Shown here in pieces: positions 1 through 64,000 of a stretch of DNA of 64,000 nt (positions are counted from its first letter, which is position 1; each line of letters begins with the position of its first letter). The position numbers were made by a program, and so were the translations under genes. The notes under the pieces were generated by a model, which worked only from the letters and a program-made list of their open reading frames with translations, had not been told where the DNA came from and did no database searches. The stretch is taken from positions 17,524-81,523 of the forward strand of contig JBDROJ010000019.1 of the NCBI GenBank assembly GCA_043810165.1, read 5' to 3'. The stretch comes from a bacterium (GTDB lineage: Bacteria > Patescibacteriota > Patescibacteriia > Magasanikbacterales > GWA2-37-8).

Positions 1-495
1 AGCGATTTTAATTTGTTCAGATAAAATGTCGTCTCTTTCTTGTACTTGGCCTTTTTTAACACTGGCAACAAATTCATTTTTCTCCACCATTTCGGCGATC
101 TCTTTTATACCACTGGTTCCACTGATAGGCACTGCTCGAGCCCGAGTAATCTTGAACCCGTTATATTCACCTGGGTTATGTGAGGCTGACACCTGTAAAC
201 CGCCATCATAACCATATTTGGCCACAGCAAAATAAAAAGTGGGAGTGGATGCCAAACCTATTTCAACCACATTAACACCTTGATCAATTACCCCGCGCAC
301 AACTTCTTTTTTCAAACTAGGCGAAGAATTGCGCATATCATGGCCAATCACTACGGTAATTTCTTCTTTTTTAACCTCTGCTTTAATCAATTCAGCATAA
401 GCTTGACCAACCCTATAGGCGATATCCTCATCTAACTCCTTCGGATAAATTCCACGGATATCATAGGCTTTAAAAATTTGTTTGGGAAAACTCAT
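1..495 (-). CDS. Phosphohexomutase (phosphoglucosamine/phosphomanno-mutase family), N-terminal part; the 3' end lies beyond the window start
   Basis: Reverse-strand translation from the ATG at 495 gives MSFPKQIFKAYDIRGIYPKEL...SASHNPGEYNGFKI. It has the alpha-D-phosphohexomutase N-terminal motif and the active-site Ser in a TASHNP-type loop. It is absent from the ORF track only because it is truncated. Confidence 0.75.
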   Translation of the reverse strand, partial: MSFPKQIFKAYDIRGIYPKELDEDIAYRVGQAYAELIKAEVKKEEITVVIGHDMRNSSPSLKKEVVRGVIDQGVNVVEIGLASTPTFYFAVAKYGYDGGLQVSASHNPGEYNGFKITRARAVPISGTSGIKEIAEMVEKNEFVASVKKGQVQERDDILSEQIKIA

Positions 496-515
496 ATTTT
501 TTATGTTATTCTAGC

Positions 516-544
516 TTGATTTAATAGTGTTTTCATTATATAAT
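516..544 (+). promoter_or_regulatory. Sigma70-like promoter upstream of clpC/B (TTGATT-17nt-TATAAT)
   Basis: TTGATT at 516-521 and TATAAT at 539-544 with 17-nt spacing, ~30 nt upstream of the 577 ATG. Confidence 0.45.
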
Positions 545-576
545 GATAAAAGAAAAAATACAAATTAAAATTACAT

Positions 577-3099
577 ATGAATATCATTGAACGCTTTTCA
601 ACCCATCTGCGCGAAGCCATGACTCGTAGCATCACCATGGCTACCGAGCTAAATCAACCTCTGGTTCAGCCTATCCATCTTTTATTTACTTTATGTACTT
701 TAAAAGGATCTGTGGCCAGTGAAATTGCCAGCCGATTGCAAATAAACGACGAGATTATTGAACAAATGATCATTAAACTTCCATCTGAAACAAAAAAAAT
801 GCCGGGCCGAAAAAAAAGACAAATAGCCCAAGCTGAATTAAGCTCTCTATCTCCAAGCGCTAAACAAGCTCTTGAAAAATCTATAATGTACGCTCATCAA
901 CGCCAACATAATTATGTTGGCACCGAACACCTACTTCTAGCATTGATTGATTTAAAAGATAAACTAATCGGCCAAGTATTAAGCATGAGTGGAATAAATC
1001 CTGATGAAATAAAAAACCAACTGGATACTGTTTTAAATAATGCCACTCAATTTCCACAAGTAGCTGAATTATCTGAAACCATGAATAGGATGCAGGAAAG
1101 CCTTGGTGACCCTGTCATGAATACACCCTCAATGACCATGGATAATTCAAAATCAAAATCTCAACAATCTGCTTTGGATTTTTTTGCAACCAATCTGACC
1201 GATCCGGAAATTCAAAAAAATATTGACCCGGTTATCGGACGCAAAGATGAGATTGAACGCCTGACGCAGATACTCTGCCGGCGCACAAAAAACAATCCTG
1301 TACTATTAGGCGATCCCGGAGTTGGTAAAACCGCCATTGTAGAAGGATTGGCTAAAAAAATAAATGAAGGGAAAGTGCCTGGCATATTATTAAATAAAAA
1401 AATATATGCCCTGGATATGGGCATGTTAATTGCCGGCACGACCTTTCGCGGTGAATTTGAATCCCGCCTGCAACATATTATTGAAGATATCGCCAAAAAT
1501 CCAAACATTATTTTGTTTATTGATGAAATCCATAACATTGTTGGTGCTGGCTCAAATCAAGGCACCATGGACGCATCAAATATATTAAAACCTGTATTGG
1601 CGCGCGGACACATCCGATGTATCGGCGCTACCACTCCAACTGAATTTAAAAAATATATAGAAAACGACTCTGCCCTGGAACGCCGATTTCAACCTATTTA
1701 TGTCAAACAATCCAGCGTGGAGGACACTATCAAAATCCTCAAAGGGATAAAAATCAATTATGAAAAATACCACAATGTAAAAATTACTGATAAAGCCGTA
1801 AAAGCGGCCGCTTATTTGGCTGATAGATATATTACTGATAAATTATTGCCTGACAAAGCCATTGATCTGCTTGATGAAACAGCGGCCAGTAAAAAAATGG
1901 CCGGCAAAATTACTCCTCAACAGAGCAATCTCTTAAAATTAGAGCAAGAATTGGAAAAAACCACAGTAGCCAAAGAAAAAGCTACCTTTGATGATAATTT
2001 TCAACAAGCTGTTAAATTAAAAGCCCAAGAACACAAGTTGGCAAAACAAATCCAACAGCTACAAAACCAAAATGCCAAAAAACAATTAACCAAAAAACCA
2101 ATTGGTTCAATTACTAATAAGGATGTGCTTAAACAATTAAGCAAGGTAATTAACACTCCGGTAGATGAATTAATTTTAGATAAAAAAGAAAAATTAAAAA
2201 ACCTGGAAACAGAATTAAAAAAATCAATTATAGGCCAAGATCGAACTATCACCCAGGTAAGTCAGACAATCCGCCAAGCTCAACTGCAAATTTCCAATCC
2301 TGAACGGCCCATGGCTTCTTTTATGTTTGTTGGTGAAAGCGGAATGGGCAAAACCGAGCTAGCCAAAACTCTAAGCCAAGTACTGTATCCCAGCCAAGAT
2401 GCGCTCATTGCATTAAACATGAGTGAATTTAATGAAAGTCATAGCGTATCTAAATTGTTGGGCTCACCTGCCGGATATATTGGCTACAAAGAAAGTAATC
2501 AATTCACTGACAAGATAAAAATGAATCCTTATTGTGTGATTCTACTTGATGAAATAGACAAAGCCCATGCTGATGTAACCAAGCTATTATTACAAATTCT
2601 AGAAAATGGAGAAATTACTGACTCAACGGGCAGGAAAATTTCTTTAAAACATGCTATAATAATACTAACCACTACTGCCGGTGCCCAACAGGCAAAAAAA
2701 GGTGGTATTGGTTTTGGTGATACAAAAAATCACCAAGCTGAAATTGAAAAAAAGGTGATTGAACATCTAAAAGAATACTTCAGTATAGAGATGATAAACC
2801 GAGTAGATAAAATATGTTTGCTTAATACTTTGCAAACCCAGGAATTGGCTAAAATCGCCCAGTTAGAAATCAAGATGTTTAATGATCAGCTAAAAAAATA
2901 CAAAACTAAAATTCACGCCGAAGATCAAACCATTGAATGGTTGATCAAACAGATATCTCAATCAGATCTGGATGCCAGAACCGTGCGTGGCCATGTCAGA
3001 CAAGAAGTGGAAAGATTAATGTCAGATTTATTGTTAAATGAAAAAGTAAAACCCAAATATCACCTAGAAGCAATTGGCAACCAACTGCTAATAAAATGA
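577..3099 (+). CDS. clpC: Clp/Hsp100 AAA+ chaperone ATPase (ClpC/ClpB-like), two AAA modules
   Basis: Clp_N-like N-terminus. First Walker A is GDPGVGKTA and the second is VGESGMGKTELAKTL. A short coiled-coil middle region and a length of 840 aa fit ClpC better than ClpB. Confidence 0.85.
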   Translation: MNIIERFSTHLREAMTRSITMATELNQPLVQPIHLLFTLCTLKGSVASEIASRLQINDEIIEQMIIKLPSETKKMPGRKKRQIAQAELSSLSPSAKQALEKSIMYAHQRQHNYVGTEHLLLALIDLKDKLIGQVLSMSGINPDEIKNQLDTVLNNATQFPQVAELSETMNRMQESLGDPVMNTPSMTMDNSKSKSQQSALDFFATNLTDPEIQKNIDPVIGRKDEIERLTQILCRRTKNNPVLLGDPGVGKTAIVEGLAKKINEGKVPGILLNKKIYALDMGMLIAGTTFRGEFESRLQHIIEDIAKNPNIILFIDEIHNIVGAGSNQGTMDASNILKPVLARGHIRCIGATTPTEFKKYIENDSALERRFQPIYVKQSSVEDTIKILKGIKINYEKYHNVKITDKAVKAAAYLADRYITDKLLPDKAIDLLDETAASKKMAGKITPQQSNLLKLEQELEKTTVAKEKATFDDNFQQAVKLKAQEHKLAKQIQQLQNQNAKKQLTKKPIGSITNKDVLKQLSKVINTPVDELILDKKEKLKNLETELKKSIIGQDRTITQVSQTIRQAQLQISNPERPMASFMFVGESGMGKTELAKTLSQVLYPSQDALIALNMSEFNESHSVSKLLGSPAGYIGYKESNQFTDKIKMNPYCVILLDEIDKAHADVTKLLLQILENGEITDSTGRKISLKHAIIILTTTAGAQQAKKGGIGFGDTKNHQAEIEKKVIEHLKEYFSIEMINRVDKICLLNTLQTQELAKIAQLEIKMFNDQLKKYKTKIHAEDQTIEWLIKQISQSDLDARTVRGHVRQEVERLMSDLLLNEKVKPKYHLEAIGNQLLIK

Positions 3100-3108
3100 T
3101 AATTTCCT

Positions 3109-4668
3109 ATGCCTGACCAGAATACCACAGACAATAACGAAAACCTGGACGACCAACTTTTATATACACCACCTGATTCTGAAGACCAACAAGATCAAGA
3201 CACAGAAGATCAAAATCAAACCAGCTCCAAGCCTGGTAAAGTTAGTAAACTTCCAGACAAATCAGTAGATCTGGGTGATATAAGTTCCGGACAAAAAAAA
3301 CAAATTGATAGTGAAATTAAAATACCACTGGATGATTTAGAAATACAAGGGAAATTGCCGGCCAGGGCACCTGAAGAATTAGGTGAAGATGAACCACCAG
3401 ATGAGCCAGGAAAACAAAATCAAACAAAACCAGAACCCGAGCAAAACGAACAGGATCAAAATTTGCCCGCTAAAAAACCGGATCATAAAAAATCGGAAAA
3501 GCAAAAATCTGCAGATAAACCTTCAAAATCAGATCAATCCAAAGATCAACAACAAGAAGAAAAACCCGAGCAAGAGCCTGAAGAATCAGAACAAGACGAG
3601 TCAGAAGAGGAAGAAGGAGAAGAACAACCCGATGATGGAGAAGCCGAGCCAAGCGCAGAGCAAGGCCAAGGACAACCAGGAGAACAAAGCGAGCAAGGCC
3701 AAGAAGATGAGCAGGAACCCGAACAAGAAGAAGACGAAGAATCAGATCAAGACGAGCCAGAACAAGATCAGCCAACTGAAGAACCTCCAACCCAACCGGA
3801 TGAGCAACTGCCAAAACCACCAGAACCACATAAGCCAAAACCAAAATCCGAGCCAGAATCTGATTCAAAAAAAGAAGATTTAGAAGATAAAAAGAAAGAA
3901 TTGGAAGAAGATCTAGAAAAAGGAGACCAAGAAAAAAAAGAAGATCGTCAACAACCCGAAACCAAACCAGAAGAAAAATCCAAACCTGTTGAAAAAAAAG
4001 AACCACCCAAGGCCAAACCAAAAAAAAAGAAAAAGCCCAGTACCACCCCACAGCAACTAGATCCAAAACAGCAACAAGATGCACAAACTCAAATGCAACA
4101 ACAGCAACAAGCTGAACGAATGAAACAACAAAAAGAACAAGATGAGGATCAACAACAAAAATCTCAACAACCCGAGCAAGGAGAATATGAGGGACAAGAA
4201 TCCGAACAAGAAGAACAAGAGCAAGGAGAGCAAGAACAAGAAGGAGAGGCAGAAGCACAGGCTGAACAAGCCGAACAAGCTCAAAAATCACTTAAGGAAA
4301 TCAATCAACAAATATTAACAAAAGAAAAACAAATCAAACAGTTAAAAAAATCGATCGCACCAGCGCAAAGAAAAATATGGTTAAAAACATGGGCGCTGAG
4401 AGGTATGAAATTTTGGTATTTCCTAGTTATAATGGCTGAAATTATCCTTGCTATTTCAATTATAGGCTGGGCAGTAATAGAATACGTAGAAAAATACAGG
4501 CAAAAATTAAGTAAACAAATTAAAAAAATTAAAAAAGAATTAAAAGCAGAACAGAAAGCTATTCAAAACACAGTAGACAAGATAAAAGGCTTGCAAAGAG
4601 AACTAAATTTATTATACAGAGAAAAACTTGAAGCTCAAGGCATGTTGATTCCTAATGCACGCATTTAA
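3109..4668 (+). CDS. Highly acidic low-complexity (E/D/Q/K/P-rich) protein with a C-terminal transmembrane helix and coiled coil
   Basis: 519-aa ORF starting 10 nt after the clpC stop. It is extremely compositionally biased (EQ/ED repeats, a KKKKKKP stretch). The C-terminus WYFLVIMAEIILAISIIGWAV is hydrophobic and is followed by a coiled-coil segment. Confidence 0.6.
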   Translation: MPDQNTTDNNENLDDQLLYTPPDSEDQQDQDTEDQNQTSSKPGKVSKLPDKSVDLGDISSGQKKQIDSEIKIPLDDLEIQGKLPARAPEELGEDEPPDEPGKQNQTKPEPEQNEQDQNLPAKKPDHKKSEKQKSADKPSKSDQSKDQQQEEKPEQEPEESEQDESEEEEGEEQPDDGEAEPSAEQGQGQPGEQSEQGQEDEQEPEQEEDEESDQDEPEQDQPTEEPPTQPDEQLPKPPEPHKPKPKSEPESDSKKEDLEDKKKELEEDLEKGDQEKKEDRQQPETKPEEKSKPVEKKEPPKAKPKKKKKPSTTPQQLDPKQQQDAQTQMQQQQQAERMKQQKEQDEDQQQKSQQPEQGEYEGQESEQEEQEQGEQEQEGEAEAQAEQAEQAQKSLKEINQQILTKEKQIKQLKKSIAPAQRKIWLKTWALRGMKFWYFLVIMAEIILAISIIGWAVIEYVEKYRQKLSKQIKKIKKELKAEQKAIQNTVDKIKGLQRELNLLYREKLEAQGMLIPNARI

Positions 4669-4690
4669 CAAAAAAAATAATAACTAATAT

Positions 4691-5926
4691 TTGCGTATGC
4701 TAAATACCAAAAGAACTATTTTAATTATTCTGCTTTTATTGGCAACTATTTTAATAGGCCTAGCCATATACTTTTTTCTTTTCAAACAACAATCCCCTTT
4801 TGACTTTTTTACTAATGATCAGACAACCACAACAACAGTTGAAACTTTGCCCGGATCAGGACAACGAGTGGTAACATCAACAGACGGGACAATAATCGGA
4901 GCAGAAACTCTGCCAACTGCGCAAATAACGCAACAACCTGTCCAACCCAGCTATTTTCAACCCAAAGCCGTGGAAAAAATAACTTCAGATTATGCGATCT
5001 TTCCTTCTCTAAATCAAGACGGCGGATATCGCTACCACAATGCATCAGATGGTAAATTCTATAGCATCACAGATAGTGGAGAAAGTAAATTACTAGCAGA
5101 CAAAGTTTTTTATAATGTAAGTAAAGTAACTTGGGCAGAAACCAAAGACAAGGCCGTAATTGAATATCCAGATGATTCAAAAATTATCTATGATTTTGAA
5201 AACAACAAGCAAGTAAGCCTGCCAAAGCATTGGGAAGATTTTTCCTTTTCACCCGAAGGCAGTGAAATCGTGGCCAAAAGTTTGGGTATTTCCACGGAAA
5301 ACCGATGGCTGATTACCATGAATGATGACGGAACCGGTTTAAAAACCATTGAACCCATGGGAAACAACGCTGATTATGTAACCGTGGATTGGTCGCCTAG
5401 CAGGCAAGTCATAGCATTTTCCAACACAGGCGAAGCCATTGGCGCTGATCGCACTGAAATACTACTGGTTGGTTTAAATAAAGAAAATTTCAAGGCTCTC
5501 ACCATTGAAGGCAATGGTTTTGAATCAGAATGGTCCCCTACCGGCAAAAAATTATTATACAGTGCTTACAGCGCCCGCAGTGAATACAAGCCCGAGTTAT
5601 GGATATCAGATGCTTATGGCGACAGTGTTAACGAAAATCGCCAAATGCTTAATATCAACACATGGCCTGACAAATGCTCTTTTGGCGATGATAACACTAT
5701 TTATTGTGCTGTACCCAGAAGCTTACCCGAAGGTGCAGGCATGTCCAAAGCCATCGCCAATAGCATATATGACGATCTATATAAAATAGATCTAAGCACC
5801 GGCTTAAAAACTCCAATTTCATTGGATGATAATTATACTATTCAGAATATCTCTTTTGATAAAAAAAATAACAAACTGCTTTTCACTGATATTTATGATT
5901 CAGGAGTGTTTGAAGTAAGCTTATAA
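4691..5926 (+). CDS. TolB-like / PD40 beta-propeller repeat protein with an N-terminal membrane anchor
   Basis: N-terminal hydrophobic segment ILIILLLLATILIGLAIYFFLF. Repeated DWSP / EWSPTGKKLLYSA motifs are typical of TolB/PD40 propeller blades. Confidence 0.6.
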   Translation: MRMLNTKRTILIILLLLATILIGLAIYFFLFKQQSPFDFFTNDQTTTTTVETLPGSGQRVVTSTDGTIIGAETLPTAQITQQPVQPSYFQPKAVEKITSDYAIFPSLNQDGGYRYHNASDGKFYSITDSGESKLLADKVFYNVSKVTWAETKDKAVIEYPDDSKIIYDFENNKQVSLPKHWEDFSFSPEGSEIVAKSLGISTENRWLITMNDDGTGLKTIEPMGNNADYVTVDWSPSRQVIAFSNTGEAIGADRTEILLVGLNKENFKALTIEGNGFESEWSPTGKKLLYSAYSARSEYKPELWISDAYGDSVNENRQMLNINTWPDKCSFGDDNTIYCAVPRSLPEGAGMSKAIANSIYDDLYKIDLSTGLKTPISLDDNYTIQNISFDKKNNKLLFTDIYDSGVFEVSL

Positions 5927-5941
5927 TTAATTTATGTCTTT

Positions 5942-6598
5942 ATGACTCACAAAAAATTGCATTTGGGCATTCTGGTTCTAATACTGCTAGTAGTATTTTT
6001 ATTAGGCAAAGAAATTAAAAAAACGGCTGGCATCACTACTAAAAAAGAAATTATCCCAATTATATCAAGCGGAACCGTGGACATACCAATATACAAGACC
6101 GATCCGATTTATGGCAACCCGGGCGCACAATTAACCATAATTGAATTTATTGATTTTAATTGTAAAGACTGTGTTAAAATTCACAATCAATTAACAGATT
6201 TTGTGGACAAAAATCAACAAAAAGCCAGAATAGTATGGAAAGGTGTGCCAGAACCAACTATTTTTTCCATTCCAAACTTTTTAGCGCACCAAGCTATTTT
6301 ATGTGCACAAAAACAAAACAAAGCTTGGCAATTTATAAAAATATTAATGCAGGATAAAAAAAATACCACGCCTGAAGGCCTAAAAAATACTGCTCAAGGA
6401 TTAAATCTTAATACAGTTGACTGGTGGAAATGCACTGAATCCATTGAATCAAGATACATAATAAATACTTCAACTAATATAGCAACTGAACTTGGTATTA
6501 GTTATTCATTACCCACGATTTTTGTAAATAATCACTGGGTTAATGTAAACGAAGACATCAAATTGGAAGAGATTTTAAAACAGTTTGTTGAGAAATAA
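5942..6598 (+). CDS. DsbA-like thiol:disulfide oxidoreductase (thioredoxin fold, CxxC)
   Basis: N-terminal signal/anchor and an FNCKDCVKIH CxxC motif in a thioredoxin-like context. Size is ~218 aa. Confidence 0.55.
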   Translation: MTHKKLHLGILVLILLVVFLLGKEIKKTAGITTKKEIIPIISSGTVDIPIYKTDPIYGNPGAQLTIIEFIDFNCKDCVKIHNQLTDFVDKNQQKARIVWKGVPEPTIFSIPNFLAHQAILCAQKQNKAWQFIKILMQDKKNTTPEGLKNTAQGLNLNTVDWWKCTESIESRYIINTSTNIATELGISYSLPTIFVNNHWVNVNEDIKLEEILKQFVEK

Positions 6599-6604
6599 AA
6601 ACCT

Positions 6605-8530
6605 ATGATATCAGTCAAAACTAAAATACTAATCTACCTAATATTTCTGGTATCTTTTTTTTCCTTTACACATCAATCGGTAGCAGCACAAGATTATTGT
6701 ATCGGCTGGTTGGCCAATAAAAATACCATCACATGCCTAGGAGTGTCTCATTACAAAGACTGCCAACCGGTCAGTAACTCCCTAACTAAATATAAAGCGA
6801 TTATTCCCTGGGGTTCAGAGTCACAGCCTACCCCTACTTTACCAAAAGACTTTCACCTACTAACCTCAAATATATATTCTGATGCAACAAAGTGTAATAC
6901 TGCTATTGCCAGTATTAATACAAAAGGATTTTGCGTTCACCACAAAAAAAATAGATGTATATCCAAACACATCGATAGTCCGGCTGACTGTTCCAAGTCA
7001 AATCCTACCAATTACAAAACATATAAAGAGTGCTACGATATACTAACAGGTAAAACAAAAACCACTTGCACCAAACACGCAGACTGTGTAGGTGGCCGCT
7101 TTTGTCTGTTATCTAAGTGTTACGCCATAACCGATTTACATATTCATACAGATAAAAAATGTAAGACGGATAAAGATTGTACTTTTGACAGTAAGCCGGG
7201 AGTCTGTAAATCAATGTATAGTCTTGGCTCTACCGCGTTTTCTGCTGGCAAGTCACCTAATGTGCCTGATGTATACCAAAGCTATTGTTTCCTTCTTGAC
7301 CCTGTTGTCACACCAATAAAAAAAACAATCACCTGGAAATCAAAAATACCTGACATTAGTATTAGAATACCAGGCCTAACCTTTGCTAGCATTCAAGACT
7401 CTATTACATTAGATGATGACGGACGCAAAATTATTAACATTCCTTGGGTCGGTCAATACATAACAGCAGTATATAAATTTGCCTTGGCCTTGGCCAGCGT
7501 AGTGGCTGTAGTTATGTTAATAATTCAAGGCGTAACAATCATGATGTCTGGTGGGGGTGAAGCCAAACAAGGTGCATATAAAAAAATACTACAAATATTT
7601 GTTGGCTTAGGCATAATGTGGGGATCTTATGCTATCTTGTATAATATCAATCCAGACTTGGTTAAATTCAAAGCTTTAGCTGTGACGATGGTTGAAAAAG
7701 AAGAAGCTAAATTTGAATCAGATTCAGTTAATCTTGGTACTGGGTCGGCAGCTGGCTCATCAGCCGCTGGCGCTTCAGGACCAAGTTACTCATCATCTAA
7801 AAATAAATACATAATACCATCTTACAAACAATGGAAGGGTGCTTGGGCCAAAGAAACTTTACCAATGAGCAGTAGCAAAATGAGCAGTAAAGGCTGTGTT
7901 TTTGTCTCTTATGCAATTGCCCTTCAAGCATTATACAATGATGGAACAAACCCATCTTCTTTAAAAAAATTATATACAGATGCTAAACAAGGCGATAATG
8001 TCAATATTGATCTTTACTACCAAAAAGATTTTATGAAAAATAGGTATCCGGGTTTAAAGGTTACTAGGATGAAGCGACCAGCAAAAATCAGCGACTTTAC
8101 CAGTGCCTTGGATCAAGGCAAACTCATAGCAGTCCGTGTTTATACAAGCGCCTTTACAGGCGGAGGACATCAATTTGTTATATATGATTATTATGAAAAA
8201 GGTGGTAAATATTATGTAAAAGTTTCAGACCCAGGCACGGGTGATAGTGCATATACTCGTTGCACCAAGGATATGAGTGGAAAATACGCTAAAGATGACG
8301 CAAAAATAAAAGACAAATTAAAAAAAGATAGAGATTTGAGTGAACAAGGTAAAACTAGTGGGTTCCTATGTGGTGATCCATATAAATTATCTCTTCAATC
8401 ACGTTGCCAGAATACTAATTGTGCTGGCCCAAAAGGAGTGGCTTTTGGACCAAATAATTATCCTTTGGAATACATAATGCGTGTAGGTGTAATGATGAAA
8501 GACTCTTTTGTATTTGAAAGAACTAACTGA
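6605..8530 (+). CDS. Secreted cysteine-rich protein, paralog A. It has an N-terminal signal peptide, Cys-rich repeats, a conserved double-TM hairpin, and a C-terminal papain-like (CHAP/C39-like) Cys...His domain
   Basis: Signal peptide ILIYLIFLVSFFSFTHQSVAA. Cys motifs such as TCTKHADCVGGRFCLLSKCY. The central ~130-aa block TITWKSKIPDISIRIPGLTFASIQ...VYKFALALASVVAVVMLIIQGVTIMMSGGGEAKQGAYKKILQIFVGLGIMWGSYAILYNINPDLVKFKALAVTMVEKEE is nearly identical to the one in the next gene. The C-terminus has GCVFVSYAIAL (candidate nucleophile Cys) and GGGHQFVIYDYY (candidate His). Confidence 0.55.
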   Translation: MISVKTKILIYLIFLVSFFSFTHQSVAAQDYCIGWLANKNTITCLGVSHYKDCQPVSNSLTKYKAIIPWGSESQPTPTLPKDFHLLTSNIYSDATKCNTAIASINTKGFCVHHKKNRCISKHIDSPADCSKSNPTNYKTYKECYDILTGKTKTTCTKHADCVGGRFCLLSKCYAITDLHIHTDKKCKTDKDCTFDSKPGVCKSMYSLGSTAFSAGKSPNVPDVYQSYCFLLDPVVTPIKKTITWKSKIPDISIRIPGLTFASIQDSITLDDDGRKIINIPWVGQYITAVYKFALALASVVAVVMLIIQGVTIMMSGGGEAKQGAYKKILQIFVGLGIMWGSYAILYNINPDLVKFKALAVTMVEKEEAKFESDSVNLGTGSAAGSSAAGASGPSYSSSKNKYIIPSYKQWKGAWAKETLPMSSSKMSSKGCVFVSYAIALQALYNDGTNPSSLKKLYTDAKQGDNVNIDLYYQKDFMKNRYPGLKVTRMKRPAKISDFTSALDQGKLIAVRVYTSAFTGGGHQFVIYDYYEKGGKYYVKVSDPGTGDSAYTRCTKDMSGKYAKDDAKIKDKLKKDRDLSEQGKTSGFLCGDPYKLSLQSRCQNTNCAGPKGVAFGPNNYPLEYIMRVGVMMKDSFVFERTN

Positions 8531-8569
8531 CAAAAAAACTATACTGCAATCAATGCTTAAACAATTTAT

Positions 8570-10567
8570 TTGTTTAAAAATTTAAAAATGAATTATAATT
8601 TAACAAAAAAACTACTTAATTTTACTTTCCTACTGTTTGTAATTGGTTTTGTTTTTTTATGGACGGGGCAAGTCTTTGCTACCGTTGGATACTGCGCAGT
8701 CTGGAATAGTGTTACAAATAAAAATGAATGTGTAAAAACAAGTGCTGTTAGCTGTGACTCCGCGACTGGCCAATATATACCTTTGCGTAGCCTGTTAATT
8801 GTGAACTTTAATGGCTATACAAAACAAGCTTGTGAAACCGTTCTCAAAAATGTAGAAAACCAAGGCTATTGCGTTTCCCAAGCAACGCAACAATTTAGTA
8901 GTCAATGTGTGTCTCGTTATTTTAATCCATATTTAAAATGTAAAAGCATCATTTACACAGTTTCATTTGGAGAATGTATGCAAGCCCTTAATAAAACTGC
9001 TAGTGCCTGCAAAAAACACAGTGATTGTGTAGGCTATGATAGCTACTGTTTAGGAGGTAAATGTGTTAACACAAAGACGGACTTACAATTTTCCCAAGAG
9101 ACTTGCCACAAAGATTCTGATTGTGTAAAAAATGGTAACCAAGGTATTTGTAACTACAAAGGAATCCCAGGTGGAAAATTTTTAGCAAAATACTACTGCT
9201 ATTATAAAAAAGGAGCTATTACCCCTCAACCAACAAAAACAATAACCTGGAAATCCAAAATACCTGAAATTAGTATCAGAATACCAGGCCTGACCTTTGC
9301 TAGTATTCAAAATTCTATTACTGTAGATACTGATGGACACAAAGTTATTAATATCCCCTGGATCGGACAGTATATAACAGCAGTATATAAATTTGCCTTG
9401 GCCTTGGTCAGTGTAGTGGCTGTGGTTATGTTAATAATTCAAGGTGTAACCATCATGATGTCTGGTGGAGGTGAAGCCAAACAAGGTGCATATAAAAAAA
9501 TACTACAAATATTTGTTGGTCTAGGCATAATGTGGGGCTCTTATGCAATGCTATATAATATTAATCCAGATTTGGTTAAATTTAAAGCTTTGGCTGTGAC
9601 GATGGTTGAAAAAGAAGAATCAACAGAGGAAGTGCCAAACTCGAATGATAATGTAAAATATAATTTAAAAGGAGAAAAAACTTTTGGGCCAATATTAGAA
9701 AAAGTTTCCAAAAAGGTAGGTATAGAATACTGTTTAGTAAGCGCACAGATATCAAGGGAATCTGGCTGGTCAACAGGCGCACATACCTCGTATGCTTTTG
9801 GTTTGGGGCAAGTGAGTTGGTATTATGCTACCACTTTATTATCTAGCCCAACCAAAAAAGCACAGATAGTATCTTACCATTCCAAAAACGACAGCAGTAC
9901 TTATCCGGTAGTACCTAGCGGGTTAACATATGATGCAGACGTTAAATCTCTACCAAAAGATCAAAGAGACGCACTAAAACAAAAAGTGGGTGATTGGCTA
10001 ATGGCTGATGCCGAAGCCAATATTATTATTACGACTTTATCTAAAAAATCAAGCCTCTCAAACACAAGTGCCTTTCATAAAGGCAATCCTATACTAGCCG
10101 CTGTAAATCATTATTATGGAATGGGTGCTTACTCTAAATTCTTAAAAAAAATGAAAGAATACAGGGCCAAAGGTTTAGTATCTGATACACAATGTACTGA
10201 AGCAGGATCTGTTAGCTTAACTGAATTTCTACAAGCTGCCAAAGATGGTAATACCACTAAACTGGAAGATCTTTATAATAAATCCTGCATACCACCCAAC
10301 AAATTCGCTTGGACTAATTATAAAACCAGCGGGGCCATGCCATATTTCTGTCCTCCAACCAAAAAAGGAGATACTATGCAATGTTGTACAAAAGAATCTT
10401 TATCAACTGGGACATGCATAATGCCAACACATACAGCCAATGGTAATAAAGGATTTTGTTTTGATGGTGTTAGAAAAGGTGAACCATGTAACTCAACTGG
10501 AGCTTTAAATTACGTGAAAAAGTACAGCACCTTCCTACAACAATGCTTAAACAGAAAAAAAACGTAA
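8570..10567 (+). CDS. Secreted cysteine-rich protein, paralog B. It has the same central double-TM hairpin as paralog A and a C-terminal lytic transglycosylase (SLT-like) domain
   Basis: Signal peptide FLLFVIGFVFLWTGQVFA. Cys motifs CKKHSDCVGYDSYCLGGKCV and CHKDSDCVKNGNQGICNY. The central block is ~95% identical to paralog A. The C-terminus IEYCLVSAQISRESGWSTGAHTSYAFGLGQV matches the SLT catalytic E-S...GLMQ pattern. Confidence 0.55.
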   Translation: MFKNLKMNYNLTKKLLNFTFLLFVIGFVFLWTGQVFATVGYCAVWNSVTNKNECVKTSAVSCDSATGQYIPLRSLLIVNFNGYTKQACETVLKNVENQGYCVSQATQQFSSQCVSRYFNPYLKCKSIIYTVSFGECMQALNKTASACKKHSDCVGYDSYCLGGKCVNTKTDLQFSQETCHKDSDCVKNGNQGICNYKGIPGGKFLAKYYCYYKKGAITPQPTKTITWKSKIPEISIRIPGLTFASIQNSITVDTDGHKVINIPWIGQYITAVYKFALALVSVVAVVMLIIQGVTIMMSGGGEAKQGAYKKILQIFVGLGIMWGSYAMLYNINPDLVKFKALAVTMVEKEESTEEVPNSNDNVKYNLKGEKTFGPILEKVSKKVGIEYCLVSAQISRESGWSTGAHTSYAFGLGQVSWYYATTLLSSPTKKAQIVSYHSKNDSSTYPVVPSGLTYDADVKSLPKDQRDALKQKVGDWLMADAEANIIITTLSKKSSLSNTSAFHKGNPILAAVNHYYGMGAYSKFLKKMKEYRAKGLVSDTQCTEAGSVSLTEFLQAAKDGNTTKLEDLYNKSCIPPNKFAWTNYKTSGAMPYFCPPTKKGDTMQCCTKESLSTGTCIMPTHTANGNKGFCFDGVRKGEPCNSTGALNYVKKYSTFLQQCLNRKKT

Positions 10568-10585
10568 AATATAACCTGATTTCAA

Positions 10586-11938
10586 ATGCCAAACAACAAA
10601 ACAATCTTTGTTTGCAATAACTGCGACGCCCAATTTGCAAAATGGACGGGTAGGTGTTTGGAATGCGGAAAATGGGGAACCATACAAGAAGGTCAAGACC
10701 CTAGTATCAAATCTCAAAATGAAAAATCAAATTCAAATCAATATAGTGCTATAAAAACAGTGGGCCTGGATGAAATCAAAGACCAAGATATTGAACGAAT
10801 ACAAACCGGGATTGAAGAATTGAATCGTGTGTTGGGTGGGGGCTTGGTACCTGGCAGTTTAATTTTACTGGGCGGAGAACCCGGTGTTGGAAAATCCACT
10901 CTAGCTCTGCAAATTGCCGACATTATCCACAACACAATGTATATCTCAGGTGAAGAATCGGTTGGACAAATAAAATTACGAGCCAATAGACTAAAATTAT
11001 TTTCTAAAAGTCTTAAATTGGCTAATGAAACAAATATTGACAGCGTTATCGCCACTGTTGCGAAAGAAAAACCAACTCTATTAGTGATTGATTCAATCCA
11101 AACCATTTCAACTGATGAAGTCGCGGGCACATCAGGCAATGTCAACCAAGTTCGCGCCTGCACTGTCAAATTAATGGAAGTTGCAAAAAAAACCAAAACA
11201 ATTATTATTATGGTCGGCCAAATTACTAAGGATGGTGATTTAGCTGGACCCAAAACTTTAGAACATCTAGTTGACACCGTGCTATATTTAGAAGGTGATA
11301 AATTTCACCAATTTAGACTTTTGCGCACTGCAAAAAATCGCTTCGGATCCACTGACGAAGTTGGCGTATTTTCTATGCAAGAATTTGGTCTGCAAGAAGT
11401 AGCCAATCCTTCCCAGGCTTTTATTTCAGGCCGTCCCAAAGATGTACCGGGCACAACGGTTACCTGCCTGTTAGAAGGCACTCGTCCCCTGCTAGTGGAA
11501 ATCCAAGCATTGGTTAGTAAAACTAATTTTGGCTATCCACAAAGACGCACGTCCGGCTTTGATTTAAACCGCTTGCAAGTTTTAATTGCCGTACTATCAC
11601 GCCGAACTGGCCTGCCACTGGATTCATATGATGTATTCTTGAATGTGGCTGGTGGTATGAAAGCCAATGAACCAGCCGCTGATTTGGCAGTGGTTTTAGC
11701 AATTGCTTCAGCGTTGAAAAACAAAGTGCTTCCATCAAATTTAGCTTCGTTTGGCGAGATTGGCTTGGGCGGAGAAATACGCGCAGTCAGCCAAGCCAAA
11801 AGACGCTTACAGGAAATTAAAAAACTGGGTTTTGAATTTGCTGTAATGCCTCATTCCACTGAACAAACAAAAATTACGGGCTTAAAAATTGCACCCGTAA
11901 AAAACGTAAAAGAATTAGTTGAAAAGATTATTAAGTAA
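10586..11938 (+). CDS. radA: DNA repair protein RadA/Sms
   Basis: N-terminal zinc finger CNNCDAQFAKWTGRCLECGKWGT, Walker A GGEPGVGKST, and a Lon-protease-like C-terminal domain. Confidence 0.9.
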   Translation: MPNNKTIFVCNNCDAQFAKWTGRCLECGKWGTIQEGQDPSIKSQNEKSNSNQYSAIKTVGLDEIKDQDIERIQTGIEELNRVLGGGLVPGSLILLGGEPGVGKSTLALQIADIIHNTMYISGEESVGQIKLRANRLKLFSKSLKLANETNIDSVIATVAKEKPTLLVIDSIQTISTDEVAGTSGNVNQVRACTVKLMEVAKKTKTIIIMVGQITKDGDLAGPKTLEHLVDTVLYLEGDKFHQFRLLRTAKNRFGSTDEVGVFSMQEFGLQEVANPSQAFISGRPKDVPGTTVTCLLEGTRPLLVEIQALVSKTNFGYPQRRTSGFDLNRLQVLIAVLSRRTGLPLDSYDVFLNVAGGMKANEPAADLAVVLAIASALKNKVLPSNLASFGEIGLGGEIRAVSQAKRRLQEIKKLGFEFAVMPHSTEQTKITGLKIAPVKNVKELVEKIIK

Positions 11939-11943
11939 ATCTC

Positions 11944-12080
11944 TTTGTCATTGCGAGGAGGAGTGTAAGCGTTTCTGTCATTGCGAGCGTAAGCGAAGCA
12001 ATCCCGTTTTTACAGAATCAACGGGATTGCTTCGCTTACGCTCGCAATGACAGACATGCCTTGCTCGCAATGATAGAACA
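11944..12080. repeat. Nested palindromic repeat element, copy A (TGTCATTGCGAG family)
   Basis: tctgtcattgcgagcgtaagcgaagcaatcccgtt[loop]aacgggattgcttcgcttacgctcgcaatgacaga, flanked by extra tcattgcgagg / ctcgcaatga half-sites. Lies between radA and recG. Confidence 0.8.
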
Positions 12081-12082
12081 AA

Positions 12083-14146
12083 TCATTCCAAATGCACTTG
12101 ATCCTCCCATTGTTTAAATTTGTCAGCTATTTGAGGATACTGCTTCAAATCACTCATTACTATCCGCGCCATATCGCGCGCTTTTTTAATTAATTCATGA
12201 TCAGTTAACCGCGCCAAGCTTAAATTCATCATACCGCTCTGTGTTGTTCCATATACTTCGCCAGGACCGCGTATTTCCAAGTCTTTTTCTGCTAAATTAA
12301 AACCATCTCTGGTTTTCTCAAAATACTTAAGGCGATGACCAGCTTTTGGAGAATAATTTTCTACAAATAAAAAACAATAAGACTGATGAACAGACCGACC
12401 TACTCTGCCTCTAAACTGATGCAGTTGGGCCAGGCCAAATCTTTCTGCTCCTTCAATCATCATTACGCTGGCATTGGGAATATCAACCCCCACTTCAATA
12501 ACAGAAGTTGAAACCAATATATCCAATATGCCTTGTTTAAACTTGTGCATGGTTTCTTCTTTCTCTTTAGATTTCATTTTACCATGCAGATAGCCTACCC
12601 GAAGTTTGGGGAAAACTTGTTTAGATAATTTTTCATACTCGCTTAAAACGCTTTTCTTTTCGCTGGCTTCCAGATCTTCAATCAAAGGGCAAACCACAAA
12701 TACTTGCCTGCCATTTTTAACTTGCGTGCGGATAAAATCATAAGCCTTGCTTCTGTTCAGCGGTTCTACAAGGCGGGTTAAAACCGGCTTGCGCCCCGGA
12801 GGCAATTCATTAATAATGGAAACATCAAGATCTCCATATAACATCAAAGCCAGCGATCGCGGTATGGGCGTGGCTGTCATGCTTAAAAAATGCACGCCAA
12901 TGCCTTTTTGTTTCATATTCTTTCTTTGTTCCACTCCAAAACGATGTTGTTCATCAACTATAACCAAGCCCAATTTGCCAAAATCAACGCCTTTGGATAA
13001 AAGAGCATGCGTGCCCACAACTATCTGTATCTTGTTATCACCTAATAAATCTAAAAACTCGCCTCTTTGCCTGGCTTTGGTTTTTTTAATTAGTTGCTTA
13101 TCATTAATCTCAAGCTGTGCCTGCGTCATTAATCCGATGCAAAGTTTCTTGCCTAATAATTTATTAATTTCATGATAATGCTGAACTGCCAATATTTCAG
13201 TTGGCGCCATTAAAACGGCTTGTAAACCATTCAATGTAGTGTTATACATGGCCATGGCCGCGACCACGGTCTTTCCAGATCCCACATCACCAGAAAGGAG
13301 CCGATTCATGGGAGTTGTTTTGTCTAAATCTTGTAAAATTTCCCAACTAGAGACTTTCTGTGGCTTGGTTAAAATAAATGGCAGGCTTTTTACAAACTGT
13401 TTAATTTGTTTTTCTCTAAAAGGCAAACGGCAAGCTCTGCTAGACTGCTTTTCCGATCGTGACATTTCCGCTTTAAGCTGTATTAAAAATAATTCATCAA
13501 ATTTTAATCGGTCAGTGCTTTGTTTTAATTCTTTTTCATTGTCCGGAAAATGAATGCCTTTCAATGCCTTGGGCAAAGAAATTAAATTGGCTTGACTTAA
13601 AATTTTATCTGGCAACCAATCGCGAACTTGTTCAGCCAAACCAATGGCCTGGCTAACCAAAAATCTAATTTGTTTTTGCGTCAAATTGGAAGTCAACGCA
13701 TACATGGGCACTAGACGAGCTGTATGAGTAGTTTGACCACCCTGTTCTTTTTCATAAACCGGCCCAACCATCTGACAACCCAACATATCTTGTTTAACTT
13801 TTCCAGATAGAAAAACAGTATCGCCCGGTTTTAAAACTTTGGTAATAAAAGGTTGTCCAAACCAAACCACACGCAAACTGTCTGTATCATCAGATACCAA
13901 CGCTTGGGTCAATATCCTGCGCTTGCGTGCACTGCGTTTGTTGTTAATTAACTCAATCTTAACTTTTAAACTGGCTGTCTGATCATTTTGCAGGTCTTTT
14001 ATCTTAACTACTTGCCGGTAATCTTCATATCTGAAAGGGAAATGATACAACAAATCACGAGCAGTGTTAATGCCCAATCTTTGCAAGCGTTTTGCCGTTG
14101 TCTTGCCAACCTGATTTAATTTTTCCACTGTTGTTTGCAAATTCAT
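12083..14146 (-). CDS. recG: ATP-dependent DNA helicase RecG
   Basis: 687 aa with an N-terminal wedge/OB region, helicase motifs (GDVGSGKT, DEQHRFGV) and the C-terminal RecG TRG region. Confidence 0.85.
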   Translation of the reverse strand: MNLQTTVEKLNQVGKTTAKRLQRLGINTARDLLYHFPFRYEDYRQVVKIKDLQNDQTASLKVKIELINNKRSARKRRILTQALVSDDTDSLRVVWFGQPFITKVLKPGDTVFLSGKVKQDMLGCQMVGPVYEKEQGGQTTHTARLVPMYALTSNLTQKQIRFLVSQAIGLAEQVRDWLPDKILSQANLISLPKALKGIHFPDNEKELKQSTDRLKFDELFLIQLKAEMSRSEKQSSRACRLPFREKQIKQFVKSLPFILTKPQKVSSWEILQDLDKTTPMNRLLSGDVGSGKTVVAAMAMYNTTLNGLQAVLMAPTEILAVQHYHEINKLLGKKLCIGLMTQAQLEINDKQLIKKTKARQRGEFLDLLGDNKIQIVVGTHALLSKGVDFGKLGLVIVDEQHRFGVEQRKNMKQKGIGVHFLSMTATPIPRSLALMLYGDLDVSIINELPPGRKPVLTRLVEPLNRSKAYDFIRTQVKNGRQVFVVCPLIEDLEASEKKSVLSEYEKLSKQVFPKLRVGYLHGKMKSKEKEETMHKFKQGILDILVSTSVIEVGVDIPNASVMMIEGAERFGLAQLHQFRGRVGRSVHQSYCFLFVENYSPKAGHRLKYFEKTRDGFNLAEKDLEIRGPGEVYGTTQSGMMNLSLARLTDHELIKKARDMARIVMSDLKQYPQIADKFKQWEDQVHLE

Positions 14147-14235
14147 AGCATTCTCATTATATCACAGCTCCAGATATTTTAAAAAACACCTGAATACAAT
14201 ATCAAGGTGTTTTAAAGTATGGTATATTTTAAATC

Positions 14236-14649
14236 TTAAGCGGCCTTTTCAATCATTTGAGCTGTTGGATATTTTCTTAATCTGGCCATTTCTTGTTTAA
14301 GTAATTCTATCTGTCTTACAAGTTTTTCCTCTTTCAAACTCAAGCTTCTTTCATCCAAATCCCTGCGTATAGAATCTAGCTTAATATTTCTCTTCTCCAA
14401 TGCTTTAATTCTATCCAAATCTAATTCACGGCCTCTCTTCAAAAACAATTTGTCTAGTTCTATTTCAAGATCAAGAAATTTTGTACGCACCCTATCCCAT
14501 TTTTCGTAGCTATCCTCGCCCTTTTCAATATCAAGTTCTTCATATATATCTGTTGGCATGTCTTTTTGATACGTCTCAACTTGACTGCCCATTTCAGGAT
14601 CAGTTATATGAACATTGCCTTGCTCAAAGTTGTTTATCTCTAAATCCAT
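14236..14649 (-). CDS. Hypothetical coiled-coil protein
   Basis: 137-aa ORF that is charged and heptad-rich (LEIELDKLFLKRGRELDLDRIKALEKRNIKL). No recognisable catalytic motif. Confidence 0.4.
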   Translation of the reverse strand: MDLEINNFEQGNVHITDPEMGSQVETYQKDMPTDIYEELDIEKGEDSYEKWDRVRTKFLDLEIELDKLFLKRGRELDLDRIKALEKRNIKLDSIRRDLDERSLSLKEEKLVRQIELLKQEMARLRKYPTAQMIEKAA

Positions 14650-14710
14650 ATTTTTTTAATTAAGAAACCGCTAACAAACTACTTCTGGCATCTATTCCTG
14701 TCTAAATCTG

Positions 14711-14782
14711 TGCCCTCGGCAGGAATCGAACCTGCATTGTCAGTTCCGCAAACTGATGTCCTATCCATTGAACGACGAGGAC
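14711..14782 (-). tRNA. tRNA-Arg, anticodon GCG
   Basis: Hand-folded cloverleaf: GTCCTCG/CGAGGGC acceptor, T-loop GGTTCGATTCC, anticodon stem TCAGT/ACTGA with loop TTGCGGA. The overlapping 77-aa ORF (14679..14912) is spurious. Confidence 0.6.
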
Positions 14783-14805
14783 CTGAACTACGGCAGGAAA
14801 CTATA

Positions 14806-15327
14806 TCACAACTTGAATAATCTGGCAAGCCTGTCGCTGAATGGCTCATCTTCATTTTCAAATTCTTCCACCATATATTGGGCAAGATAATCGTGTATAG
14901 CCCTGGGATCATTATCTAATAAAGGTATTTGCAGACGATGCTTTATCACGCTTCTCATGCCAAAATACAGATTTTTTACTTCCGGTGGATTGTAAATTAT
15001 CCAAAAATTCTCAAGCTCGCTATAACGATAAAATTTATTGCCTAACACGATGCCTGTTTCAGTAATCGCAAAATCTACTTCCATGGGATCCTGCATGGAA
15101 TGCAAAAACAAAATAATGGCGAACAAAACTATTACTAATATAAATAGATAATTTCCTGTAAATAATCCGAAAATCAGTAACAATGCGCCGGCCAATCCCA
15201 TCATGGTATACCATCGTCTGTCTGATCCAGGCTTTTCATATTCTCTTACCTGCCACTTATAAATTAGTTTACCGGTATTTACATCTTCTTTGGCCAAATT
15301 TTTAGGCATATACAAAAAAATTAACAA
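14806..15327 (-). CDS. Hypothetical membrane protein (two TM helices, possible bacterial PH-domain type)
   Basis: 173 aa with a hydrophobic pair MMGLAGALLLIFGLFTGNYLFILVIVLFAIILFL. Confidence 0.4.
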   Translation of the reverse strand: MLIFLYMPKNLAKEDVNTGKLIYKWQVREYEKPGSDRRWYTMMGLAGALLLIFGLFTGNYLFILVIVLFAIILFLHSMQDPMEVDFAITETGIVLGNKFYRYSELENFWIIYNPPEVKNLYFGMRSVIKHRLQIPLLDNDPRAIHDYLAQYMVEEFENEDEPFSDRLARLFKL

Positions 15328-15335
15328 TTAAATTG

Positions 15336-15409
<74 letters not shown>

Positions 15410-15511
15410 TCTTGTTAAAATAATAACACAATATACTGCTTAAATCAATGCCTAAGCCAATTTGATAAGCTAGCTTTATTATGTTATTATTAGTTTAAGT
15501 AAAAAGACATA

Positions 15512-17125
15512 ATGGAAAATAATAATGAACCGCTGGATCAAATCCCGGATCAACCACAAATCAATCTACTACGACCGCGTAAAATGCACGGATGGTATCA
15601 AGAAGAGCCTAAACCTAAAAGGTCATTTTTGTTTTATTTAATTCCGGGCATAATAATTGTTTTGATGTTCAGTGCTTTTTCTTTGGCAAAAAAACACAAT
15701 GATAGTTTGTCTGGTAATATTGCTGATTACGACCAGATTACACTACAACCTAAAAAAACCGGCATACTATCCAGCATCAAAAATTTTATTTTCCGCCAAG
15801 AAGATGCCATGCCAGGCGAGTCAAAAGGCAGAATCAATATTTTACTACTCGGCGTTGGTGGGGCAGGACATGATGGCCCTTATTTAAGTGATACTAATAT
15901 AATTGCGAGCATCAACACTGAAACCAATGAAGTGGCCATGGTTTCTGTGCCAAGAGACTTATCCGCCAATATAGAAGGATATGGCTGGACTAAAATAAAT
16001 CATGCCAGTGCTTATGGAGAAATGAAAAAGGAAGGTTATGGCGGGGAATTTGCCAGGCAAACTTTTGAGAAAAATTTTGGTATAAAAATACCATATTACT
16101 TAAGCATAGACTTCAAAGCATTCACTGAAATCATTGACGCTGTTGATGGAATTGGTATAAATGTAGAACACTCCTTTGTAGATTACTCTTATCCAGGCCC
16201 GAATTATAGTTATCAAACCATATATTTCAAACAAGGTCCTGAAAAAATGGGAGGAGAACGAGCTTTGACTTATGCTCGCTCGCGAAAGGGCACAAATGGA
16301 GAAGGTTCTGATTTTGCCCGCGCCAAGAGACAGCAAATTGTTATTGCGGCCTTAAAAAATAAAGTGCTATCAGCCGATACTTATTTGAATCCTTTAAAAA
16401 TTAAAAAGATCATAGATTCTTTGTCCACTCATATTTCGACAAACCTAGATTTTGGACAATTAATGTATCTGGCTGGCTTGTCCAGAAAAATTGATGACAA
16501 AAATATAAAAACCTTGGTATTATCAAATGGCCCAGATAGTTATTTAAAAAATATGATTGGCTATGATGGCGCCTATCTTCTGGTACCTAAAACCGGCAAC
16601 TTTGATCAGATCCAAACCGCCATCAACAATGTATTCAGTACTAGCACCGATGACCTGATCGATTCTCTGTCAGCCACGCCTCAAACAGACCAACTTTTTC
16701 CATCAGCCAAAATTGAAATCCAAAATGGCACTTGGCGTGTAGGATTGGCAGCAATTACCCAAAGAAATTTAGAAGACCAAGGGTTTGCTATTTTTACAGT
16801 TGGTAATAGTTACAAACGCCCTGTGGCCAGCACCACTCTATATATACTTAATACTGAAATTGAGCAGGGTTTTATTGATGCTCTTGAAAGAGAAATGGGC
16901 ATGGAAGCCACCACCAGCCTGCCAATATGGCTATCCACGTTAAGCAGTGATGAGTTGACTTATTTGACTAATAGTACTACAATTCCAATTTCAACAAGTA
17001 GCACTACGTCATCAACTATCATATCTGCCACGACTACTGAAGATACAGATATACATCAAGACAAATATGACCCACAAACTGATATTTTAATAATTCTAGG
17101 AGACGATTATGGCCAGTCCAGCTAA
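15512..17125 (+). CDS. LytR-CpsA-Psr (LCP) family cell-envelope phosphotransferase with a C-terminal LytR_C-like domain
   Basis: N-terminal TM, then an LCP core (INILLLGVGGAGHDGPYLSDTNIIASIN...VSVPRD...INHA...YARSRKG). Confidence 0.75.
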   Translation: MENNNEPLDQIPDQPQINLLRPRKMHGWYQEEPKPKRSFLFYLIPGIIIVLMFSAFSLAKKHNDSLSGNIADYDQITLQPKKTGILSSIKNFIFRQEDAMPGESKGRINILLLGVGGAGHDGPYLSDTNIIASINTETNEVAMVSVPRDLSANIEGYGWTKINHASAYGEMKKEGYGGEFARQTFEKNFGIKIPYYLSIDFKAFTEIIDAVDGIGINVEHSFVDYSYPGPNYSYQTIYFKQGPEKMGGERALTYARSRKGTNGEGSDFARAKRQQIVIAALKNKVLSADTYLNPLKIKKIIDSLSTHISTNLDFGQLMYLAGLSRKIDDKNIKTLVLSNGPDSYLKNMIGYDGAYLLVPKTGNFDQIQTAINNVFSTSTDDLIDSLSATPQTDQLFPSAKIEIQNGTWRVGLAAITQRNLEDQGFAIFTVGNSYKRPVASTTLYILNTEIEQGFIDALEREMGMEATTSLPIWLSTLSSDELTYLTNSTTIPISTSSTTSSTIISATTTEDTDIHQDKYDPQTDILIILGDDYGQSS

Positions 17126-18473
17126 AATAATAAAACAAAATTTACCCACAGTAACCATTGTTGGCCGAGTTAATGTTGGCAAATCCACTCTATTCAATAA
17201 ATTAACCGAGCGAGACCACGCTCTGGTTTCAACTATTCCTGGAACAACGCGTACTCGTAATATTGGCACAGTGGCTTGGAGAGGAAAAAATTTTAGATTG
17301 ATCGACACTGGTGGGCTAAGTTTTTCTGACGACGTTCCATTGGAAAAAGATATCATACAACAAACTGAAATGGCGCTGAAAGAATCGGATCTAGTAATTT
17401 TCTTAGTGGATATTAAAACAGGAATCTTACCCCAAGAACGCGAACTATCAAAACGCCTTAGAAAATACAAAGACAGATTGATGTTTGTGGCCAATAAAGT
17501 TGATAGTAAAAAATTAGAAGATCTGGCTCTTGAAAAAGAATTTCTAGTATTGGGATTGGGTGCTCCGTTTCCGGTTTCAGCTACCAATGGCGCCAACCTT
17601 GGAGAACTGCTTGATGTTATAATTAAAAAATTAAACAAGCTTTCAAAAAGACCTAAAAAAATTAAGTCCTCAAATCCAATCAGGGTAGCCTTGATAGGCA
17701 AACCCAACGTGGGCAAATCAACTCTGTTTAATGCTTTAATAGGCAAAGACGAAGTCGTGGTCAGTCCAATGGCTCATGCAACCCGCGAACCATTTGATAC
17801 TTTGGTTGAATATGGCAAACAGCCGATGCTATTTATTGACACAGCCGGGATAAGAAGAAAAACTAGAGTAAAACAAGGGCTGGAAGCACAAGGCATTGAA
17901 AAAAGCATCAAAAGCACCAAAAAATCAGATGTTGTCTTGCTACTATTGGATACAAGCGAACCCATAAGCAGTCAAGACAAGCAATTAGGAGGCCTGCTCA
18001 AAGAAAATACCCGCAGTGTGATTATTATAATAAATAAATGGGATACGGCTGATGCCAATGACGATCATTTTAGAAAACAAGTAAGGCAATTGGTCTATGG
18101 CGCTTTCCCTCATCTTGATTTTGCGCCAATACTATTTATCAGCGCAAAAACTAAATACAGAATACACCAAATATTTCCTGAAATATTAAAAGCATGGCAA
18201 GGCAGAAATACAGAAATCACTAACAACGCTCTGGATAAATTTGTACAAAAAATTGTTAAAATACACAAGCCGTCTCGAGGAAAAGGGACTAGATATCCTA
18301 AAATTCTAGGCCTTAAACAATTAAACGCCAATCCTCCAATTTTTGAGCTAACCTTAAAAGCCGGTACTTCAATGCATACCTCTTATGTCCATTTTATGAA
18401 AAATCAATTGCGAGAAAAATTCAATTTTTATGCTACACCCATTGTGATAAAATTGCATAAAAGAAGAAAATAA
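17109..18473 (+). CDS. der: Ribosome-associated GTPase Der/EngA (tandem GTPase domains + KH-like)
   Basis: Two G1 motifs GRVNVGKSTLFN and GKPNVGKSTLFN, each followed by a DTGG/DTAG motif. Confidence 0.9.
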   Translation: MASPAKIIKQNLPTVTIVGRVNVGKSTLFNKLTERDHALVSTIPGTTRTRNIGTVAWRGKNFRLIDTGGLSFSDDVPLEKDIIQQTEMALKESDLVIFLVDIKTGILPQERELSKRLRKYKDRLMFVANKVDSKKLEDLALEKEFLVLGLGAPFPVSATNGANLGELLDVIIKKLNKLSKRPKKIKSSNPIRVALIGKPNVGKSTLFNALIGKDEVVVSPMAHATREPFDTLVEYGKQPMLFIDTAGIRRKTRVKQGLEAQGIEKSIKSTKKSDVVLLLLDTSEPISSQDKQLGGLLKENTRSVIIIINKWDTADANDDHFRKQVRQLVYGAFPHLDFAPILFISAKTKYRIHQIFPEILKAWQGRNTEITNNALDKFVQKIVKIHKPSRGKGTRYPKILGLKQLNANPPIFELTLKAGTSMHTSYVHFMKNQLREKFNFYATPIVIKLHKRRK

Positions 18474-18474
18474 T

Positions 18475-18996
18475 ATGAAGATAATAATAGGTTTAGGAAA
18501 TCCCGGCGCCAAGTATGCCAAAACCCGCCACAATGTCGGCTGGATGATTTTGGACGAGCTATCAGATGGCAAATGGCATGAAAGTAAAAAGTCTAAAGCT
18601 ATGTATTTGAAGACTGAGATTGATGGTGAACAAGTTGAATTGATAAAGCCGTTAACTTTTATGAATAATTCTGGCCATTCGGTGTCACATACAATCAAAA
18701 ATCATAATTTAAAATTAGACAAAGATTTAATTGTAATACATGATGATAAAGATATTGAACTTGGAAAAATAAAAGTACAAGCTGACCGCAGTTCTGCTGG
18801 ACACAAAGGCGTACAATCAATTATTCAACAATTGGGCACGCAAAATTTCATCCGTGTACGAGTTGGCATTGCCAACAAAAAATCTCTAACACAATCCACT
18901 GATAAATTTGTTTTAAAAAAATTCGGCTGGCTGGAAAAGACAAAGCTTAAACAAACCATTGACCAAGCTGTGCTGGAAATTAAAAAACTTCTATAA
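18475..18996 (+). CDS. pth: Peptidyl-tRNA hydrolase
   Basis: MKIIIGLGNPGAKYAKTRHNVGWMILDEL is the canonical Pth N-terminus with the catalytic His. Confidence 0.9.
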   Translation: MKIIIGLGNPGAKYAKTRHNVGWMILDELSDGKWHESKKSKAMYLKTEIDGEQVELIKPLTFMNNSGHSVSHTIKNHNLKLDKDLIVIHDDKDIELGKIKVQADRSSAGHKGVQSIIQQLGTQNFIRVRVGIANKKSLTQSTDKFVLKKFGWLEKTKLKQTIDQAVLEIKKLL

Positions 18997-19001
18997 ACAA
19001 T

Positions 19002-19880
19002 ATGAAGGAGGGAACAATTCAAACTGTTAAATTGGGGATGCCCGGCTATCCTAATTTATTATCTCAAATAAGTGATCCGCCAAAGGTCTTGTATTTTCGC
19101 GGTGATTTAAAATTAGCTGATCAGCCAAGTCTAGGCATAGTTGGAAAACGCAAATACAGCGCTTACGGACGACAGATCTGCGAACAGATAACAAGCTCGC
19201 TAGCCAGGCAAGGCTTGGTTATTGTAAGCGGGCTAGCCCTGGGAATTGACAGCTTTGCGCATCAATCTGCTTTAAATAATCAAGGCAAAACCATTGCTAT
19301 TCTTGGTTCCGGAGTGGACAAATATACAATTTATCCTGCTAGCAATCGTTTACTTGCCGAACAAATAATTCAGCAAGGCGGACTGGTTATGTCTGAATAT
19401 GCACCGGGAACCATGCCAACCGCTTATTCATTCCCCATGCGCAACCGCATCATTGCCGGGTTGAGCCTTGGTACTTTGGTTGTGGAAGCGGCCATAAAAT
19501 CAGGCGCTCTAATTACATCTTCCTGCGCTTTGGATTATAATAGAGAAGTGTTTGCTATTCCACATCCAATCAACTCAATAACAGGAGAAGGCGCAAATAA
19601 TCTGCTTAAACAAGGGGCTCATCTTGTAACCTGCGCTCAAGATATTATCCAAGTGCTTAAATTAGAATATTTAAAAAATCCAAATGAAAACAGAAAACCA
19701 AATATTAATAACGAACTTGAAAACAAAATTTGGTTGGAACTTTCTCAAAAGCCAATGCACATAGATAATATAATAAAACAGACAAAACTTGACAGCTCCA
19801 CGGTTAGTGGTACACTAATGCTTATGGAAATCAAAAAATTAGTAAAAAACTTAGGAGGAATGATGTATATTAAAAATTAA
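19002..19880 (+). CDS. dprA: DNA processing protein DprA (Smf)
   Basis: Rossmann-like DprA core GLALGIDSFAHQSAL...AIPHPINS and a C-terminal winged-helix-like tail. Confidence 0.8.
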   Translation: MKEGTIQTVKLGMPGYPNLLSQISDPPKVLYFRGDLKLADQPSLGIVGKRKYSAYGRQICEQITSSLARQGLVIVSGLALGIDSFAHQSALNNQGKTIAILGSGVDKYTIYPASNRLLAEQIIQQGGLVMSEYAPGTMPTAYSFPMRNRIIAGLSLGTLVVEAAIKSGALITSSCALDYNREVFAIPHPINSITGEGANNLLKQGAHLVTCAQDIIQVLKLEYLKNPNENRKPNINNELENKIWLELSQKPMHIDNIIKQTKLDSSTVSGTLMLMEIKKLVKNLGGMMYIKN

Positions 19881-19889
19881 CTAACTCAT

Positions 19890-20558
19890 ATGCTAACACA
19901 AAAAAGAAAAAAAGTCTTGTTTGTAGCTATATTCGCGGTCATCGGTTTTGTGGCCATGCAGTTTAAGTTCACTGAAATCGTGGGTTCAAGCCTGCGTTTC
20001 AGCCTATTTGATTTTTATGGACCGATTGTGGCCGGATTTATTGGATCAGTTTGGGGATTGGCCACTGTAGTAATTATGCAAATCATAAATTGGGCATGGC
20101 ATGGATTTGCCATGGATGCAGGAACCATAATTCGCTTCTTTCCAATGTTATTGGCCGTCCTATACTTTGCTAAAAAATCAAAATGGATTTTGGTGGTACC
20201 GGTAATTGCCATGATATCTTTTTGGATTCACCCTGAAGGCAGGCAGGCATGGTATTATGCCCTGTATTGGCTCATACCTATAATCATGTATTTCTGGCAC
20301 GATAAATTTATCTTTGCCCGCGCTCTTGGCACCACTTTTACAGCTCATAGTGTCGGTGGCATGCTCTGGGTTTGGATTTTTAATTTGAAAGCTTCTGTTT
20401 GGATCGGCCTGATACCTATTACTTTCATGGAACGCTGTTTGATGGCCGTTGGTATTATTATTACATATATTGCCTTCAACTATATTTTAAGTCTGGTGGG
20501 CAAGAAAATAAAACTACCAAACTTCGTAAAACTAAATGAAAAATACTCGGCTAAATAA
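19890..20558 (+). CDS. Hypothetical polytopic membrane protein (5-6 TM; possibly an ECF-transporter S-component-like)
   Basis: 222 aa made up of hydrophobic helices. No soluble domain. Confidence 0.35.
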   Translation: MLTQKRKKVLFVAIFAVIGFVAMQFKFTEIVGSSLRFSLFDFYGPIVAGFIGSVWGLATVVIMQIINWAWHGFAMDAGTIIRFFPMLLAVLYFAKKSKWILVVPVIAMISFWIHPEGRQAWYYALYWLIPIIMYFWHDKFIFARALGTTFTAHSVGGMLWVWIFNLKASVWIGLIPITFMERCLMAVGIIITYIAFNYILSLVGKKIKLPNFVKLNEKYSAK

Positions 20559-20567
20559 TCAGTTTGA

Positions 20568-20752
20568 TCTGTCATTGTGAGGAGTGTAGTGTTACTGTCA
20601 TTGCGAGCGTGGCATTTCTGTCATTGCGAGCGTGGCATTTCTGTCATTGCGAGCGTAAGCGAAGCAATCTCGTCATCATAGAACCAACGGGATTGCTTCG
20701 TCGCTCCACTCCTCGCAATGACAGTGAATCGCTCGCAATGACAAACAAAAAT
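20568..20752. repeat. Nested palindromic repeat element, copy B (three tandem left half-sites)
   Basis: gtcattgtgaggag...ctgtcattgcgagcgtggcatttctgtcattgcgagcgtggcatttctgtcattgcgagcgtaagcgaagcaatctcg...cgggattgcttcg...cctcgcaatgacag...gctcgcaatgacaaac. The 64-aa ORF 20564..20758 lies inside it and is spurious. Confidence 0.8.
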
Positions 20753-20754
20753 TT

Positions 20755-22068
20755 ATGAACTACACTCAAGCCTACAATTACTTAATATCCTTAAATAATC
20801 TCCCTCGCAATGAATACATGAAGGATCCGCGACACTGTAGCTGGTATCTAAAACGGCTACAGTTTTTTTTGAATATTATTGGCAATCCAGAAAAAAAAGT
20901 CCCTCATTATATTCACGTCACCGGCACAAGTGGCAAAGGTTCGGTTTGTTTATTGCTTGATTCAATACTGCGAGCCAATGGACAAAAAGTCGGCGTTTTA
21001 ACTTCTCCGCATCCGTCAGTTATTACTGAAAGATGGGATATAAACGGCAAGCCAATGAGCCAAAAACAATTCAGCCAAAATATCAGCCAATTAAAATCCA
21101 AACTTGATCAGTATGTTAGAAAGACTCCGTATGACATGCTTTCCTACGGGGAATTTTCCACGGCCATGGCGCTATATCACTTTGCCAAGCAAAAAGTGGA
21201 TTGGGCCGTATTGGAAGTGGGCTGTGGAGGACGTTATGATTCTACAAATATAATCCCGCATAAAGACACAGCCGTGATAACCAATATAGGATTGGATCAC
21301 AAGGGCATAATCGGCAATACCAAGACAAAGATCGCCTACGAAAAATCCGGAATCATTAAAAAAGGATGTAAAGTCTTTACAATGGAAAAAAATAAAAAGA
21401 TTATAGAAGTCATAAAAAAAGAAAATAAAAAAAATAAAACTGAATTTAATATAATCAAGAATACAAGCAAAATTTTACAACAAGATCTGGACGGCATTAA
21501 ATTTAATCATGCAGGTGAAAACTATTTTCTCCCGATTCTGGGAAAACATCAAATAGACAACGCTGTTCTGGCCATTGAAATCGCTCTCTCTTTAAAAATT
21601 CCTGTAAACAATATTAAACAAGGATTAAAAAAAGTTAAGATCCCTGTATGCATGGAAATCGTTTCAAAAAAACCATTGATTATTTTGGACGGAGGACATA
21701 ACCCGGAAAAAATCAAAACTACTGTGGCCACAGCAAAGTTTATAAACAAGCCGATACATCTGATAGTTGGCTTCTCTTACAACAAACAATGGCTCAACAT
21801 GATTAAACAGCTATCCGAATTGGATCCACTGTCCATAGCCTGCACGCGCTTTACTGAAAATTATTTCCGTAAAGCAACCAATCCAAAAGACATAGCTGAT
21901 GAATTTAAAAAATATCTACCTAAAATAAAAACAGAGGTCTTTCTAGACCCAAAGGACGCGCTTGCGTGGTCAAAAAAACAAATAGAAACCAACGATTTGA
22001 TTCTAACAACTGGTTCAGTATTTTTAGGCGGAGAATTGCGAAAACTTTTTAAAAACACTCTGTGTTGA
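20755..22068 (+). CDS. folC: Mur-ligase-family folylpolyglutamate synthase / dihydrofolate synthase-like protein
   Basis: P-loop VTGTSGKGSV, NIGLDHKG motif, and Mur ligase middle and C-terminal domains. Confidence 0.7.
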   Translation: MNYTQAYNYLISLNNLPRNEYMKDPRHCSWYLKRLQFFLNIIGNPEKKVPHYIHVTGTSGKGSVCLLLDSILRANGQKVGVLTSPHPSVITERWDINGKPMSQKQFSQNISQLKSKLDQYVRKTPYDMLSYGEFSTAMALYHFAKQKVDWAVLEVGCGGRYDSTNIIPHKDTAVITNIGLDHKGIIGNTKTKIAYEKSGIIKKGCKVFTMEKNKKIIEVIKKENKKNKTEFNIIKNTSKILQQDLDGIKFNHAGENYFLPILGKHQIDNAVLAIEIALSLKIPVNNIKQGLKKVKIPVCMEIVSKKPLIILDGGHNPEKIKTTVATAKFINKPIHLIVGFSYNKQWLNMIKQLSELDPLSIACTRFTENYFRKATNPKDIADEFKKYLPKIKTEVFLDPKDALAWSKKQIETNDLILTTGSVFLGGELRKLFKNTLC

Positions 22069-22216
22069 CAATTCAACAAAACTCGGATATTATAATGAAT
22101 AAAACATTTTAGTATAGAAGTAGTATTGAGTTACCTTCGACATTCGACTCAAATTAGTCGCAATATTAAGATGTTTATGAGACTAATTTAAAAAACTTAA
22201 TATGAGTTCATAAACT

Positions 22217-24418
22217 ATGTCCACATTAGTAATAGTAGAATCCCCGACCAAAGCAAAAACCATCTCTAAATTTTTAGGAAAAGACTTTATTGTAAAGTCT
22301 TCTTTTGGCCATCTACGCGATCTGCCAAAAAGCAAACTTGGGGTGGATGTGAAAAATGGTTTTAAACCTCAATATATAATCAGCCAAGGCAAAGGAAAAA
22401 CTGTTAAAGAACTTAAAGAAGCCTCTAAAAAAACCAAAGATATTCTATTCGCTACTGATGAAGATAGAGAAGGCGAAGCCATATCATATCATCTGGCTCA
22501 TATTCTGGGCATTAAACCTGAAAAGGCTCAAAGAATTGTATTTCATGAGATAACCAAGCATGCAATAACAGAGGCGCTGGAGCACCCGCGGGCTTTAGAT
22601 CTTAAATTATTTGATGCTCAACAAGCACGCCGAATCTTGGATAGACTGGTGGGTTATCAGCTATCACCTTTCTTATGGAAAAAAGTTGCACGAGGCTTAT
22701 CAGCTGGAAGAGTTCAATCTGTGGCTGTGCGACTTGTGGTTGAACGCGAACGTGAAATTGACGCATTCAAACCGCAAGAATATTGGACCGTGGAAGGATT
22801 ATTTTCCAAAGACAAAAAAGGTCAAATCACTGCCAAGTTAATTTCAATTAAAAGCAAAAAAGTTGGCAAGCTGAATATTAAAAACAAGAAACAAGTAGAC
22901 GAAATTTTATCCGATCTGGATGGCGCAAAATATGAGATCGCCAACGTGGAACAAAAAAAGAAAATACGCAATCCTTTGGCTCCTTTCACCACTTCCACTC
23001 TACAACAAGAAGCCAACCAGCGCTTGGGCTTTTCAGCTAAACAAACAATGCGCTTGGCTCAACAATTATATGAAGGAATTAGAATAACCGGCAATGGACA
23101 GGTGGGCTTAATCACATATATGAGAACCGATTCAGTAAACTTATCAGAAAAATTTTTGAATGAGTCTAGGGATTTTATTAAAAAAGAATATGGCAATCAA
23201 TATGCTTTGGACAAGCCAAGATTTTTTAAGAAAAAATCTAAAAATGCCCAAGAAGCGCATGAAGCAATTCGGCCAACTCACGCCGAATATTCCCCAGAAT
23301 CCATTGAAGAAAATCTTACCCCTCAACAATTCAAGCTATATAATCTGATCTGGAGAAAAGCCATGGCCAGCCAAATGTCTCCGGCTGAATTAAATGCCAC
23401 CATTATTGATATTTCAAGCAATAACGACTATATATTCCGAGCTAATGGACAGGTAATTGTGTTTGATGGGTTTTTAAAACTTTATCCTGATAAGACCAAA
23501 GAAAATTTATTGCCTCAGCTTAGTAGTGGAGATAAAATGGATTGTAGAGAAATAAAAACCGAACAGCACTTTACTGAACCGCCTGCCCGCTATTCAGACG
23601 CCACTTTGGTAAAGGCCTTGGAAGAATATGGCATCGGCCGGCCTTCAACTTATGCGCCCACCTTGGCCACCATAGAAAGCCGAAATTATGTGGAACGCAC
23701 CGAAAACAAGAAATTTAAACCAACTGATATAGCATATATTGTCAATGATCTATTAGTTGAACATTTTGACAAAATAGTTGACTATCAATTTACAGCTGAT
23801 ATGGAAAATTATCTGGATGATATAGCTACTGGAGAAAAACAATGGAAGGAAGTTCTCACCAATTTTTACGTACCATTTAAAGAAAATTTAGACAAAAAAG
23901 ACAAAGAATTAACCAAAAAAGAAATTACCGAAGAAAAAACTGATGAGATATGCGACAAATGTAAATCAGCCATGGTAATTAAGCACGGACGCTTTGGCAA
24001 ATTCTTGGCTTGTGGCAATTATCCTGAATGTAAAAATACCAAGAACATTACCAAAGAAGGAAAAATCGAAGATAACGAACCTGAATTATCCGATGAAAAA
24101 TGCGAAAAATGTGGATCGCCAATGGCCAAAAAACACGGTCGCTACGGCGCTTTCTTGGGCTGTTCAAATTATCCAGATTGCAAAAACATTAAAAATATTG
24201 AAAACAAAATCGGGGTTAAATGTCCAGAATGTGACAAGGGTGATATTGTTGAAAGAAAAAGCAAACGTGGCAAAACTTTTTATGGCTGTAATAGTTATCC
24301 AAAATGCAAATTTGCTTTGTGGAGCAAGCCAACTGGCGAACAATGCAAAAAATGCAAAAGCTTAATGATCTACGGAGCTAAAGATACTACTAAGTGCAGT
24401 AATAAGGAATGTAAATAA
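22217..24418 (+). CDS. topA: DNA topoisomerase I with C-terminal zinc-ribbon repeats
   Basis: TOPRIM N-terminus (VIVESPTKAKTI, DEDREGE), a YMRTDS active-site Tyr region, and four C4 zinc ribbons (CDKCKS...CGNYPECK etc.). Confidence 0.9.
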   Translation: MSTLVIVESPTKAKTISKFLGKDFIVKSSFGHLRDLPKSKLGVDVKNGFKPQYIISQGKGKTVKELKEASKKTKDILFATDEDREGEAISYHLAHILGIKPEKAQRIVFHEITKHAITEALEHPRALDLKLFDAQQARRILDRLVGYQLSPFLWKKVARGLSAGRVQSVAVRLVVEREREIDAFKPQEYWTVEGLFSKDKKGQITAKLISIKSKKVGKLNIKNKKQVDEILSDLDGAKYEIANVEQKKKIRNPLAPFTTSTLQQEANQRLGFSAKQTMRLAQQLYEGIRITGNGQVGLITYMRTDSVNLSEKFLNESRDFIKKEYGNQYALDKPRFFKKKSKNAQEAHEAIRPTHAEYSPESIEENLTPQQFKLYNLIWRKAMASQMSPAELNATIIDISSNNDYIFRANGQVIVFDGFLKLYPDKTKENLLPQLSSGDKMDCREIKTEQHFTEPPARYSDATLVKALEEYGIGRPSTYAPTLATIESRNYVERTENKKFKPTDIAYIVNDLLVEHFDKIVDYQFTADMENYLDDIATGEKQWKEVLTNFYVPFKENLDKKDKELTKKEITEEKTDEICDKCKSAMVIKHGRFGKFLACGNYPECKNTKNITKEGKIEDNEPELSDEKCEKCGSPMAKKHGRYGAFLGCSNYPDCKNIKNIENKIGVKCPECDKGDIVERKSKRGKTFYGCNSYPKCKFALWSKPTGEQCKKCKSLMIYGAKDTTKCSNKECK

Positions 24419-24440
24419 ATAACAATTTCTTCTTAAATAA

Positions 24441-24474
24441 AAAACTACCATTTTAATCAGGTAGTTTTTTATTA
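24441..24474 (+). terminator. Rho-independent terminator of topA
   Basis: aaaaactacc-attttaatca-ggtagtttttt hairpin followed by a T-run. Confidence 0.6.
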
Positions 24475-24611
24475 TTGTGTCCCCCGACCAGAATAATCAG
24501 GGAATATCTTCTTGGTACCAACAAGAATGAGCCCGCTTTTTGCTTTGACGGTAGCGAGCAGGAACCGTGATGTCGTTAAAAACGACTGGTTGGAAACGTG
24601 AAGTAGAGAAT

Positions 24612-24815
24612 CTAGTTGGCGCTTACCAACGAAAGGATCTTCTTGAGGGTGATGACCCGACCCAACACAGAGACATACACTCCCTTGGTCATGGACGCAC
24701 CCACACGTACTTGCGGAGCAACTTGCACTGATCCGCCCACGCCTTTGCGACCGATATTCAGGCGTTTTCCTTTGCGCTGAATGGACTTGCCGAACTTGAA
24801 CCAGCCACTAAGCAT
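24612..24815 (-). CDS. Small basic protein (67 aa), translationally coupled to the upstream zinc-ribbon gene. It has a weak bL27-like flavour
   Basis: ATG at 24815 lies 5 nt after the upstream TAG, with an AGGAAG SD overlapping the end of the upstream gene. The sequence is MLSGWFKFGKSIQRKGKRLNIGRKGVGGSVQVAPQVRVGASMTKGVYVSVLGRV.... GC-rich codon usage. Confidence 0.4.
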   Translation of the reverse strand: MLSGWFKFGKSIQRKGKRLNIGRKGVGGSVQVAPQVRVGASMTKGVYVSVLGRVITLKKILSLVSAN

Positions 24816-24819
24816 AGCA

Positions 24820-25496
24820 CTACTTCCTGCTACTGGACTTGGTGCGACCACGGGAAGACGGCTTCTTCGGCTCCTTGGGTAGAGCAACCACGTCGTCGCC
24901 ATCCTCGTCGCCCTCCATGTAATGCTTGGCGTAATGCTTGGCCGTCTCACAGAACATCTCCTCGATGGGCTCGGCCAGGGCGTCCATCATCTTGCCCATG
25001 TTGAAGTCCAACGAGTGCTTGGCACCGGCCAGGAGCTGATCCTGCAGTGGAAGCTTCTTCTCGCTGTGCATGGACCATGCCGTACCCGCGCCAAGGATGA
25101 GCACGTTGGCCAAGGTCCGCTCCACCGCTCGCAAGGTCTGGCTGGAGTCGATGAACTCCTCGGGGTAAGGCAGGTTGTACTTCTTACACACTGCCCGCAG
25201 ACCGCGCACGAACGGGCTGGTGACCACACGGTTACCCAGAGCCATCTTGCCACCCTTGGCAAACGAACCGCCGATGATCTCGCCCATCTTTCTCAGGAAC
25301 CTGGGTTTCTCGTTCTCTTCCATCTTCTTCTTCTCGTTTTTAGGGTTGATATCTTCGTCGTACTCACTGTCTTCAGAGTCAAACCAGCCAATCTCTTCAC
25401 CACACAACAGGCACTTCTCAGCGAATTCCTCCACACTTGCTTCACAGGCCGGACAAACCCAATCAGATATTTCTTCTGTTCCTGTGTTAACTTCCA
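24820..25496 (-). CDS. Zinc-ribbon protein of unknown function, encoded in a GC-rich island
   Basis: A perfect SD (AGGAGG, reverse complement of 25501-25509) lies 6 nt upstream of the ATG at 25496. The N-terminus is MEVNTGTEEISDWVCPACEASVEEFAEKCLLCGEE (a C4 ribbon). GC content is ~53% against ~33% in the surroundings. I recognise no family motif. Confidence 0.55.
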
Positions 25497-25696
25497 TACT
25501 GACCTCCTGTTTTTTCTCTTGTTCTAAATGATTGTTCACTATCTGGAGTTGGTTTTCAACGAACTAATTCATCACTTGATCAATCCTTAATTATATATTA
25601 AATAACCCATTCTGTCAATACTTTCCACAGAATTACCTATTTATATAGCTTTATGTAAAATTAGCAAAATATTATATGTCATCTGTGTCGAAATAC

Positions 25697-25725
25697 TTGA
25701 CAAATTCATAATTATGCTGTATATT
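25697..25725 (+). promoter_or_regulatory. Sigma70-like promoter (TTGACA-17nt-TATATT) for the TrmB regulator gene
   Basis: TTGACA at 25697-25702 and TATATT at 25720-25725, ~35 nt upstream of the 25759 ATG. Confidence 0.5.
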
Positions 25726-25758
25726 AACAAATAATAGCATACACTTATCCCCTAAAAT

Positions 25759-26490
25759 ATGAACAACATTAGCCAAATTCTAAAAAACCTAGGTTTAAAT
25801 AGCAAAGAAACCAAAATATACCTGGCTCTTTTAGAGCTAGGTACAGGCACAGTTCAACAAGTGGCCCGAGAAGCTAAAATCAAAAGAACTAATGTTTATG
25901 ACCACCTAGGCGACATGAAAGCCATGGGCTTGCTTAGTGAAATTAAACATGATAAAAAAACTTTACTTATCCCAGAAAATCCCCAGATTTTAAAACAAAA
26001 AGCATGTGAAAACCTAGAAAACATTAACCATGCCATGCCAGAACTGCTTGGCATCTTTAATACTCCTGGCTCTAAACCAACCATTAAATTTTATGAAGGC
26101 AAACAAGGTTTAAAGCAGGCTTTTGAACGAATATTACAAGAAGTAGACAGTGGTATTTATGCCATAACAGATGCAGAACAAATGATGGCCACAATGGATG
26201 AAAAATACATGTGGAATTGGGCTGTTAGAAGAGCAAACAAAGACATAACTTACCAAGCTATTATAAAAGAGGGTAAAAAAGGAAAAATGGCCAAAAAATT
26301 AGACAAAAAACAAAAAAGAGAAACTAAACTAGTAAAGGATGTTAAATTCTCTACTGAAATACTGATATTTGATAATAAGGTAGCCATGATGAGTTACAAA
26401 AAACCTTACAGTGCCACTATTATCGAAGATATCGCCGTTGCCGACACCATGAGAGCAATGTGGAAGGGCTGGTGGAATAGTTTGAAATAA
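25759..26490 (+). CDS. TrmB-family transcriptional regulator
   Basis: N-terminal wHTH ILKNLGLNSKETKIYLALLELGTGTVQQVAREAKIKRTNVYDHL is typical of TrmB. A paralog sits at 54916..55671. Confidence 0.65.
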   Translation: MNNISQILKNLGLNSKETKIYLALLELGTGTVQQVAREAKIKRTNVYDHLGDMKAMGLLSEIKHDKKTLLIPENPQILKQKACENLENINHAMPELLGIFNTPGSKPTIKFYEGKQGLKQAFERILQEVDSGIYAITDAEQMMATMDEKYMWNWAVRRANKDITYQAIIKEGKKGKMAKKLDKKQKRETKLVKDVKFSTEILIFDNKVAMMSYKKPYSATIIEDIAVADTMRAMWKGWWNSLK

Positions 26491-26531
26491 TCTCTTGATT
26501 TACCCTCTATTCTAGGCTATACTACCAATAT

Positions 26532-28043
26532 ATGCGTCAAAAAATTGACATACAAAAAAATCCGCATCCAAGAGAACTCTTTAAAGAGCTCAAAACCTAT
26601 TGTCATAGTGACGATATTGTTCTTGTCAGGCTTGCTTATGATTTCGCAGAAAAAGCACATCGAGGACAGGTACGCAAATCAGGCCAGCCATATATTAGCC
26701 ACCCGCTGGCAACAGCCCTTCTATTGTCACAAATAAAAATTGACATCAATATTATCATTGCCGCTCTTTTACATGACGTGCCAGAAGATACGCCAGTAAC
26801 TCTTGAGGAAGTAGAAAAAAACTTTGGCGCAGATGTATCCTCTATGGTTAAGGGAATTACCAAATTGGGGCATCTTAAATATCGCGGAGTAGAAAGATAC
26901 ATAGAAAACTTGCGCAAAATGTTTATAGCAATGGCCGAAGATATTCGTGTCATGCTTATTAAATTTGCTGATAGAATTCATAATTTATCTACTTTGGAAA
27001 ACCTTTCTCCTAAAAAAAGATACCGCATTGCTTTAGAAAGTTTGGAAATTTACGCCCCCATAGCCAATCGACTCGGCATCGGTGAATTCAAACATATGTT
27101 GGAAGACTATGCCTTCCCCCATATATACCCCAAGGAATATGAAAAAACCTTGCAAATACGGCAAAATTACTTGACCGGCCAAGAAATTCATCTAGAAAAT
27201 ATCATGGAAATAATCAGACAAGAGTTAAATAAAGCCGATATAAAATGCATAGACGTGCATGGTCGAGAAAAAACCTTGTATAGCCTTTACAAAAAAATAC
27301 AGCGCAAAGGCTGGGACGAATTAGATAAAATATATGATATTGTTGCCTTAAGAATAATAGTACCGAATATTGGGGATTGCTATGCCACTCTAGGGATAAT
27401 ACACAAACTATGGAGGCCACTAAAAGGCAGAATTAAAGATTATATTTCTCAACCCAAACCAAACGGATACAAATCTATTCATACCACGGTATTCTGCGAG
27501 AATGGCAAAATAGTAGAATTTCAAATTCGCGATCAGCAAATGCATGGAGAAGCTGAATTTGGCGTGGCCTCGCACTGGCACTATGACGAAAACGGGGCTA
27601 GTTTACCAAACAAAGATATTTACTGGGCCAAAGAATTAGCTGAAGTCCAAAAAAGTATCTTATCAAAACTTTCTGACCTGGATGATTTAAAAGTTGATTT
27701 CTTTAAAAACCGTATTTTTGTATTCACACCGCGCGGAGATGTTATTGATCTGCCTGAAGATGCTACTCCAGTGGACTTTGCTTATCATATCCATACTGAT
27801 ATAGGACATCATTGCAACGGAGCCAAAATAAATGATCAAATGGTAAGCTTAGACACTCTTTTAAATAGTGGCGACGTAGTAGAAATTACAGTGGACAAAA
27901 ATCGCAAGGGCCCGAGCCCGGATTGGTTGAAATCCGTAAAAACTCATGTGGCTCGAAGTAGAATAAAAAACAAATTAAAAGAACAAAAGGGACATTGGCT
28001 GATACAAAAAATTATAAATAAGAAAAACAAAAACTCCGACTGA
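26532..28043 (+). CDS. rel: RelA/SpoT-family (p)ppGpp synthetase/hydrolase, short form (HD + synthetase + TGS; no ACT/CTD)
   Basis: HD motif HDVPEDT, synthetase region (RIKDYISQPKPNGYKSIHT), and a TGS-like VFTPRGDVIDLPEDATPVDFAYHIHTDIGHHCNGAKIN. Only 503 aa. Confidence 0.8.
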   Translation: MRQKIDIQKNPHPRELFKELKTYCHSDDIVLVRLAYDFAEKAHRGQVRKSGQPYISHPLATALLLSQIKIDINIIIAALLHDVPEDTPVTLEEVEKNFGADVSSMVKGITKLGHLKYRGVERYIENLRKMFIAMAEDIRVMLIKFADRIHNLSTLENLSPKKRYRIALESLEIYAPIANRLGIGEFKHMLEDYAFPHIYPKEYEKTLQIRQNYLTGQEIHLENIMEIIRQELNKADIKCIDVHGREKTLYSLYKKIQRKGWDELDKIYDIVALRIIVPNIGDCYATLGIIHKLWRPLKGRIKDYISQPKPNGYKSIHTTVFCENGKIVEFQIRDQQMHGEAEFGVASHWHYDENGASLPNKDIYWAKELAEVQKSILSKLSDLDDLKVDFFKNRIFVFTPRGDVIDLPEDATPVDFAYHIHTDIGHHCNGAKINDQMVSLDTLLNSGDVVEITVDKNRKGPSPDWLKSVKTHVARSRIKNKLKEQKGHWLIQKIINKKNKNSD

Positions 28044-28065
28044 TAAATAAACCGGAGTTTTTTAT
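28031..28065 (+). terminator. Rho-independent terminator overlapping the rel stop codon
   Basis: aactccg...cggagtt hairpin followed by TTTTTATTT. Confidence 0.5.
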
Positions 28066-28069
28066 TTCT

Positions 28070-28930
28070 TTAACCTGCCAATTTTTTAATTAAATCACCG
28101 AGCTCTTCCTTTGAATAGTATTCAATCATAATCTTGCCCTTGTTAGCTTTTTGAGTAATAAGGACTTTTGTACCCAAGGCTGTACGTAGTTTGTCTTCCA
28201 AATAAATCAAATTTGGATCGCGACGATTACCGTGCTTTTTGCTATTAGCCACTTTATTTCCAACCGCCCTTTCCACCTCTCTTACAGTAATAGATTTACC
28301 CATCAGAGATGATAACATTTCCAATTGTTGCTGTTTATCTTTTAAACCAAGCAAGGCTCTAGCCTGTCCCATACTTATTTTTTTTTCAGTAAGAGCTTCT
28401 TTAATTTCTTCTGGCAAACCTAATAATCTTATAGAATTGGATATAGTACTTGGAGTTTTGCCTACTTTAGCAGATATCTCTTGCTGACTTAAACCAAACT
28501 CTTCAGATAAGCGACTATAAGCAAAAGCTTCTTCCAACGGAGTCAAATCTTCACGCTGAATATTTTCAATCAAAGCCACTTCCAATTTTTGCTGATCAGC
28601 CAATTTTTTAATGACAACCGGTATCTCAAGTAAACCTGCAATTTGACTAGCCCGCCATCTTCTTTCTCCAGATATCAATTCATAACCGCCATCAATTTTT
28701 TCACTCACTAAAACCGGCTGTAAAACTCCGTGTTCTTTAATGGATGTCGCTAATTCATCCAGTTCTCTTGGATTAAAATACTTTCTAGGCTGATCCGGGT
28801 TTGGCCCAACCGAACTAACTGGTATATTCCAGATTTTTTGTCCGTCCTGATCATCAATTTGACCTTTTTTAAGAGTACGGCGACTGGCAGATGTGGCAAT
28901 TAATGCTCCTAAACCTTTTCCTAAAGCCAT
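28070..28930 (-). CDS. parB: Chromosome partitioning protein ParB/Spo0J
   Basis: ParB box ISGERRWRAS and an HTH region. Confidence 0.85.
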   Translation of the reverse strand: MALGKGLGALIATSASRRTLKKGQIDDQDGQKIWNIPVSSVGPNPDQPRKYFNPRELDELATSIKEHGVLQPVLVSEKIDGGYELISGERRWRASQIAGLLEIPVVIKKLADQQKLEVALIENIQREDLTPLEEAFAYSRLSEEFGLSQQEISAKVGKTPSTISNSIRLLGLPEEIKEALTEKKISMGQARALLGLKDKQQQLEMLSSLMGKSITVREVERAVGNKVANSKKHGNRRDPNLIYLEDKLRTALGTKVLITQKANKGKIMIEYYSKEELGDLIKKLAG

Positions 28931-28950
28931 AGTAAATAATATAAAAAAAT

Positions 28951-29112
28951 AATTAATATTGTCATCGCCGACAAAGCATGCCTGTCATCGCGAGCGTTGT
29001 TTTCTTGTCATTGCGAGCGGTTCACTGTCATTGCGAGGAGCAAAGCGACGAAGCAATCTCGTGTTTCTATAGTGACGGGATTGCTTCGCTTACGCTCGCA
29101 ATGACAGACACA
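28951..29112. repeat. Nested palindromic repeat element, copy C
   Basis: cctgtcatcgcgagcg...cttgtcattgcgagcgg...ctgtcattgcgaggagcaaagcgacgaagcaatctcg[loop]gacgggattgcttcgcttacgctcgcaatgacag. Lies between parB and parA. Confidence 0.8.
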
Positions 29113-29154
29113 CCAAACTCGAAATAAATTTCTCAACCTTCTTTGTTCTATATT

Positions 29155-29922
29155 TTATCCTTCAAAATACTCTAGAAATTCTTTGCCTAGACGTTCATAA
29201 GCCTTAGCACCTTTGCCCTTGCGATCATAATGAAAAATGCTAGCACCATAACTGGGAGCTTCAGCCAAACGCACGGTGCGAGGTATTACTGAACGAAATA
29301 TACTGTCTGGAAAATACTTGTATAATTCGTTCATCACGTCAGATGATAAACGATTACGCTTATCAAACATAGTTAGAACCGCTCCGATTATGTTTAAACT
29401 CGGCTTTAATCCTTCCCTAATCATTTCAATGGTGCGCAATAATTGGCCAAGCCCTTCCAAAGCATAATATTCTGCCTGCACAGGAATTAAAAGATGGTCA
29501 GCCGCTATTAAACCGTTTAAGGTCAGAACACCCAAAGAAGGCGGACAATCTATTATGATATAATCATACGCATGGCTAACTTCACTAAGTATATCAGCTA
29601 ATCTATTTTCCCGATTTTCTTCGTTAACTAATTCCACGGCCGCTCCGGCCAAATCAGGTGTGGCCGGCACCACACGCAAGCCTTCGTGAGCAGTATTTTG
29701 CACTACATCATGCAAGCGAACCTGTCCGGCTATACTATGATATAGCCCTTTGTCCAGATTCTGATAATCAATTCCTAGACCGGAAGTGGCATTGCCTTGA
29801 GGATCCAGATCTACAAGCAACACAAACTTACCAGCTTCAGCCAAGGCCGAAGCCAGATTTATAGCAGTAGTGGTCTTACCCACTCCACCTTTTTGATTAA
29901 CAATCGCAATAATTTGTGACAT
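29155..29922 (-). CDS. parA: Chromosome partitioning ATPase ParA/Soj
   Basis: Deviant Walker A KGGVGKTTT. 255 aa. Confidence 0.85.
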   Translation of the reverse strand: MSQIIAIVNQKGGVGKTTTAINLASALAEAGKFVLLVDLDPQGNATSGLGIDYQNLDKGLYHSIAGQVRLHDVVQNTAHEGLRVVPATPDLAGAAVELVNEENRENRLADILSEVSHAYDYIIIDCPPSLGVLTLNGLIAADHLLIPVQAEYYALEGLGQLLRTIEMIREGLKPSLNIIGAVLTMFDKRNRLSSDVMNELYKYFPDSIFRSVIPRTVRLAEAPSYGASIFHYDRKGKGAKAYERLGKEFLEYFEG

Positions 29923-29961
29923 ATTTTATGCAGATATTATAACATAAATTCTCTGCAAAAA

Positions 29962-30957
29962 CTAATAAACCGTTAATAGAACAATCTCTGGCGGAGTGAA
30001 TAATCTAGCTCTGGTACCGGTTTCACCTGCTCCGCTAGTTACATACATGTCCAAACCATCATATTCAACCCAGCCTTGATGCCATTTACGCGGAATTACA
30101 TTATCCACCGGAATTATCGGCCCAATAAAAGGCAAGCGAACCTGTCCGCCATGAGTATGGCCTGACAGCATTAAATCAACATCATAACCGCTTACATCAA
30201 AAACAGCAACTGGATTATGAATTAAGGCGATAACCGGTAAATCCTTATTTTTAATTTTTAACACGCCCAAATCTAAATTCTGCGCCCAATAAGAATCACC
30301 TCCGAATAAATAAAAACTTTGATCGCCCACTGCAATCTCTTCCAGTTCATTAACCAAATACCTAACCCCTAATTCTTCCATGGCTTCTTTTGTATTCTGA
30401 CTCCAATCGGGCAAACGAAATTTGGAATCATATAATGAGGCATTATCACTCACGCCGTATTCATGATTGCCGTGCACCGCATAAACCGGAATCTGTTCAG
30501 CTAATTTCTGCAAAGGTTGCAAGTAAACAGTTTCATCTTTTCCATCTCCGGAATTATTAATATGATCACCGGCCATCAAAACCAAATCCGGCTTGAGCGA
30601 TAATATTTTTTTAACTACTTTATTAACTTGATCACTATCCCTATAAGGCCCAACTTGTATATCGGCCATCAACACAATTTTTATTGGCTTATTAATCTTT
30701 TTCAAGTCAATGCCCTCCTCTTTTACTAATAAGAATCTCGGCTCAATAAAACTTCCATACAAAACAATAACCGCGCCTGATAATAACAACAAAAAAAAAA
30801 TCAAAGATACTTTGCGACAATGATATTCCCAACTCTTGGGATCTTTTTGCCGGTGGTATAACAAAATAACTGCAGGCAGGGCAGTTGAGACAACTAATAT
30901 GGCTATTAAAGAATCAAAAAAAATGTTCATGCATAGTATTATAAATAATTTTGTCAT
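29962..30957 (-). CDS. Membrane-anchored calcineurin-like metallophosphoesterase
   Basis: Two N-terminal TM helices followed by GDHINNSGDG, GNHEY and GHTHGGQ metal-binding motifs. Confidence 0.7.
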   Translation of the reverse strand: MTKLFIILCMNIFFDSLIAILVVSTALPAVILLYHRQKDPKSWEYHCRKVSLIFFLLLLSGAVIVLYGSFIEPRFLLVKEEGIDLKKINKPIKIVLMADIQVGPYRDSDQVNKVVKKILSLKPDLVLMAGDHINNSGDGKDETVYLQPLQKLAEQIPVYAVHGNHEYGVSDNASLYDSKFRLPDWSQNTKEAMEELGVRYLVNELEEIAVGDQSFYLFGGDSYWAQNLDLGVLKIKNKDLPVIALIHNPVAVFDVSGYDVDLMLSGHTHGGQVRLPFIGPIIPVDNVIPRKWHQGWVEYDGLDMYVTSGAGETGTRARLFTPPEIVLLTVY

Positions 30958-30982
30958 TTTTGTCTAATGCAAATACACTCAC

Positions 30983-31014
30983 AAAAAAGCATCCCGACTA
31001 AGTCGGGATGCTTT
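30983..31014 (-). terminator. Rho-independent terminator downstream of 31031..32323 (minus strand)
   Basis: aaagcatcccgac-taa-gtcgggatgcttt hairpin. The T-run follows on the minus strand. Confidence 0.5.
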
Positions 31015-31030
31015 TAAATAATTTAACTAC

Positions 31031-32323
31031 TTATTTATCTTTTTCAACTTTGGAAAAACCTACAAAATTAGCGGATTCAGTTGAACGATCCGCGTTAATC
31101 TCTTGTCCTTCTATTCTTATTACCCTATCTTTGAGATTACCACGGTTGTCCAAATCAGTAGAATCGGCTCTACTTAATTGATTAGCCCTGGTGTCTAGGC
31201 CTTTGTCTTCAAGACCCCCACTAATCGGATCTGTATCCATAACACCAACATCAACTGTGTCATCTTCAAATTCTACGGGTTGAGTACTTCTCTGAACTTC
31301 TTGTTTCTTCGCTAATTCTCTCATACGATCTTCAATAGCCATGGCTTCATCTTCATCAGGGTTAGACTGTTTATCTATTTCTTTTTCAAATGGAGTTCGG
31401 TCATCTGGTAAAGGCCTCATACGATATGTTTTTCCATCATGTTCTAAATATCCTGGCTTTACATCAGTAATACCATCTGGTTGTGCGGGCATTTTATATT
31501 GCACGGGAGAGTGTTCAGGTAGGTCATCCGGTAATTCAGGGGCAGATTTACTTAAGCCTGCAACAAATACGAGAACGGCCGGCAAAAGAGCTACTCCAGA
31601 TATCACTTTATTTTTTCTGATAAAATCAAGCAAAGTCTGGCTGTCCATTTCTTCCAGATTTTCAATTTTTTGAACTCCAAATGATTTGGCCAGTAATTCT
31701 AAACTTTTTCTTGAAGTTTCCTTTTTGTATTTGAGAGATTTAAGCTCATCTAATATTTTAGCTCTCTCTTTCCTGGCAAAAAATACTCTAAACATGCCGA
31801 GTTTTTTCAATTCGGATGTTTTATTTGCTATCTGATTTTGGAATGTTTTAACCTCTTGGCTGATAGTAGACCAACTTTCTAAATTATCTTGAATTTTTTT
31901 AACCTGTTCTGTATATTCCTTTGTATATCTTTCATCATCTTCTGACATAACTACCTTGTTAACAGAACTTACTCCATGTTTTTTTTCATATTCCCCTCTG
32001 ATATATCCTGCACTTTCTTTGAACTGTTGTTTAATCTCCATATCTCTAATTTGCTCTGGCGAAAGCGTTGGGGGATATAAAGGCGGAGGAATCTCTTGCA
32101 ATAGGCTGGAATCTAATTCCTCAACTTCTTCTAGATCGCGGTCTTTTAAAGCAATAACGCCCTCTTCTGGTTCAACTATTTTAAGAGGATATGTTTTTTC
32201 TTGAGCTTGCGCAGCTTTTTTCTTTGCTTCTTCAGCTGCCAACCACACTATTTCTTTTTTGTTGTTTTCTTTATTCCCTAATTCTTGGGCTAAAGAATCA
32301 CTATTTACATGTTCAAAACTCAT
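31031..32323 (-). CDS. Hypothetical membrane-associated coiled-coil protein
   Basis: 430 aa, charged with a coiled-coil N-terminal half. A single TM (ISGVALLPAVLVFVAGL) sits mid-protein and the C-terminal region is acidic. Confidence 0.4.
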   Translation of the reverse strand: MSFEHVNSDSLAQELGNKENNKKEIVWLAAEEAKKKAAQAQEKTYPLKIVEPEEGVIALKDRDLEEVEELDSSLLQEIPPPLYPPTLSPEQIRDMEIKQQFKESAGYIRGEYEKKHGVSSVNKVVMSEDDERYTKEYTEQVKKIQDNLESWSTISQEVKTFQNQIANKTSELKKLGMFRVFFARKERAKILDELKSLKYKKETSRKSLELLAKSFGVQKIENLEEMDSQTLLDFIRKNKVISGVALLPAVLVFVAGLSKSAPELPDDLPEHSPVQYKMPAQPDGITDVKPGYLEHDGKTYRMRPLPDDRTPFEKEIDKQSNPDEDEAMAIEDRMRELAKKQEVQRSTQPVEFEDDTVDVGVMDTDPISGGLEDKGLDTRANQLSRADSTDLDNRGNLKDRVIRIEGQEINADRSTESANFVGFSKVEKDK

Positions 32324-32534
32324 ATTTTTAAAAATTATATTAAAATTACCTAAAAAGGTTGGATTTTGAAAAAAATTGGCTAATTTTAGCTAAATACATT
32401 TATATTATACCATAAAAAACCGGTTTTGTCAATGCCTTTGGCTAAAAATACAAAAACAGCCCGGTTTTAACCAAAGCTGCATGCTTTGATCCACACCTCA
32501 TATAGTGTCCACTTTTTGGGGTACAGTTCAATTG

Positions 32535-32616
32535 TGCCGCGGGAGGGAATCGAACCCTCATGAGTTGCCTCACACGATTTTGAGTCGTGCGCGTCTACCA
32601 ATTTCGCCACCACGGC
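32535..32616 (-). tRNA. tRNA-Leu, anticodon CAA (type II, long variable arm)
   Basis: GCCGTGG acceptor, D-arm GCGAAATTGGTAGACGC, anticodon loop CTCAAAA, long variable arm, T-arm GAGGGTTCGATTCCCTC. The 65-aa ORF 32467..32664 is its spurious translation. Confidence 0.65.
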
Positions 32617-32664
32617 ATATTCTATACGCCTACACAGTATAGAATAATTTTCTAATTTAGTCAA

Positions 32665-33969
32665 TTAAGGCTTTAACCTAGTAATAGTCCGCGGAAAAGG
32701 AATACACTCACGAATATGCTCTACCCCGGCTAACCAGCGCACAGTACGCTCTAGACCTATACCAAAGCCTGAGTGGGGCACACTACCGTATTTTCGTAGG
32801 TCCAAATACCATTGATAATCTTCAACTGGTAAATTCTCGTCTTTTATTCTCTGTAATAAAATTTCATGATCGTCTTCACGCTGACTACCCCCTATCAACT
32901 CGCCCGACCCTTCAGTGCCAATCAAGTCGTTATTCAAAACCAAATCCGAATTTTCCAAATCACGCTTCATATAAAATGGCTTAATATTTTTAGGCCAGCG
33001 TTCAATAAAGACAGGCACATCAGAACCTTTGGTTAACATGCCCTCGTCGTCATTGCCCAGGTCTTCACCGTGTTTAATATCAGAACCTAGTTCATTTAAT
33101 TTTTTGATAGTATCTTCATAAGTCAAGCGTGTAAATGGCTTATCCAAAACTTTTTTTAACGGCTCCATATCTCTTTCCATTATCTCAAATTCTGCCTGAC
33201 AATGCTCTAAACAATATTTGACAATGTGCTTCACCAACCCTTCTTGTATATCCATGTTTTCTTGGTGTTCAACAAAAGTAGCTTCAGCATCCATCATCCA
33301 AAATTCTGTTAAGTGACGCTTTGTCTTGCTTTTCTCGGCTCGAAAAGTAGGACCAAAATCATAACAACGTCCTACTGATGATATGGCCGCCTCAATATAT
33401 AGCTGGCCGGATTGAGATAGATAGGCTTCACCCAAATCAAAATACGGAACCGGGAATAAAGTGGTAGTTCCTTCGCAAGCATTGGGCGTAAAAATCGGCG
33501 AATCAACTTTGATGAAATCTTTCTGGTGCAGGTATTCATTAATGGCCATAATAACAGCATCGCGAATGCGTAAAATTGCCCATTGCTTTTTGCTACGCAA
33601 CCATAAATGACGATTTTCCATCAAAAAATCAGGACCATGTTCTTTTTTGGCAATCGGGTAATCATCAGCCAACTGAATAATCTTCAAACCACTAACCTGT
33701 AATTCATAAACACCTTCTTTTTTAGGGTGTTTAGTGACTAGGCCAGAAACTTCAACCGAAGATTCTTGGGCAACTTGTTCAACCACCTGCCAAATTAAAT
33801 CATCAACTTGATCTTTTACCACAACTCCTTGCACCCAGCCGAAGCCATCGCGCAATTGCAAAAAAGCAATTGAACCTGATGAACGCTTGTTGTACAACCA
33901 TCCTTTAATAACTACTTCTTTATCTATGTATTGCGATATATCTTTAATTAATACTTGCATAAGCTTCAA
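32665..33969 (-). CDS. asnS: Asparagine--tRNA ligase (class IIb)
   Basis: N-terminal OB-fold anticodon-binding domain. Class II motifs include FRAEKSKTKRHLTEFWMMDAEATF (AsnRS-type) and a C-terminal GFGIGLERTV. Confidence 0.75.
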   Translation of the reverse strand: MKLMQVLIKDISQYIDKEVVIKGWLYNKRSSGSIAFLQLRDGFGWVQGVVVKDQVDDLIWQVVEQVAQESSVEVSGLVTKHPKKEGVYELQVSGLKIIQLADDYPIAKKEHGPDFLMENRHLWLRSKKQWAILRIRDAVIMAINEYLHQKDFIKVDSPIFTPNACEGTTTLFPVPYFDLGEAYLSQSGQLYIEAAISSVGRCYDFGPTFRAEKSKTKRHLTEFWMMDAEATFVEHQENMDIQEGLVKHIVKYCLEHCQAEFEIMERDMEPLKKVLDKPFTRLTYEDTIKKLNELGSDIKHGEDLGNDDEGMLTKGSDVPVFIERWPKNIKPFYMKRDLENSDLVLNNDLIGTEGSGELIGGSQREDDHEILLQRIKDENLPVEDYQWYLDLRKYGSVPHSGFGIGLERTVRWLAGVEHIRECIPFPRTITRLKP

Positions 33970-34657
33970 TGTTAAATCTATTTATTTTTTTTTCACTATG
34001 ATATTGAATAAACTCATGAATTAATTCAAATATCTCTGGCTTGTTAATTAATTTATTTATTTCATCCCAATCACCGGTAATCTTTTGCAGATAATTGTAC
34101 TGCCCACGATTCAAGGCAACGACTGCTTGAGATTGCTTGCATTCTCCACAAACCACCCCTCCACCCAAGATACTAAAACCAACAAAATTTCCTGTTGTGC
34201 CACACTCAATACAATTTTCCAAATCCATTTGAAATCCTAAAATTTTAAACAACTGTATAATAAAACCAAAAATCAAACTTTCACATACCGTATCATTCCT
34301 CTCCAAAAAACACAACCAGTCAAACAATATAAAGAATACTTCTTGGTCTTTTTCTCCTACACTGACCAATTTATCCACTAATTTTACTACATAATCAACC
34401 ATCAAAATTTTTTTCAAATCTTTCCTGCTATTTTTAAATAATTCTAATGGTTGTACTTTGGTTAAATGATCGACCTCTTTTCCCTTGGCGATTTCTATTT
34501 CGACTAACGCGCCTGGCAATAAATTGCCCGAATTCTTGCTAGTTATTTTCTTTACCCCTTTGGCTAATAAATCCAGCTTGCCAAGGTCTTTGGTATAAAA
34601 AGAAATAATCTGATCCACCTCTCTAAAATCTCTGCGAGTCAAAACTAAAGCCTGCAT
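33944..34657 (-). CDS. recO: DNA repair protein RecO
   Basis: N-terminal OB fold (MQALVLTRRDFREVDQIISFYT) and a C-terminal Cys4 zinc motif (CIECG...CGEC). Confidence 0.65.
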   Translation of the reverse strand: MQALVLTRRDFREVDQIISFYTKDLGKLDLLAKGVKKITSKNSGNLLPGALVEIEIAKGKEVDHLTKVQPLELFKNSRKDLKKILMVDYVVKLVDKLVSVGEKDQEVFFILFDWLCFLERNDTVCESLIFGFIIQLFKILGFQMDLENCIECGTTGNFVGFSILGGGVVCGECKQSQAVVALNRGQYNYLQKITGDWDEINKLINKPEIFELIHEFIQYHSEKKINRFNIEAYASIN

Positions 34658-34660
34658 AAA

Positions 34661-35905
34661 TTACAAAAATGATGATATCAATAATACAACAGTGGCAAAT
34701 ATTATCCCAATAATAGTAAGCCAAGCAATGGCGTTGAATATTGGCTTGTTGGTATAATCGCCCATTATCTTCTTGTTATTGATAATCTTCATCACAAAAA
34801 TTAAAATCACTGGCAATAAAATTCCATTCACATCCTGTGACAATATCATCACCTTAATTAAAGGGATAGCCGGAATTAAAACCAGTATAGCCGGAATGAT
34901 TATGGCAATGGCAATGATGGTATAAAATTCTTTAGCTTTATCCCAACCAATATTAAAACCATATTCCCAGCCAAAAGCCTCGCAGATAGCATAGGCTGTG
35001 GCCGCCGGCAATATGAATGCTCCCAACATGGAAGCTGCGAACAAACCAAAACCAAATAATATTTCAGAAAAATGGCCGGCTATTGGTTTTAAAGCAATGG
35101 CGGCATCTTTGGCGCTTTCAATACTAATTCCGTGCTTATATAATGTGGCGGTAGCACTAATAATTATAAAAAAGCTTACAAGATTAGTAATCAGAGCACC
35201 CACAAATACCTCCCCCTTTTCCACCTTATAATGTTTAATGTCCAAACCTTTATCAACCACATATGATTGTATAAAAAATTGTCCCCAAGGTGTAATAGTA
35301 GTACCAATCAAAGCCATCAAAGTAATAAAATACGGATAAGTAAAATCCATGGTCGGATGAACTAGATCATCCAAAGCTTGGCCAAAATCAGGATTAACTA
35401 AAAAGCCATTAATAATATAGACAATATAAAAAGCGGAAAAAATTAAAAATACTCTTTGAGTGGCTTTAAATGACCCTTTGGACAAAACCAGCCAAACAAT
35501 TAAAGCCCCTATTGGAACAGTGATGTATTTGCTAACTCCAAATAATTCAAGAGAGGCGCCAATACCAGCAAATTCAGCTGATATTGTACCCAGATTAGCT
35601 ATTAACAAAGCAATCATGGCAAAAGCAGTCCAACGAATACCAAAAACTTCTCTAATCACCCCGCCCAATCCCTGCCTGGTTCGCAAACCGATTCGCACAC
35701 CCATCTCTTGCGTAACAGCCAAAGAAAAAGTGAGCAAAAATAATACCCAGAGCATTCGCGTGCCAAATTCTGCACCCACCACCGAATAAGTGCTGATGCC
35801 ACCAGCATCATTATCAGCATTGGCTGCAATTATTCCCGGGCCAATAATACTAAAGAAAATAATAATTCTGGCCCAAAGATATTTTATACCTTTCTTCTTA
35901 ACCAT
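34661..35905 (-). CDS. mntH: NRAMP-family divalent metal (Mn2+/Fe2+) transporter
   Basis: GPGIIAANADNDAGGISTYS (the Nramp DPGN-type motif) and ~11 TM helices. Confidence 0.8.
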   Translation of the reverse strand: MVKKKGIKYLWARIIIFFSIIGPGIIAANADNDAGGISTYSVVGAEFGTRMLWVLFLLTFSLAVTQEMGVRIGLRTRQGLGGVIREVFGIRWTAFAMIALLIANLGTISAEFAGIGASLELFGVSKYITVPIGALIVWLVLSKGSFKATQRVFLIFSAFYIVYIINGFLVNPDFGQALDDLVHPTMDFTYPYFITLMALIGTTITPWGQFFIQSYVVDKGLDIKHYKVEKGEVFVGALITNLVSFFIIISATATLYKHGISIESAKDAAIALKPIAGHFSEILFGFGLFAASMLGAFILPAATAYAICEAFGWEYGFNIGWDKAKEFYTIIAIAIIIPAILVLIPAIPLIKVMILSQDVNGILLPVILIFVMKIINNKKIMGDYTNKPIFNAIAWLTIIGIIFATVVLLISSFL

Positions 35906-36870
35906 CTTAAAAATTTATATAAAAAATACTTATTTTTATTGATAACCACATCACAAGTGCCTGGACTCTGAATAATTTCTCCGCCAAATCCTAATTTAAA
36001 TCTGGTTACTCCGGCATATTGATGATTCTTGTTATAATTTTGGTCTTGATCCAAAGGAGCGATCCCAAAAAAATCATAATATTTGCACTGGGCTTGCTTT
36101 GCCTTCTTTATGCCCAGCCATTGCAATAAATATGGAGCCATTAATTTACGATGTTCATAATCAGAAGCGCCGTACAGGTAAGTGAACATATTGCCGAAAC
36201 TCGTAAATACGCTACTGGCTATAATCTTGCCTTCATATTCAATTGATATCTGATGGCTCAAATCAGAATTTAAAACTTCTTGGTAGCGCTGTTTGGGATG
36301 CAGTCGAAATCCATCGCGCTTGGCTGTTTCTTCAGACAGATTAATAAAACTATCCGGATCTTTTTTTTCAATTATTTTTAATGCCTTGCGCTCGGCCAAA
36401 CCGATATTGTATCTGGTCTTGGATTTCATTGCCTGTAAAATCTCGTGTTCAGGCCTGCTAATATCCAAAATCACGGTAGCGCGAGGCGTAGTATCTAAAG
36501 TTTTAACAACTTGAAAATCTATATTTTCTAAAGGATGAGGTAATTCAACTCTAAAAAAACTACAACCTTGCTCTTTAATATATTCTATCAGGCAATTAAA
36601 CGCCTGATAATTAAAGACTGAATGAGCTGAACCGCTAACCGGTCCTTTGGCGCAAAATGCATATTTTAAGCCAAAAGGAAGTCGCTGATAGACAATCTGG
36701 CCTCGCATGGCTATGCCAGTGCCGTCATCCACGGATAATCTTTGCACTTTTTTGCTTTCGGCTAACAAAATATCTCCCCATGCCCAGGATTGGATAAAAT
36801 TCCCATGCTGGCTATTGGCTTTCAGCCAGTTATCCCAATCTGATTTTTGTTCTATTCTGTTAATTTTCAT
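35884..36870 (-). CDS. FemAB-family peptidoglycan interpeptide-bridge aminoacyltransferase
   Basis: 328 aa with FemAB-like N- and C-terminal GNAT-fold halves (WGDILL...KGPV...; FGNMFTYLYGASD). Confidence 0.55.
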   Translation of the reverse strand: MKINRIEQKSDWDNWLKANSQHGNFIQSWAWGDILLAESKKVQRLSVDDGTGIAMRGQIVYQRLPFGLKYAFCAKGPVSGSAHSVFNYQAFNCLIEYIKEQGCSFFRVELPHPLENIDFQVVKTLDTTPRATVILDISRPEHEILQAMKSKTRYNIGLAERKALKIIEKKDPDSFINLSEETAKRDGFRLHPKQRYQEVLNSDLSHQISIEYEGKIIASSVFTSFGNMFTYLYGASDYEHRKLMAPYLLQWLGIKKAKQAQCKYYDFFGIAPLDQDQNYNKNHQYAGVTRFKLGFGGEIIQSPGTCDVVINKNKYFLYKFLRWLRRKV

Positions 36871-37028
36871 AAGCCAAGATTAGACTACAAACACGCGTTC
36901 GTGGCTATTTTACCTTATTTAATAAAAAAGATCAATGTTCAATTCGGTCTAAACCAAGGCTTAAACCAGTCTTGCCAAATATAAAATTCTATGATAGCAT
37001 ACTACCATTATATTTAGTTATTAATTAA

Positions 37029-37235
37029 TTGATTATGTCAGTCCCATCCCAACGCAGAAACTCATCTTGCAAAAAAAGAAGGGCTTCACACCATGCCTTG
37101 AAGGAGATAGGCCAACAAACTTGTCCTAAATGTAAAAAACCGGTTCGACCGCATCGCGCTTGTTCTAACTGTGGCACCTATAAGGGCAAAACAGTAGTTG
37201 ATACAAGGAAAAAAATAAAAAAGGCTGTTAAATAA
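37029..37235 (+). CDS. rpmF: 50S ribosomal protein L32
   Basis: [21 protein letters not shown]...[22 protein letters not shown] (Zn-ribbon bL32). The true start may be the second or third Met. Confidence 0.85.
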
Positions 37236-37242
37236 AAGTATT

Positions 37243-37671
37243 ATGTCTAGCCGTCACCTAGCTCGATCCATTGCCATGCAAACTTTGTTTGAATGGGATT
37301 TTCGAGAACAATCACAGGATGAGCTAAAAAATATTCTCGAGCATAATATTAAAGAATTTGGTGCCGGTTTTAGTGAAGATGACTTTATTCAAGAAATTGT
37401 AAAAGGAGTAATTAAGAACCAAGAACAATTGGACAAATTAATTATAGAATACGCCCCTCAATGGCCTATTGACCAAATAACAATAGTTGATCGCAATGTT
37501 TTGCGCATAGGCATATATGAATTAAAATTTGCCGACCAAGAAATACCTCCTAAAGTTGCCATAAATGAAGCGATTGAAATGGCCAAAAATTATGGCGGTC
37601 CTGCTTCAGGCAAATTTGTTAATGGAGTGCTGGGCGCAGTATATAATGATATGAAGAAAAAAGAAAAATAA
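37243..37671 (+). CDS. nusB: Transcription antitermination factor NusB
   Basis: [14 protein letters not shown]... all-helical, 142 aa. Confidence 0.8.
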
Positions 37672-37672
37672 T

Positions 37673-38455
37673 ATGACAAATCTAAGCGAACAAACATTGT
37701 CTCGTCCTGACGTGCAAGCAAAACAGTTTGAGAATTTGGAAGAAAAAATTGGCGTCAATTTTGAGCACCCTGAATATCTGGTACAAGCTTTTGTACATCG
37801 CTCTTATTTAAATGAAAACCGAGATTTCCCTCTGGGCCACAACGAACGGCTTGAGTTTTTAGGCGATGCTGTGCTGGAATTAGTTGTAACTGAATATCTA
37901 TTTAACGAATACGGCAACCCTGAAGGAGAATTAACTAATTGGCGAGCCGCTTTAGTCAATGCTAAAATGCTTGCCAGTGTGGCTCATGAAATTGGTTTTG
38001 AAGAATACCTATTTTTAAGTCATGGCGAATCCAAAGATGCAGGAACCAAAGCTCGCGACTATATTTTAGCCAACACCATGGAAGCGTTGATAGGAGCAAT
38101 TTATGTTGATCAGGGATATGGGATGTCTCAACAATTTTTAGCTCGCTGGATATTACCAAAGCTACCATACATTTTAGAAAATGGATTATACATGGATGCA
38201 AAAAGCCGATTTCAAGAATCAGCTCAAGAACATATTGGCTTTACACCTACCTATAAAGTACTGAATGAACATGGCCCTGATCATATGAAGTCCTTTAAAG
38301 TAGGCTTGTTTTTAGAAAAAGAATTAATAGCTTCAGGAGAAGGAACCAGCAAGCAAGAGGCTCAAACAGAAGCGGCTGAAGCAGGATTAAAAGTCAAAAA
38401 ATGGAAAGGTCCGACGGTTAATGTTATCAGGAAAAGCCCTGAAGATCCCATATAG
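37673..38455 (+). CDS. rnc: Ribonuclease III
   Basis: Signature ERLEFLGDAVLELVVTEYLF and a C-terminal dsRBD. Confidence 0.9.
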   Translation: MTNLSEQTLSRPDVQAKQFENLEEKIGVNFEHPEYLVQAFVHRSYLNENRDFPLGHNERLEFLGDAVLELVVTEYLFNEYGNPEGELTNWRAALVNAKMLASVAHEIGFEEYLFLSHGESKDAGTKARDYILANTMEALIGAIYVDQGYGMSQQFLARWILPKLPYILENGLYMDAKSRFQESAQEHIGFTPTYKVLNEHGPDHMKSFKVGLFLEKELIASGEGTSKQEAQTEAAEAGLKVKKWKGPTVNVIRKSPEDPI

Positions 38456-38487
38456 CGAGCAGTCCAATCTTCCAAATTAAGATATGC

Positions 38488-38560
38488 GGGTCGCTAGCTC
38501 AGCTGGTAGAGCAGATCCCTCTTAAGGATAAGGTCCAGGGTTCGAATCCCTGGCGACCCA
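38488..38560 (+). tRNA. tRNA-Lys, anticodon CTT
   Basis: GGGTCGC/GCGACCC acceptor, D-arm GCTCAGCTGGTAGAGC, anticodon loop CTCTTAA, T-arm CAGGGTTCGAATCCCTG. Confidence 0.65.
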
Positions 38561-38564
38561 CAAA

Positions 38565-38592
38565 AATACCGGCTAGTAAGCCGGTATTTTAT
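38565..38592. terminator. Bidirectional rho-independent terminator
   Basis: ataccggc-tagtaa-gccggtat hairpin with T/A runs on both sides. Lies between tRNA-Lys and the convergent gene ending at 38598. Confidence 0.5.
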
Positions 38593-38597
38593 TATGA

Positions 38598-39860
38598 TTA
38601 ATTTTCAGATGATACCGTTTTCCAATCTATCAGGTATAACTTCGATTCATCAAACCTCGGTTCTCTGGGCTTATTAACTTTTGTATCCCAAGGTATAACG
38701 AAATTTCTTGATTCTTGATCATCATGAGTAATGCCCTTGGCTACACACAGATCCTTTATCCTCTGCATCTCTTCGGTAGGACTAAATCCAAAAAAATCTT
38801 CCTCAACTACGGACAACATTTTGCCACCTGTATTACGACTTTCTAGCCTGAAATCTTCACTAAAAGAATCAATCAATTTTTTATATTTATTCTTAAACGC
38901 TTCGCGCTTATCCTTGCCTATGACAGCTTGTATAAGTAAGTTATTGGTAAAATCTTGCCAATTATCAAATCCCAATGTTACAGAACATTGATTGGCCAAG
39001 TCCTCACCGTTTCCAACATGACTGATCACCTCATCAGTACTATCAATACGCTCCTTCATAATTTTTACTTGATTAATCCCAACAACCAAGCCCTTCATAT
39101 GACTAAACAACAAACTCTTTTTAACATTCACACTGTTATCAAGCCATAATTGGTACATATGATCTTTTACCTGTTCAGACAAACAAGTCAAATCATCAAT
39201 ATCAGCTTTAACAGTTTTTTCGCTATGCGATGAAGCAATAAAACTAATATCATCTAAACTAACAATGTTTAAAGATTTATACATCTCATCGTAAGCAGAT
39301 TGCAAATTTATACCTTCGACATGTTGAAAAAAAGCATAGTGATTACCCCAATGTTCAACTTCGCCTAAAACTTTTGGTGTAGGTATGCCGGCTTCATATG
39401 CTTGCCTAGAACGATTTACCTCTCCTTGGCCACGCTCTTCATCTAACCTCTTTACTAATACGAATTTCTTTTTTTCATCTTTATCTACTAATTCTACTTC
39501 TCTGACCTTTGAAGTATCATAATGAACAACGGTAACTAATTCTGACATTTTTCCTTTCTCGGGCAATTTACCTTTAGCGTCTTCACCGCGATAAATATAT
39601 GGTTGGTTTTCAATCCATTCAGTAGGATTATCAAAAAAACTCTGAGGCATTAAATCTGAAATTTCTTGATCTAATTCAATCCTGGTAGGAGCATCCTTTT
39701 CTGATTTATGAAAAACAAAATCTTCATCCAAAGCACAAAGCGAAAAATCTTCTCCTTCTGTCAAATCATCTTCGCCTCCACGAGAAGCCATAATATCTTT
39801 AAATATTTGGTACAAATGTTCTTTATCCATAAAAATACAATTATAATAATTTTTTAACAA
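38598..39860 (-). CDS. Protein-kinase-like (APH/choline-kinase-type) fold protein of unknown substrate
   Basis: N-lobe FVLVKRL (candidate Lys) ... EVNRSRQAYEAGIPTPKVLG. Catalytic-loop-like GITHDDQESRNFVIPWD (an HxDxxxxN pattern). Metal-binding-like LYLIDW (an IDW/DFG equivalent). Confidence 0.45.
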   Translation of the reverse strand: MLKNYYNCIFMDKEHLYQIFKDIMASRGGEDDLTEGEDFSLCALDEDFVFHKSEKDAPTRIELDQEISDLMPQSFFDNPTEWIENQPYIYRGEDAKGKLPEKGKMSELVTVVHYDTSKVREVELVDKDEKKKFVLVKRLDEERGQGEVNRSRQAYEAGIPTPKVLGEVEHWGNHYAFFQHVEGINLQSAYDEMYKSLNIVSLDDISFIASSHSEKTVKADIDDLTCLSEQVKDHMYQLWLDNSVNVKKSLLFSHMKGLVVGINQVKIMKERIDSTDEVISHVGNGEDLANQCSVTLGFDNWQDFTNNLLIQAVIGKDKREAFKNKYKKLIDSFSEDFRLESRNTGGKMLSVVEEDFFGFSPTEEMQRIKDLCVAKGITHDDQESRNFVIPWDTKVNKPREPRFDESKLYLIDWKTVSSEN

Positions 39861-40858
39861 TCGCCAAAAACACCCTCACAGCTACTTATACAAGATTCAT
39901 ACTTATTAGGACTACAAACCGTATTGTAATCTTGCCAACATGATTCATCGCAACCTGCCTCCATACCACAGCCATAAAATATATTATATTTATAACAACC
40001 ACCTCGACATTGTAATAATTGATACATTTTATTAGATGAATACCCATTGCATTTCTCTATAATATCTTTACCACAATTTATTTTACATATATATAATTTT
40101 GAACAAGAGTTACCACTGCCTCCTTGAGGGTTAGTCACTTGAGTTGAACCATCTTCACTCATACCTGGCTTACCTCCACCTTGTGTTGGTATATCTTTAA
40201 TCTGCAGTAAAGATTCTTCGTCTGAGAGAGGTGGCTTGTTCAAAAAATCTACTCTTTTATTTGATTCTGTGCTAGTCTGTAATTCTAATTTTTCTATCTT
40301 TTTGTCCAAGCTATCTTGCTCAGATTTTAATATATTCAATACGGCCTCTTGTTTTGAATCAGAAATTTGATCAACCAAGTCTAAATATTTCTTTTTTTCG
40401 TTGGTTAATTTTAGCTTGAGACGTTGTTTAGATGCCTGTGGAGCCTTATTAAATAATTCTACCAACATTTTCTGATGGTCCTGGTTCTTCTTGACTAATT
40501 TAATTAGTAATTCATCTGACTTGATATCCTTGTCAGGGAACTTTTTAATTTTTAATAAAACTCGATCTATTTCTTTGTCATAATCGCCAGTGACTTTCTC
40601 GGCTATTTCGGTTTTGCCTTTTTTATTCAATGAGTCAATCTCGGCCAATCGTTCTTCGGCTAATTCAATATGCCTTTCTGCCTTAGATTTACCAAAAGTA
40701 AAAAAAGTTCTAACACTCTCTCCAACTCGATCCAAAAAATACCATGGACTATCTGGTAGCATGCCCGGTTTTACTCTTGTATTTGTTTGCGCCAAGGCAG
40801 AAGTACAAAACAATAACAATGTTGCGAAAATTAGACCTAGTATTATCTTTTTAAACAT
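39854..40858 (-). CDS. Secreted coiled-coil protein with a C-terminal cysteine-rich domain
   Basis: Signal peptide MFKKIILGLIFATLLLFCTSALA. Long coiled-coil middle. C-terminal ~80 aa contain ~18 Cys (CSKLYICKINCGKD...CRGGCYKYNIFYGCGMEAGCDESCWQDYNTVCSPNKYESCISSCEGVFGDC). Confidence 0.5.
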   Translation of the reverse strand: MFKKIILGLIFATLLLFCTSALAQTNTRVKPGMLPDSPWYFLDRVGESVRTFFTFGKSKAERHIELAEERLAEIDSLNKKGKTEIAEKVTGDYDKEIDRVLLKIKKFPDKDIKSDELLIKLVKKNQDHQKMLVELFNKAPQASKQRLKLKLTNEKKKYLDLVDQISDSKQEAVLNILKSEQDSLDKKIEKLELQTSTESNKRVDFLNKPPLSDEESLLQIKDIPTQGGGKPGMSEDGSTQVTNPQGGSGNSCSKLYICKINCGKDIIEKCNGYSSNKMYQLLQCRGGCYKYNIFYGCGMEAGCDESCWQDYNTVCSPNKYESCISSCEGVFGDC

Positions 40859-40864
40859 AAAACT

Positions 40865-41494
40865 TTATTTAAATTCTAACATTTTTTGATAAAGACTATT
40901 AATTTTTTTGATCACTTCTTGGTCATTCATAATTTCTTCGCTTTTCTCTATAACCTTATCTACAACCTCTTTATTACCTGCTTCTAATTCAAACCACAGC
41001 TGTCTAATATCTTCTAATCCTATCTTTTTTTTACCGGCATACACTCCTTGGATGGTCTTGTTAAAACGTTTAATTGATTCAACCGACTCACCGCATGGGT
41101 TCTCCAAATAATTAAGCATGGGCAAATACGGCTGGATGTCAAAATGACCAAATAATTCTATATCCAATACACCCAGTATGGCTTGTCTAGTAAACCAATA
41201 TCCACTGCCAACTTTAGTTGAATTAGCATCAATAGACAACTCGTTCAAATTTTTTTTCATGATTCGATTGAAATTTCTATCACACAAAAAATGGACAGCC
41301 CAACCTTTTTTAAAATCAGTATCAGCAAACTCTGGTGACAGGGTGTTGTCATTGTGAGTTAAGTGTCTACCAACTCCAGTAAAACGCCGGCTATCTGGAT
41401 AAACTGCGCCAGAAATATACTTAGTTAGATCCTGAACTCGATACTGGTCTTTTTTGTCCAAAGCGAATTTTATATGAGTAGCTTGCAAAGGCAT
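40865..41494 (-). CDS. Hypothetical protein; weak resemblance to the Zn-dependent phospholipase C / S1-P1 nuclease fold
   Basis: QATHIKFALD ... GWAVHFLCDRNFNRI resemble the His/Asp metal-ligand spacing of PLC-like folds. Low confidence. Confidence 0.3.
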   Translation of the reverse strand: MPLQATHIKFALDKKDQYRVQDLTKYISGAVYPDSRRFTGVGRHLTHNDNTLSPEFADTDFKKGWAVHFLCDRNFNRIMKKNLNELSIDANSTKVGSGYWFTRQAILGVLDIELFGHFDIQPYLPMLNYLENPCGESVESIKRFNKTIQGVYAGKKKIGLEDIRQLWFELEAGNKEVVDKVIEKSEEIMNDQEVIKKINSLYQKMLEFK

Positions 41495-41616
41495 GACAGT
41501 AAATTATGTCTTCTACAATTCTAACATGTGATAGAAAAAAAATCCATCCGGCTAATCTTAAACAAGTAATTATTGACTTTTTCATCTTTATATGATAACT
41601 TTCTAATTAATCTGAT

Positions 41617-41688
41617 GCCCCTGTAGTGAAATGGATATCACAACGGTCTTCGGAACCGTTGTTGGGGGTTCGAATCCTCCCGGGGGCA
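41617..41688 (+). tRNA. tRNA-Arg, anticodon TCG
   Basis: GCCCCTG/CGGGGGC acceptor, D-arm GTGAAATGGATATCAC, anticodon loop CTTCGGA, T-arm GGGGGTTCGAATCCTCC. Confidence 0.6.
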
Positions 41689-41708
41689 CATTTTTTTAAA
41701 TTACCACT

Positions 41709-41963
41709 ATGATTTGGCAAGACATCGCAATTAGTATTGCTGGCGTTGTATTCGCTCTGGCTTTAATACCACAAGTATATTGTGGATTCAAAGAAAAAAG
41801 CGGGCCAATAAAATTACAGACTTCAATACCAACTTTTGTCGGAATATTTATTATAGTCATTGCCTACATTACTCTAACTTTATATCTCTCAGCTTTTATT
41901 TCTTTTCTTACTGGCATACTTTGGTTCTTATTATTCGTACAAAGAATAATTTACAAAAAATAA
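41709..41963 (+). CDS. Small hypothetical membrane protein (two TM)
   Basis: 84 aa, hydrophobic (IAISIAGVVFALALIP...IFIIVIAYITLTLYLSAFISFLTGILWFLLFV). Confidence 0.4.
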   Translation: MIWQDIAISIAGVVFALALIPQVYCGFKEKSGPIKLQTSIPTFVGIFIIVIAYITLTLYLSAFISFLTGILWFLLFVQRIIYKK

Positions 41964-42245
41964 AAAAGTAATTAATAAAACATCGTGGTATTTATCGCGA
42001 TGTTTTTGATTTTAAAAAAATATTTTTGTCACAACAAACTAAAACTGTGCATAACTTTGCTTGACGCTATTCTCTTTTTGTTAAAAAAGTTTTATAATAT
42101 AGGCAGGTCGAAAAGATTTTTTACATACATGCTTGTCATGTAAAAAGTTTACCAAACAAAAATTTTTCGCCGCGGCGGGAAAAAATTTTTTTATATTCTA
42201 ATAAGTCCTTCTTCTAAAAGGACAGATGGAAGGGAGGTGTATACT

Positions 42246-42392
42246 ATGCCAGCTAAAAAGAAAGTAGCTAAGAAAAAAGTTGCTAAAAAGAAAGTAGCTA
42301 AGAAAAAAGTTGCTAAAAAGAAAGTAGCTAAGAAAAAAGTTGCTAAAAAGAAAGTAGCTAAGAAAAAAGTTGCTAAAAAGAAGAAGAAATAA
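42246..42392 (+). CDS. 48-aa lysine-rich tandem-repeat peptide MPA(KKKVA)9KKKKK, histone-H1-tail-like / nucleoid-associated candidate
   Basis: ATG at 42246 is preceded by GGAAGGGAGG 7 nt upstream. Four copies of a 30-nt unit GCTAAAAAGAAAGTAGCTAAGAAAAAAGTT follow. The TAA stop is at 42390 and is followed by a strong terminator. Not in the ORF track because it is under 60 aa. Confidence 0.6.
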   Translation: MPAKKKVAKKKVAKKKVAKKKVAKKKVAKKKVAKKKVAKKKVAKKKKK

Positions 42393-42405
42393 GCTAATAT
42401 AAGCT

Positions 42406-42437
42406 AAAAAATCCCTCTGTTTAGAGGGATTTTTTTA
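42406..42437. terminator. Bidirectional rho-independent terminator (peptide gene / convergent PHP gene)
   Basis: aaaaatccctct-gttt-agagggattttttt. Confidence 0.6.
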
Positions 42438-42440
42438 TGG

Positions 42441-43706
42441 CTAAATCAATCTGTTTTGCTGTGGTTTGTTAGTGCCATCCGGCAAAACATCTACCTTACC
42501 AAACTCACCATCATAACCTGGACTGACTTTTACTGCACCAGAGCGCATATTTTTTATGGCTAACCAAATATTTTTGTCACTGACATATTTTTTGATTTCT
42601 TTTTCGGTTGCAGATATTAAGATATGGAATTCATTGCCTATATTTTCGATCATTTGCTGGTATTCTTTTTCTACTTTCTTACTCTTTGGGCCAACAGTAA
42701 AAACGCGACCAATCACTTCACGCAAAGGAACAATGTATCGGTGCGGTATAAACTTTTCTTTTTTTATTTGTTCTTCGTCTCTGTCAGCCAATTCATCAAT
42801 TCGGTGCAAAACTCCAACTGTTAATTTCTTTTTACACTTAGGACAAAGATATTTTTCTTTTTTAGTTTGTTTTGGTTTAAAACAAATTTTACAATCACGA
42901 TGACCATCGTGGTGATACTTTCCTTCTTCTGGATAAAATTCAATTGTATATAAAAATTTTTCTTTGTCACCAGTTTCAATAATTTTTTTAATTTCTTGAT
43001 AAGTAATTTCTTTTTCACTGGCAAAAGCAAAAACATTAGCTTCCCTACCTAGATTATACAAACTATGTGCATCTGAATTTGAAATCAAAGTTATGTTATC
43101 TAGAGAACTTAAACAGTGATTCATTGTTGGATCGCTGGATAAACCAGTCTCAATGGCTTTAATATGTGGGGTTAATTCTTCAAAACATTCTTCTAAACTA
43201 TCGTAGCCAGATTTAGAACCAAAAATAGCAAACCAAGGCGTCCAAGCATGGGCTGGAATCATCATCATATCCTTGTCTATTTCCAAAATAATTTCTAATA
43301 TCTGCTTACCACTCAAACCCATAATAGGACGGCCATCTGATCTGATATTCACTCCTCTATCTTCCAATTCTTTATTGAACTTCTCCACCGCCTTGATATT
43401 TGGAGCCAAAAGCATGAGATGTAAACGTCTGCAAGAATCTTTATGCTTGTAAATACAAGAAATTTCAGTCCCTAAAATAAACCTGGTCTCACTACTATCA
43501 TCTTTTAATTTAAAAATGCCTTGATTCTCTTCTACCAAACTATCTTTAATATGCTCAAACCAATCCGGATGAGTAAAATCAGATGTAGATACTATATCTA
43601 TACCTTTGACCTCACAGGCTTTAGCAATTTTAGGCAACTCCAAATCTTTGGAACAAGAACGGGAATATTTAGAATGTATGTGTAAGTCTACTATTTTTTG
43701 AATCAT
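42441..43706 (-). CDS. PHP-domain protein with a C-terminal zinc finger (TIGR00375 / endonuclease-Q-like)
   Basis: N-terminal VDLHIHSKYSRSCS PHP motif with further His/Asp metal ligands (HAWTPW, NSDAHS). CPKCKKKLTVGVLHRIDE with an upstream C..C forms a Cys4 ribbon. 421 aa. Confidence 0.5.
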   Translation of the reverse strand: MIQKIVDLHIHSKYSRSCSKDLELPKIAKACEVKGIDIVSTSDFTHPDWFEHIKDSLVEENQGIFKLKDDSSETRFILGTEISCIYKHKDSCRRLHLMLLAPNIKAVEKFNKELEDRGVNIRSDGRPIMGLSGKQILEIILEIDKDMMMIPAHAWTPWFAIFGSKSGYDSLEECFEELTPHIKAIETGLSSDPTMNHCLSSLDNITLISNSDAHSLYNLGREANVFAFASEKEITYQEIKKIIETGDKEKFLYTIEFYPEEGKYHHDGHRDCKICFKPKQTKKEKYLCPKCKKKLTVGVLHRIDELADRDEEQIKKEKFIPHRYIVPLREVIGRVFTVGPKSKKVEKEYQQMIENIGNEFHILISATEKEIKKYVSDKNIWLAIKNMRSGAVKVSPGYDGEFGKVDVLPDGTNKPQQNRLI

Positions 43707-43710
43707 AATA

Positions 43711-44451
43711 TTATATTTTCCTCTCCTCTGGCCCGGTATATTCAGCTTCTGCTGTACTTAAACGACGTAAACCGTCTTTACTGTTCATCTCTTCGTAGAT
43801 ATGAGCTACCAAACCGGGCACGCGACCAATAATGAAAAATCCTTTGGCCATACGCCAATCAAAACCCATATCAGACATGACTGCACCCATAGCACCATCG
43901 ATATTAAGAGGTAGTCTTTTGGACAAAACCTGATTTAATTCTTTGTGTACTTTTTCAGCTAATTGACAATGTTTGCTATAAATACCAGTTTCTTTGGCTA
44001 CTTCAAACAGAGCTTGGCTACGTGGATCATGTTCTAAAATTTTATGACCATAACCTGGAATACGAATTTTCTGTTGTTTTAATTGCTTGATCAAACCAGC
44101 CACATCCGATTTGGCAACATTTTCTTGAAAAAATTTGGCCGCACCTTCAATAGCACTACCATGTAGTTTACCCATAGACAAGATACCAGCAGCCAAAGCC
44201 GTATGCATGCTATTACCAGTAGAAACAACTGTACGTGCTGTCATGGCCGAAGAAACGCCAATACCATGATCAATAGCAGCTGTAAACAAAGCGTTCATCA
44301 TTCTAGTCTGGTTAGTATCAGGTAACTCACCTTTTAAAACCAAAAAAATAGTTTCTGCAAAACTTTTTTCATGGATCAGATCTTTGAGATCGTAACCACG
44401 AATGGTTTCTTTCCCATCACTTACATTACTAATCGATGTTTTCCATTGCAT
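43711..44451 (-). CDS. Short citrate-synthase-family protein (citryl-CoA lyase-like)
   Basis: 246 aa with the citrate synthase signature IPGYGHKIL and an Asp-containing C-terminal region. Directly downstream of the SCS-like alpha and beta genes. Confidence 0.55.
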   Translation of the reverse strand: MQWKTSISNVSDGKETIRGYDLKDLIHEKSFAETIFLVLKGELPDTNQTRMMNALFTAAIDHGIGVSSAMTARTVVSTGNSMHTALAAGILSMGKLHGSAIEGAAKFFQENVAKSDVAGLIKQLKQQKIRIPGYGHKILEHDPRSQALFEVAKETGIYSKHCQLAEKVHKELNQVLSKRLPLNIDGAMGAVMSDMGFDWRMAKGFFIIGRVPGLVAHIYEEMNSKDGLRRLSTAEAEYTGPEERKI

Positions 44452-44462
44452 ATGGTTTTAAA

Positions 44463-45395
44463 TTATGAATAAGGTTTAGCTAGTTCAACTAAATGTTCGT
44501 ATGTATCGGCTATCATTACTCCTACTTCTGATAAAGCCTTTTCCTTTTCAGCCGCACCTTTACCCCGTTCTACAATCGCACCAGCATGACCGACATTCAT
44601 TCCCTCGGGTAAAACACCCGCAAACTTACCACCTATATATATGGCCAAAGGCTTGGTAAATTCTTGTTTATTTATCAAATCAACAATTTCAAACTCATAA
44701 CTACCACCGTGCTCTCCAAAAATCACTACCACTTTAGTTTGTTCATCTTTTTCAAACATTTTTAACAAGTCAGCGTAAGTAGTACCCATTAATAGATCTC
44801 CACCCACATGAACCACTGTACTTTGGCCTAGACCTGCTTTGCGAATCTGCCAAGCCAATTCATTAGTCATACCGCCGGAACGAGAAATTGCACCCACACT
44901 GCCTGGTTGGAATATTTCTTCAACCAACGGGCCACCCACTACCCCAACTCTGGCTTTGCCCGCTGAAATATACCCTAATGAACTTGGCCCTATAATACGA
45001 ATATCCTTTTCTTTGGCAGCTGCCAGACAATAAGCTGTGTCTTGAATAGGCACTCTTTCCGTCATGATATTTATAACAGAAATGTCATTTTCAATTGCTT
45101 CCATAATTGCCTGCTTGGTGGCAAAAGGAGGCACATAAATGGCGCTGGTGATATTGTGACGAGATTGCTTCGCTTCGCCTGCCTGCCGGACAGGCAGGCT
45201 CGCAATGACAGATAATACTTCGGCCACGGTATCAAAAACCGGCACGCCAAAAACTTGTTCACCGGCTTTGCCAGGGCGCACGCCACCTACCAATTTGGTG
45301 CCATAGTCAAGCATGGCTTGAGTGGCTCGCTGGCCTTCTTTGCCTGTTATACCTTGGATCAAAACTTTTGTATCTTGATTTATCAAAATACTCAT
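44463..45395 (-). CDS. Succinyl-CoA synthetase alpha-like subunit (CoA-binding; citryl-CoA synthetase small-subunit candidate) carrying an in-frame repeat-derived insertion
   Basis: MSILINQDTKVLIQGITGKEG...phospho-His loop MNVGHAGAIV. It aligns with SucD, except for an extra ~17 aa (SLPVRQAGEAKQSRHNI) encoded by a copy of the TGTCATTGCGAGC...GAAGCAATCTCG repeat. Confidence 0.7.
   Translation of the reverse strand: MSILINQDTKVLIQGITGKEGQRATQAMLDYGTKLVGGVRPGKAGEQVFGVPVFDTVAEVLSVIASLPVRQAGEAKQSRHNITSAIYVPPFATKQAIMEAIENDISVINIMTERVPIQDTAYCLAAAKEKDIRIIGPSSLGYISAGKARVGVVGGPLVEEIFQPGSVGAISRSGGMTNELAWQIRKAGLGQSTVVHVGGDLLMGTTYADLLKMFEKDEQTKVVVIFGEHGGSYEFEIVDLINKQEFTKPLAIYIGGKFAGVLPEGMNVGHAGAIVERGKGAAEKEKALSEVGVMIADTYEHLVELAKPYS
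45160..45215. repeat. Repeat element copy D, inserted in-frame inside the SCS-alpha-like CDS
   Basis: Minus-strand sense reads tctgtcattgcgagc-cctgcctgtccggcaggcagg-cgaagcgaagcaatctcgtcac. The family flanks are present around a perfect 8-bp-stem GC hairpin. Local GC is much higher than the surrounding gene. Confidence 0.7.
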
Positions 45396-46033
45396 ACTTG
45401 TTTGGAAAATATTTGTTTATTTTTCTTAATTTTCTTCAAGTCCCAATTCCACCATTCTAATTTTACCAACTTGTTTTTAGTTTGTTCCGAAAAACGATCG
45501 CTGACTTTTTTGGCCGGCACACCAGCCCACACTTCATAAGGACCAATCTTGGTGTTTTGTTTCACTACTGAACCGGCTCCCACTACAGCGCCATTACTAA
45601 TCTCTGTTCCAGATAATATCACTGAATTAGCTCCAATCCAAACATCATTTCCTATTTTTACTTCAGTGCCTAGGTCTTTAAAATCCTTGTCCCCTATAAT
45701 ATGCCTAATCGGGTAAGTAGTAATTTTTTTAACATCATGATCGTTGGTAGAGACAATAAAAACACTCCTGGCTATTGAACAAAATTTACCGATACTAATG
45801 CCATGTTCAGATGAAGCAAATAGCTCGGTAGAATTATTGCAATATGAATAATCTCCGATACTTACCTTGCCAGTTATAGCGACATTTCTTAACAACTGCA
45901 CTCTCTTGCCAAATCTAACCAAGCCCTTTAAAAAATCTTTCTTACAAATATATACCGGCGGTTTTAACTTTATACTTGGATTTTTTATCCTAATATAATT
46001 GAGAATAAAAAACTGTTTGATTATTTCCCACAT
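45392..46033 (-). CDS. Left-handed beta-helix (hexapeptide-repeat) acetyltransferase, CatB/Vat/MAT-like
   Basis: Hexapeptide repeats IGDYSY..., IGKFCSIARSVFIV, IGNDVWIGANSVILSGTEISNGAVVGAGSVV. Confidence 0.65.
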   Translation of the reverse strand: MWEIIKQFFILNYIRIKNPSIKLKPPVYICKKDFLKGLVRFGKRVQLLRNVAITGKVSIGDYSYCNNSTELFASSEHGISIGKFCSIARSVFIVSTNDHDVKKITTYPIRHIIGDKDFKDLGTEVKIGNDVWIGANSVILSGTEISNGAVVGAGSVVKQNTKIGPYEVWAGVPAKKVSDRFSEQTKNKLVKLEWWNWDLKKIKKNKQIFSKQV

Positions 46034-46042
46034 ACTTTTTAT

Positions 46043-47188
46043 TTAATTATTAATCATCTGTGCCAATATTTGGGCTGTTTGACTCATGGATACTTCTTTG
46101 CCAAATAATTTTACTTGCAGACCATTACGCTTTGCGCAATCCTTCATTAACCGCATGCCTTGTTCTTCATTTGGCCCGGCCCGACGAACAACTATTGGAT
46201 AATTAGGCTTAACTTCATCCAGGGCATTAATAATCCCTTGAAAAGTTTCAGCCACATCAGTAAAATTAGCCACCCCACCAGCAATCCACAAACCTTTTAA
46301 ACCAGGTCTAGATAAAACAACCTTGGCTAATTGGCAAACCTTTTCTTTAGGAGGATTACCAGAATATTCAGTATAATTAGCTGGCTTTAATCCAACCTTG
46401 TACAAAGCATCCATATTGGCGATACTAGCACCTCCACCAGAAAACAAAACCGCTATATCTCCATCCATTTCAATGTATCTACTGGCCGTGCCACGATAAT
46501 AGTCTTTGCCTTGATCAATTTTCTTTACCACTATTTCGCGCTCGGTAAGTGACCGACCCATCATGGTGCGCGCTTCTAGATCATTCCAATCTTCATGTCT
46601 AAATATGGCGTCCTCATCCAAAGCAATTTTTGCATCAACTGCCAACCACTTTCCATCTTTTGTTTTTACCAGGGGGTTAATCTCTACCAAACGAGCGTCT
46701 TCCTCTATAAAACACCTCCATAATTCCTTGGCCAAAGGAATATCGATATCTATCACTTCTTTTCTTATATCCAGGTAGTATTTCTCTATCTCTTGATCTG
46801 GAACAACTTCAATATCAACCCCACCTTGCTGACTGTAAACCAAAACCGGTTGTTTTTTGTTGGTATCATAGGTAATAGACAGGTAATATTCTTCTGCAAT
46901 ATCTAATTTCTCTTCAATGCGTACTGCCGTCACATACTGGTTCCTCACTTGCATGTCAAATAATTCTTTACAAGCTTGTTTAACTTGTTGGGCTGAAGAA
47001 CAAGGTCTGATAGCATTATTTTTACCACGACCTCCGGATAATACTTGCGCCTTTACCATTACATTCTCAGTCTCTAATCCTTCGTATGCTTGTACATAAT
47101 CATCACCACGCCTAACAACCACACCTTTGGGTATGGATATACCATATTTATCAAAAATATTTTTCCCTTCAAACTCGTAGAGATTCAT
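46043..47188 (-). CDS. Succinyl-CoA synthetase beta-like ATP-grasp subunit (citryl-CoA synthetase large-subunit candidate)
   Basis: MNLYEFEGKNIFDKYGISIPKG matches the SucC N-terminus. ATP-grasp and CoA-ligase domains. 381 aa. Confidence 0.7.
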   Translation of the reverse strand: MNLYEFEGKNIFDKYGISIPKGVVVRRGDDYVQAYEGLETENVMVKAQVLSGGRGKNNAIRPCSSAQQVKQACKELFDMQVRNQYVTAVRIEEKLDIAEEYYLSITYDTNKKQPVLVYSQQGGVDIEVVPDQEIEKYYLDIRKEVIDIDIPLAKELWRCFIEEDARLVEINPLVKTKDGKWLAVDAKIALDEDAIFRHEDWNDLEARTMMGRSLTEREIVVKKIDQGKDYYRGTASRYIEMDGDIAVLFSGGGASIANMDALYKVGLKPANYTEYSGNPPKEKVCQLAKVVLSRPGLKGLWIAGGVANFTDVAETFQGIINALDEVKPNYPIVVRRAGPNEEQGMRLMKDCAKRNGLQVKLFGKEVSMSQTAQILAQMINN

Positions 47189-47194
47189 AATATC

Positions 47195-47521
47195 TTAAAA
47201 ATCCATTCTAAATTCCTTGCCCCAATCTTTAAAACCTAAACTCTCATACCATTGATGCACATGAGTTTTAAAATAACGGGTAGTGCCAATTAGTTTGTAA
47301 CAATCTCGGTCTTTGGCCTCTTGAATTACAGCTTTAACAAGCTCGGTGCCAACACCTTGCTTGCGGTAATCTTCCTCAACAAATACATATTCTAACAGTC
47401 CGTATGGCTGTTCACGCACATTATATATTAAATACAAAAAAGCATAGCCAGCGATTCTTTCTCCATCTTTGGCTAAAATTTTAATAGCCTTAGAAGCTTG
47501 TTCTTGTTTTTCTATTTGCAT
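47195..47521 (-). CDS. GNAT-family N-acetyltransferase
   Basis: 108 aa with the acetyl-CoA-binding motif RKQGVGTELVKAV. Confidence 0.6.
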   Translation of the reverse strand: MQIEKQEQASKAIKILAKDGERIAGYAFLYLIYNVREQPYGLLEYVFVEEDYRKQGVGTELVKAVIQEAKDRDCYKLIGTTRYFKTHVHQWYESLGFKDWGKEFRMDF

Positions 47522-48465
47522 ATAATTTCTTTTAAAATTTTTCCTAATTTAATTGTGCAAAGACCGCCAGCTTCTTTCTCATAATCGCCTGATACTATAT
47601 TGTAATCCACTAAATCAGTTTCATTATATTCAATTAAGTCCCACTTCTTTTTATTATACTTTTGTTTTTGGTCTTCACTTAATTTTGCATTATTAAATAC
47701 AACACTGTCTAATTTACGCGGTAGATAAGTCTGCAATTGTGAAATAAATTCACTTAATTTAGTAGGTCCTGTCTCTCCGTCTATCTCATAAGCATTACCA
47801 ACTATATATATAAATTTAGCTGAAGAATCGGTCATGGCTTGCTTTAAACCCTGGGGCAACAGGGTAGCCACAATACTACAATATAAACTACCCGGACCGA
47901 TGAATATATAATCAGCTTGCTCAATCGCCTGTTTAGCACCCGCATAAACCCGTGCATCCGGCTCCAACCAGGCTTTTTTGATTCTTATTTTTTTATCATA
48001 ATCGGGCCGGTCAATTAGGCCCTCTGTTTTTATAATATCGCCATTTTCTAATTCAACTGCCAAATCAGTTTTGTCTAAAGTTGTTGGATAAACCTTGCCC
48101 ACCGCCTGCACGACCTGTTCTAAAGCTCGTACCGCGCAGACATAGTCTCCCCCATACTGTTCAGCCAATACTAAAAATAAATTGCCCAAATTATGGCTGT
48201 CTAATTTACCAACATTCTTAAATCTGACACGATTAAACATTGCCTTGAGCATGCTATAATCATGCATGGACATGGCCAAAACTGCACGCAGAATATCACC
48301 CGGAGGCAGAGTGTCAAATTCATGACGTAAACGGCCAGAAGATCCGCCAGAATCGCTCATGGAAACAACCGAAGAAATATTTAATAAATCTAAATTCTGT
48401 TTTAAGGCTTGAGTGGTAATGGCTGAACCATTGCCTCCGCCTATTACTACTGCATTTTTTTTCAT
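47512..48465 (-). CDS. YvcK/CofD-family protein (UPF0052 gluconeogenesis factor-like)
   Basis: MKKNAVVIGGGNGS...SMSDSGGSSGRLR matches the YvcK/CofD GGGxG...DDGGSSG signature. The ORF-track N-terminal extension (to 48534) runs into repeat copy E and is probably not translated. Confidence 0.6.
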   Translation of the reverse strand: MKKNAVVIGGGNGSAITTQALKQNLDLLNISSVVSMSDSGGSSGRLRHEFDTLPPGDILRAVLAMSMHDYSMLKAMFNRVRFKNVGKLDSHNLGNLFLVLAEQYGGDYVCAVRALEQVVQAVGKVYPTTLDKTDLAVELENGDIIKTEGLIDRPDYDKKIRIKKAWLEPDARVYAGAKQAIEQADYIFIGPGSLYCSIVATLLPQGLKQAMTDSSAKFIYIVGNAYEIDGETGPTKLSEFISQLQTYLPRKLDSVVFNNAKLSEDQKQKYNKKKWDLIEYNETDLVDYNIVSGDYEKEAGGLCTIKLGKILKEIICK

Positions 48466-48477
48466 AAATTTTTGTTT

Positions 48478-48640
48478 TGTCATTGTGAGGAGCGTAGCGT
48501 TGCTGACATTGCGAGGAGCGTAGCGACGAAGCAATCTCGCCTAGTTATATTGTAACGAGATTGCTTCGCTTACGCTCGCAATGGCAGGAAGACTTGGCTC
48601 GCAATGACAGCAACGCTACGCTCCTCGCAATAACAGATTA
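48478..48640. repeat. Nested palindromic repeat element, copy E
   Basis: ttgtcattgtgaggagcgtagcgttgctgacattgcgaggagcgtagcgacgaagcaatctcg[loop]cgagattgcttcgcttacgctcgcaatggcag...gctcgcaatgacagcaacgctacgctcctcgcaataacag. Confidence 0.8.
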
Positions 48641-49294
48641 TAAACCTAAATATTTAGAAATCTTTTTATCTTCCAAAGAATCAACCACCAAATCAGCCTG
48701 ACTAAAATCTCCAAAACTCCATCTCTTATCAGGCACAGCAATACAAGTCATTCCAGCTCGCTTTGCTGACACCACCCCATTTTCTGCGTCTTCAAAAACT
48801 AAACAGTCTTCAGGTTTCACTTGCAGACGCTCGGCTGTATACAGATAAATCCTTGGATCAGGCTTGCCCACAAAATTTACATGATCAGCTGATACTAATT
48901 CGTCAAAATACTCATGCCAACCAAAACGACCCACAACTAATTTGACACTGTCCAACGGTGCTCCTGAAGCGATTGCTTGCTTTATTTTCTCTTTCTTAAT
49001 ATTTCTAATTAAGTCAACTACTCCAGGCATAATTTTTGTTTTTTTCTGATAAAGTTCTTCTATCCTCTTATTTCTAAAGACAAATAAATCATCAATCGGT
49101 TGATCTATATTAAATTTTTCTTTCAACCAGGCCATACCTTCTTCTACACTCCTACCGGTTAAATATTTTATGGTATCTTCGGTTAACTCAAAGTCTATCT
49201 GTGAAAACAACTCCTTATCCAATTCAATCCAATGGATCATGCTGTCCACCAGCAAACCATCCATGTCATAAATTACCGCTTTAAATTTATTCAT
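48638..49294 (-). CDS. HAD-superfamily hydrolase (subfamily IA, beta-phosphoglucomutase-like)
   Basis: KAVIYDMDGLLVDS motif I with downstream motifs II/III. Confidence 0.65.
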   Translation of the reverse strand: MNKFKAVIYDMDGLLVDSMIHWIELDKELFSQIDFELTEDTIKYLTGRSVEEGMAWLKEKFNIDQPIDDLFVFRNKRIEELYQKKTKIMPGVVDLIRNIKKEKIKQAIASGAPLDSVKLVVGRFGWHEYFDELVSADHVNFVGKPDPRIYLYTAERLQVKPEDCLVFEDAENGVVSAKRAGMTCIAVPDKRWSFGDFSQADLVVDSLEDKKISKYLGL

Positions 49295-49296
49295 AT

Positions 49297-51120
49297 TTAT
49301 TCTACAGTTACGCTCTTGGCTAAATTTCTCGGTCTATCCACGTCTTTTCCCAACAAAACAGCCATATGATAAGCAAACAACTGTAAAGGTATGGAATTTA
49401 ATAATGGCTCCAATAATTCCATGGTCTTTGGCACATAAATCAAATCATCGGCAAGTTCTTTTGCCTGTTCATCATCTTCATTAACCACCAAAATTACCGG
49501 AGTTTCTCTGGCTCTAACTTCTTCAATATTGCTCCTAACTTTTTCATACAACTGATTCTTAGTCATCAATGCCACTACCAGCAAATCCGGAGACAATAAC
49601 GCATTGGCACCATGCTTCATCTCGCCAGCTGGATAACATTCACTATGAATATATGATATTTCTTTTAATTTATGAGATCCTTCCAATGCAACAGGAAAAT
49701 TAATGCCTCTCCCCAAATATAGTGCGTCACTAAAACCCTTATATTTATTAACTAATTGTTTAATGGTGTCATTAGTTTCTAAAACCTTATTCATTTTTTC
49801 TGGGATCTCTAATAAAGCTTGCAATAAGCGCTGTCCTGTGGCCAAACTGACCCTGTTTAAACGGCCGAACTGTAAAGCTAATAATATCATTATGGCTATC
49901 ATATTGGTGTAAGCTTTTGTGGAAGCAACTGCCAGCTCCGGACCGGCATGAATATAACTACCGCCATCTGTCTCGCGTGCGATAGTAGAACCGACAACAT
50001 TGACTATGCCTCTAACAAACGCCCCGCGACGCTTGGCCTCCCGCAAGGCCGCCAATGTATCAGCGGTTTCCCCGGATTGAGACACGGCAAATACCAAAGT
50101 ATTTTTATTAACAATGGGATCGCGATAACGAAATTCACTGGCCACGTCAACTTCAACCGGAATTCCTGACAATCTTTCAAAAGCGTACTTGCCGATCATG
50201 GCTGCATAATTGGCTGTACCACAGGCAATAAAAATAACCCGATTTATCTGATGCATTTGCTCTTCAGTCATATTCAAACCGCCCAAATGAGCGGTGCCCT
50301 CTTCCAAATTATATCGTCCGCGAATTGCATCTTCAAATACAGTGGGTTGGTCAAAAATTTCTTTAAGCATAAAATGATCATAGCCTTGCTTTTGAGCTTG
50401 ATCTTCATCCCAATCAATATGCTCAACCTGTTTGGTTATTTCTTTGTCTTTTAAAGTATATGTTTTGTAGCCTTCATAATTAATTTCAACAATTTCCCCA
50501 TCATCAAGAAAAAATACCTCCTTGGTATGAGTTAAAAGAGGAGATGTGTCTGAAGCCACAAAGTATTCCCCTTGATCAAATCCAACCACCAACGGACTAC
50601 CCAAACGAGCGGCCACCAGCTTGCCTTCCTCTTTGCAATGCATGGCCACCAAGCCATAAGTTCCTCTCACTTTTGTCAAGGCCTTTTCCATGGCCAAGCG
50701 CAAATCACCTTCATAAAAATACTCAATCAGATGAGCCAGTACTTCTGTATCAGTTTCTGAAACAAATTTATGGTCTTTTAAATATTCATCCTTTAATTCG
50801 CGATAATTTTCAATTATTCCATTGTGTACAACCACCAGATCCTTGGTACAACCCCAATGAGGATGGGCATTTTCATCAGTAACACCGCCGTGCGTGGCCC
50901 AGCGAGTATGAGCTATGCCTACTGTACCGCGCAGGCTCGCATTTTTTAGCTTTGCCTCCAAATTACCTATTCTTCCTGATGATTTTTCAATGCAAATCTC
51001 ATGATCTTGGCAGATTGCCACGCCAGCACTGTCATAACCCCTATATTCAAGCCGGCGCAAACCTTGAATTAATATGGGCAAAGCTTGTTTTTTACCAATG
51101 TATCCAATTATTCCACACAT
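49297..51120 (-). CDS. glmS: Glutamine--fructose-6-phosphate aminotransferase
   Basis: N-terminal MCGIIGYIG (Ntn Cys), two SIS domains, and C-terminal ...SVTVE. Confidence 0.9.
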   Translation of the reverse strand: MCGIIGYIGKKQALPILIQGLRRLEYRGYDSAGVAICQDHEICIEKSSGRIGNLEAKLKNASLRGTVGIAHTRWATHGGVTDENAHPHWGCTKDLVVVHNGIIENYRELKDEYLKDHKFVSETDTEVLAHLIEYFYEGDLRLAMEKALTKVRGTYGLVAMHCKEEGKLVAARLGSPLVVGFDQGEYFVASDTSPLLTHTKEVFFLDDGEIVEINYEGYKTYTLKDKEITKQVEHIDWDEDQAQKQGYDHFMLKEIFDQPTVFEDAIRGRYNLEEGTAHLGGLNMTEEQMHQINRVIFIACGTANYAAMIGKYAFERLSGIPVEVDVASEFRYRDPIVNKNTLVFAVSQSGETADTLAALREAKRRGAFVRGIVNVVGSTIARETDGGSYIHAGPELAVASTKAYTNMIAIMILLALQFGRLNRVSLATGQRLLQALLEIPEKMNKVLETNDTIKQLVNKYKGFSDALYLGRGINFPVALEGSHKLKEISYIHSECYPAGEMKHGANALLSPDLLVVALMTKNQLYEKVRSNIEEVRARETPVILVVNEDDEQAKELADDLIYVPKTMELLEPLLNSIPLQLFAYHMAVLLGKDVDRPRNLAKSVTVE

Positions 51121-51130
51121 AATTTTAAAA

Positions 51131-51628
51131 TTAATATTTTATCCCTAATTCAAATGCTTTTTGATTTTCTTCCCAGCCAATTTTAGCGCTCAATTTTTTA
51201 CTTAATGAATCACTCAACAAATCCAAGTTCATTATATTTTGATCAGCCAATTTTTTTCCTAATAAGCCGAGAAAAAATATATTGTATGATTGTTCTTGAA
51301 TCTGGTTTTGTTTAAAATTTTCCAAATAATCTTCAATATACAAAACTTCAGCGTCTTCAATATAATGTTGAGTTCGTTCTCTGGCTTGTTCTGACATAAT
51401 CAATAAAATATCAGGTTTTGTAAATCTGGGATAAACAATTTCTTTATTACTAATCTGCACAAAAGCCAATGACACGCCACCGCGCTGTTCCAAACCAAAA
51501 TTAGGAATATCAGTAACATAAAATCCGTTAGCAAAAGCAGTTTGTGTTAATAGGTTGGCGATTGTTTGCAAGCCTTGCCCGCCGTCGCCGGCAAAAATAA
51601 TTTTTATGTTCATATTATAATTCACCAA
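51131..51628 (-). CDS. 2-oxoacid:ferredoxin oxidoreductase gamma subunit
   Basis: IIFAGDGGQGLQTIANLLT is the POR gamma signature. 165 aa. Confidence 0.7.
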   Translation of the reverse strand: MVNYNMNIKIIFAGDGGQGLQTIANLLTQTAFANGFYVTDIPNFGLEQRGGVSLAFVQISNKEIVYPRFTKPDILLIMSEQARERTQHYIEDAEVLYIEDYLENFKQNQIQEQSYNIFFLGLLGKKLADQNIMNLDLLSDSLSKKLSAKIGWEENQKAFELGIKY

Positions 51629-52289
51629 TTTTAAAAACTTCTTTAATGCCGTCTAGACGATCCAAGGTATCCTTACCTCTTGTCCTCCAATTAGTGGGGC
51701 AAAAAGATAAAACTTCAACCATGGCAAAATGTCCAGCTTGTTGAGTTTTAACGGCTTTTTCAAGATATTCCATAAGATCTTTTGGGTCATTTACAGCTGT
51801 GCGCGCCAAATATGCATCTTTATTGGCTACTTGCTTTATTAATTCAAGTCCGAACAAAGGCTCTTGATCTATGCCTTGCGGATTAGTACTGGTAATTTGT
51901 CCGACCAAACTGGTGGGAGCAGTCTGCCCTCCGGTCATGGCATAAAGTGTATTATTTATCACAATAATACTTACAGCTTCATCGCGCTTGGCCGAATGCA
52001 ATAAATTTTGCAAGCCGATAGCATAAGCTCCGCCATCTCCGGTCAAGCCCAAACTGATTGAATCGGGTTGAGCGCCTTTAAAACCAATCATAGTAGGCGT
52101 AACCCGGCCATGGTGAGTTTGAAAGGTATTGATGGGCAAAAAATTAATTGCTAAAAGCGAACAGCCGATATCAAGACCAAGTACAGCCTGATCAATCAAG
52201 CCTAATTTTTCTAATACTTTATTCAGAGTCATTAATACCATGGGATAACCGCAACCTGGACAAAATTTTGACAATTTGGGATTATACAT
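51615..52289 (-). CDS. 2-oxoacid:ferredoxin oxidoreductase beta subunit (TPP-binding)
   Basis: CPGCGY...GDGG-containing TPP-binding motif (LTGDGGAYAIG). Confidence 0.7.
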   Translation of the reverse strand: MYNPKLSKFCPGCGYPMVLMTLNKVLEKLGLIDQAVLGLDIGCSLLAINFLPINTFQTHHGRVTPTMIGFKGAQPDSISLGLTGDGGAYAIGLQNLLHSAKRDEAVSIIVINNTLYAMTGGQTAPTSLVGQITSTNPQGIDQEPLFGLELIKQVANKDAYLARTAVNDPKDLMEYLEKAVKTQQAGHFAMVEVLSFCPTNWRTRGKDTLDRLDGIKEVFKIGEL

Positions 52290-53307
52290 ATCTTTTTACA
52301 ATTTCTTCTGGCTCTATACCCAGACCTGGATAATGCCAGCCATTTAATTCAATATTAATTTGAGAATCCAGATCATCTCTAACCAGCCTTTCTAGCTGGC
52401 CTGCTGATGATTCAATCACTGTAATTTTTTTGATTCTAGATGCGACTTCACTCAATTGTTTTTTGGGAAAAGGACGAATACTGATCGGGCGGAACAAACC
52501 AACTTTCTTTCCTTGTTCACGCAAATCATCCACCGCCTGTTTAGCGCTTGCCCCGACTATGCCATGGGCTATAAATAATTCTTCAGCATCTTCAACCATA
52601 TATTGTTCAGCCGATTCTATTTGAGGCCTAATTTTATCAAAATCCTGCTGATCTTTATTTAATTTTTCATATAATTCTTCCTCTAAAGTATATATACTGG
52701 GCAGATGGACATTCTGTCCGGGACTAACCAGAGGATATGATTTAACATTTTCCTGATTAGGCTGTCTGACAAGATCAACCACGCCTTTCATTTTTAGCAA
52801 GTACCCATCGGTCAAAACTATGGCGGGAAAACGATATTTCCAGACATCATTAAAAGCCTTGATTGTTAAATTATAAAGTTCATTTAAGTTGGAAGGAGAA
52901 TATACCAAGCGCATGCCTTCGCCATTACCCCCATAGCAAGACAATATTACTTCTTGCTGAGAATAAATTACAGTGCCAGAACTTGGGCCACCGCGCTGGC
53001 CAATAATAGCCACAAAAGGCAGACGCATACCTTCGGCCATGCTCATGCCATCTTGCATTAAAACATGACCAGGACCGGCCGTGGCTGTAAAAGCCTTTTG
53101 CCCGCCTAATACTGCGCCGCACACTGCAAAACCTGCTGATATTTCATCTTCAGTCTGTAGATATGGCAAACCGCGCCCAATCCAACCGCTAAACACCTCG
53201 CTACTTGGAGTAATCGGATAGCCATACATGATATCAGCGCCTGCATCCACGCAAGCTTGCAAAGTCACCTCGGCTCCGGTTAATAATTGTTTTTTATTTT
53301 CAGTCAT
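52282..53307 (-). CDS. 2-oxoacid:ferredoxin oxidoreductase alpha subunit
   Basis: POR alpha domains. The likely start is MTENKKQLLTGAEV (the ORF-track extension to 53376 overlaps the upstream gene). No delta/ferredoxin subunit is adjacent. Confidence 0.65.
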   Translation of the reverse strand: MTENKKQLLTGAEVTLQACVDAGADIMYGYPITPSSEVFSGWIGRGLPYLQTEDEISAGFAVCGAVLGGQKAFTATAGPGHVLMQDGMSMAEGMRLPFVAIIGQRGGPSSGTVIYSQQEVILSCYGGNGEGMRLVYSPSNLNELYNLTIKAFNDVWKYRFPAIVLTDGYLLKMKGVVDLVRQPNQENVKSYPLVSPGQNVHLPSIYTLEEELYEKLNKDQQDFDKIRPQIESAEQYMVEDAEELFIAHGIVGASAKQAVDDLREQGKKVGLFRPISIRPFPKKQLSEVASRIKKITVIESSAGQLERLVRDDLDSQINIELNGWHYPGLGIEPEEIVKRYV

Positions 53308-53309
53308 AA

Positions 53310-54080
53310 TTACAAAAATAATTTTTTTCTTTTGTCCGCTTCTTCCAATTCTTCTTTGGTATTCACGCCAAACCACTCTCTCCTGTCCTGCAATTTAACA
53401 ACTCGCACAGACAAGCCTTCTTTTTGAGCCATCATAAAGGCAGTAGGCAACCCATACTCGCCCAGCTTTTCAATAATCGGCATATTGGGAAACATATTCT
53501 TATACCACCTTCTATTAAAACAAAAAGTTCCGGTGCTGGTTTCAGTGGTGTGCCTATTCTCTTCGGTCAGGTATTCTTTCTCAATTATATCTATCTCATG
53601 GCCGTTTCTAATTATACGCCCGTAAGCAAAAGAAGAAGAATCAATGCTAGTGGAAAGCAAAGATACCATGGCTTGTTCCTCAATATGCTGATTTATTAAA
53701 TTTTCAATTGTAGTTGATTTAAAAAAGGCACTATCATCTCCGTTCATGACCAATATATTATCAACTTCATCAGGTAATGCTTTTATACCAATATACGTGG
53801 CGTGGGCTGTGCCCAACTGTTCTTCTTGCACCGCATAAGTAACCTTGTCACCAAAAAAATCCATAACTTTTTCTTTGTGAAAACCAACTACCAAAGAAAT
53901 TTTTTCTTTGGTAAACCCAAGCCGGTATAAGGTGTCGACAATATAACTGACGATTGGCTTTCCTCCTATTTCCAGCATCGTCTTGGGCGTATCATTGCAT
54001 TGCAGACGCGTGCCTTGTCCAGCTGACAAAACCACGGCTCCAAAATTACCTATTATCCCTGATATATTCATATATTTCAT
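53310..54080 (-). CDS. Sugar-1-phosphate nucleotidylyltransferase, GlmU N-terminal (uridylyltransferase)-like, without an LbH acetyltransferase domain
   Basis: AVVLSAGQGTRL, PKTMLEIGGKPIV, QEEQLGTAHAT and a GDD-like NGDDSAF. 256 aa. Confidence 0.6.
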   Translation of the reverse strand: MKYMNISGIIGNFGAVVLSAGQGTRLQCNDTPKTMLEIGGKPIVSYIVDTLYRLGFTKEKISLVVGFHKEKVMDFFGDKVTYAVQEEQLGTAHATYIGIKALPDEVDNILVMNGDDSAFFKSTTIENLINQHIEEQAMVSLLSTSIDSSSFAYGRIIRNGHEIDIIEKEYLTEENRHTTETSTGTFCFNRRWYKNMFPNMPIIEKLGEYGLPTAFMMAQKEGLSVRVVKLQDRREWFGVNTKEELEEADKRKKLFL

Positions 54081-54696
54081 TTAAAGTTTTAAAATATGGT
54101 AATTGGCTTTTAATATATTCTTGCTCGTCTATGTCTTCGGATTTTTTTAGAATGTAATTAATTTTTGGATGATTCTTTTTGACATTGAGAGTTTCATCCG
54201 GACGATTGTTTATAAACCAGATTTTTGATAAATTTTTTCCATTTGCCAATTCTGCAACCACATCGCTTTTGTCTGTGCGCGTTAATATAAATCTATCAAA
54301 GTATTCTTCAAAACCCGATCCTTTGGCTTTTAAAGTTTGAAAATCCGTATCGCCAAAACTTAATAAAATCATTGGTTCTCCCAAACTTTTCATTTGTCCT
54401 AAAAAAGACAGAGAATCCGAAAATAAAAAAGTTTTTAAAATTTCTGAACTAATTGTTTTTTCCAAAGCTTGAAAAACTTCCTCTTGATCAAAACCATGCT
54501 TGGATAAAACTTGAGCGTGCTTTATATTATTATAGCCAATCGGTTCCTGATTGCGCGCTTCAGAATAAGTCTTGTCATACAGGTCTTCAGTAACGCCCAA
54601 TTTATTTAGAACAGACAAACGAACTTCTTTAAAACCGTGCACGCCCCTTGTATTGAATAATGTATCATCAAGGTCAATTATGAACATAGAACTCAT
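54046..54696 (-). CDS. HAD-like hydrolase
   Basis: MFIIDLDDTLFNT is a DxD motif I. Confidence 0.5.
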   Translation of the reverse strand: MSSMFIIDLDDTLFNTRGVHGFKEVRLSVLNKLGVTEDLYDKTYSEARNQEPIGYNNIKHAQVLSKHGFDQEEVFQALEKTISSEILKTFLFSDSLSFLGQMKSLGEPMILLSFGDTDFQTLKAKGSGFEEYFDRFILTRTDKSDVVAELANGKNLSKIWFINNRPDETLNVKKNHPKINYILKKSEDIDEQEYIKSQLPYFKTLNEIYEYIRDNR

Positions 54697-54726
54697 ATTA
54701 AATTTTTTAGATTAGTCTCGTGGATA

Positions 54727-54882
54727 ATGGGCGTTTCTGTCATTGCTAGCGTAGCGCTATTGTCATTGCGAGGAGCGGAGCGACGAAGCAATCTCGCTGC
54801 CCTAGAACCAACGAGATTGCTTCGCTTACGCTCGCAATGACAGAAACGCTATACAGGCTCGCAATGACAGATTTGACTAATT
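54727..54882. repeat. Nested palindromic repeat element, copy F
   Basis: gtttctgtcattgctagcgtagcgctattgtcattgcgaggagcggagcgacgaagcaatctcg[loop]cgagattgcttcgcttacgctcgcaatgacagaaacgct...gctcgcaatgacag. Confidence 0.8.
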
Positions 54883-54915
54883 TAGATTAAATGTTAAAAG
54901 TGATTTAATACTATT

Positions 54916-55671
54916 TTATAATTTATTCCACAAATTATCAAAAATATTTTTCTGCGTTTGAAATATTCCTTCATTTTCCACAACCACCCCCACAGGCTCA
55001 TCTTTGGCATTAAGAGAAATATACGCGGTCTTGCCCGGATATATTAAAATATATGTTGGCGTACTGTCTTCAGCTGAAAGCCATTTGCGCTCGTCCATGC
55101 CGCGCAGCTCTCCGCCATCGCCGATGGCGATTACTTTAACAGCAATTCCTTTTGAAATGCGCACATCGCTGAAAGTTTCAAAACCATCATATAGGTATTC
55201 TCGAATTCCGGCAGATGAATAAATACGATAAATTTTTTCTCCACTATTTTCACAAACATCAAGCAGGTCTTCCATTATTTTTACTATTTGATTTTTATTA
55301 TAATAACGGGCGATCGGACGTTCTCCACCTTTATCATAAATTGACCTAAGTTCTGGAATCATCTTATCTAATTTTTTGTCTATTTCTTCTAATTCTTCAG
55401 ACTTATCCAGAACCAAACCATGCAGTTTTTCCGGATCTTCAACCACGAATAACTGTTTTTTTTCTTTCTTATAAAATCCAACCAAACCCTTGTCTTTCAA
55501 CCATTTTAAATTATCATATACCGTACCACGGTTCAAATCAGTCTTTTCGGCTATTTTACGCACCGAAGATGGGCCCAAACTCAATAAAGCCAGGTAAATA
55601 TTGGCTAACTTGTCAGAAAATCCTAAACTTTTGAGTAGGTTGATATCCATATAATAGGCTATGTTAAGCAT
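54916..55671 (-). CDS. TrmB-family transcriptional regulator (second copy)
   Basis: N-terminal wHTH LLKSLGFSDKLANIYLALLSLGPSSVRKIAEKTDLNRGTVYDNL. Confidence 0.65.
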   Translation of the reverse strand: MLNIAYYMDINLLKSLGFSDKLANIYLALLSLGPSSVRKIAEKTDLNRGTVYDNLKWLKDKGLVGFYKKEKKQLFVVEDPEKLHGLVLDKSEELEEIDKKLDKMIPELRSIYDKGGERPIARYYNKNQIVKIMEDLLDVCENSGEKIYRIYSSAGIREYLYDGFETFSDVRISKGIAVKVIAIGDGGELRGMDERKWLSAEDSTPTYILIYPGKTAYISLNAKDEPVGVVVENEGIFQTQKNIFDNLWNKL

Positions 55672-55758
55672 AATACATAACTAAAAAACTGTCAAGTTTT
55701 TCCCGACAGTTTCTTGTGGATAAGTTATTGGGAGCTATTTCTAAATCTTCATCTTATC

Positions 55759-56772
55759 CTATACCTCCATTTCCGACTTATACTTACCAGATCGTGCCAA
55801 ACTAGTTAATTTTGCTCTACGTGTAAAAACTTCTTGTGCTTTTTCTACATTTTCTACTTTACCCAGCCATGTATTTAATGCAGAATGTTGAAGAGCTCTT
55901 CCAAATGAATAACTTAATTCCCAAGGATGTTCTCCCATTACATTCATGGCATTCAAATTAGTACAAGCTTGAGCTTCTGTTTGTCCTCCAGATAAAAATA
56001 CTATACCTGGCACTTCCGCCGGCACTGATTCATTAAAGCATTTAACAGTCATACTGGCCACTGTTTGGGGACTATCAATTCCATCAAAATCTTGTCCAGA
56101 CAATACCATATTAGGTTTTAAAACAATGCCATCTAATTTAACACCTCGACTCACTAATTTTTCAAACACCGCCTTAAGAACATTCTTAGTCACTTCATAA
56201 CAATGCTCTATATCATGAGCCCCATCCATTAAAACTTCCGGTTCAACAATTGGGACCAAACCAATTTGTTGACATAAATAAGCATATTCTGCTAAATCTT
56301 TAGCATTGCGTTGTACGCATATATCACTAGGTAAATCATTTGCAATACTATAAACTGCTCGCCATTTAGCAAAACGAGCACCTAAATTATAATATTCCTT
56401 TAATCTATCGTCCAAACCTTCTAAACCTCTGGTAAATTTTTCTACTTCTGAACCACCAAACAATTCTGTACCCTGGTCAACCTTAATACCAGCTAAAACT
56501 CCTTTTTGATTTAATAAATCCGGAAAAGTTACACCTGCCAAAGTACTCTGTCTTAATGTTTCATCAAACATAATTACCCCGCTAATGTAGTGTTCCATTC
56601 CTGGAGCCGTTAAAATTAATTCGCGATAAGCCCTACGATTCTCCTCGGTTGATTCCGCACCAATGGAATCAAAACGCTTCTTAATAGTTGGGGTACTCTC
56701 ATCAGCCGCCAAAATCCCCTTAGATTTAGCCACCATGCTAGTGGCAATACCCTGCAATGTTTTTTCTGACAT
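55759..56772 (-). CDS. fba: Fructose-bisphosphate aldolase, class I
   Basis: KGILAADESTPTIKKRF is the class I FBA signature, with a Schiff-base Lys region. Confidence 0.85.
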   Translation of the reverse strand: MSEKTLQGIATSMVAKSKGILAADESTPTIKKRFDSIGAESTEENRRAYRELILTAPGMEHYISGVIMFDETLRQSTLAGVTFPDLLNQKGVLAGIKVDQGTELFGGSEVEKFTRGLEGLDDRLKEYYNLGARFAKWRAVYSIANDLPSDICVQRNAKDLAEYAYLCQQIGLVPIVEPEVLMDGAHDIEHCYEVTKNVLKAVFEKLVSRGVKLDGIVLKPNMVLSGQDFDGIDSPQTVASMTVKCFNESVPAEVPGIVFLSGGQTEAQACTNLNAMNVMGEHPWELSYSFGRALQHSALNTWLGKVENVEKAQEVFTRRAKLTSLARSGKYKSEMEV

Positions 56773-56795
56773 AAATATAAAAATTAAAAAATTAA

Positions 56796-58001
56796 CTATT
56801 TTTTATCAACTTTAATCGCCATAATTCTGGCCAGATGTTCCAATTCACCTGCCAATGGTCTGGCATAATTTCTAAAGGCAGTGGTCACATAATTATCGCC
56901 CTGGATAAATACATCTGGCATGGTCTTGGTTTTTCCAGCCACCTCTTCCAATTCAATTAATTTATAGTGTACAGCATAATCACCCACGCGATCAATGGCC
57001 ACCGAGCCATCAACATCATCCCAAACCGAATATTGCACAGCTCGCTCGCCCACTTCACGCGCTTCATGTCTATCCCGCGCGCTAACACAACCCAAAAATG
57101 AACGTTGTAAATAGCCAAAAGTATCAGCTCTCACTCTTTTTATATTTGTTCTGCTTCTAATTAAATCAGCCAATAGGTCGCCTAACACGCCACTGCCTGA
57201 TAATTGAGTATTGCCATGGGCATCTTGTTCTTTGCTTTTCATTAGGTCGGCCATAATATAATTGCCTTCAGCATCATGGATTCCCTCTGACACAGCTATC
57301 ACACAACGACCGTATTTATCATAAACAGATTGTACATCATTAACAAATTTTTCCGGATCAAAAGTTCTCTCCGGCAAGTAAATCAAATGCGGTCCATCAT
57401 CAGGAAACCTCTGAGCCAAAGAAGATGAGGCCGTCAAAAATCCTGCATGCCTGCCCATAATTACTCCAATATATACGCCGGGTAAGGACAGATTATCTAA
57501 ATTTACTCCGGCAAAAGATTGGGCCACAAACTTTGCAGCCGAGCCATAACCAGGGCAGTGATCGGTGCCTACTATATCATTATCAATTGTCTTGGGAATA
57601 TGGATAACGCGCAATTCATAATTGGCAGATTTGGCTTGCTCATTAACTATATGGCAAGTTGAAGCCGAGTCATTGCCACCAATATAATAAAAATAACGGA
57701 TATCATGTTTTTGCATAACCGCAAACATTTGCTCGCAGTATTTTTCATCCGGCTTGTCGCGGGTGGATCCAATTGCCGAACCAGGAGTATTGGCAACTCT
57801 TTCCAAATTATGAGTTGTTGATTGGGTTAAATCAATAAAACTTTCATCCCTAATTCCGCTTACTCCAAATCTGGCGCCGTAAATTCGTTCAATTTCAATA
57901 AATTTTCTAGCCTCTAAAATTACACCTGCCAAGCTTTGGTTTATAACCGCAGTAGGCCCGCCCCCTTGAGCCACCAAAGCTTTTCCTTTTAATTTTGACA
58001 T
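56796..58001 (-). CDS. pfk: 6-phosphofructokinase (PFK family; possibly PPi-dependent)
   Basis: GGGPTAVIN, TIDNDI, and GGNDS in place of the canonical GGDGS. Confidence 0.75.
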   Translation of the reverse strand: MSKLKGKALVAQGGGPTAVINQSLAGVILEARKFIEIERIYGARFGVSGIRDESFIDLTQSTTHNLERVANTPGSAIGSTRDKPDEKYCEQMFAVMQKHDIRYFYYIGGNDSASTCHIVNEQAKSANYELRVIHIPKTIDNDIVGTDHCPGYGSAAKFVAQSFAGVNLDNLSLPGVYIGVIMGRHAGFLTASSSLAQRFPDDGPHLIYLPERTFDPEKFVNDVQSVYDKYGRCVIAVSEGIHDAEGNYIMADLMKSKEQDAHGNTQLSGSGVLGDLLADLIRSRTNIKRVRADTFGYLQRSFLGCVSARDRHEAREVGERAVQYSVWDDVDGSVAIDRVGDYAVHYKLIELEEVAGKTKTMPDVFIQGDNYVTTAFRNYARPLAGELEHLARIMAIKVDKK

Positions 58002-58032
58002 AGATAAGACGATTAATTTAATTAAAAATATT

Positions 58033-58692
58033 TTATCTTATTCCGTTCCATTCGGCAATAAATTCATCAATAAAACTTAACAAAAATTCGCTCCTTCTCT
58101 TGGCTATTTTTTTGCCAGTTTTGGTATTCATCATCTCCGACAATCTCAAAGACTTCTCAAAAAAATAATTCAAGCTGGTGCCTTCATATTTTTTCTTCTG
58201 ATAATCTAATTTATTTAAACCAGTACGCGGTTTAATATCTGGGTCATACATCATGCGTCCGATTTGTCCGCCTGTTGCAAAACCCCTGGCTATACCTATT
58301 GCTCCAACAGTCTCAAGCCAATCCGCATCTTGAATAATTTTGCCTTCAATGGTTGATGGCACTTTGGTTTCACTACCCTTGTATTGCGATTCTGATACTA
58401 TACGCATAATCCGGCGCTGTGTATCTCGATTTATTTCCAAAATATCCATCATGGCATCTAATACCAAATTACCCTTGTATTCATTATAATCATGCTTTTT
58501 GTAATCACCAAGGTCATGCACCAAAGCGGCTAATTCAATCACCGATAGATTTCCACCTTCTTCCCTTTGCAATATCCTGGCCATGCGCAAAACCCTTTGG
58601 GCATGATACCAATCATGACCTGTTGGCTCGCCCCAAAGCTTGGATTTTACATAAGTGGCCACTCTTTTCACCAATATTTCTGATGTAGTCAT
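58033..58692 (-). CDS. HD-domain phosphohydrolase
   Basis: HD motif H...HD (WYHAQRV...VHDLGD). The likely start is MTTSEILVKR; the longer ORF-track N-terminus overlaps the 5S rRNA. Confidence 0.6.
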   Translation of the reverse strand: MTTSEILVKRVATYVKSKLWGEPTGHDWYHAQRVLRMARILQREEGGNLSVIELAALVHDLGDYKKHDYNEYKGNLVLDAMMDILEINRDTQRRIMRIVSESQYKGSETKVPSTIEGKIIQDADWLETVGAIGIARGFATGGQIGRMMYDPDIKPRTGLNKLDYQKKKYEGTSLNYFFEKSLRLSEMMNTKTGKKIAKRRSEFLLSFIDEFIAEWNGIR

Positions 58693-58751
58693 ATATATGT
58701 TATTTTCTGTGTTTAGCTTAGCAGAAATAGTGAAAATTGGCAATAAAAAAA

Positions 58752-58876
58752 GACCATTGTCCTGGCGCCGGCTTACTTTTGCTTTACAGCTATCATCAGC
58801 GTTGGGAAGCTTAACTACCGTGTTCGGGATGGGAACGGGTGTAACCTTCTCACTTGAGGCACCAAGACAATGGTCT
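58752..58876 (-). rRNA. rrf: 5S ribosomal RNA
   Basis: Helix I inverted ends agaccattgtc...gacaatggtct. The minus-strand sense contains CCCGTTCCCATCCCGAACACGGTAGTTAAGC, the 5S loop B/C consensus. Confidence 0.8.
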
Positions 58877-59212
58877 CTTGTTTTTTCCAGGGTATTGTTT
58901 TTAAGCACTGCTTAGTGTTTTTGTCGTATGCTCGGCTTATTAGTACGCCTCGGCTTAACTCTTTACAGAGCTTAGACCTGGCGCCTATCAACCTCGTAGT
59001 CTACAAGGAGCCTATAACGAATATTAATCTTGAGGACGGCTTCACGCTTAGATGCTTTCAGCGTTTATCCGCGCCAAACGTAGCTACCCAGCAATGCCCT
59101 TGGTAGGACAACTGGTACACTAGAGGTTCGTCCACTCCGGTCCTCTCGTACTAGGAGCAGGTCCTCTCAATATTCAACGCCCACAGCGGATAGGAGACCG
59201 AACTGTCTCACG

Positions 59213-59974
59213 CATGTTCTTCCATTATTACTAATGGCACAGACTATACCTTCATCCTCTCCAACAACAATGGAGGAGGAGCTGACGTGTGATAAGTGAT
59301 ATAAGTTATTTTTTGAACACCTATCTCATCCTTCTGTCTGCCAGAAACAGACATCCAGAATCAGTCGTTACGGGGGTATAATTTATGTTGTCTTAAAAAA
59401 TTCTTCAAAACATCAGAGGTATTAGTTCTCTTTTTGGAATAATTTAATTCCTTGAACTTATCAACCAATTCAGCTGCCTTAACAAATTTTTCTATGGAAA
59501 ATTTTCCTTGTAGAATTTTATTTATTTGAAAAGCAACTAAAACATGTTCTTTTTTGAGAATTATATAAGGCTTCAATAATTTCAAAATCTTAATTACCGA
59601 CTTAAAACCAACTATGGTATATTCGGTCATATCATCATTGCGATCTCTGATATAACCTACTCCTGCAAATGTTTCTTTAAGCCATTCTAAATGACTCTTT
59701 ATGACTCTTTTTATCAGTCTTCTGGTAGAAAACTACGCTGGCACGGATCTGAAATCCATACACATAGTCTTTTCTACGGACTAATTGGAACATTATACAG
59801 CCATCTCCATCTAGAAATCCTGCGATATAAGATTTTGTTGTGGACGAAATTATTGACATAAATCAACCTTCCCACGGCATTGCCCTCTAAAAAGTTCGGT
59901 AAATTTAGTAGGGTTTCACCGTTATGAGTCAGATTTATTGTATCATATTTCTACGATAGAACGCAATGTAGTTT
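59213..59974 (-). mobile_element. Intron (probably group I) in 23S rRNA at the E. coli ~2593 (I-CreI-type) site, carrying a LAGLIDADG homing endonuclease ORF
   Basis: The conserved 23S run ...CAGAACGT|CGTGAGACAGTT... is split. Plus 59201-59212 ends ctgtctcacg and the exon resumes at 59975 acgttctgaaccc. R/S-like elements (CCGTAACGACTGA, GGTATAGTCTG) sit in the 3' part. Confidence 0.7.
59361..59859 (-). pseudogene. LAGLIDADG homing endonuclease (single-motif, I-CreI-like) disrupted by a 10-bp tandem duplication
   Basis: IAGFLDGDGC motif in ORF 59677..59859. A second ORF 59361..59630 continues the protein. Removing one copy of the tandem atgactcttt|atgactcttt (59691-59710) fuses them into one ~163-aa frame (...KKSHLEWLKETFAGVGYIRDRNDDMTEYTIVGF...). 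Confidence 0.7.
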
Positions 59975-60007
<33 letters not shown>

Positions 60008-60020
60008 TGGCGAACAGCCA

Positions 60021-60080
<60 letters not shown>

Positions 60081-61374
60081 CGCCGTCTATATGGACTATC
60101 GGGCGAGATCAGCCTGTTATCCCCGGAGTAGCTTTTATCCGTTGATCTTCCACCTTCCTATGTAGGGTGGTCGGTTCACTAACTTCTGGTTTCCCAACTG
60201 CTCGGGTTGTAGCCCTTGCAGTAAAGCTGGCTTTTGCGTTTGCACGTCCAGCTCGGTTTCCATCCGAGCTAAGCCAACCTTTGTAAACGCCTCCGTTACT
60301 TTTTGGGAGGCATCCGCCCCAGACAAACTACCCACCAGACACTGTCTCCCCTTCCTGATTCAAGGAAGGAAATTAGGTACAAAACTAAACAAGGGTGGTA
60401 TCTCACTGGCGATCCGAAGATCTTCCACCTATACTGAACATGTTTAGCCTTATACCAATATCAAGTTGTAGTAAAGCTTCACGGGGTCTTTTCGTCCGGC
60501 TGTGGGTAACCGGCATCTTTACCGGTCTTGCAATTTCACCGAGTCCCTCGTTGAGACAGTCTCCCCATCGTTACGCCATTCGTGCGGGTCGGAACTCACC
60601 CGACAAGGAATTTCGCTACCTTAGGACGATTATAGTTATCGCCGGCGTTCATCAGCGCTTCAGTTTCCTGCTTTGTCATAAAGACTAACAAGTCGCCTTA
60701 ACGTTCTGACACTGGCCAGGCGTCGCCCCCTATACTTCAGCTTACGCTTTTGCAGGGAGCTGTGTTTTTGATAAACAGTCGCAGGGAGTCTTTTGTTGTA
60801 GCCCCGATTTGAGTCGGGGCGGGCCTTATCCCGAAGTTACGGCCGCTGTTTTGCCGAGTTCCTAAACGAGGGTTATCTCGTACGCCTTGGTCTTCTCGAC
60901 CTACCTACCTGTGTTGGTTTACGGTACGGTTACCTATAGCCTAGCGGTTTCTAGCTTTTCTAGGCATTCTCTTACCTCAAATTGACTCTACCCGAAGGCT
61001 TTGTCTCCATCTTGCGATACGTGTATAACCGAAACACGCTTAAAGATTAAAAATGCGCACTAAAAACCAAACTATAAGCAGTGCAGGAATATTAACCTGC
61101 TGATCCATCGGTTACGCCTTTCGGCCTGGCCTTAGGACCGACTAACCCTGGGATGATTCACGTTGCCCAGGAAACCTTGGGTTTTCGGCGGGCAGGATTC
61201 TCACCTGCCTTTTTGTTACTTATGCCTGCATACTCGCTTCCTAACGCTCCACCAGTCCTCGCAGATCCGGCTTCAACGCAGATAGGAATGTTCCTCTACC
61301 ACGCCTCGACTAAGTCGAGACATTCGCAGCTTCGGTACCATGTTTAGCCCCGTTACATTCTCGGCGCTAAAACT

Positions 61375-61441
<67 letters not shown>

Positions 61442-62012
61442 GAGAATTAAAACCACCTTGCGTGCACTTAACATGGATTTTGGGACCTTAGCTAGCGATC
61501 TGGGCTGTTTCCCTTTTGACTATGAAGCTTAGCCCTCACAGTCTGACTCCTAAGTTTTTGACTACCGGCATTCGGAGTTTGATTGAGGCGGGTATCCCGA
61601 AGGACCCCGACCTCATCCAGTGCTCTACCACCGGCAGGAACACTTAAGGCTAGCCCTAAAGCTATTTCGAGGAAAACCAGCTATTACCGAGTTCGATTGG
61701 AATTTCTCCGCTATCCACAGCTCATCCCCGCGTGTTGAACGGCGCGTGGGTTCGGACCTCCCCCCGATTTTCATCGGGGCTCATCCTGGCCATGGATTGC
61801 TCACTCGGTTTCGGGTCGTGTAACAGAAACTATTGACGCTGGTTAAAACTCGCTTTCGCTGTGCCTACGGACCATAGGCCCTTAAGCAAGCTACTGCTAC
61901 ACACTCGCAGGCTCATTCTTCAATAGGAATACTATCATCCCGACTAAGTCGGGACTTTAGCTCTTTGTAAGCATATGGTTTCAGATACTATTTCATCGCC
62001 CTCAACGGGCTA

Positions 62013-62049
<37 letters not shown>

Positions 62050-63097
62050 ATCACCAAAAGTATTTAGCCTTAGACCATAGTCGGCCTAGATTCAGACAGG
62101 ATTTCACGAGTCCCGCCCTACTCAAGGACACTAACCATGATTGCAATTATTCTTTTCGCGTACGGGGCTTTCACCCTCTTTGACGGCTCTTTCCATAGCC
62201 TTCTGCTAAAAATAATGCTCTCACCTGATTTAACAGAAAATCAGCGTTAGGCCTTACAACACCGTATAAAAAACGGTCTGTTCCTTTAAACTACAGTTCA
62301 AAATCAATTCGAAAATCAATCAATCACCATAGAAACTTTTATACGGTTTGGGCTGTTCCCTTTTCGCTCGCCGCTACTTAGGGAATCTCTTCGATTTCTT
62401 TTCCTCTGGGTACTGAGATGTTTCACTTCCCCAGGTCTTCTTTATATACCTATGTATTCAGTATATAATGCCGCGTAAAACGCAGCGGGTTCCCCCATTC
62501 GGACATTCCCGGATCAAAGGTTGCTTGCCACCTCCCCGAGACTTTTCGCAGGCTGCCACGTCCTTCTTCGTCTTTTGGTGTCTAGGCATCCACCATATGC
62601 TCTTAGTAAAATTGCATACGACAAAAACACTAAATTGTGCTTTTGTTTCATCCTGTACCGAGCCTATTGAAGACAAGCTCCGGTCAGGACGATTTATTTT
62701 GCCTGAATCAAACGGACGAAGTCTACGCTTGCTTGCGCTTGACTTATATTTTGATTCAGGACCCTGGTTGAGTTGTCAAAGTACTTTCAAGTCCTATTCA
62801 TGAACTACCATCTTGACAATGCATGTAAAAGACTGGAAAAAAAGAACCGCTAGTAAGCGGCCTTTAAAACAATAACTGTTTTGAGTTTAACCGCTTGGAT
62901 GAATTGAGTAAAAAATTTGTACTTGTTTTAACATTTTGTTTGCAAGTTATTTTACCCAGAGGTCCAAACTGTTTAAGCTCTGATTGGACGTGGTGTCCAG
63001 ATGCATATCGGGACAATTTCACGTGCTCATAATAATACATTAAAACAAAAAACTTGTCAAGCTGACAAGTTTGCACAGGTGTGGATAAATAATGGAG

Positions 63098-63367
63098 CTA
63101 TAATACGGCTAAACAAGCACCATGTTCTTCAATAATTTCTTGCACCAAACCATGATTTTTTAGATAGCCTTTTACTTTTTCCCCCAACCTACCAGTACCT
63201 CCACCATAAACTATCCTAATTACTTTTTCATTATTTTTGTCATGGTGGTCGAATAAAAAAATCTCTAAACGATCAAGAGCGTCACTTGGATACAAACCGT
63301 GTAGATCCAAAATCGGAAGATCATCGCTTAGTTGAGCGGCAAATATTTTGGCGTCATGATTATTCAT
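63098..63367 (-). CDS. Smr-domain protein
   Basis: LDLHGLYPSDALDRL...IVYGGGTGRL resembles the Smr (MutS2 C-terminal) domain LDLHG...HGkGtG pattern. Confidence 0.5.
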   Translation of the reverse strand: MNNHDAKIFAAQLSDDLPILDLHGLYPSDALDRLEIFLFDHHDKNNEKVIRIVYGGGTGRLGEKVKGYLKNHGLVQEIIEEHGACLAVL

Positions 63368-63812
63368 GATATCCTAGTCTTTTTTTAATCTTTTCCAAAA
63401 AACTTCTAATTTTTGTTTTGGCCATCTCGTTCATATTATCTTCCAAATTATAATGACTGCGGGATATCAATTCTTCCACCAAGACTTCTCTTATGCCTCT
63501 TAATATATGCTCGGGAAAATTAAGCAGATCAGCTGGTTCTGGTCCATTTAGTACTAACTCAACTATCCTCTGTTTGACGATATTAGATGCATCTTGACTA
63601 CTACTATATTGCTTTTCATAACCAGGCTCTGCTTCCAAGGTTTTTTCATCTGTAAATTCTGACTCCACATCTTCTGTGGCTCTGCTCAATAAGTTACTTA
63701 ATGAAACCGCGTTTAGTTCTACGGTTTTACTACAATCTCGAGATCTAGGCGATTTTTGATTTTCTGCCTCTCCAAAACCGCTAGAGATTGATGTTTTTTT
63801 ATCAGCCGACAT
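63360..63812 (-). CDS. Hypothetical protein
   Basis: 150-aa ORF overlapping the Smr gene start by 8 nt. No recognisable motif. Confidence 0.35.
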   Translation of the reverse strand: MSADKKTSISSGFGEAENQKSPRSRDCSKTVELNAVSLSNLLSRATEDVESEFTDEKTLEAEPGYEKQYSSSQDASNIVKQRIVELVLNGPEPADLLNFPEHILRGIREVLVEELISRSHYNLEDNMNEMAKTKIRSFLEKIKKRLGYHE

Positions 63813-63831
63813 ATTGTTTTAGAATTAATTG

Positions 63832-63913
63832 TGCTGGGGAGAGGACTCGAACCTCCACGCCCGAAGGCAATAGCTCCTAAGGCTACCGCGGCTACCAATT
63901 ACGCCACCCCAGC
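63832..63913 (-). tRNA. tRNA-Leu, anticodon TAG (type II)
   Basis: GCTGGGG/CCCCAGC acceptor, D-arm GCGTAATTGGTAGCCGC, anticodon loop CTTAGGA, long variable arm, T-arm GGAGGTTCGAGTCCTCT. Confidence 0.6.
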
Positions 63914-64000
63914 ATTAACTTTATCAGTTATATCATAAATCAAATAAAAAATCAATAAAAAGACAGGCTTGTAAACCTGTCTTTTTAAATAAATGTTGGT

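Follow-up and report, generated by a model that had tools for sequence, protein, structure and literature searches.

A TGTC-tagged, REP-like palindromic unit inserted in frame into an acyl-CoA ligase gene of a CPR bacterium

Results

The host gene and its operon

The window, by which we mean the whole 64,000-nt stretch of DNA from an uncultured bacterium of the Candidate Phyla Radiation (CPR) analysed here, contains a minus-strand operon (Table 1), with a hexapeptide acyltransferase gene between those of the beta and alpha subunits and with a gene overlap at 45392-45395. Does the alpha gene encode a subunit of succinyl-CoA synthetase (SCS)? An earlier note, made from the sequence alone, had called it succinyl-CoA-synthetase-alpha-like, and fold and domains are indeed SucD-like. 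Among solved structures the alpha protein comes closest to SCS alpha chains (E down to 1.5e-65); 6hxq, the small subunit of citryl-CoA synthetase, matches with E 8.4e-52, and the model resembles E. coli SCS alpha with a TM of 0.82-0.83 (Foldseek). As an enzyme assignment, however, the label goes too far. The alpha protein scores 277.5 bits against the NCBIfam SCS-alpha model NF004230 (cut-off 336) and 269.8 against TIGR01019 (cut-off 353.2), and the beta protein is also under its NCBIfam SCS cut-off. The beta protein bears the ACL citrate-binding domain PF16114 (E 2e-34), and the product of 43711..44451 reaches 301.8 bits against the NCBIfam citryl-CoA lyase NF004869, above the cut-off of 212. 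Judged from these scores, the alpha protein is probably not part of a true succinyl-CoA synthetase, and the operon looks like a two-step, ACL-type citrate-cleavage system. The phospho-histidine loop is intact, as the note had said: GHAGA (269-273) is unchanged and H270 is invariant in the alignment, as are the other catalytic and nucleotide-binding residues.

Table 1. Genes, repeat features and loop inserts in the window and in orthologous loci.
Feature	Position or locus	Strand	Remarks
SucD/CcsB-like alpha subunit, NDP-forming acyl-CoA ligase, 310 aa	44463..45395	-	Pfam CoA_binding + Ligase_CoA
Beta subunit, ATP-grasp + ACL citrate-binding domain	46043..47188	-	Pfam PF08442 + PF16114; canonical length in window
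Citryl-CoA lyase-like gene, directly downstream of alpha gene	43711..44451	-	Pfam Citrate_synt C-terminal part
In-frame singleton unit, TGTC-tagged REP-like family	45160..45210	-	51 nt = 17 codons, V63-R79
Nested 21-nt GC palindrome CCTGCCTG-TCCGG-CAGGCAGG	45178..45198	.	apex of in-gene unit; encodes roughly L67-G73
Repeat cluster, intergenic	11946..12075	.	opposite-orientation units forming a long palindrome
Repeat cluster, intergenic	20570..20743	.	three tandem 23-nt-spaced 13-mers, central dimer, mirrored copies
Repeat cluster, intergenic	28983..29106	.	13-mer/12-mer family matches
Repeat cluster	48478..48635	.	5' end of CofD-like ORF 47512..48534 (-)
Repeat cluster, intergenic	54738..54869	.	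13-mer/12-mer family matches
Ortholog insert, GTCAT[T/C] superfamily, TGTCATTGCGAGCGAAGCGAAGCAATC family as in window	L110, P0028		same codon position; full two-arm palindromes
Ortholog insert, GTCAT[T/C] superfamily	L094, P0020, P0063		encodes VIL[N/S]E...[Q]NDK
Ortholog insert, GTCAT[T/C] superfamily	L109		encodes VISTGATEG...ARNDI
Ortholog insert, GTCAT[T/C] superfamily	L099		encodes VIPEQHRES...GRGMT
Ortholog insert, GTCAT[T/C] superfamily	L119		further member
Ortholog insert, outside the superfamily	L095		GRDAPPGRL
Ortholog insert, outside the superfamily	P0017		GRDVALQRLY
Ortholog insert, outside the superfamily	L105, L115		GTGRDLSVQ
Ortholog insert, outside the superfamily	P0002		RDRSRPVPT
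Ortholog insert, outside the superfamily	L086, L128, P0037		PSPPLQRWRRGG and related peptides
Pair with/without insert	P0028 / P0098		core identity 94%
Pair with/without insert	L115 / L141		core identity 95%
Pair with/without insert	L128 / P0120		core identity 91%
Pair with/without insert	P0063 / L146		core identity 91%

A repeat family in the window

The main repeat of the window is defined by a 13-mer, TGTCATTGCGAGC, and a 12-mer, GAAGCAATCTCG. The 13-mer has 26 matches with at most 2 mismatches where 1.14 are expected, an enrichment of about 23-fold that was reached by none of 100 shuffles; the 12-mer has 15 matches against 3.84 expected. One copy of each lies within the alpha gene (13-mer at 45198-45210, 12-mer at 45160-45171, both on the minus strand). 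The remaining good copies all fall into the five clusters of Table 1, which are wholly or mostly intergenic; the longest version of the CofD-like ORF extends about 57 nt into its cluster. In the clusters, units of the form TGTCATTGCGAG[C/G]-N6-11-GAAGCAATC[T/C]CG face one another across a spacer of 13-15 nt, and extra 13-mers at 23-nt spacing precede some of them. The part at 20596-20743 folds with -80.3 kcal/mol (z = -9.4). Other GC-rich spots of the window (29620-29700, 50000-80, 3620-90) are not unusually structured (z -1.3 to +0.1). Folded singly, an intergenic unit consists of a TGTC tag, a 5-bp ATTGC/GCAAT stem around the weak interior GA-GC-GTAA-GC-GAA, and a CTCG tail.

The copy in the alpha gene carries a second, nested palindrome

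The sense strand here reads tctgtcattgcgagc-ctgcctgtccggcaggcagg-cgaagcgaagcaatctcgtcac, exactly as the earlier note had given it, and the in-gene unit spans TGTCATTGCGAGC … GAAGCAATCTCG. With its surroundings it reads ...gaagtatta tct gtc att gcg agc ctg cct gtc cgg cag gca ggc gaa gcg aag caa tct cgt cac aat atc acc agc... The ORF stays open over all 310 codons, with a translation that includes ...AEVLSVIASLPVRQAGEAKQSRHNITSAIYVPPF..., and direct reading of the sequence finds all three frames of the unit open. Both the 13-mer and the 12-mer match the family exactly and stand in the order and orientation expected of it. The note's central proposal, an in-frame insert derived from a repeat, is thus borne out.

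What kind of copy is this? Tag (TGTC), closing stem (ATTGC/GCAAT) and tail (CTCG) are laid out as in the intergenic units and as in the unit of one ortholog (L110), and the stem closes the predicted fold. At the apex, where canonical units hold just GC-GTAA-GC, the in-gene copy has a hairpin with a 10-bp GC stem, GCCUGCCUGU-CCG-GCAGGCAGGC (RNAfold), formed by a palindrome that occurs once in the window. Since layout and closing stem are those of the family and the GC hairpin is added at the apex, the in-gene copy is a whole single unit that harbours a second palindrome, and is neither half of a broken palindrome nor a full two-arm element. It has one terminus only and no partner arm. The description as a miniature palindromic element is therefore not supported, and the strong hairpin belongs to the nested palindrome only. 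Taken over 76 nt, the region around the unit folds with -26.3 kcal/mol and is only modestly unusual (z = -2.1).

The nested apex sequence is a small repeat in its own right. A near-identical CCTGCCTG-CCGG-CAGGCAGG recurs in three other CPR loci (L087, L104 and L123), for which we estimate a chance expectation of about 0.002 in roughly 0.76 Mb from the 16 specified bases. The copies in L087 and L104 share flanking sequence, and no ORF of at least 60 aa runs across either; that in L123 lies within a 99-aa ORF adjoining a tRNA gene. Rfam, searched at the gathering threshold, gave no match at the insert or at these CCTGCCTG palindromes.

The unit occupies a loop of the CoA-binding domain

Is the repeat stretch extra, or does it merely resemble a native segment? 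The solved SucD proteins leave a gap of 13-16 residues opposite query residues ~63-80, as seen for 2yv2, 2yv1 and 3ufx, in agreement with the note's view that canonical SucD lacks the segment, and a length of 296 or 298 aa is shared by 77 of the 120 best homologs. From the anchor ...PVF[ND][ST]V to the anchor IYVPP, insert-less proteins count 14 residues (AEAARMFPDINTSA in L081, for example) and the window protein 28, AEVLSVIASLPVRQAGEAKQSRHNITSA. The window protein is thus longer by a net 14 residues (42 nt) than insert-less orthologs and than every solved SucD structure. The note's figure of ~17 added residues fits the repeat stretch, which is 17 codons long (V63-R79), and is too high for the net gain; the difference means that about 3 native codons were displaced. 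Collinear gene sequence flanks the insert on both sides.

Within the CoA-binding Rossmann domain, the unit sits between helix 57-65 and strand 82-86, in the loop that connects them. In the AlphaFold model (mean pLDDT 83.9) V63-A65 end the helix, residues 66-76 are coil and 77-80 form a short helix ahead of the strand; residues 71-80 average 55. The loop position that the note had anticipated is thus seen in the model, as a low-confidence loop. In Rossmann folds the loop that enters a strand faces away from the nucleotide/CoA site, which lies at the C-terminal strand ends, and by this analogy the insert loop would be on the opposite face. The exact window protein is known from a single contig.

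Orthologs carry many different palindromes in the same loop

Do related genes share the segment? Our ortholog set comprised 120 homologs, 80 metagenomic loci (the best 80 of 120 hits) and 3 genomic loci, together 177 unique proteins; a tree of the core protein was made by neighbour joining. Among relatives on genome contigs 3 were close; the other 77 loci are SucD genes of other phyla and served as outgroups only. The outgroup genes could be anchored in 22 of 77 cases, and all 22 have the canonical loop length.

The loop is lengthened in 37 of the 177 Magasanikbacteria-like CPR orthologs, to 20-60 residues versus 14 (6-46 extra), and across all 177 no inserts occur elsewhere in the alpha protein except in adjacent columns. 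The inserts belong to at least 8 different palindrome families, one superfamily having GTCAT[T/C]...[A/G]ATGAC ends (Table 1). The longer ones (at least 38 residues, in loci with DNA) are near-perfect palindromes of -45 to -83 kcal/mol; some orthologs, such as L107, L124 and L157, have short extensions without a palindrome signature. Nesting recurs as well: P0056 and P0007 hold extra residues amid the GTGRDLS[L/V]Q palindrome of P0082 and P0108. Altogether, inserts of the analogous kind, in frame and in the same loop, come from more than 30 independent assemblies.

A single open frame runs across the loop in 82 of 82 orthologous DNA loci, 17 of them with non-redundant lengthened loops, all of which are 3n in length and free of stops. 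By chance alone, all 17 would be 3n with a probability of about (1/3)^17. Because the search patterns lie downstream of the loop, the open frames are not an artefact of locus finding.

How old are these inserts? The orthologs nearest to the window gene lack its segment, the outcome of the presence/absence comparison that the note had proposed: at 85% core identity each, P0005 is insert-less and P0002 has another insert. By core identity, insert-bearing genes have close insert-less relatives (pairs in Table 1), and P0014 and P0017, 94% identical in the core, carry different inserts. Left junctions vary from 5 to ~10 codons past the anchor. Presence and absence at 90-95% identity, many families and varying junctions together indicate many recent gains or replacements and not one old insertion. 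Three insert families recur in other CPR loci (that of L094 in L146, that of L139 in L146 and that of L109 in L154), and within the short flanks of ortholog loci, ~6 kb either side, there was no second copy of a locus's own insert.

Is the loop special?

We made two hairpin censuses of ~765 kb of CPR loci, which gave 34 and 26 hairpins with 7 inside ORFs each time; these were too insensitive for a reliable in-gene rate, and insert rates were therefore taken from protein alignments, gene by gene. Of the 82 orthologous DNA loci, 21% have an insert in the alpha loop; for the lyase gene next to it the figure is 2 of 58 orthologs, and both genomes with a lyase insert also bear a SucD insert. In the beta subunit the loop that follows window residue 148 is variable, and 10 of 41 orthologs carry an insert of at least 8 residues in it. 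Several of these are repeat-like: that of L119 encodes VILNEAQRNEGS...AARLLQDD and that of L101 PLAGERVCSPPAKGELEG.

A native hairpin at the loop was considered as a target and rejected. Over the loop, 60-nt windows from 64 insert-less orthologs have a mean MFE of -9.3 kcal/mol, average or below along the gene, with a local GC of 0.40. The concentration of inserts in the alpha loop exceeds what purely random insertion obviously predicts; the simplest reading is an insertion pressure specific to the lineage, together with a small number of loops that are permissive.

Relation to known palindromic elements

An exact 26-nt core of the family, GTCATTGCGAGCGAAGCGAAGCAATC, was found in 105 stretches of viral contigs in IMG/VR; copies there are singletons as well as two-arm elements, CGTCATTGCGAG...CCAG-loop-CTGG...CTCGCAATGACG. 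The 80 viral loci listed range from 35% to 71% GC, and this range points to an element that crosses very distant hosts and a family spread over very different ones.

CGTC-tagged REPs have the tag CGTC, often TGTC (or CCTC), a stem of 8-9 bp starting with A-T pairs, a loop of 4-5 nt and a short, unpaired tail of consensus CCA, and form four families (Di Nocera et al. 2013, PMC3733652). They are commonly opposite-orientation dimers and mostly intergenic, downstream of ORFs; some lie wholly inside ORFs and encode 10-30 residues (PMC3733652). No dedicated transposase is known for them, Rickettsia RPE-4/RPE-6 and Neisseria dRS3 are members of the superfamily, and Bradyrhizobium CGTC-1 units vary in loop length (PMC3733652). 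Like these REPs, the window family has the tag: most window copies, and the in-gene unit with them, have TGTC ahead of ATTGCGAG, and CGTC is found in L119 and many listed viral copies, with TGTC in others. Its stem likewise begins with AT (ATTGC...GCAAT), and its five window clusters consist of mirrored units, dimers occurring in the viral contigs too. Against the consensus tail CCA, many listed viral copies read GCAAT-CCAG and the window copies GCAAT-CTCG or GCAAT-CCCG. Unlike the published REPs, the window unit has a stem of 5 bp and an interior of 12-18 nt (a 10-bp GC hairpin in the in-gene unit), its clusters hold tandem 13-mers spaced by 23 nt, the in-gene unit contains a nested palindrome, and its host is one of the CPR bacteria, which the text of PMC3733652 does not name. 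The repeat agrees in most points with CGTC/TGTC-tagged REPs as published; because its stem and loop dimensions differ, we call it REP-like and place it outside the four published families.

In behaviour the insert recalls the Rickettsia palindromic elements of the RPE-1 type, in-frame palindromes that are translated within unrelated housekeeping genes (Ogata et al. 2000, 2002, as summarised in PMC10969869) at positions judged compatible with fold and function (PMC10969869). The window alpha gene is likewise a housekeeping gene with an in-frame insert at a fold-compatible position. The likeness is one of behaviour only. RPE-1 measures ~150 bp and is Rickettsia-specific, whereas the window unit has 51 nt and unrelated sequence; nor did we find, in the literature searched, a report for RPEs of many families in the same loop of orthologs. 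Like bacterial MITEs, the elements are small, non-autonomous and multi-copy, and the full elements end in inverted repeats (GTCATTGCGAG ... CTCGCAATGAC). Unlike MITEs, the in-gene copy has a single end, and a target-site duplication could be seen at none of the junctions inspected (window, L110, L094, L115 and viral copies). Different REPs at about the same place of orthologous genes have been observed before, in two species; here the same is seen in 37 of 177 orthologs with at least 8 families and presence/absence at 90-95% identity. Searches of the literature with the DNA string of the repeat returned unrelated primers only, and no paper describing in-frame palindrome insertion in CPR was found.

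Discussion

How did a repeat unit come to lie in a gene for a metabolic enzyme? We consider it probable that a single TGTC-tagged REP-like unit inserted in frame into the alpha gene and has been tolerated there as selfish or neutral DNA. One of the genome's own units would have entered the loop between helix 57-65 and strand 82-86, either already carrying the nested GC palindrome or gaining it later at the hairpin apex, and would have put 17 codons in place of ~3 native ones, 14 more than before. As to mechanism, REP-like units may have transposed or recombined on single-stranded hairpin DNA. The insert would have survived because the frame was kept, no stop codon was introduced and the loop tolerates extra length, and it is presumably translated as part of the enzyme. 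In Magasanikbacteria-like CPR, the alpha loop and one beta loop would repeatedly collect palindromes in this way.

The earlier note saw in the 3n length and preserved frame a sign of selection and spoke of a domesticated element. Purifying selection on the host gene (survivorship), and not selection for the insert, accounts for length and frame. We found no evidence of a function of the insert. Its presence or absence at 90-95% identity, the many unrelated families and the different inserts in the 94%-identical P0014 and P0017 point to tolerated DNA. From this pattern in relatives we infer neutrality, and the insert is best seen as selfish or neutral DNA rather than as a functional addition.

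Could the loop, on the contrary, be actively targeted or functionally selected, whether by homing of palindromes or because the hairpin or the extended loop is advantageous, for instance in mRNA processing or stability in a tightly packed operon or in a protein-protein contact? The confinement of inserts to this loop and its adjacent columns in 37 of 177 orthologs speaks for it, as do the at least 8 unrelated families, the near-perfect hairpins (-45 to -83 kcal/mol) kept within a coding frame, the replacement pattern of P0014/P0017 and the gene overlap at 45392-45395, which leaves the operon without intergenic room for hairpins. Yet about 79% of the orthologs do well without an insert, insert-less genes have no native hairpin propensity (mean MFE -9.3 kcal/mol), the long hairpin was lost from the window copy or never present in it, and left junctions vary by 5-10 codons. 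The variable beta loop and the two lyase inserts, moreover, look like general pressure on permissive loops, and we regard targeting or selection as rather improbable. The inserts in relatives also bear on an assembly artefact, in which the metagenome assembler, misled by repeat k-mers, would have built a piece of the repeat into the gene. Such an error would suit a repeat with many copies in the window and a protein known, in its exact form, from one contig; the insert is nevertheless in frame between collinear gene sequences, its nested palindrome is unique in the window, and more than 30 independent assemblies have analogous in-frame inserts in the same loop, so that an artefact is very unlikely.

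Still less probable is that the segment is missing from the mature protein, removed at the RNA or protein level like an intron or intein. The strong hairpins of ortholog inserts could serve as processing sites, but the window copy has no long hairpin, Rfam finds nothing at the insert position in the window, and loops that are all 3n and stop-free would be needless if the segment were removed. No known self-splicing element is as small as 51 nt. If the loop were an old extension peculiar to a subfamily, resembling the repeat by coincidence, it would find a parallel in the signature-free short extensions of L107, L124 and L157. That reading is effectively refuted by the exact 13-nt and 12-nt matches, in correct order and orientation, to a family enriched ~23-fold, and by the closest relatives, which are without the segment. 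In-frame insertion and toleration of the genome's own unit thus remains our preferred explanation for the window gene.

The phenomenon itself is already known, and is here found in a new bacterial group. In-frame "coding palindromes" have so far been seen mainly in Rickettsia and a handful of species; CPR bacteria now show the same behaviour. What is added is the hot-spot pattern and a natural series of presence and absence. Dozens of pairs at 90-95% identity can be used to date insertions and to define junctions, and can test the movement of REP-type elements of the CGTC class. For annotation, the recurrent colonisation of the loop is a warning that length variants of CPR enzymes, and odd peptides in them like VIASEAKQS or RNDN, are repeat-derived.

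We put forward more tentatively, as a reading with a minor chance of being right, that the alpha and beta loops are a true insertion hot spot in which unrelated palindromes are gained, nested at the apex and replaced on short evolutionary timescales, the cause of which would be targeting of the position by the elements or a useful hairpin or extended loop. If true, the hot spot would allow the movement of REP-type elements to be followed in nature, and it would show selfish palindromes creating protein loop diversity in reduced genomes.

Results

The alpha subunit is not the only product of the ligase operon with a loop that lengthens in some orthologs. The beta-subunit gene (46043..47188, minus strand) has a separate variable loop after residue 148, in which 10 of 41 orthologs carry inserts of at least 8 residues, several of them of clear repeat origin; the loop of the window's own beta subunit has the canonical length. 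In the citryl-CoA lyase-like gene downstream of SucD, inserts of 9–12 residues occur in only two of 58 orthologs (L094 and L128), where the peptides NFPRTPSWK and IREDSPSTPSSK occupy one common loop. Each of these genomes has an insert in SucD as well. The two ligase genes, beta and alpha, are separated by an acyltransferase gene, the stop codon of which overlaps the alpha start codon by 4 nt.

Coordinates of repeat-related and neighboring features (L-numbers in this table denote orthologous CPR loci)
Feature	Location	Strand	Remarks
GC-rich hairpin CUUGGUACUGGGUCGGCAGCUGGCUCAUCAGCCGCUGGCGCUUCAGGACCAAG	window 7732-7786	+	within ORF 6605..8530
ORF holding GC-rich run	window 24820..25539	-	239-aa acidic/basic protein
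Hexapeptide-repeat acyltransferase gene	window 45392..46033	-	Vat/CatB-like by NCBIfam, scores below cut-offs
Part of repeat cluster overlapping an ORF	window 48478-48534		5' end of CofD-like ORF 47512..48534 (-)
Perfect 20-nt palindrome CCTGCCTGCCGGCAGGCAGG	L087:6672-6691, L104:3794-3813, L123:12514-12533		
Beta-subunit loop sites in orthologs	L101:3976-4025, L119:3788-3822, L115:1133-1167 and other loci		

Does the window hold further palindromes that are read as protein? The GC-rich hairpin folds at -30.3 kcal/mol (z = -4.69) and is read through in frame as LGTGSAAGSSAAGASGPS, which falls in a linker of a 641-aa protein of secreted or membrane-like character. It may represent a second coding palindrome, of a family other than that of the SucD-insert repeat. 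At the CofD-like gene, the longest open reading frame starts inside the repeat cluster (MLRRYAPRNVSNATLLTMT...). The true start is probably a downstream methionine, and the repeat-derived N-terminus is therefore likely an artefact of ORF calling.

Apart from one base in the loop, the perfect palindrome present in three CPR loci is identical to that nested in the window's insert. In L087 and L104 it is not spanned by any ORF of at least 60 aa. The L123 copy lies inside a 99-aa ORF, with a tRNA gene about 100 nt upstream of the palindrome, and no Rfam family matched at any of the three sites.

Elsewhere in the window, successive 40-nt windows across 24713-25244 reach at least 65% GC, compared to a genome average of 38%, and this run is possibly foreign DNA. 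The rRNA region (58760-62616) is compact and spaced: the 23S rRNA measures 2680 nt over the full 2925-position model, and the 5S gene is located about 1.07 kb from it.

Discussion

How far does the repeat family extend beyond this genome? Its 26-mer core is matched exactly in 105 stretches of viral contigs, and the contigs shown (L161-L240), which carry two-arm elements as well as singletons, range from 35% to 71% GC. Judged from these exact matches and the breadth of base composition, the repeat family spans very distant hosts and occurs also on putative phage DNA.

Follow-up and report, generated by a model that had tools for sequence, protein, structure and literature searches.

Insertions interrupt the 23S rRNA genes of 82% of CPR bacteria (PMC11270868). 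Those at position 2593, described as 23IS12 by Tsurumaki et al. (2024, PMC11270868) and first noted by an earlier groundwater-metagenome study cited there, for the most part encode LAGLIDADG_1 proteins, and transcripts are reported to lose insertions of this sort (PMC11270868). In the cyanobacteria Synechococcus sp. C9, S. lividus C1 and Thermosynechococcus elongatus, the L2593 site is occupied by introns with a P7.1/P7.2 extension, a short P2 and a short P5; the same work summarises a homing cycle of gain, degeneration and loss (Haugen et al., 2007, PMC1995217). The family of L2593 introns and endonucleases is thus already described from CPR bacteria, cyanobacteria and green-algal chloroplasts, and the intron analysed here adds a member to it rather than constituting a new kind of element. 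We take the cycle of gain, degeneration and loss to be the Goddard and Burt model; selfish elements of this type ordinarily pass through a stage with a broken endonuclease gene. Our reading of the present locus, which we consider probable, is that of a mobile L2593 group I intron in which the ribozyme still splices and the endonuclease gene has recently been frameshifted.

The intron lies in a 64-kb stretch of DNA, referred to here as the window, from a metagenome-assembled genome of Patescibacteria/CPR whose closest named relatives are Magasanikbacteria. The 23S exons of the window are 82-89% identical to Patescibacteria loci, and, after one identical protein from a metagenome-assembled genome, the next matches of its TopA are 73-76% identical and include Candidatus Magasanikbacteria and other Patescibacteria. 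The window is gene-dense, with a G+C content of ~38%. Its 23S rRNA gene occupies 62616..58932 on the minus strand (Rfam LSU_rRNA_bacteria, 2194 bits) and is followed, after the 3′ exon, by the 5S rRNA gene at 58866..58760 (Rfam). Alignment to the Rfam LSU model is unbroken to ...GCUGGGUUCAGAACGU and resumes at ACAGUUCGGUC, leaving 768 unaligned nucleotides vs. 6 model positions between ...GGGUUCAGAACGU and (CGUGAG)ACAGUUCGG. Direct reading of the sequence placed the borders such that the insert measures 762 nt (59213..59974, minus strand), begins with AAACUAC (AAACUACAUUGCG) and ends in ...GAACAUG, flanked by the exon ends GAACGU and CGUGAGACAG. The 5′ exon (59975..62616, minus strand) ends in ...GGGUUCAGAACGU, which corresponds to E. 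coli U2593 and was aligned to model position 2619, and the 3′ exon (58932..59212, minus strand; Rfam) starts with CGUGAGACAGUUCGG. In rrlH of E. coli MG1655, the identical junction AGAACGT|CGTGAGACAG occurs after nt 2593. Judged by sequence, the insertion site is L2593, that is, the I-CreI site; the first-pass annotation had proposed that the 23S exon is interrupted after GAACGT at an I-CreI-type site near E. coli 2593 by about 760 nt, and both site and length hold. The intron-less form of the L2593 site reads CAGAACGTCGTGAGACAGTT. Without the insert the 23S rRNA measures 2923 nt, and therefore the 762-nt element appears to be the sole large insertion in the gene. The insert explains the 762-nt excess in the 23S gene as well as two short LAGLIDADG "genes" called inside it, which is mainly of value for annotation and quality control.

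Relatives of the endonuclease were found to be encoded at 80 loci in a scan of one genome per species. At 63 of these 80 loci, the gene lies in an insert of 700-836 nt with the identical exon junction and with ends of the form AAAnnACAUUGC...CAUG, and every one of the 63 homologous introns ends in G. The window intron runs from A 59974, its first nucleotide, to an omega-G at 59213. Hosts of the homologous introns are mostly Patescibacteria, together with Omnitrophota, Thermosynechococcus and metagenome-assembled genomes labelled Gammaproteobacteria or Planctomycetia; Portnoybacteria, Komeilibacteria, and Magasanikbacteria are represented among the 80 loci. For comparative analysis, the window intron was aligned with 44 homologues (45 introns in all), and a smaller alignment was made with the seven nearest introns.

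The LAGLIDADG gene within the intron is in two pieces on the minus strand. The N-terminal fragment (59677..59859) encodes 60 amino acids, including the motif IAGFLDGDGC, and ends at a premature stop resulting from a frameshift. The C-terminal part lies at 59361..59732, with a frame that is open from 59732 to a TGA at 59363-59361 and whose first ATG, at 59630, defines an 89-aa ORF (59361..59630). These two ORFs, their single LAGLIDADG motif and their orientation with the rRNA were as given in the first-pass annotation. That annotation had also predicted that deletion of one copy of a 10-bp repeat would restore a continuous reading frame of 163 aa. Removal of one copy did yield a single frame, of 489 nt, although the encoded protein has 162 aa. 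The repaired protein matches Pfam LAGLIDADG_1 (E = 4e-11) and, among PDB entries, I-CvuI (1.8e-21), I-MsoI (8e-19) and I-CreI (~1e-17), the three enzymes characterised for the L2593 site, in keeping with the proposal of an I-CreI-sized LAGLIDADG endonuclease. Homologues in a large protein collection numbered 2354, the best of which are 161-162 aa long and 70-81% identical at 100% coverage, the named ones being from Patescibacteria/Parcubacteria. The repaired frame is colinear with more than 100 intact homologues, its junction (...QKTDKKSH|LEWLK...) is colinear with 25 of 25 aligned homologues, and residues are kept at all 37 invariant columns. Among the invariant residues present in the repaired protein are D19, Q46, and K99, which align with I-CreI D20, Q47, and K98 and which presumably have the catalytic roles of their I-CreI equivalents. 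Of these, K99 lies downstream of the frameshift.

The ORF break coincides with a perfect 10-bp tandem duplication, as had been noticed in the first reading of the locus and was recovered by TRF at 59691..59710: two copies of ATGACTCTTT on the plus strand, or AAAGAGTCAT on the coding strand. It breaks the frame after codon 53, such that translation ends at codon 60 with a stop at codon 61, and the endonuclease gene as it stands reads as a pseudogene. The extra 10 nt (columns 305-314 of the 45-intron alignment) are absent from all 44 aligned relatives and likewise from the seven nearest introns. The comparison with orthologous introns that had been suggested at the outset thus identifies them as an insertion unique to the window intron among the 45. 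Within the 64-kb window, this is the sole perfect tandem duplication of at least 10 bp in a coding region with a length that is not a multiple of three; other perfect tandem duplications (12 bp, 23 bp, and 4 x 30 bp) are in-frame or intergenic. Assuming uniform composition, 64 kb should contain ~0.06 perfect 10-mer duplications. An origin of the repeat as a transposon-excision footprint (target-site duplication) was considered and set aside, supporting features being absent.

Beyond the frameshift, neither fragment of the gene contains further stops or indels. The dN/dS (Nei-Gojobori) of the repaired ORF vs. its two nearest intact relatives is 0.09-0.10, as compared with 0.14 between the intact genes. 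Since invariant residues are kept and dN/dS is ~0.1, the break is either recent or unreal, and the lesion would accordingly be young relative to the divergence from the 81%-identical relatives, if it exists at all. We favour the former: a gene undamaged apart from one lesion points to a recent event, and the frameshift is probably both real and recent. The first-pass annotation had likewise called the endonuclease recently broken by the duplication, and the single lesion, the dN/dS of ~0.1 and the otherwise undamaged gene agree with it. Broken copies also occur among relatives: L011 has lost 1 nt and contains an in-frame TAG, and L071 contains a TAA.

The alternative, of which the first-pass annotation had already named one form (assembly error), is that the dominant population lacks the duplication and has an intact, active endonuclease, the extra copy being a rare variant or an artefact of assembly or consensus; we consider it unlikely. 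The source is a metagenome-assembled contig, and an ORF devoid of other decay, with its invariant residues kept and a dN/dS of ~0.1, is just what would be expected of an intact gene. Scans of metagenome contigs gave zero matches with the duplication region, a gap of 0-10 nt being allowed, and zero matches with the strain-specific P7.1 hairpin, and exact-protein look-ups with the 89-aa fragment, the PFK protein and TopA found no independent assembly. However, a perfect 10-bp tandem duplication is homopolymer-independent and atypical of sequencing or assembly error, and a structure of 20 nt, being below the usual k-mer length of assemblers, as a rule needs support from reads to appear in a contig. 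The ORFs of the window are long and uninterrupted, with no appearance of an indel-prone assembly, and the other perfect tandem duplications in the window are natural. Finally, the broken homologues L011 and L071 indicate that decay of this endonuclease gene is common. On balance, these observations argue for a real lesion.

A second alternative accepts the duplication and holds that the gene functions nonetheless, by +1 ribosomal frameshifting between 59732 and 59677, by complementation between the two pieces or by reversible loss of a repeat copy. The downstream frame is open for 14 codons before the duplication, so that a +1 shift there would produce a near-normal protein, and short tandem repeats can revert by slippage. 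Nevertheless, a recognised +1 shift signal was not seen in the overlap, nothing similar occurs in any of the 44 aligned relatives, and the Met that opens the 89-aa ORF is internal, with no Shine-Dalgarno-like purine run evident upstream by eye. To our knowledge, LAGLIDADG folds do not reassemble from such fragments. We therefore regard a functional gene as very improbable. Frameshifting of the -1 type at AAAAAG was ruled out as a candidate, since a +1 shift is required. The narrower idea that the 10-bp repeat acts as a reversible slippage switch, in which loss of one copy restores the frame precisely, is likewise very improbable. If it were true, a host with a single rRNA operon could silence a potentially toxic endonuclease in the majority of its cells, and the few revertants would make the enzyme needed for horizontal spread; in a related version, +1 frameshifting within the 14-codon overlap would supply the enzyme at a low level.

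A recently frameshifted gene, as we prefer to read it, would be carried by a ribozyme that is still complete, and for this the fold of the intron has to be considered. At the gathering threshold, Rfam recovered only rRNAs and tRNAs in the window and matched no intron family. The group I model that had been recommended as a check (Intron_gpI, RF00028) does match the window intron, at 24.1 bits (E = 0.0016; 59221-59358), but this is below the gathering score of 50, as is a second match in the window of 13.5 bits (59604-59984). Relatives score 22-46.6 bits, all below 50, with E-values down to 5e-9 and matches that span whole introns. The gathering score of RF00028 is a curator's threshold and no biological criterion, and the model copes badly with the P7.1/P7.2 extension and with an ORF of 500 nt in P6. 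Since matches were weak or absent, the fold was examined by comparative analysis. The structure was drawn for the window intron by eye and by folding, and was then counted on the 45-intron alignment; as controls, the 3′ partners were slid by 1-3 columns and 500 shuffles were made. Among the 72 proposed pairs, 91.3% of cells are standard-paired vs. 38-44% in the slid control, in which a structure derived from the window sequence is favoured, mainly in the percentage paired; compensatory changes are less sensitive to this. Changes on both sides were seen in 45 of the 72 pairs, the covariation score was 0.338 vs. ~0.075 when slid, and none of the 500 shuffles reached the observed values. From these data the insert (59213..59974, minus strand) can be assigned to the L2593 family of group I introns with a P7.1/P7.2 extension. 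The group I core suspected at first reading is thereby borne out, with a group I architecture that covaries strongly across the 45 introns. The exact subgroup of this architecture is, as we assume, IA3.

All elements of the structure are on the minus strand. In P1 (59959..59980), the exon sequence GAACGU (59980-59975) is paired with GCGUUC (59964-59959), the guide within the intron, and all 45 introns have a U·G wobble where the 5′ splice site lies. P2 is a hairpin (UAUCGUA-GAAA-UAUGAUA, 59941..59958) that is 99% paired and has compensatory changes in all seven of its pairs. The 5′ strand of P3, CUGAC (59928..59932), pairs with GUCAG at 59286-59282; it is 100% paired, with three double-change pairs, and P3 crosses P7 to form the pseudoknot typical of group I introns. 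P4 (ACGGUG/UGCCGU) encloses P5/P5a (CCCU...AGGG) at 59874..59922; the two are 99% and 96% paired, respectively, with a conserved CGAAC in the loop. The 5′ strand of P6/P6a (GGG-AA-GGU-UGAUUUAUG, 59857..59873) pairs with 59372-59387 near the end of the ORF, where the 3′ side reads CAUAAAUUA-U-ACC-CCC (59387-59372). P6 is 91% paired, and P6a 70-73% in a less reliable region of the alignment. The 3′ strand of P6 (ACCCCC), J6/7 and the 5′ strand of P7 (A-C-GACUG) follow one another at 59362..59377, in the last codons of the gene.

P7 pairs A-(C)-GACUG with UAGUC-U and is 98% paired. Its closing pair (columns 685/856) is GC in 25 introns and AU in 20, with no mismatches among the 45, and the next four pairs (G·C, A·U, C·G, and U·A) are invariant. 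All 45 introns have the G·C pair at columns 687/855, beside which the nucleotide at column 686 is bulged; arguing from the Tetrahymena intron, we take this pair and its bulge to be the guanosine-binding site. The P7.1/P7.2 region (59291..59361) separates the 5′ strand of P7 from the 3′ strand of P3; within it, P7.1 is a hairpin at about 59329-59360 from single-sequence folds, and P7.2 is a hairpin formed by GAUAGGUG (59325-59318) and CACUUAUC (59298-59291), with compensatory changes. P8 (UCCU-C-CUCCA ... UGGAG-AGGA, 59255..59280) has double changes in eight of nine pairs. It is followed by J8/7 and the P7 3′ strand, UGAAGGUAUAGUCU (the "S" element, 59241..59254; also aligned by Rfam), the columns of which are invariant or nearly so, with GAAG(G/A)UAUAGUC nearly invariant across the 45 introns. 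P9 (CCAUUA-GUAA-UAAUGG, 59222..59237) is 98% paired with five double-change pairs. No P10 pairing of the 3′ exon with the guide region was evident by eye. A defective P7 had also been suspected, in the form of a noncoding GUUCAAAAAAUAACUUAU stretch without complementarity to UAUAGUC. This was rejected because the alignment gives ACGACU, in the last codons of the ORF, as the P7 5′ strand; the GUUCA stretch (GUUCAAAAAAUAAC) is only the loop of P7.2. The R- and S-like elements named in the first-pass annotation are thus both present, with R being the P7 5′ strand within the last codons of the ORF and outside the noncoding tail.

Another feature of the intron is the extent to which gene and ribozyme share nucleotides. 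The whole ORF sits in an extended P6 loop. Its start codon (ATG, 59859-59857) and a Shine-Dalgarno-like GGAAGG fall within the 5′ strand of P6/P6a, and its last codons (..H K L Y P R N D stop, or ...CCC CGU AAC GAC UGA) form the P6 3′ strand, J6/7 and the P7 5′ strand, such that the stop codon is inside P7. The near-invariance of YPRND in the proteins is plausibly due to these codons doubling as P6/P7 strands of the ribozyme. Similarly, changes between the codon variants AAC GAC and GAG ACU are matched by changes in the P7 3′ strand, plausibly because the end of the ORF overlaps P7. In the L2593 family, the ribozyme thus shares nucleotides of its helices P6 and P7 with the start region of the endonuclease and with its last five codons.

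The window intron has a standard pair at all 72 counted positions and possesses every nucleotide that is invariant in the 45-intron alignment. The ribozyme appears to be without sign of decay, and the earlier view that its core is retained stands, with zero core defects found relative to relatives with intact genes. That the insert is no self-splicing group I intron at all, and is instead an RNase-excised intervening sequence that leaves a fragmented rRNA or a dead, retained element, has the missing Rfam match at gathering threshold in its favour and a precedent in Simkania, as far as the title of a reference cited in PMC11270868 reports an unspliced 23S group I intron there, but it is scarcely tenable when all core helices have compensatory changes, J8/7, P7, the U·G pair and the omega-G are conserved, the Rfam group I model matches relatives with E-values as low as 5e-9, and a 762-nt insert left at a site adjoining the peptidyl-transferase centre would be harmful (an argument made in PMC11270868).

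Taken together, a still-splicing intron with a recently broken endonuclease gene would work as follows. Because the group I core is complete (P1 U·G, P3/P7, P4-P6, P8, P9, and the terminal G), the intron should still excise itself from the pre-rRNA, leaving a normal 23S rRNA. The 10-bp duplication of AAAGAGTCAT after codon 53 would shift the frame and end translation at codon 60. The resulting 60-aa product would keep the LAGLIDADG helix and lack ~100 residues, including K99, the equivalent of I-CreI Lys98, and would presumably fail to assemble into an I-CreI-type homodimer able to cleave alleles that lack the intron. Loss of endonuclease activity can be safely inferred from these features. 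On this reading, the frameshift would be the first step of homing-endonuclease degeneration after fixation of the intron.

Among the described systems, the insertion 23IS12 of CPR bacteria (PMC11270868) resembles the window intron in host group, 23S position, group-I-like sequence and a single-domain LAGLIDADG_1 protein. The relatives that were retrieved are mostly intact, whereas the endonuclease gene in the window is frameshifted by the 10-bp duplication. The cyanobacterial L2593 introns (PMC1995217) share the site and a similar length, at 744-748 nt vs. 752 nt for the repaired window intron. In them, too, P2 and P5 are short, the P7.1/P7.2 extension is ~65 nt long, and the LAGLIDADG ORF, with its single motif, reaches from a peripheral loop into the core. 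Two Thermosynechococcus loci from our scan (L074 and L076) can be aligned with the full length of the window intron. Differences lie in the protein identity of ~48%, in the phylum, and in the cyanobacterial endonuclease genes being full length.

In the green-algal systems, comprising the Cr.LSU intron of the Chlamydomonas reinhardtii chloroplast with I-CreI and the introns of I-MsoI and I-CvuI, the target site (...AACGU|CGUGAGACAG) is the one found here. The enzymes are of the same homodimer type, with a single LAGLIDADG motif and ~160 aa, and the equivalents of their catalytic Asp, Gln, and Lys are kept in the repaired protein. The ORF of Cr.LSU is, as we assume, also located in a P6 loop. 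Unlike these introns, the one in the window has a bacterial host and only modest protein similarity to them (E = 1e-17 to 1e-21), and, as distinct from the Cr.LSU/I-CreI system, its ORF runs into P6′ and P7 and its gene is inactivated. With respect to the homing cycle, the comparison concerns one sequence, and fixation and the absence of intron-less alleles are features of the model. Within that frame, the locus resembles the degeneration step, in that a disabling endonuclease mutation accompanies an intact ribozyme and other members of the family (L011 and L071) carry stops. The window intron would then provide one dated example of the earliest decay of a homing endonuclease, a single lesion inside an intact ribozyme.

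Disabled endonuclease genes were also found in two further members of the intron family. The ORF in the L011 intron (CAYJXK010000010.1) carries an in-frame TAG together with a 1-nt deletion, and that in the L071 intron (DDHN01000006.1) is interrupted by an in-frame TAA. Despite these lesions, the ribozyme portions of both introns retain good alignment. When the 45 introns (the window's and 44 relatives) were aligned as DNA in alignment A2, a CGAAC motif in the terminal loop of P5 was found to be nearly invariant (columns 97-101; L5 region at 59883-59913 of the window), while the enclosing stem is variable. The motif may form a tertiary contact.

Near-identical intron/endonuclease elements at the L2593 site (loci L009, L011, L013, L016, and L017, among others) occur across MAGs with unlike labels, including Rikenella, Gammaproteobacteria, Planctomycetia, Pseudomonadales, Clostridia, and even Promethearchaeota. 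An identical 740-nt intron is common to L015, L016, and L017, which are labeled Saccharibacteria, Planctomycetia, and Pseudomonadales. The occurrence of near-identical or identical introns under such distant taxon labels suggests either that contaminating rRNA contigs were binned into these MAGs or that the elements spread horizontally very recently. A separate anomaly was met in a RefSeq record, NZ_AP027616.1 (L084), deposited as the 2911-bp "plasmid pLR-72_4" of E. coli strain LR-72. Its content is one 23S rRNA gene and nothing else, and the sequence around position 2593 is not E. coli-like. The record has the appearance of contamination or of faulty assembly.

The window is enriched in perfect short tandem duplications; 11 with a length of 8 bp or more were counted, vs. 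~1.4 in shuffled sequences. Tandem repetition takes several forms, including a perfect 23-bp duplication (CTGTCATTGCGAGCGTGGCATTT x 2; 20595-20640) in the gap between an ORF ending at 20558 and the next ORF, which starts at 20755, an in-frame 12-bp duplication (24919-24942), and a 30-bp unit present in four perfect tandem copies (42252-42371). The four copies are housed within a 51-aa ORF on the + strand (42237-42392) whose product, a putative small basic protein, is a repeat of extreme lysine content (MYTMPAKKKVAKKKVAKKKV...KKKKK).

The rRNA locus in the window (58760-63913) consists of 23S and 5S genes only. Upstream of the 23S gene lie a 150-aa ORF (63360-63812) and a tRNA-Leu (63831-63913), with neither a 16S gene nor spacer tRNAs in that part of the locus; thus, the 16S gene appears to be unlinked to the 23S-5S pair, or at minimum more than 1.4 kb distant. 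Among relatives represented by a long contig, the closest is L081, whose 23S gene (ENA ERZ27293400 k141_464357, 2678-5510) contains three LAGLIDADG ORFs, two of the LAGLIDADG_1 type and one of the LAGLIDADG_2 type. This number therefore implies at least three endonuclease-bearing insertions in the 23S gene of L081, vs. one in that of the window.
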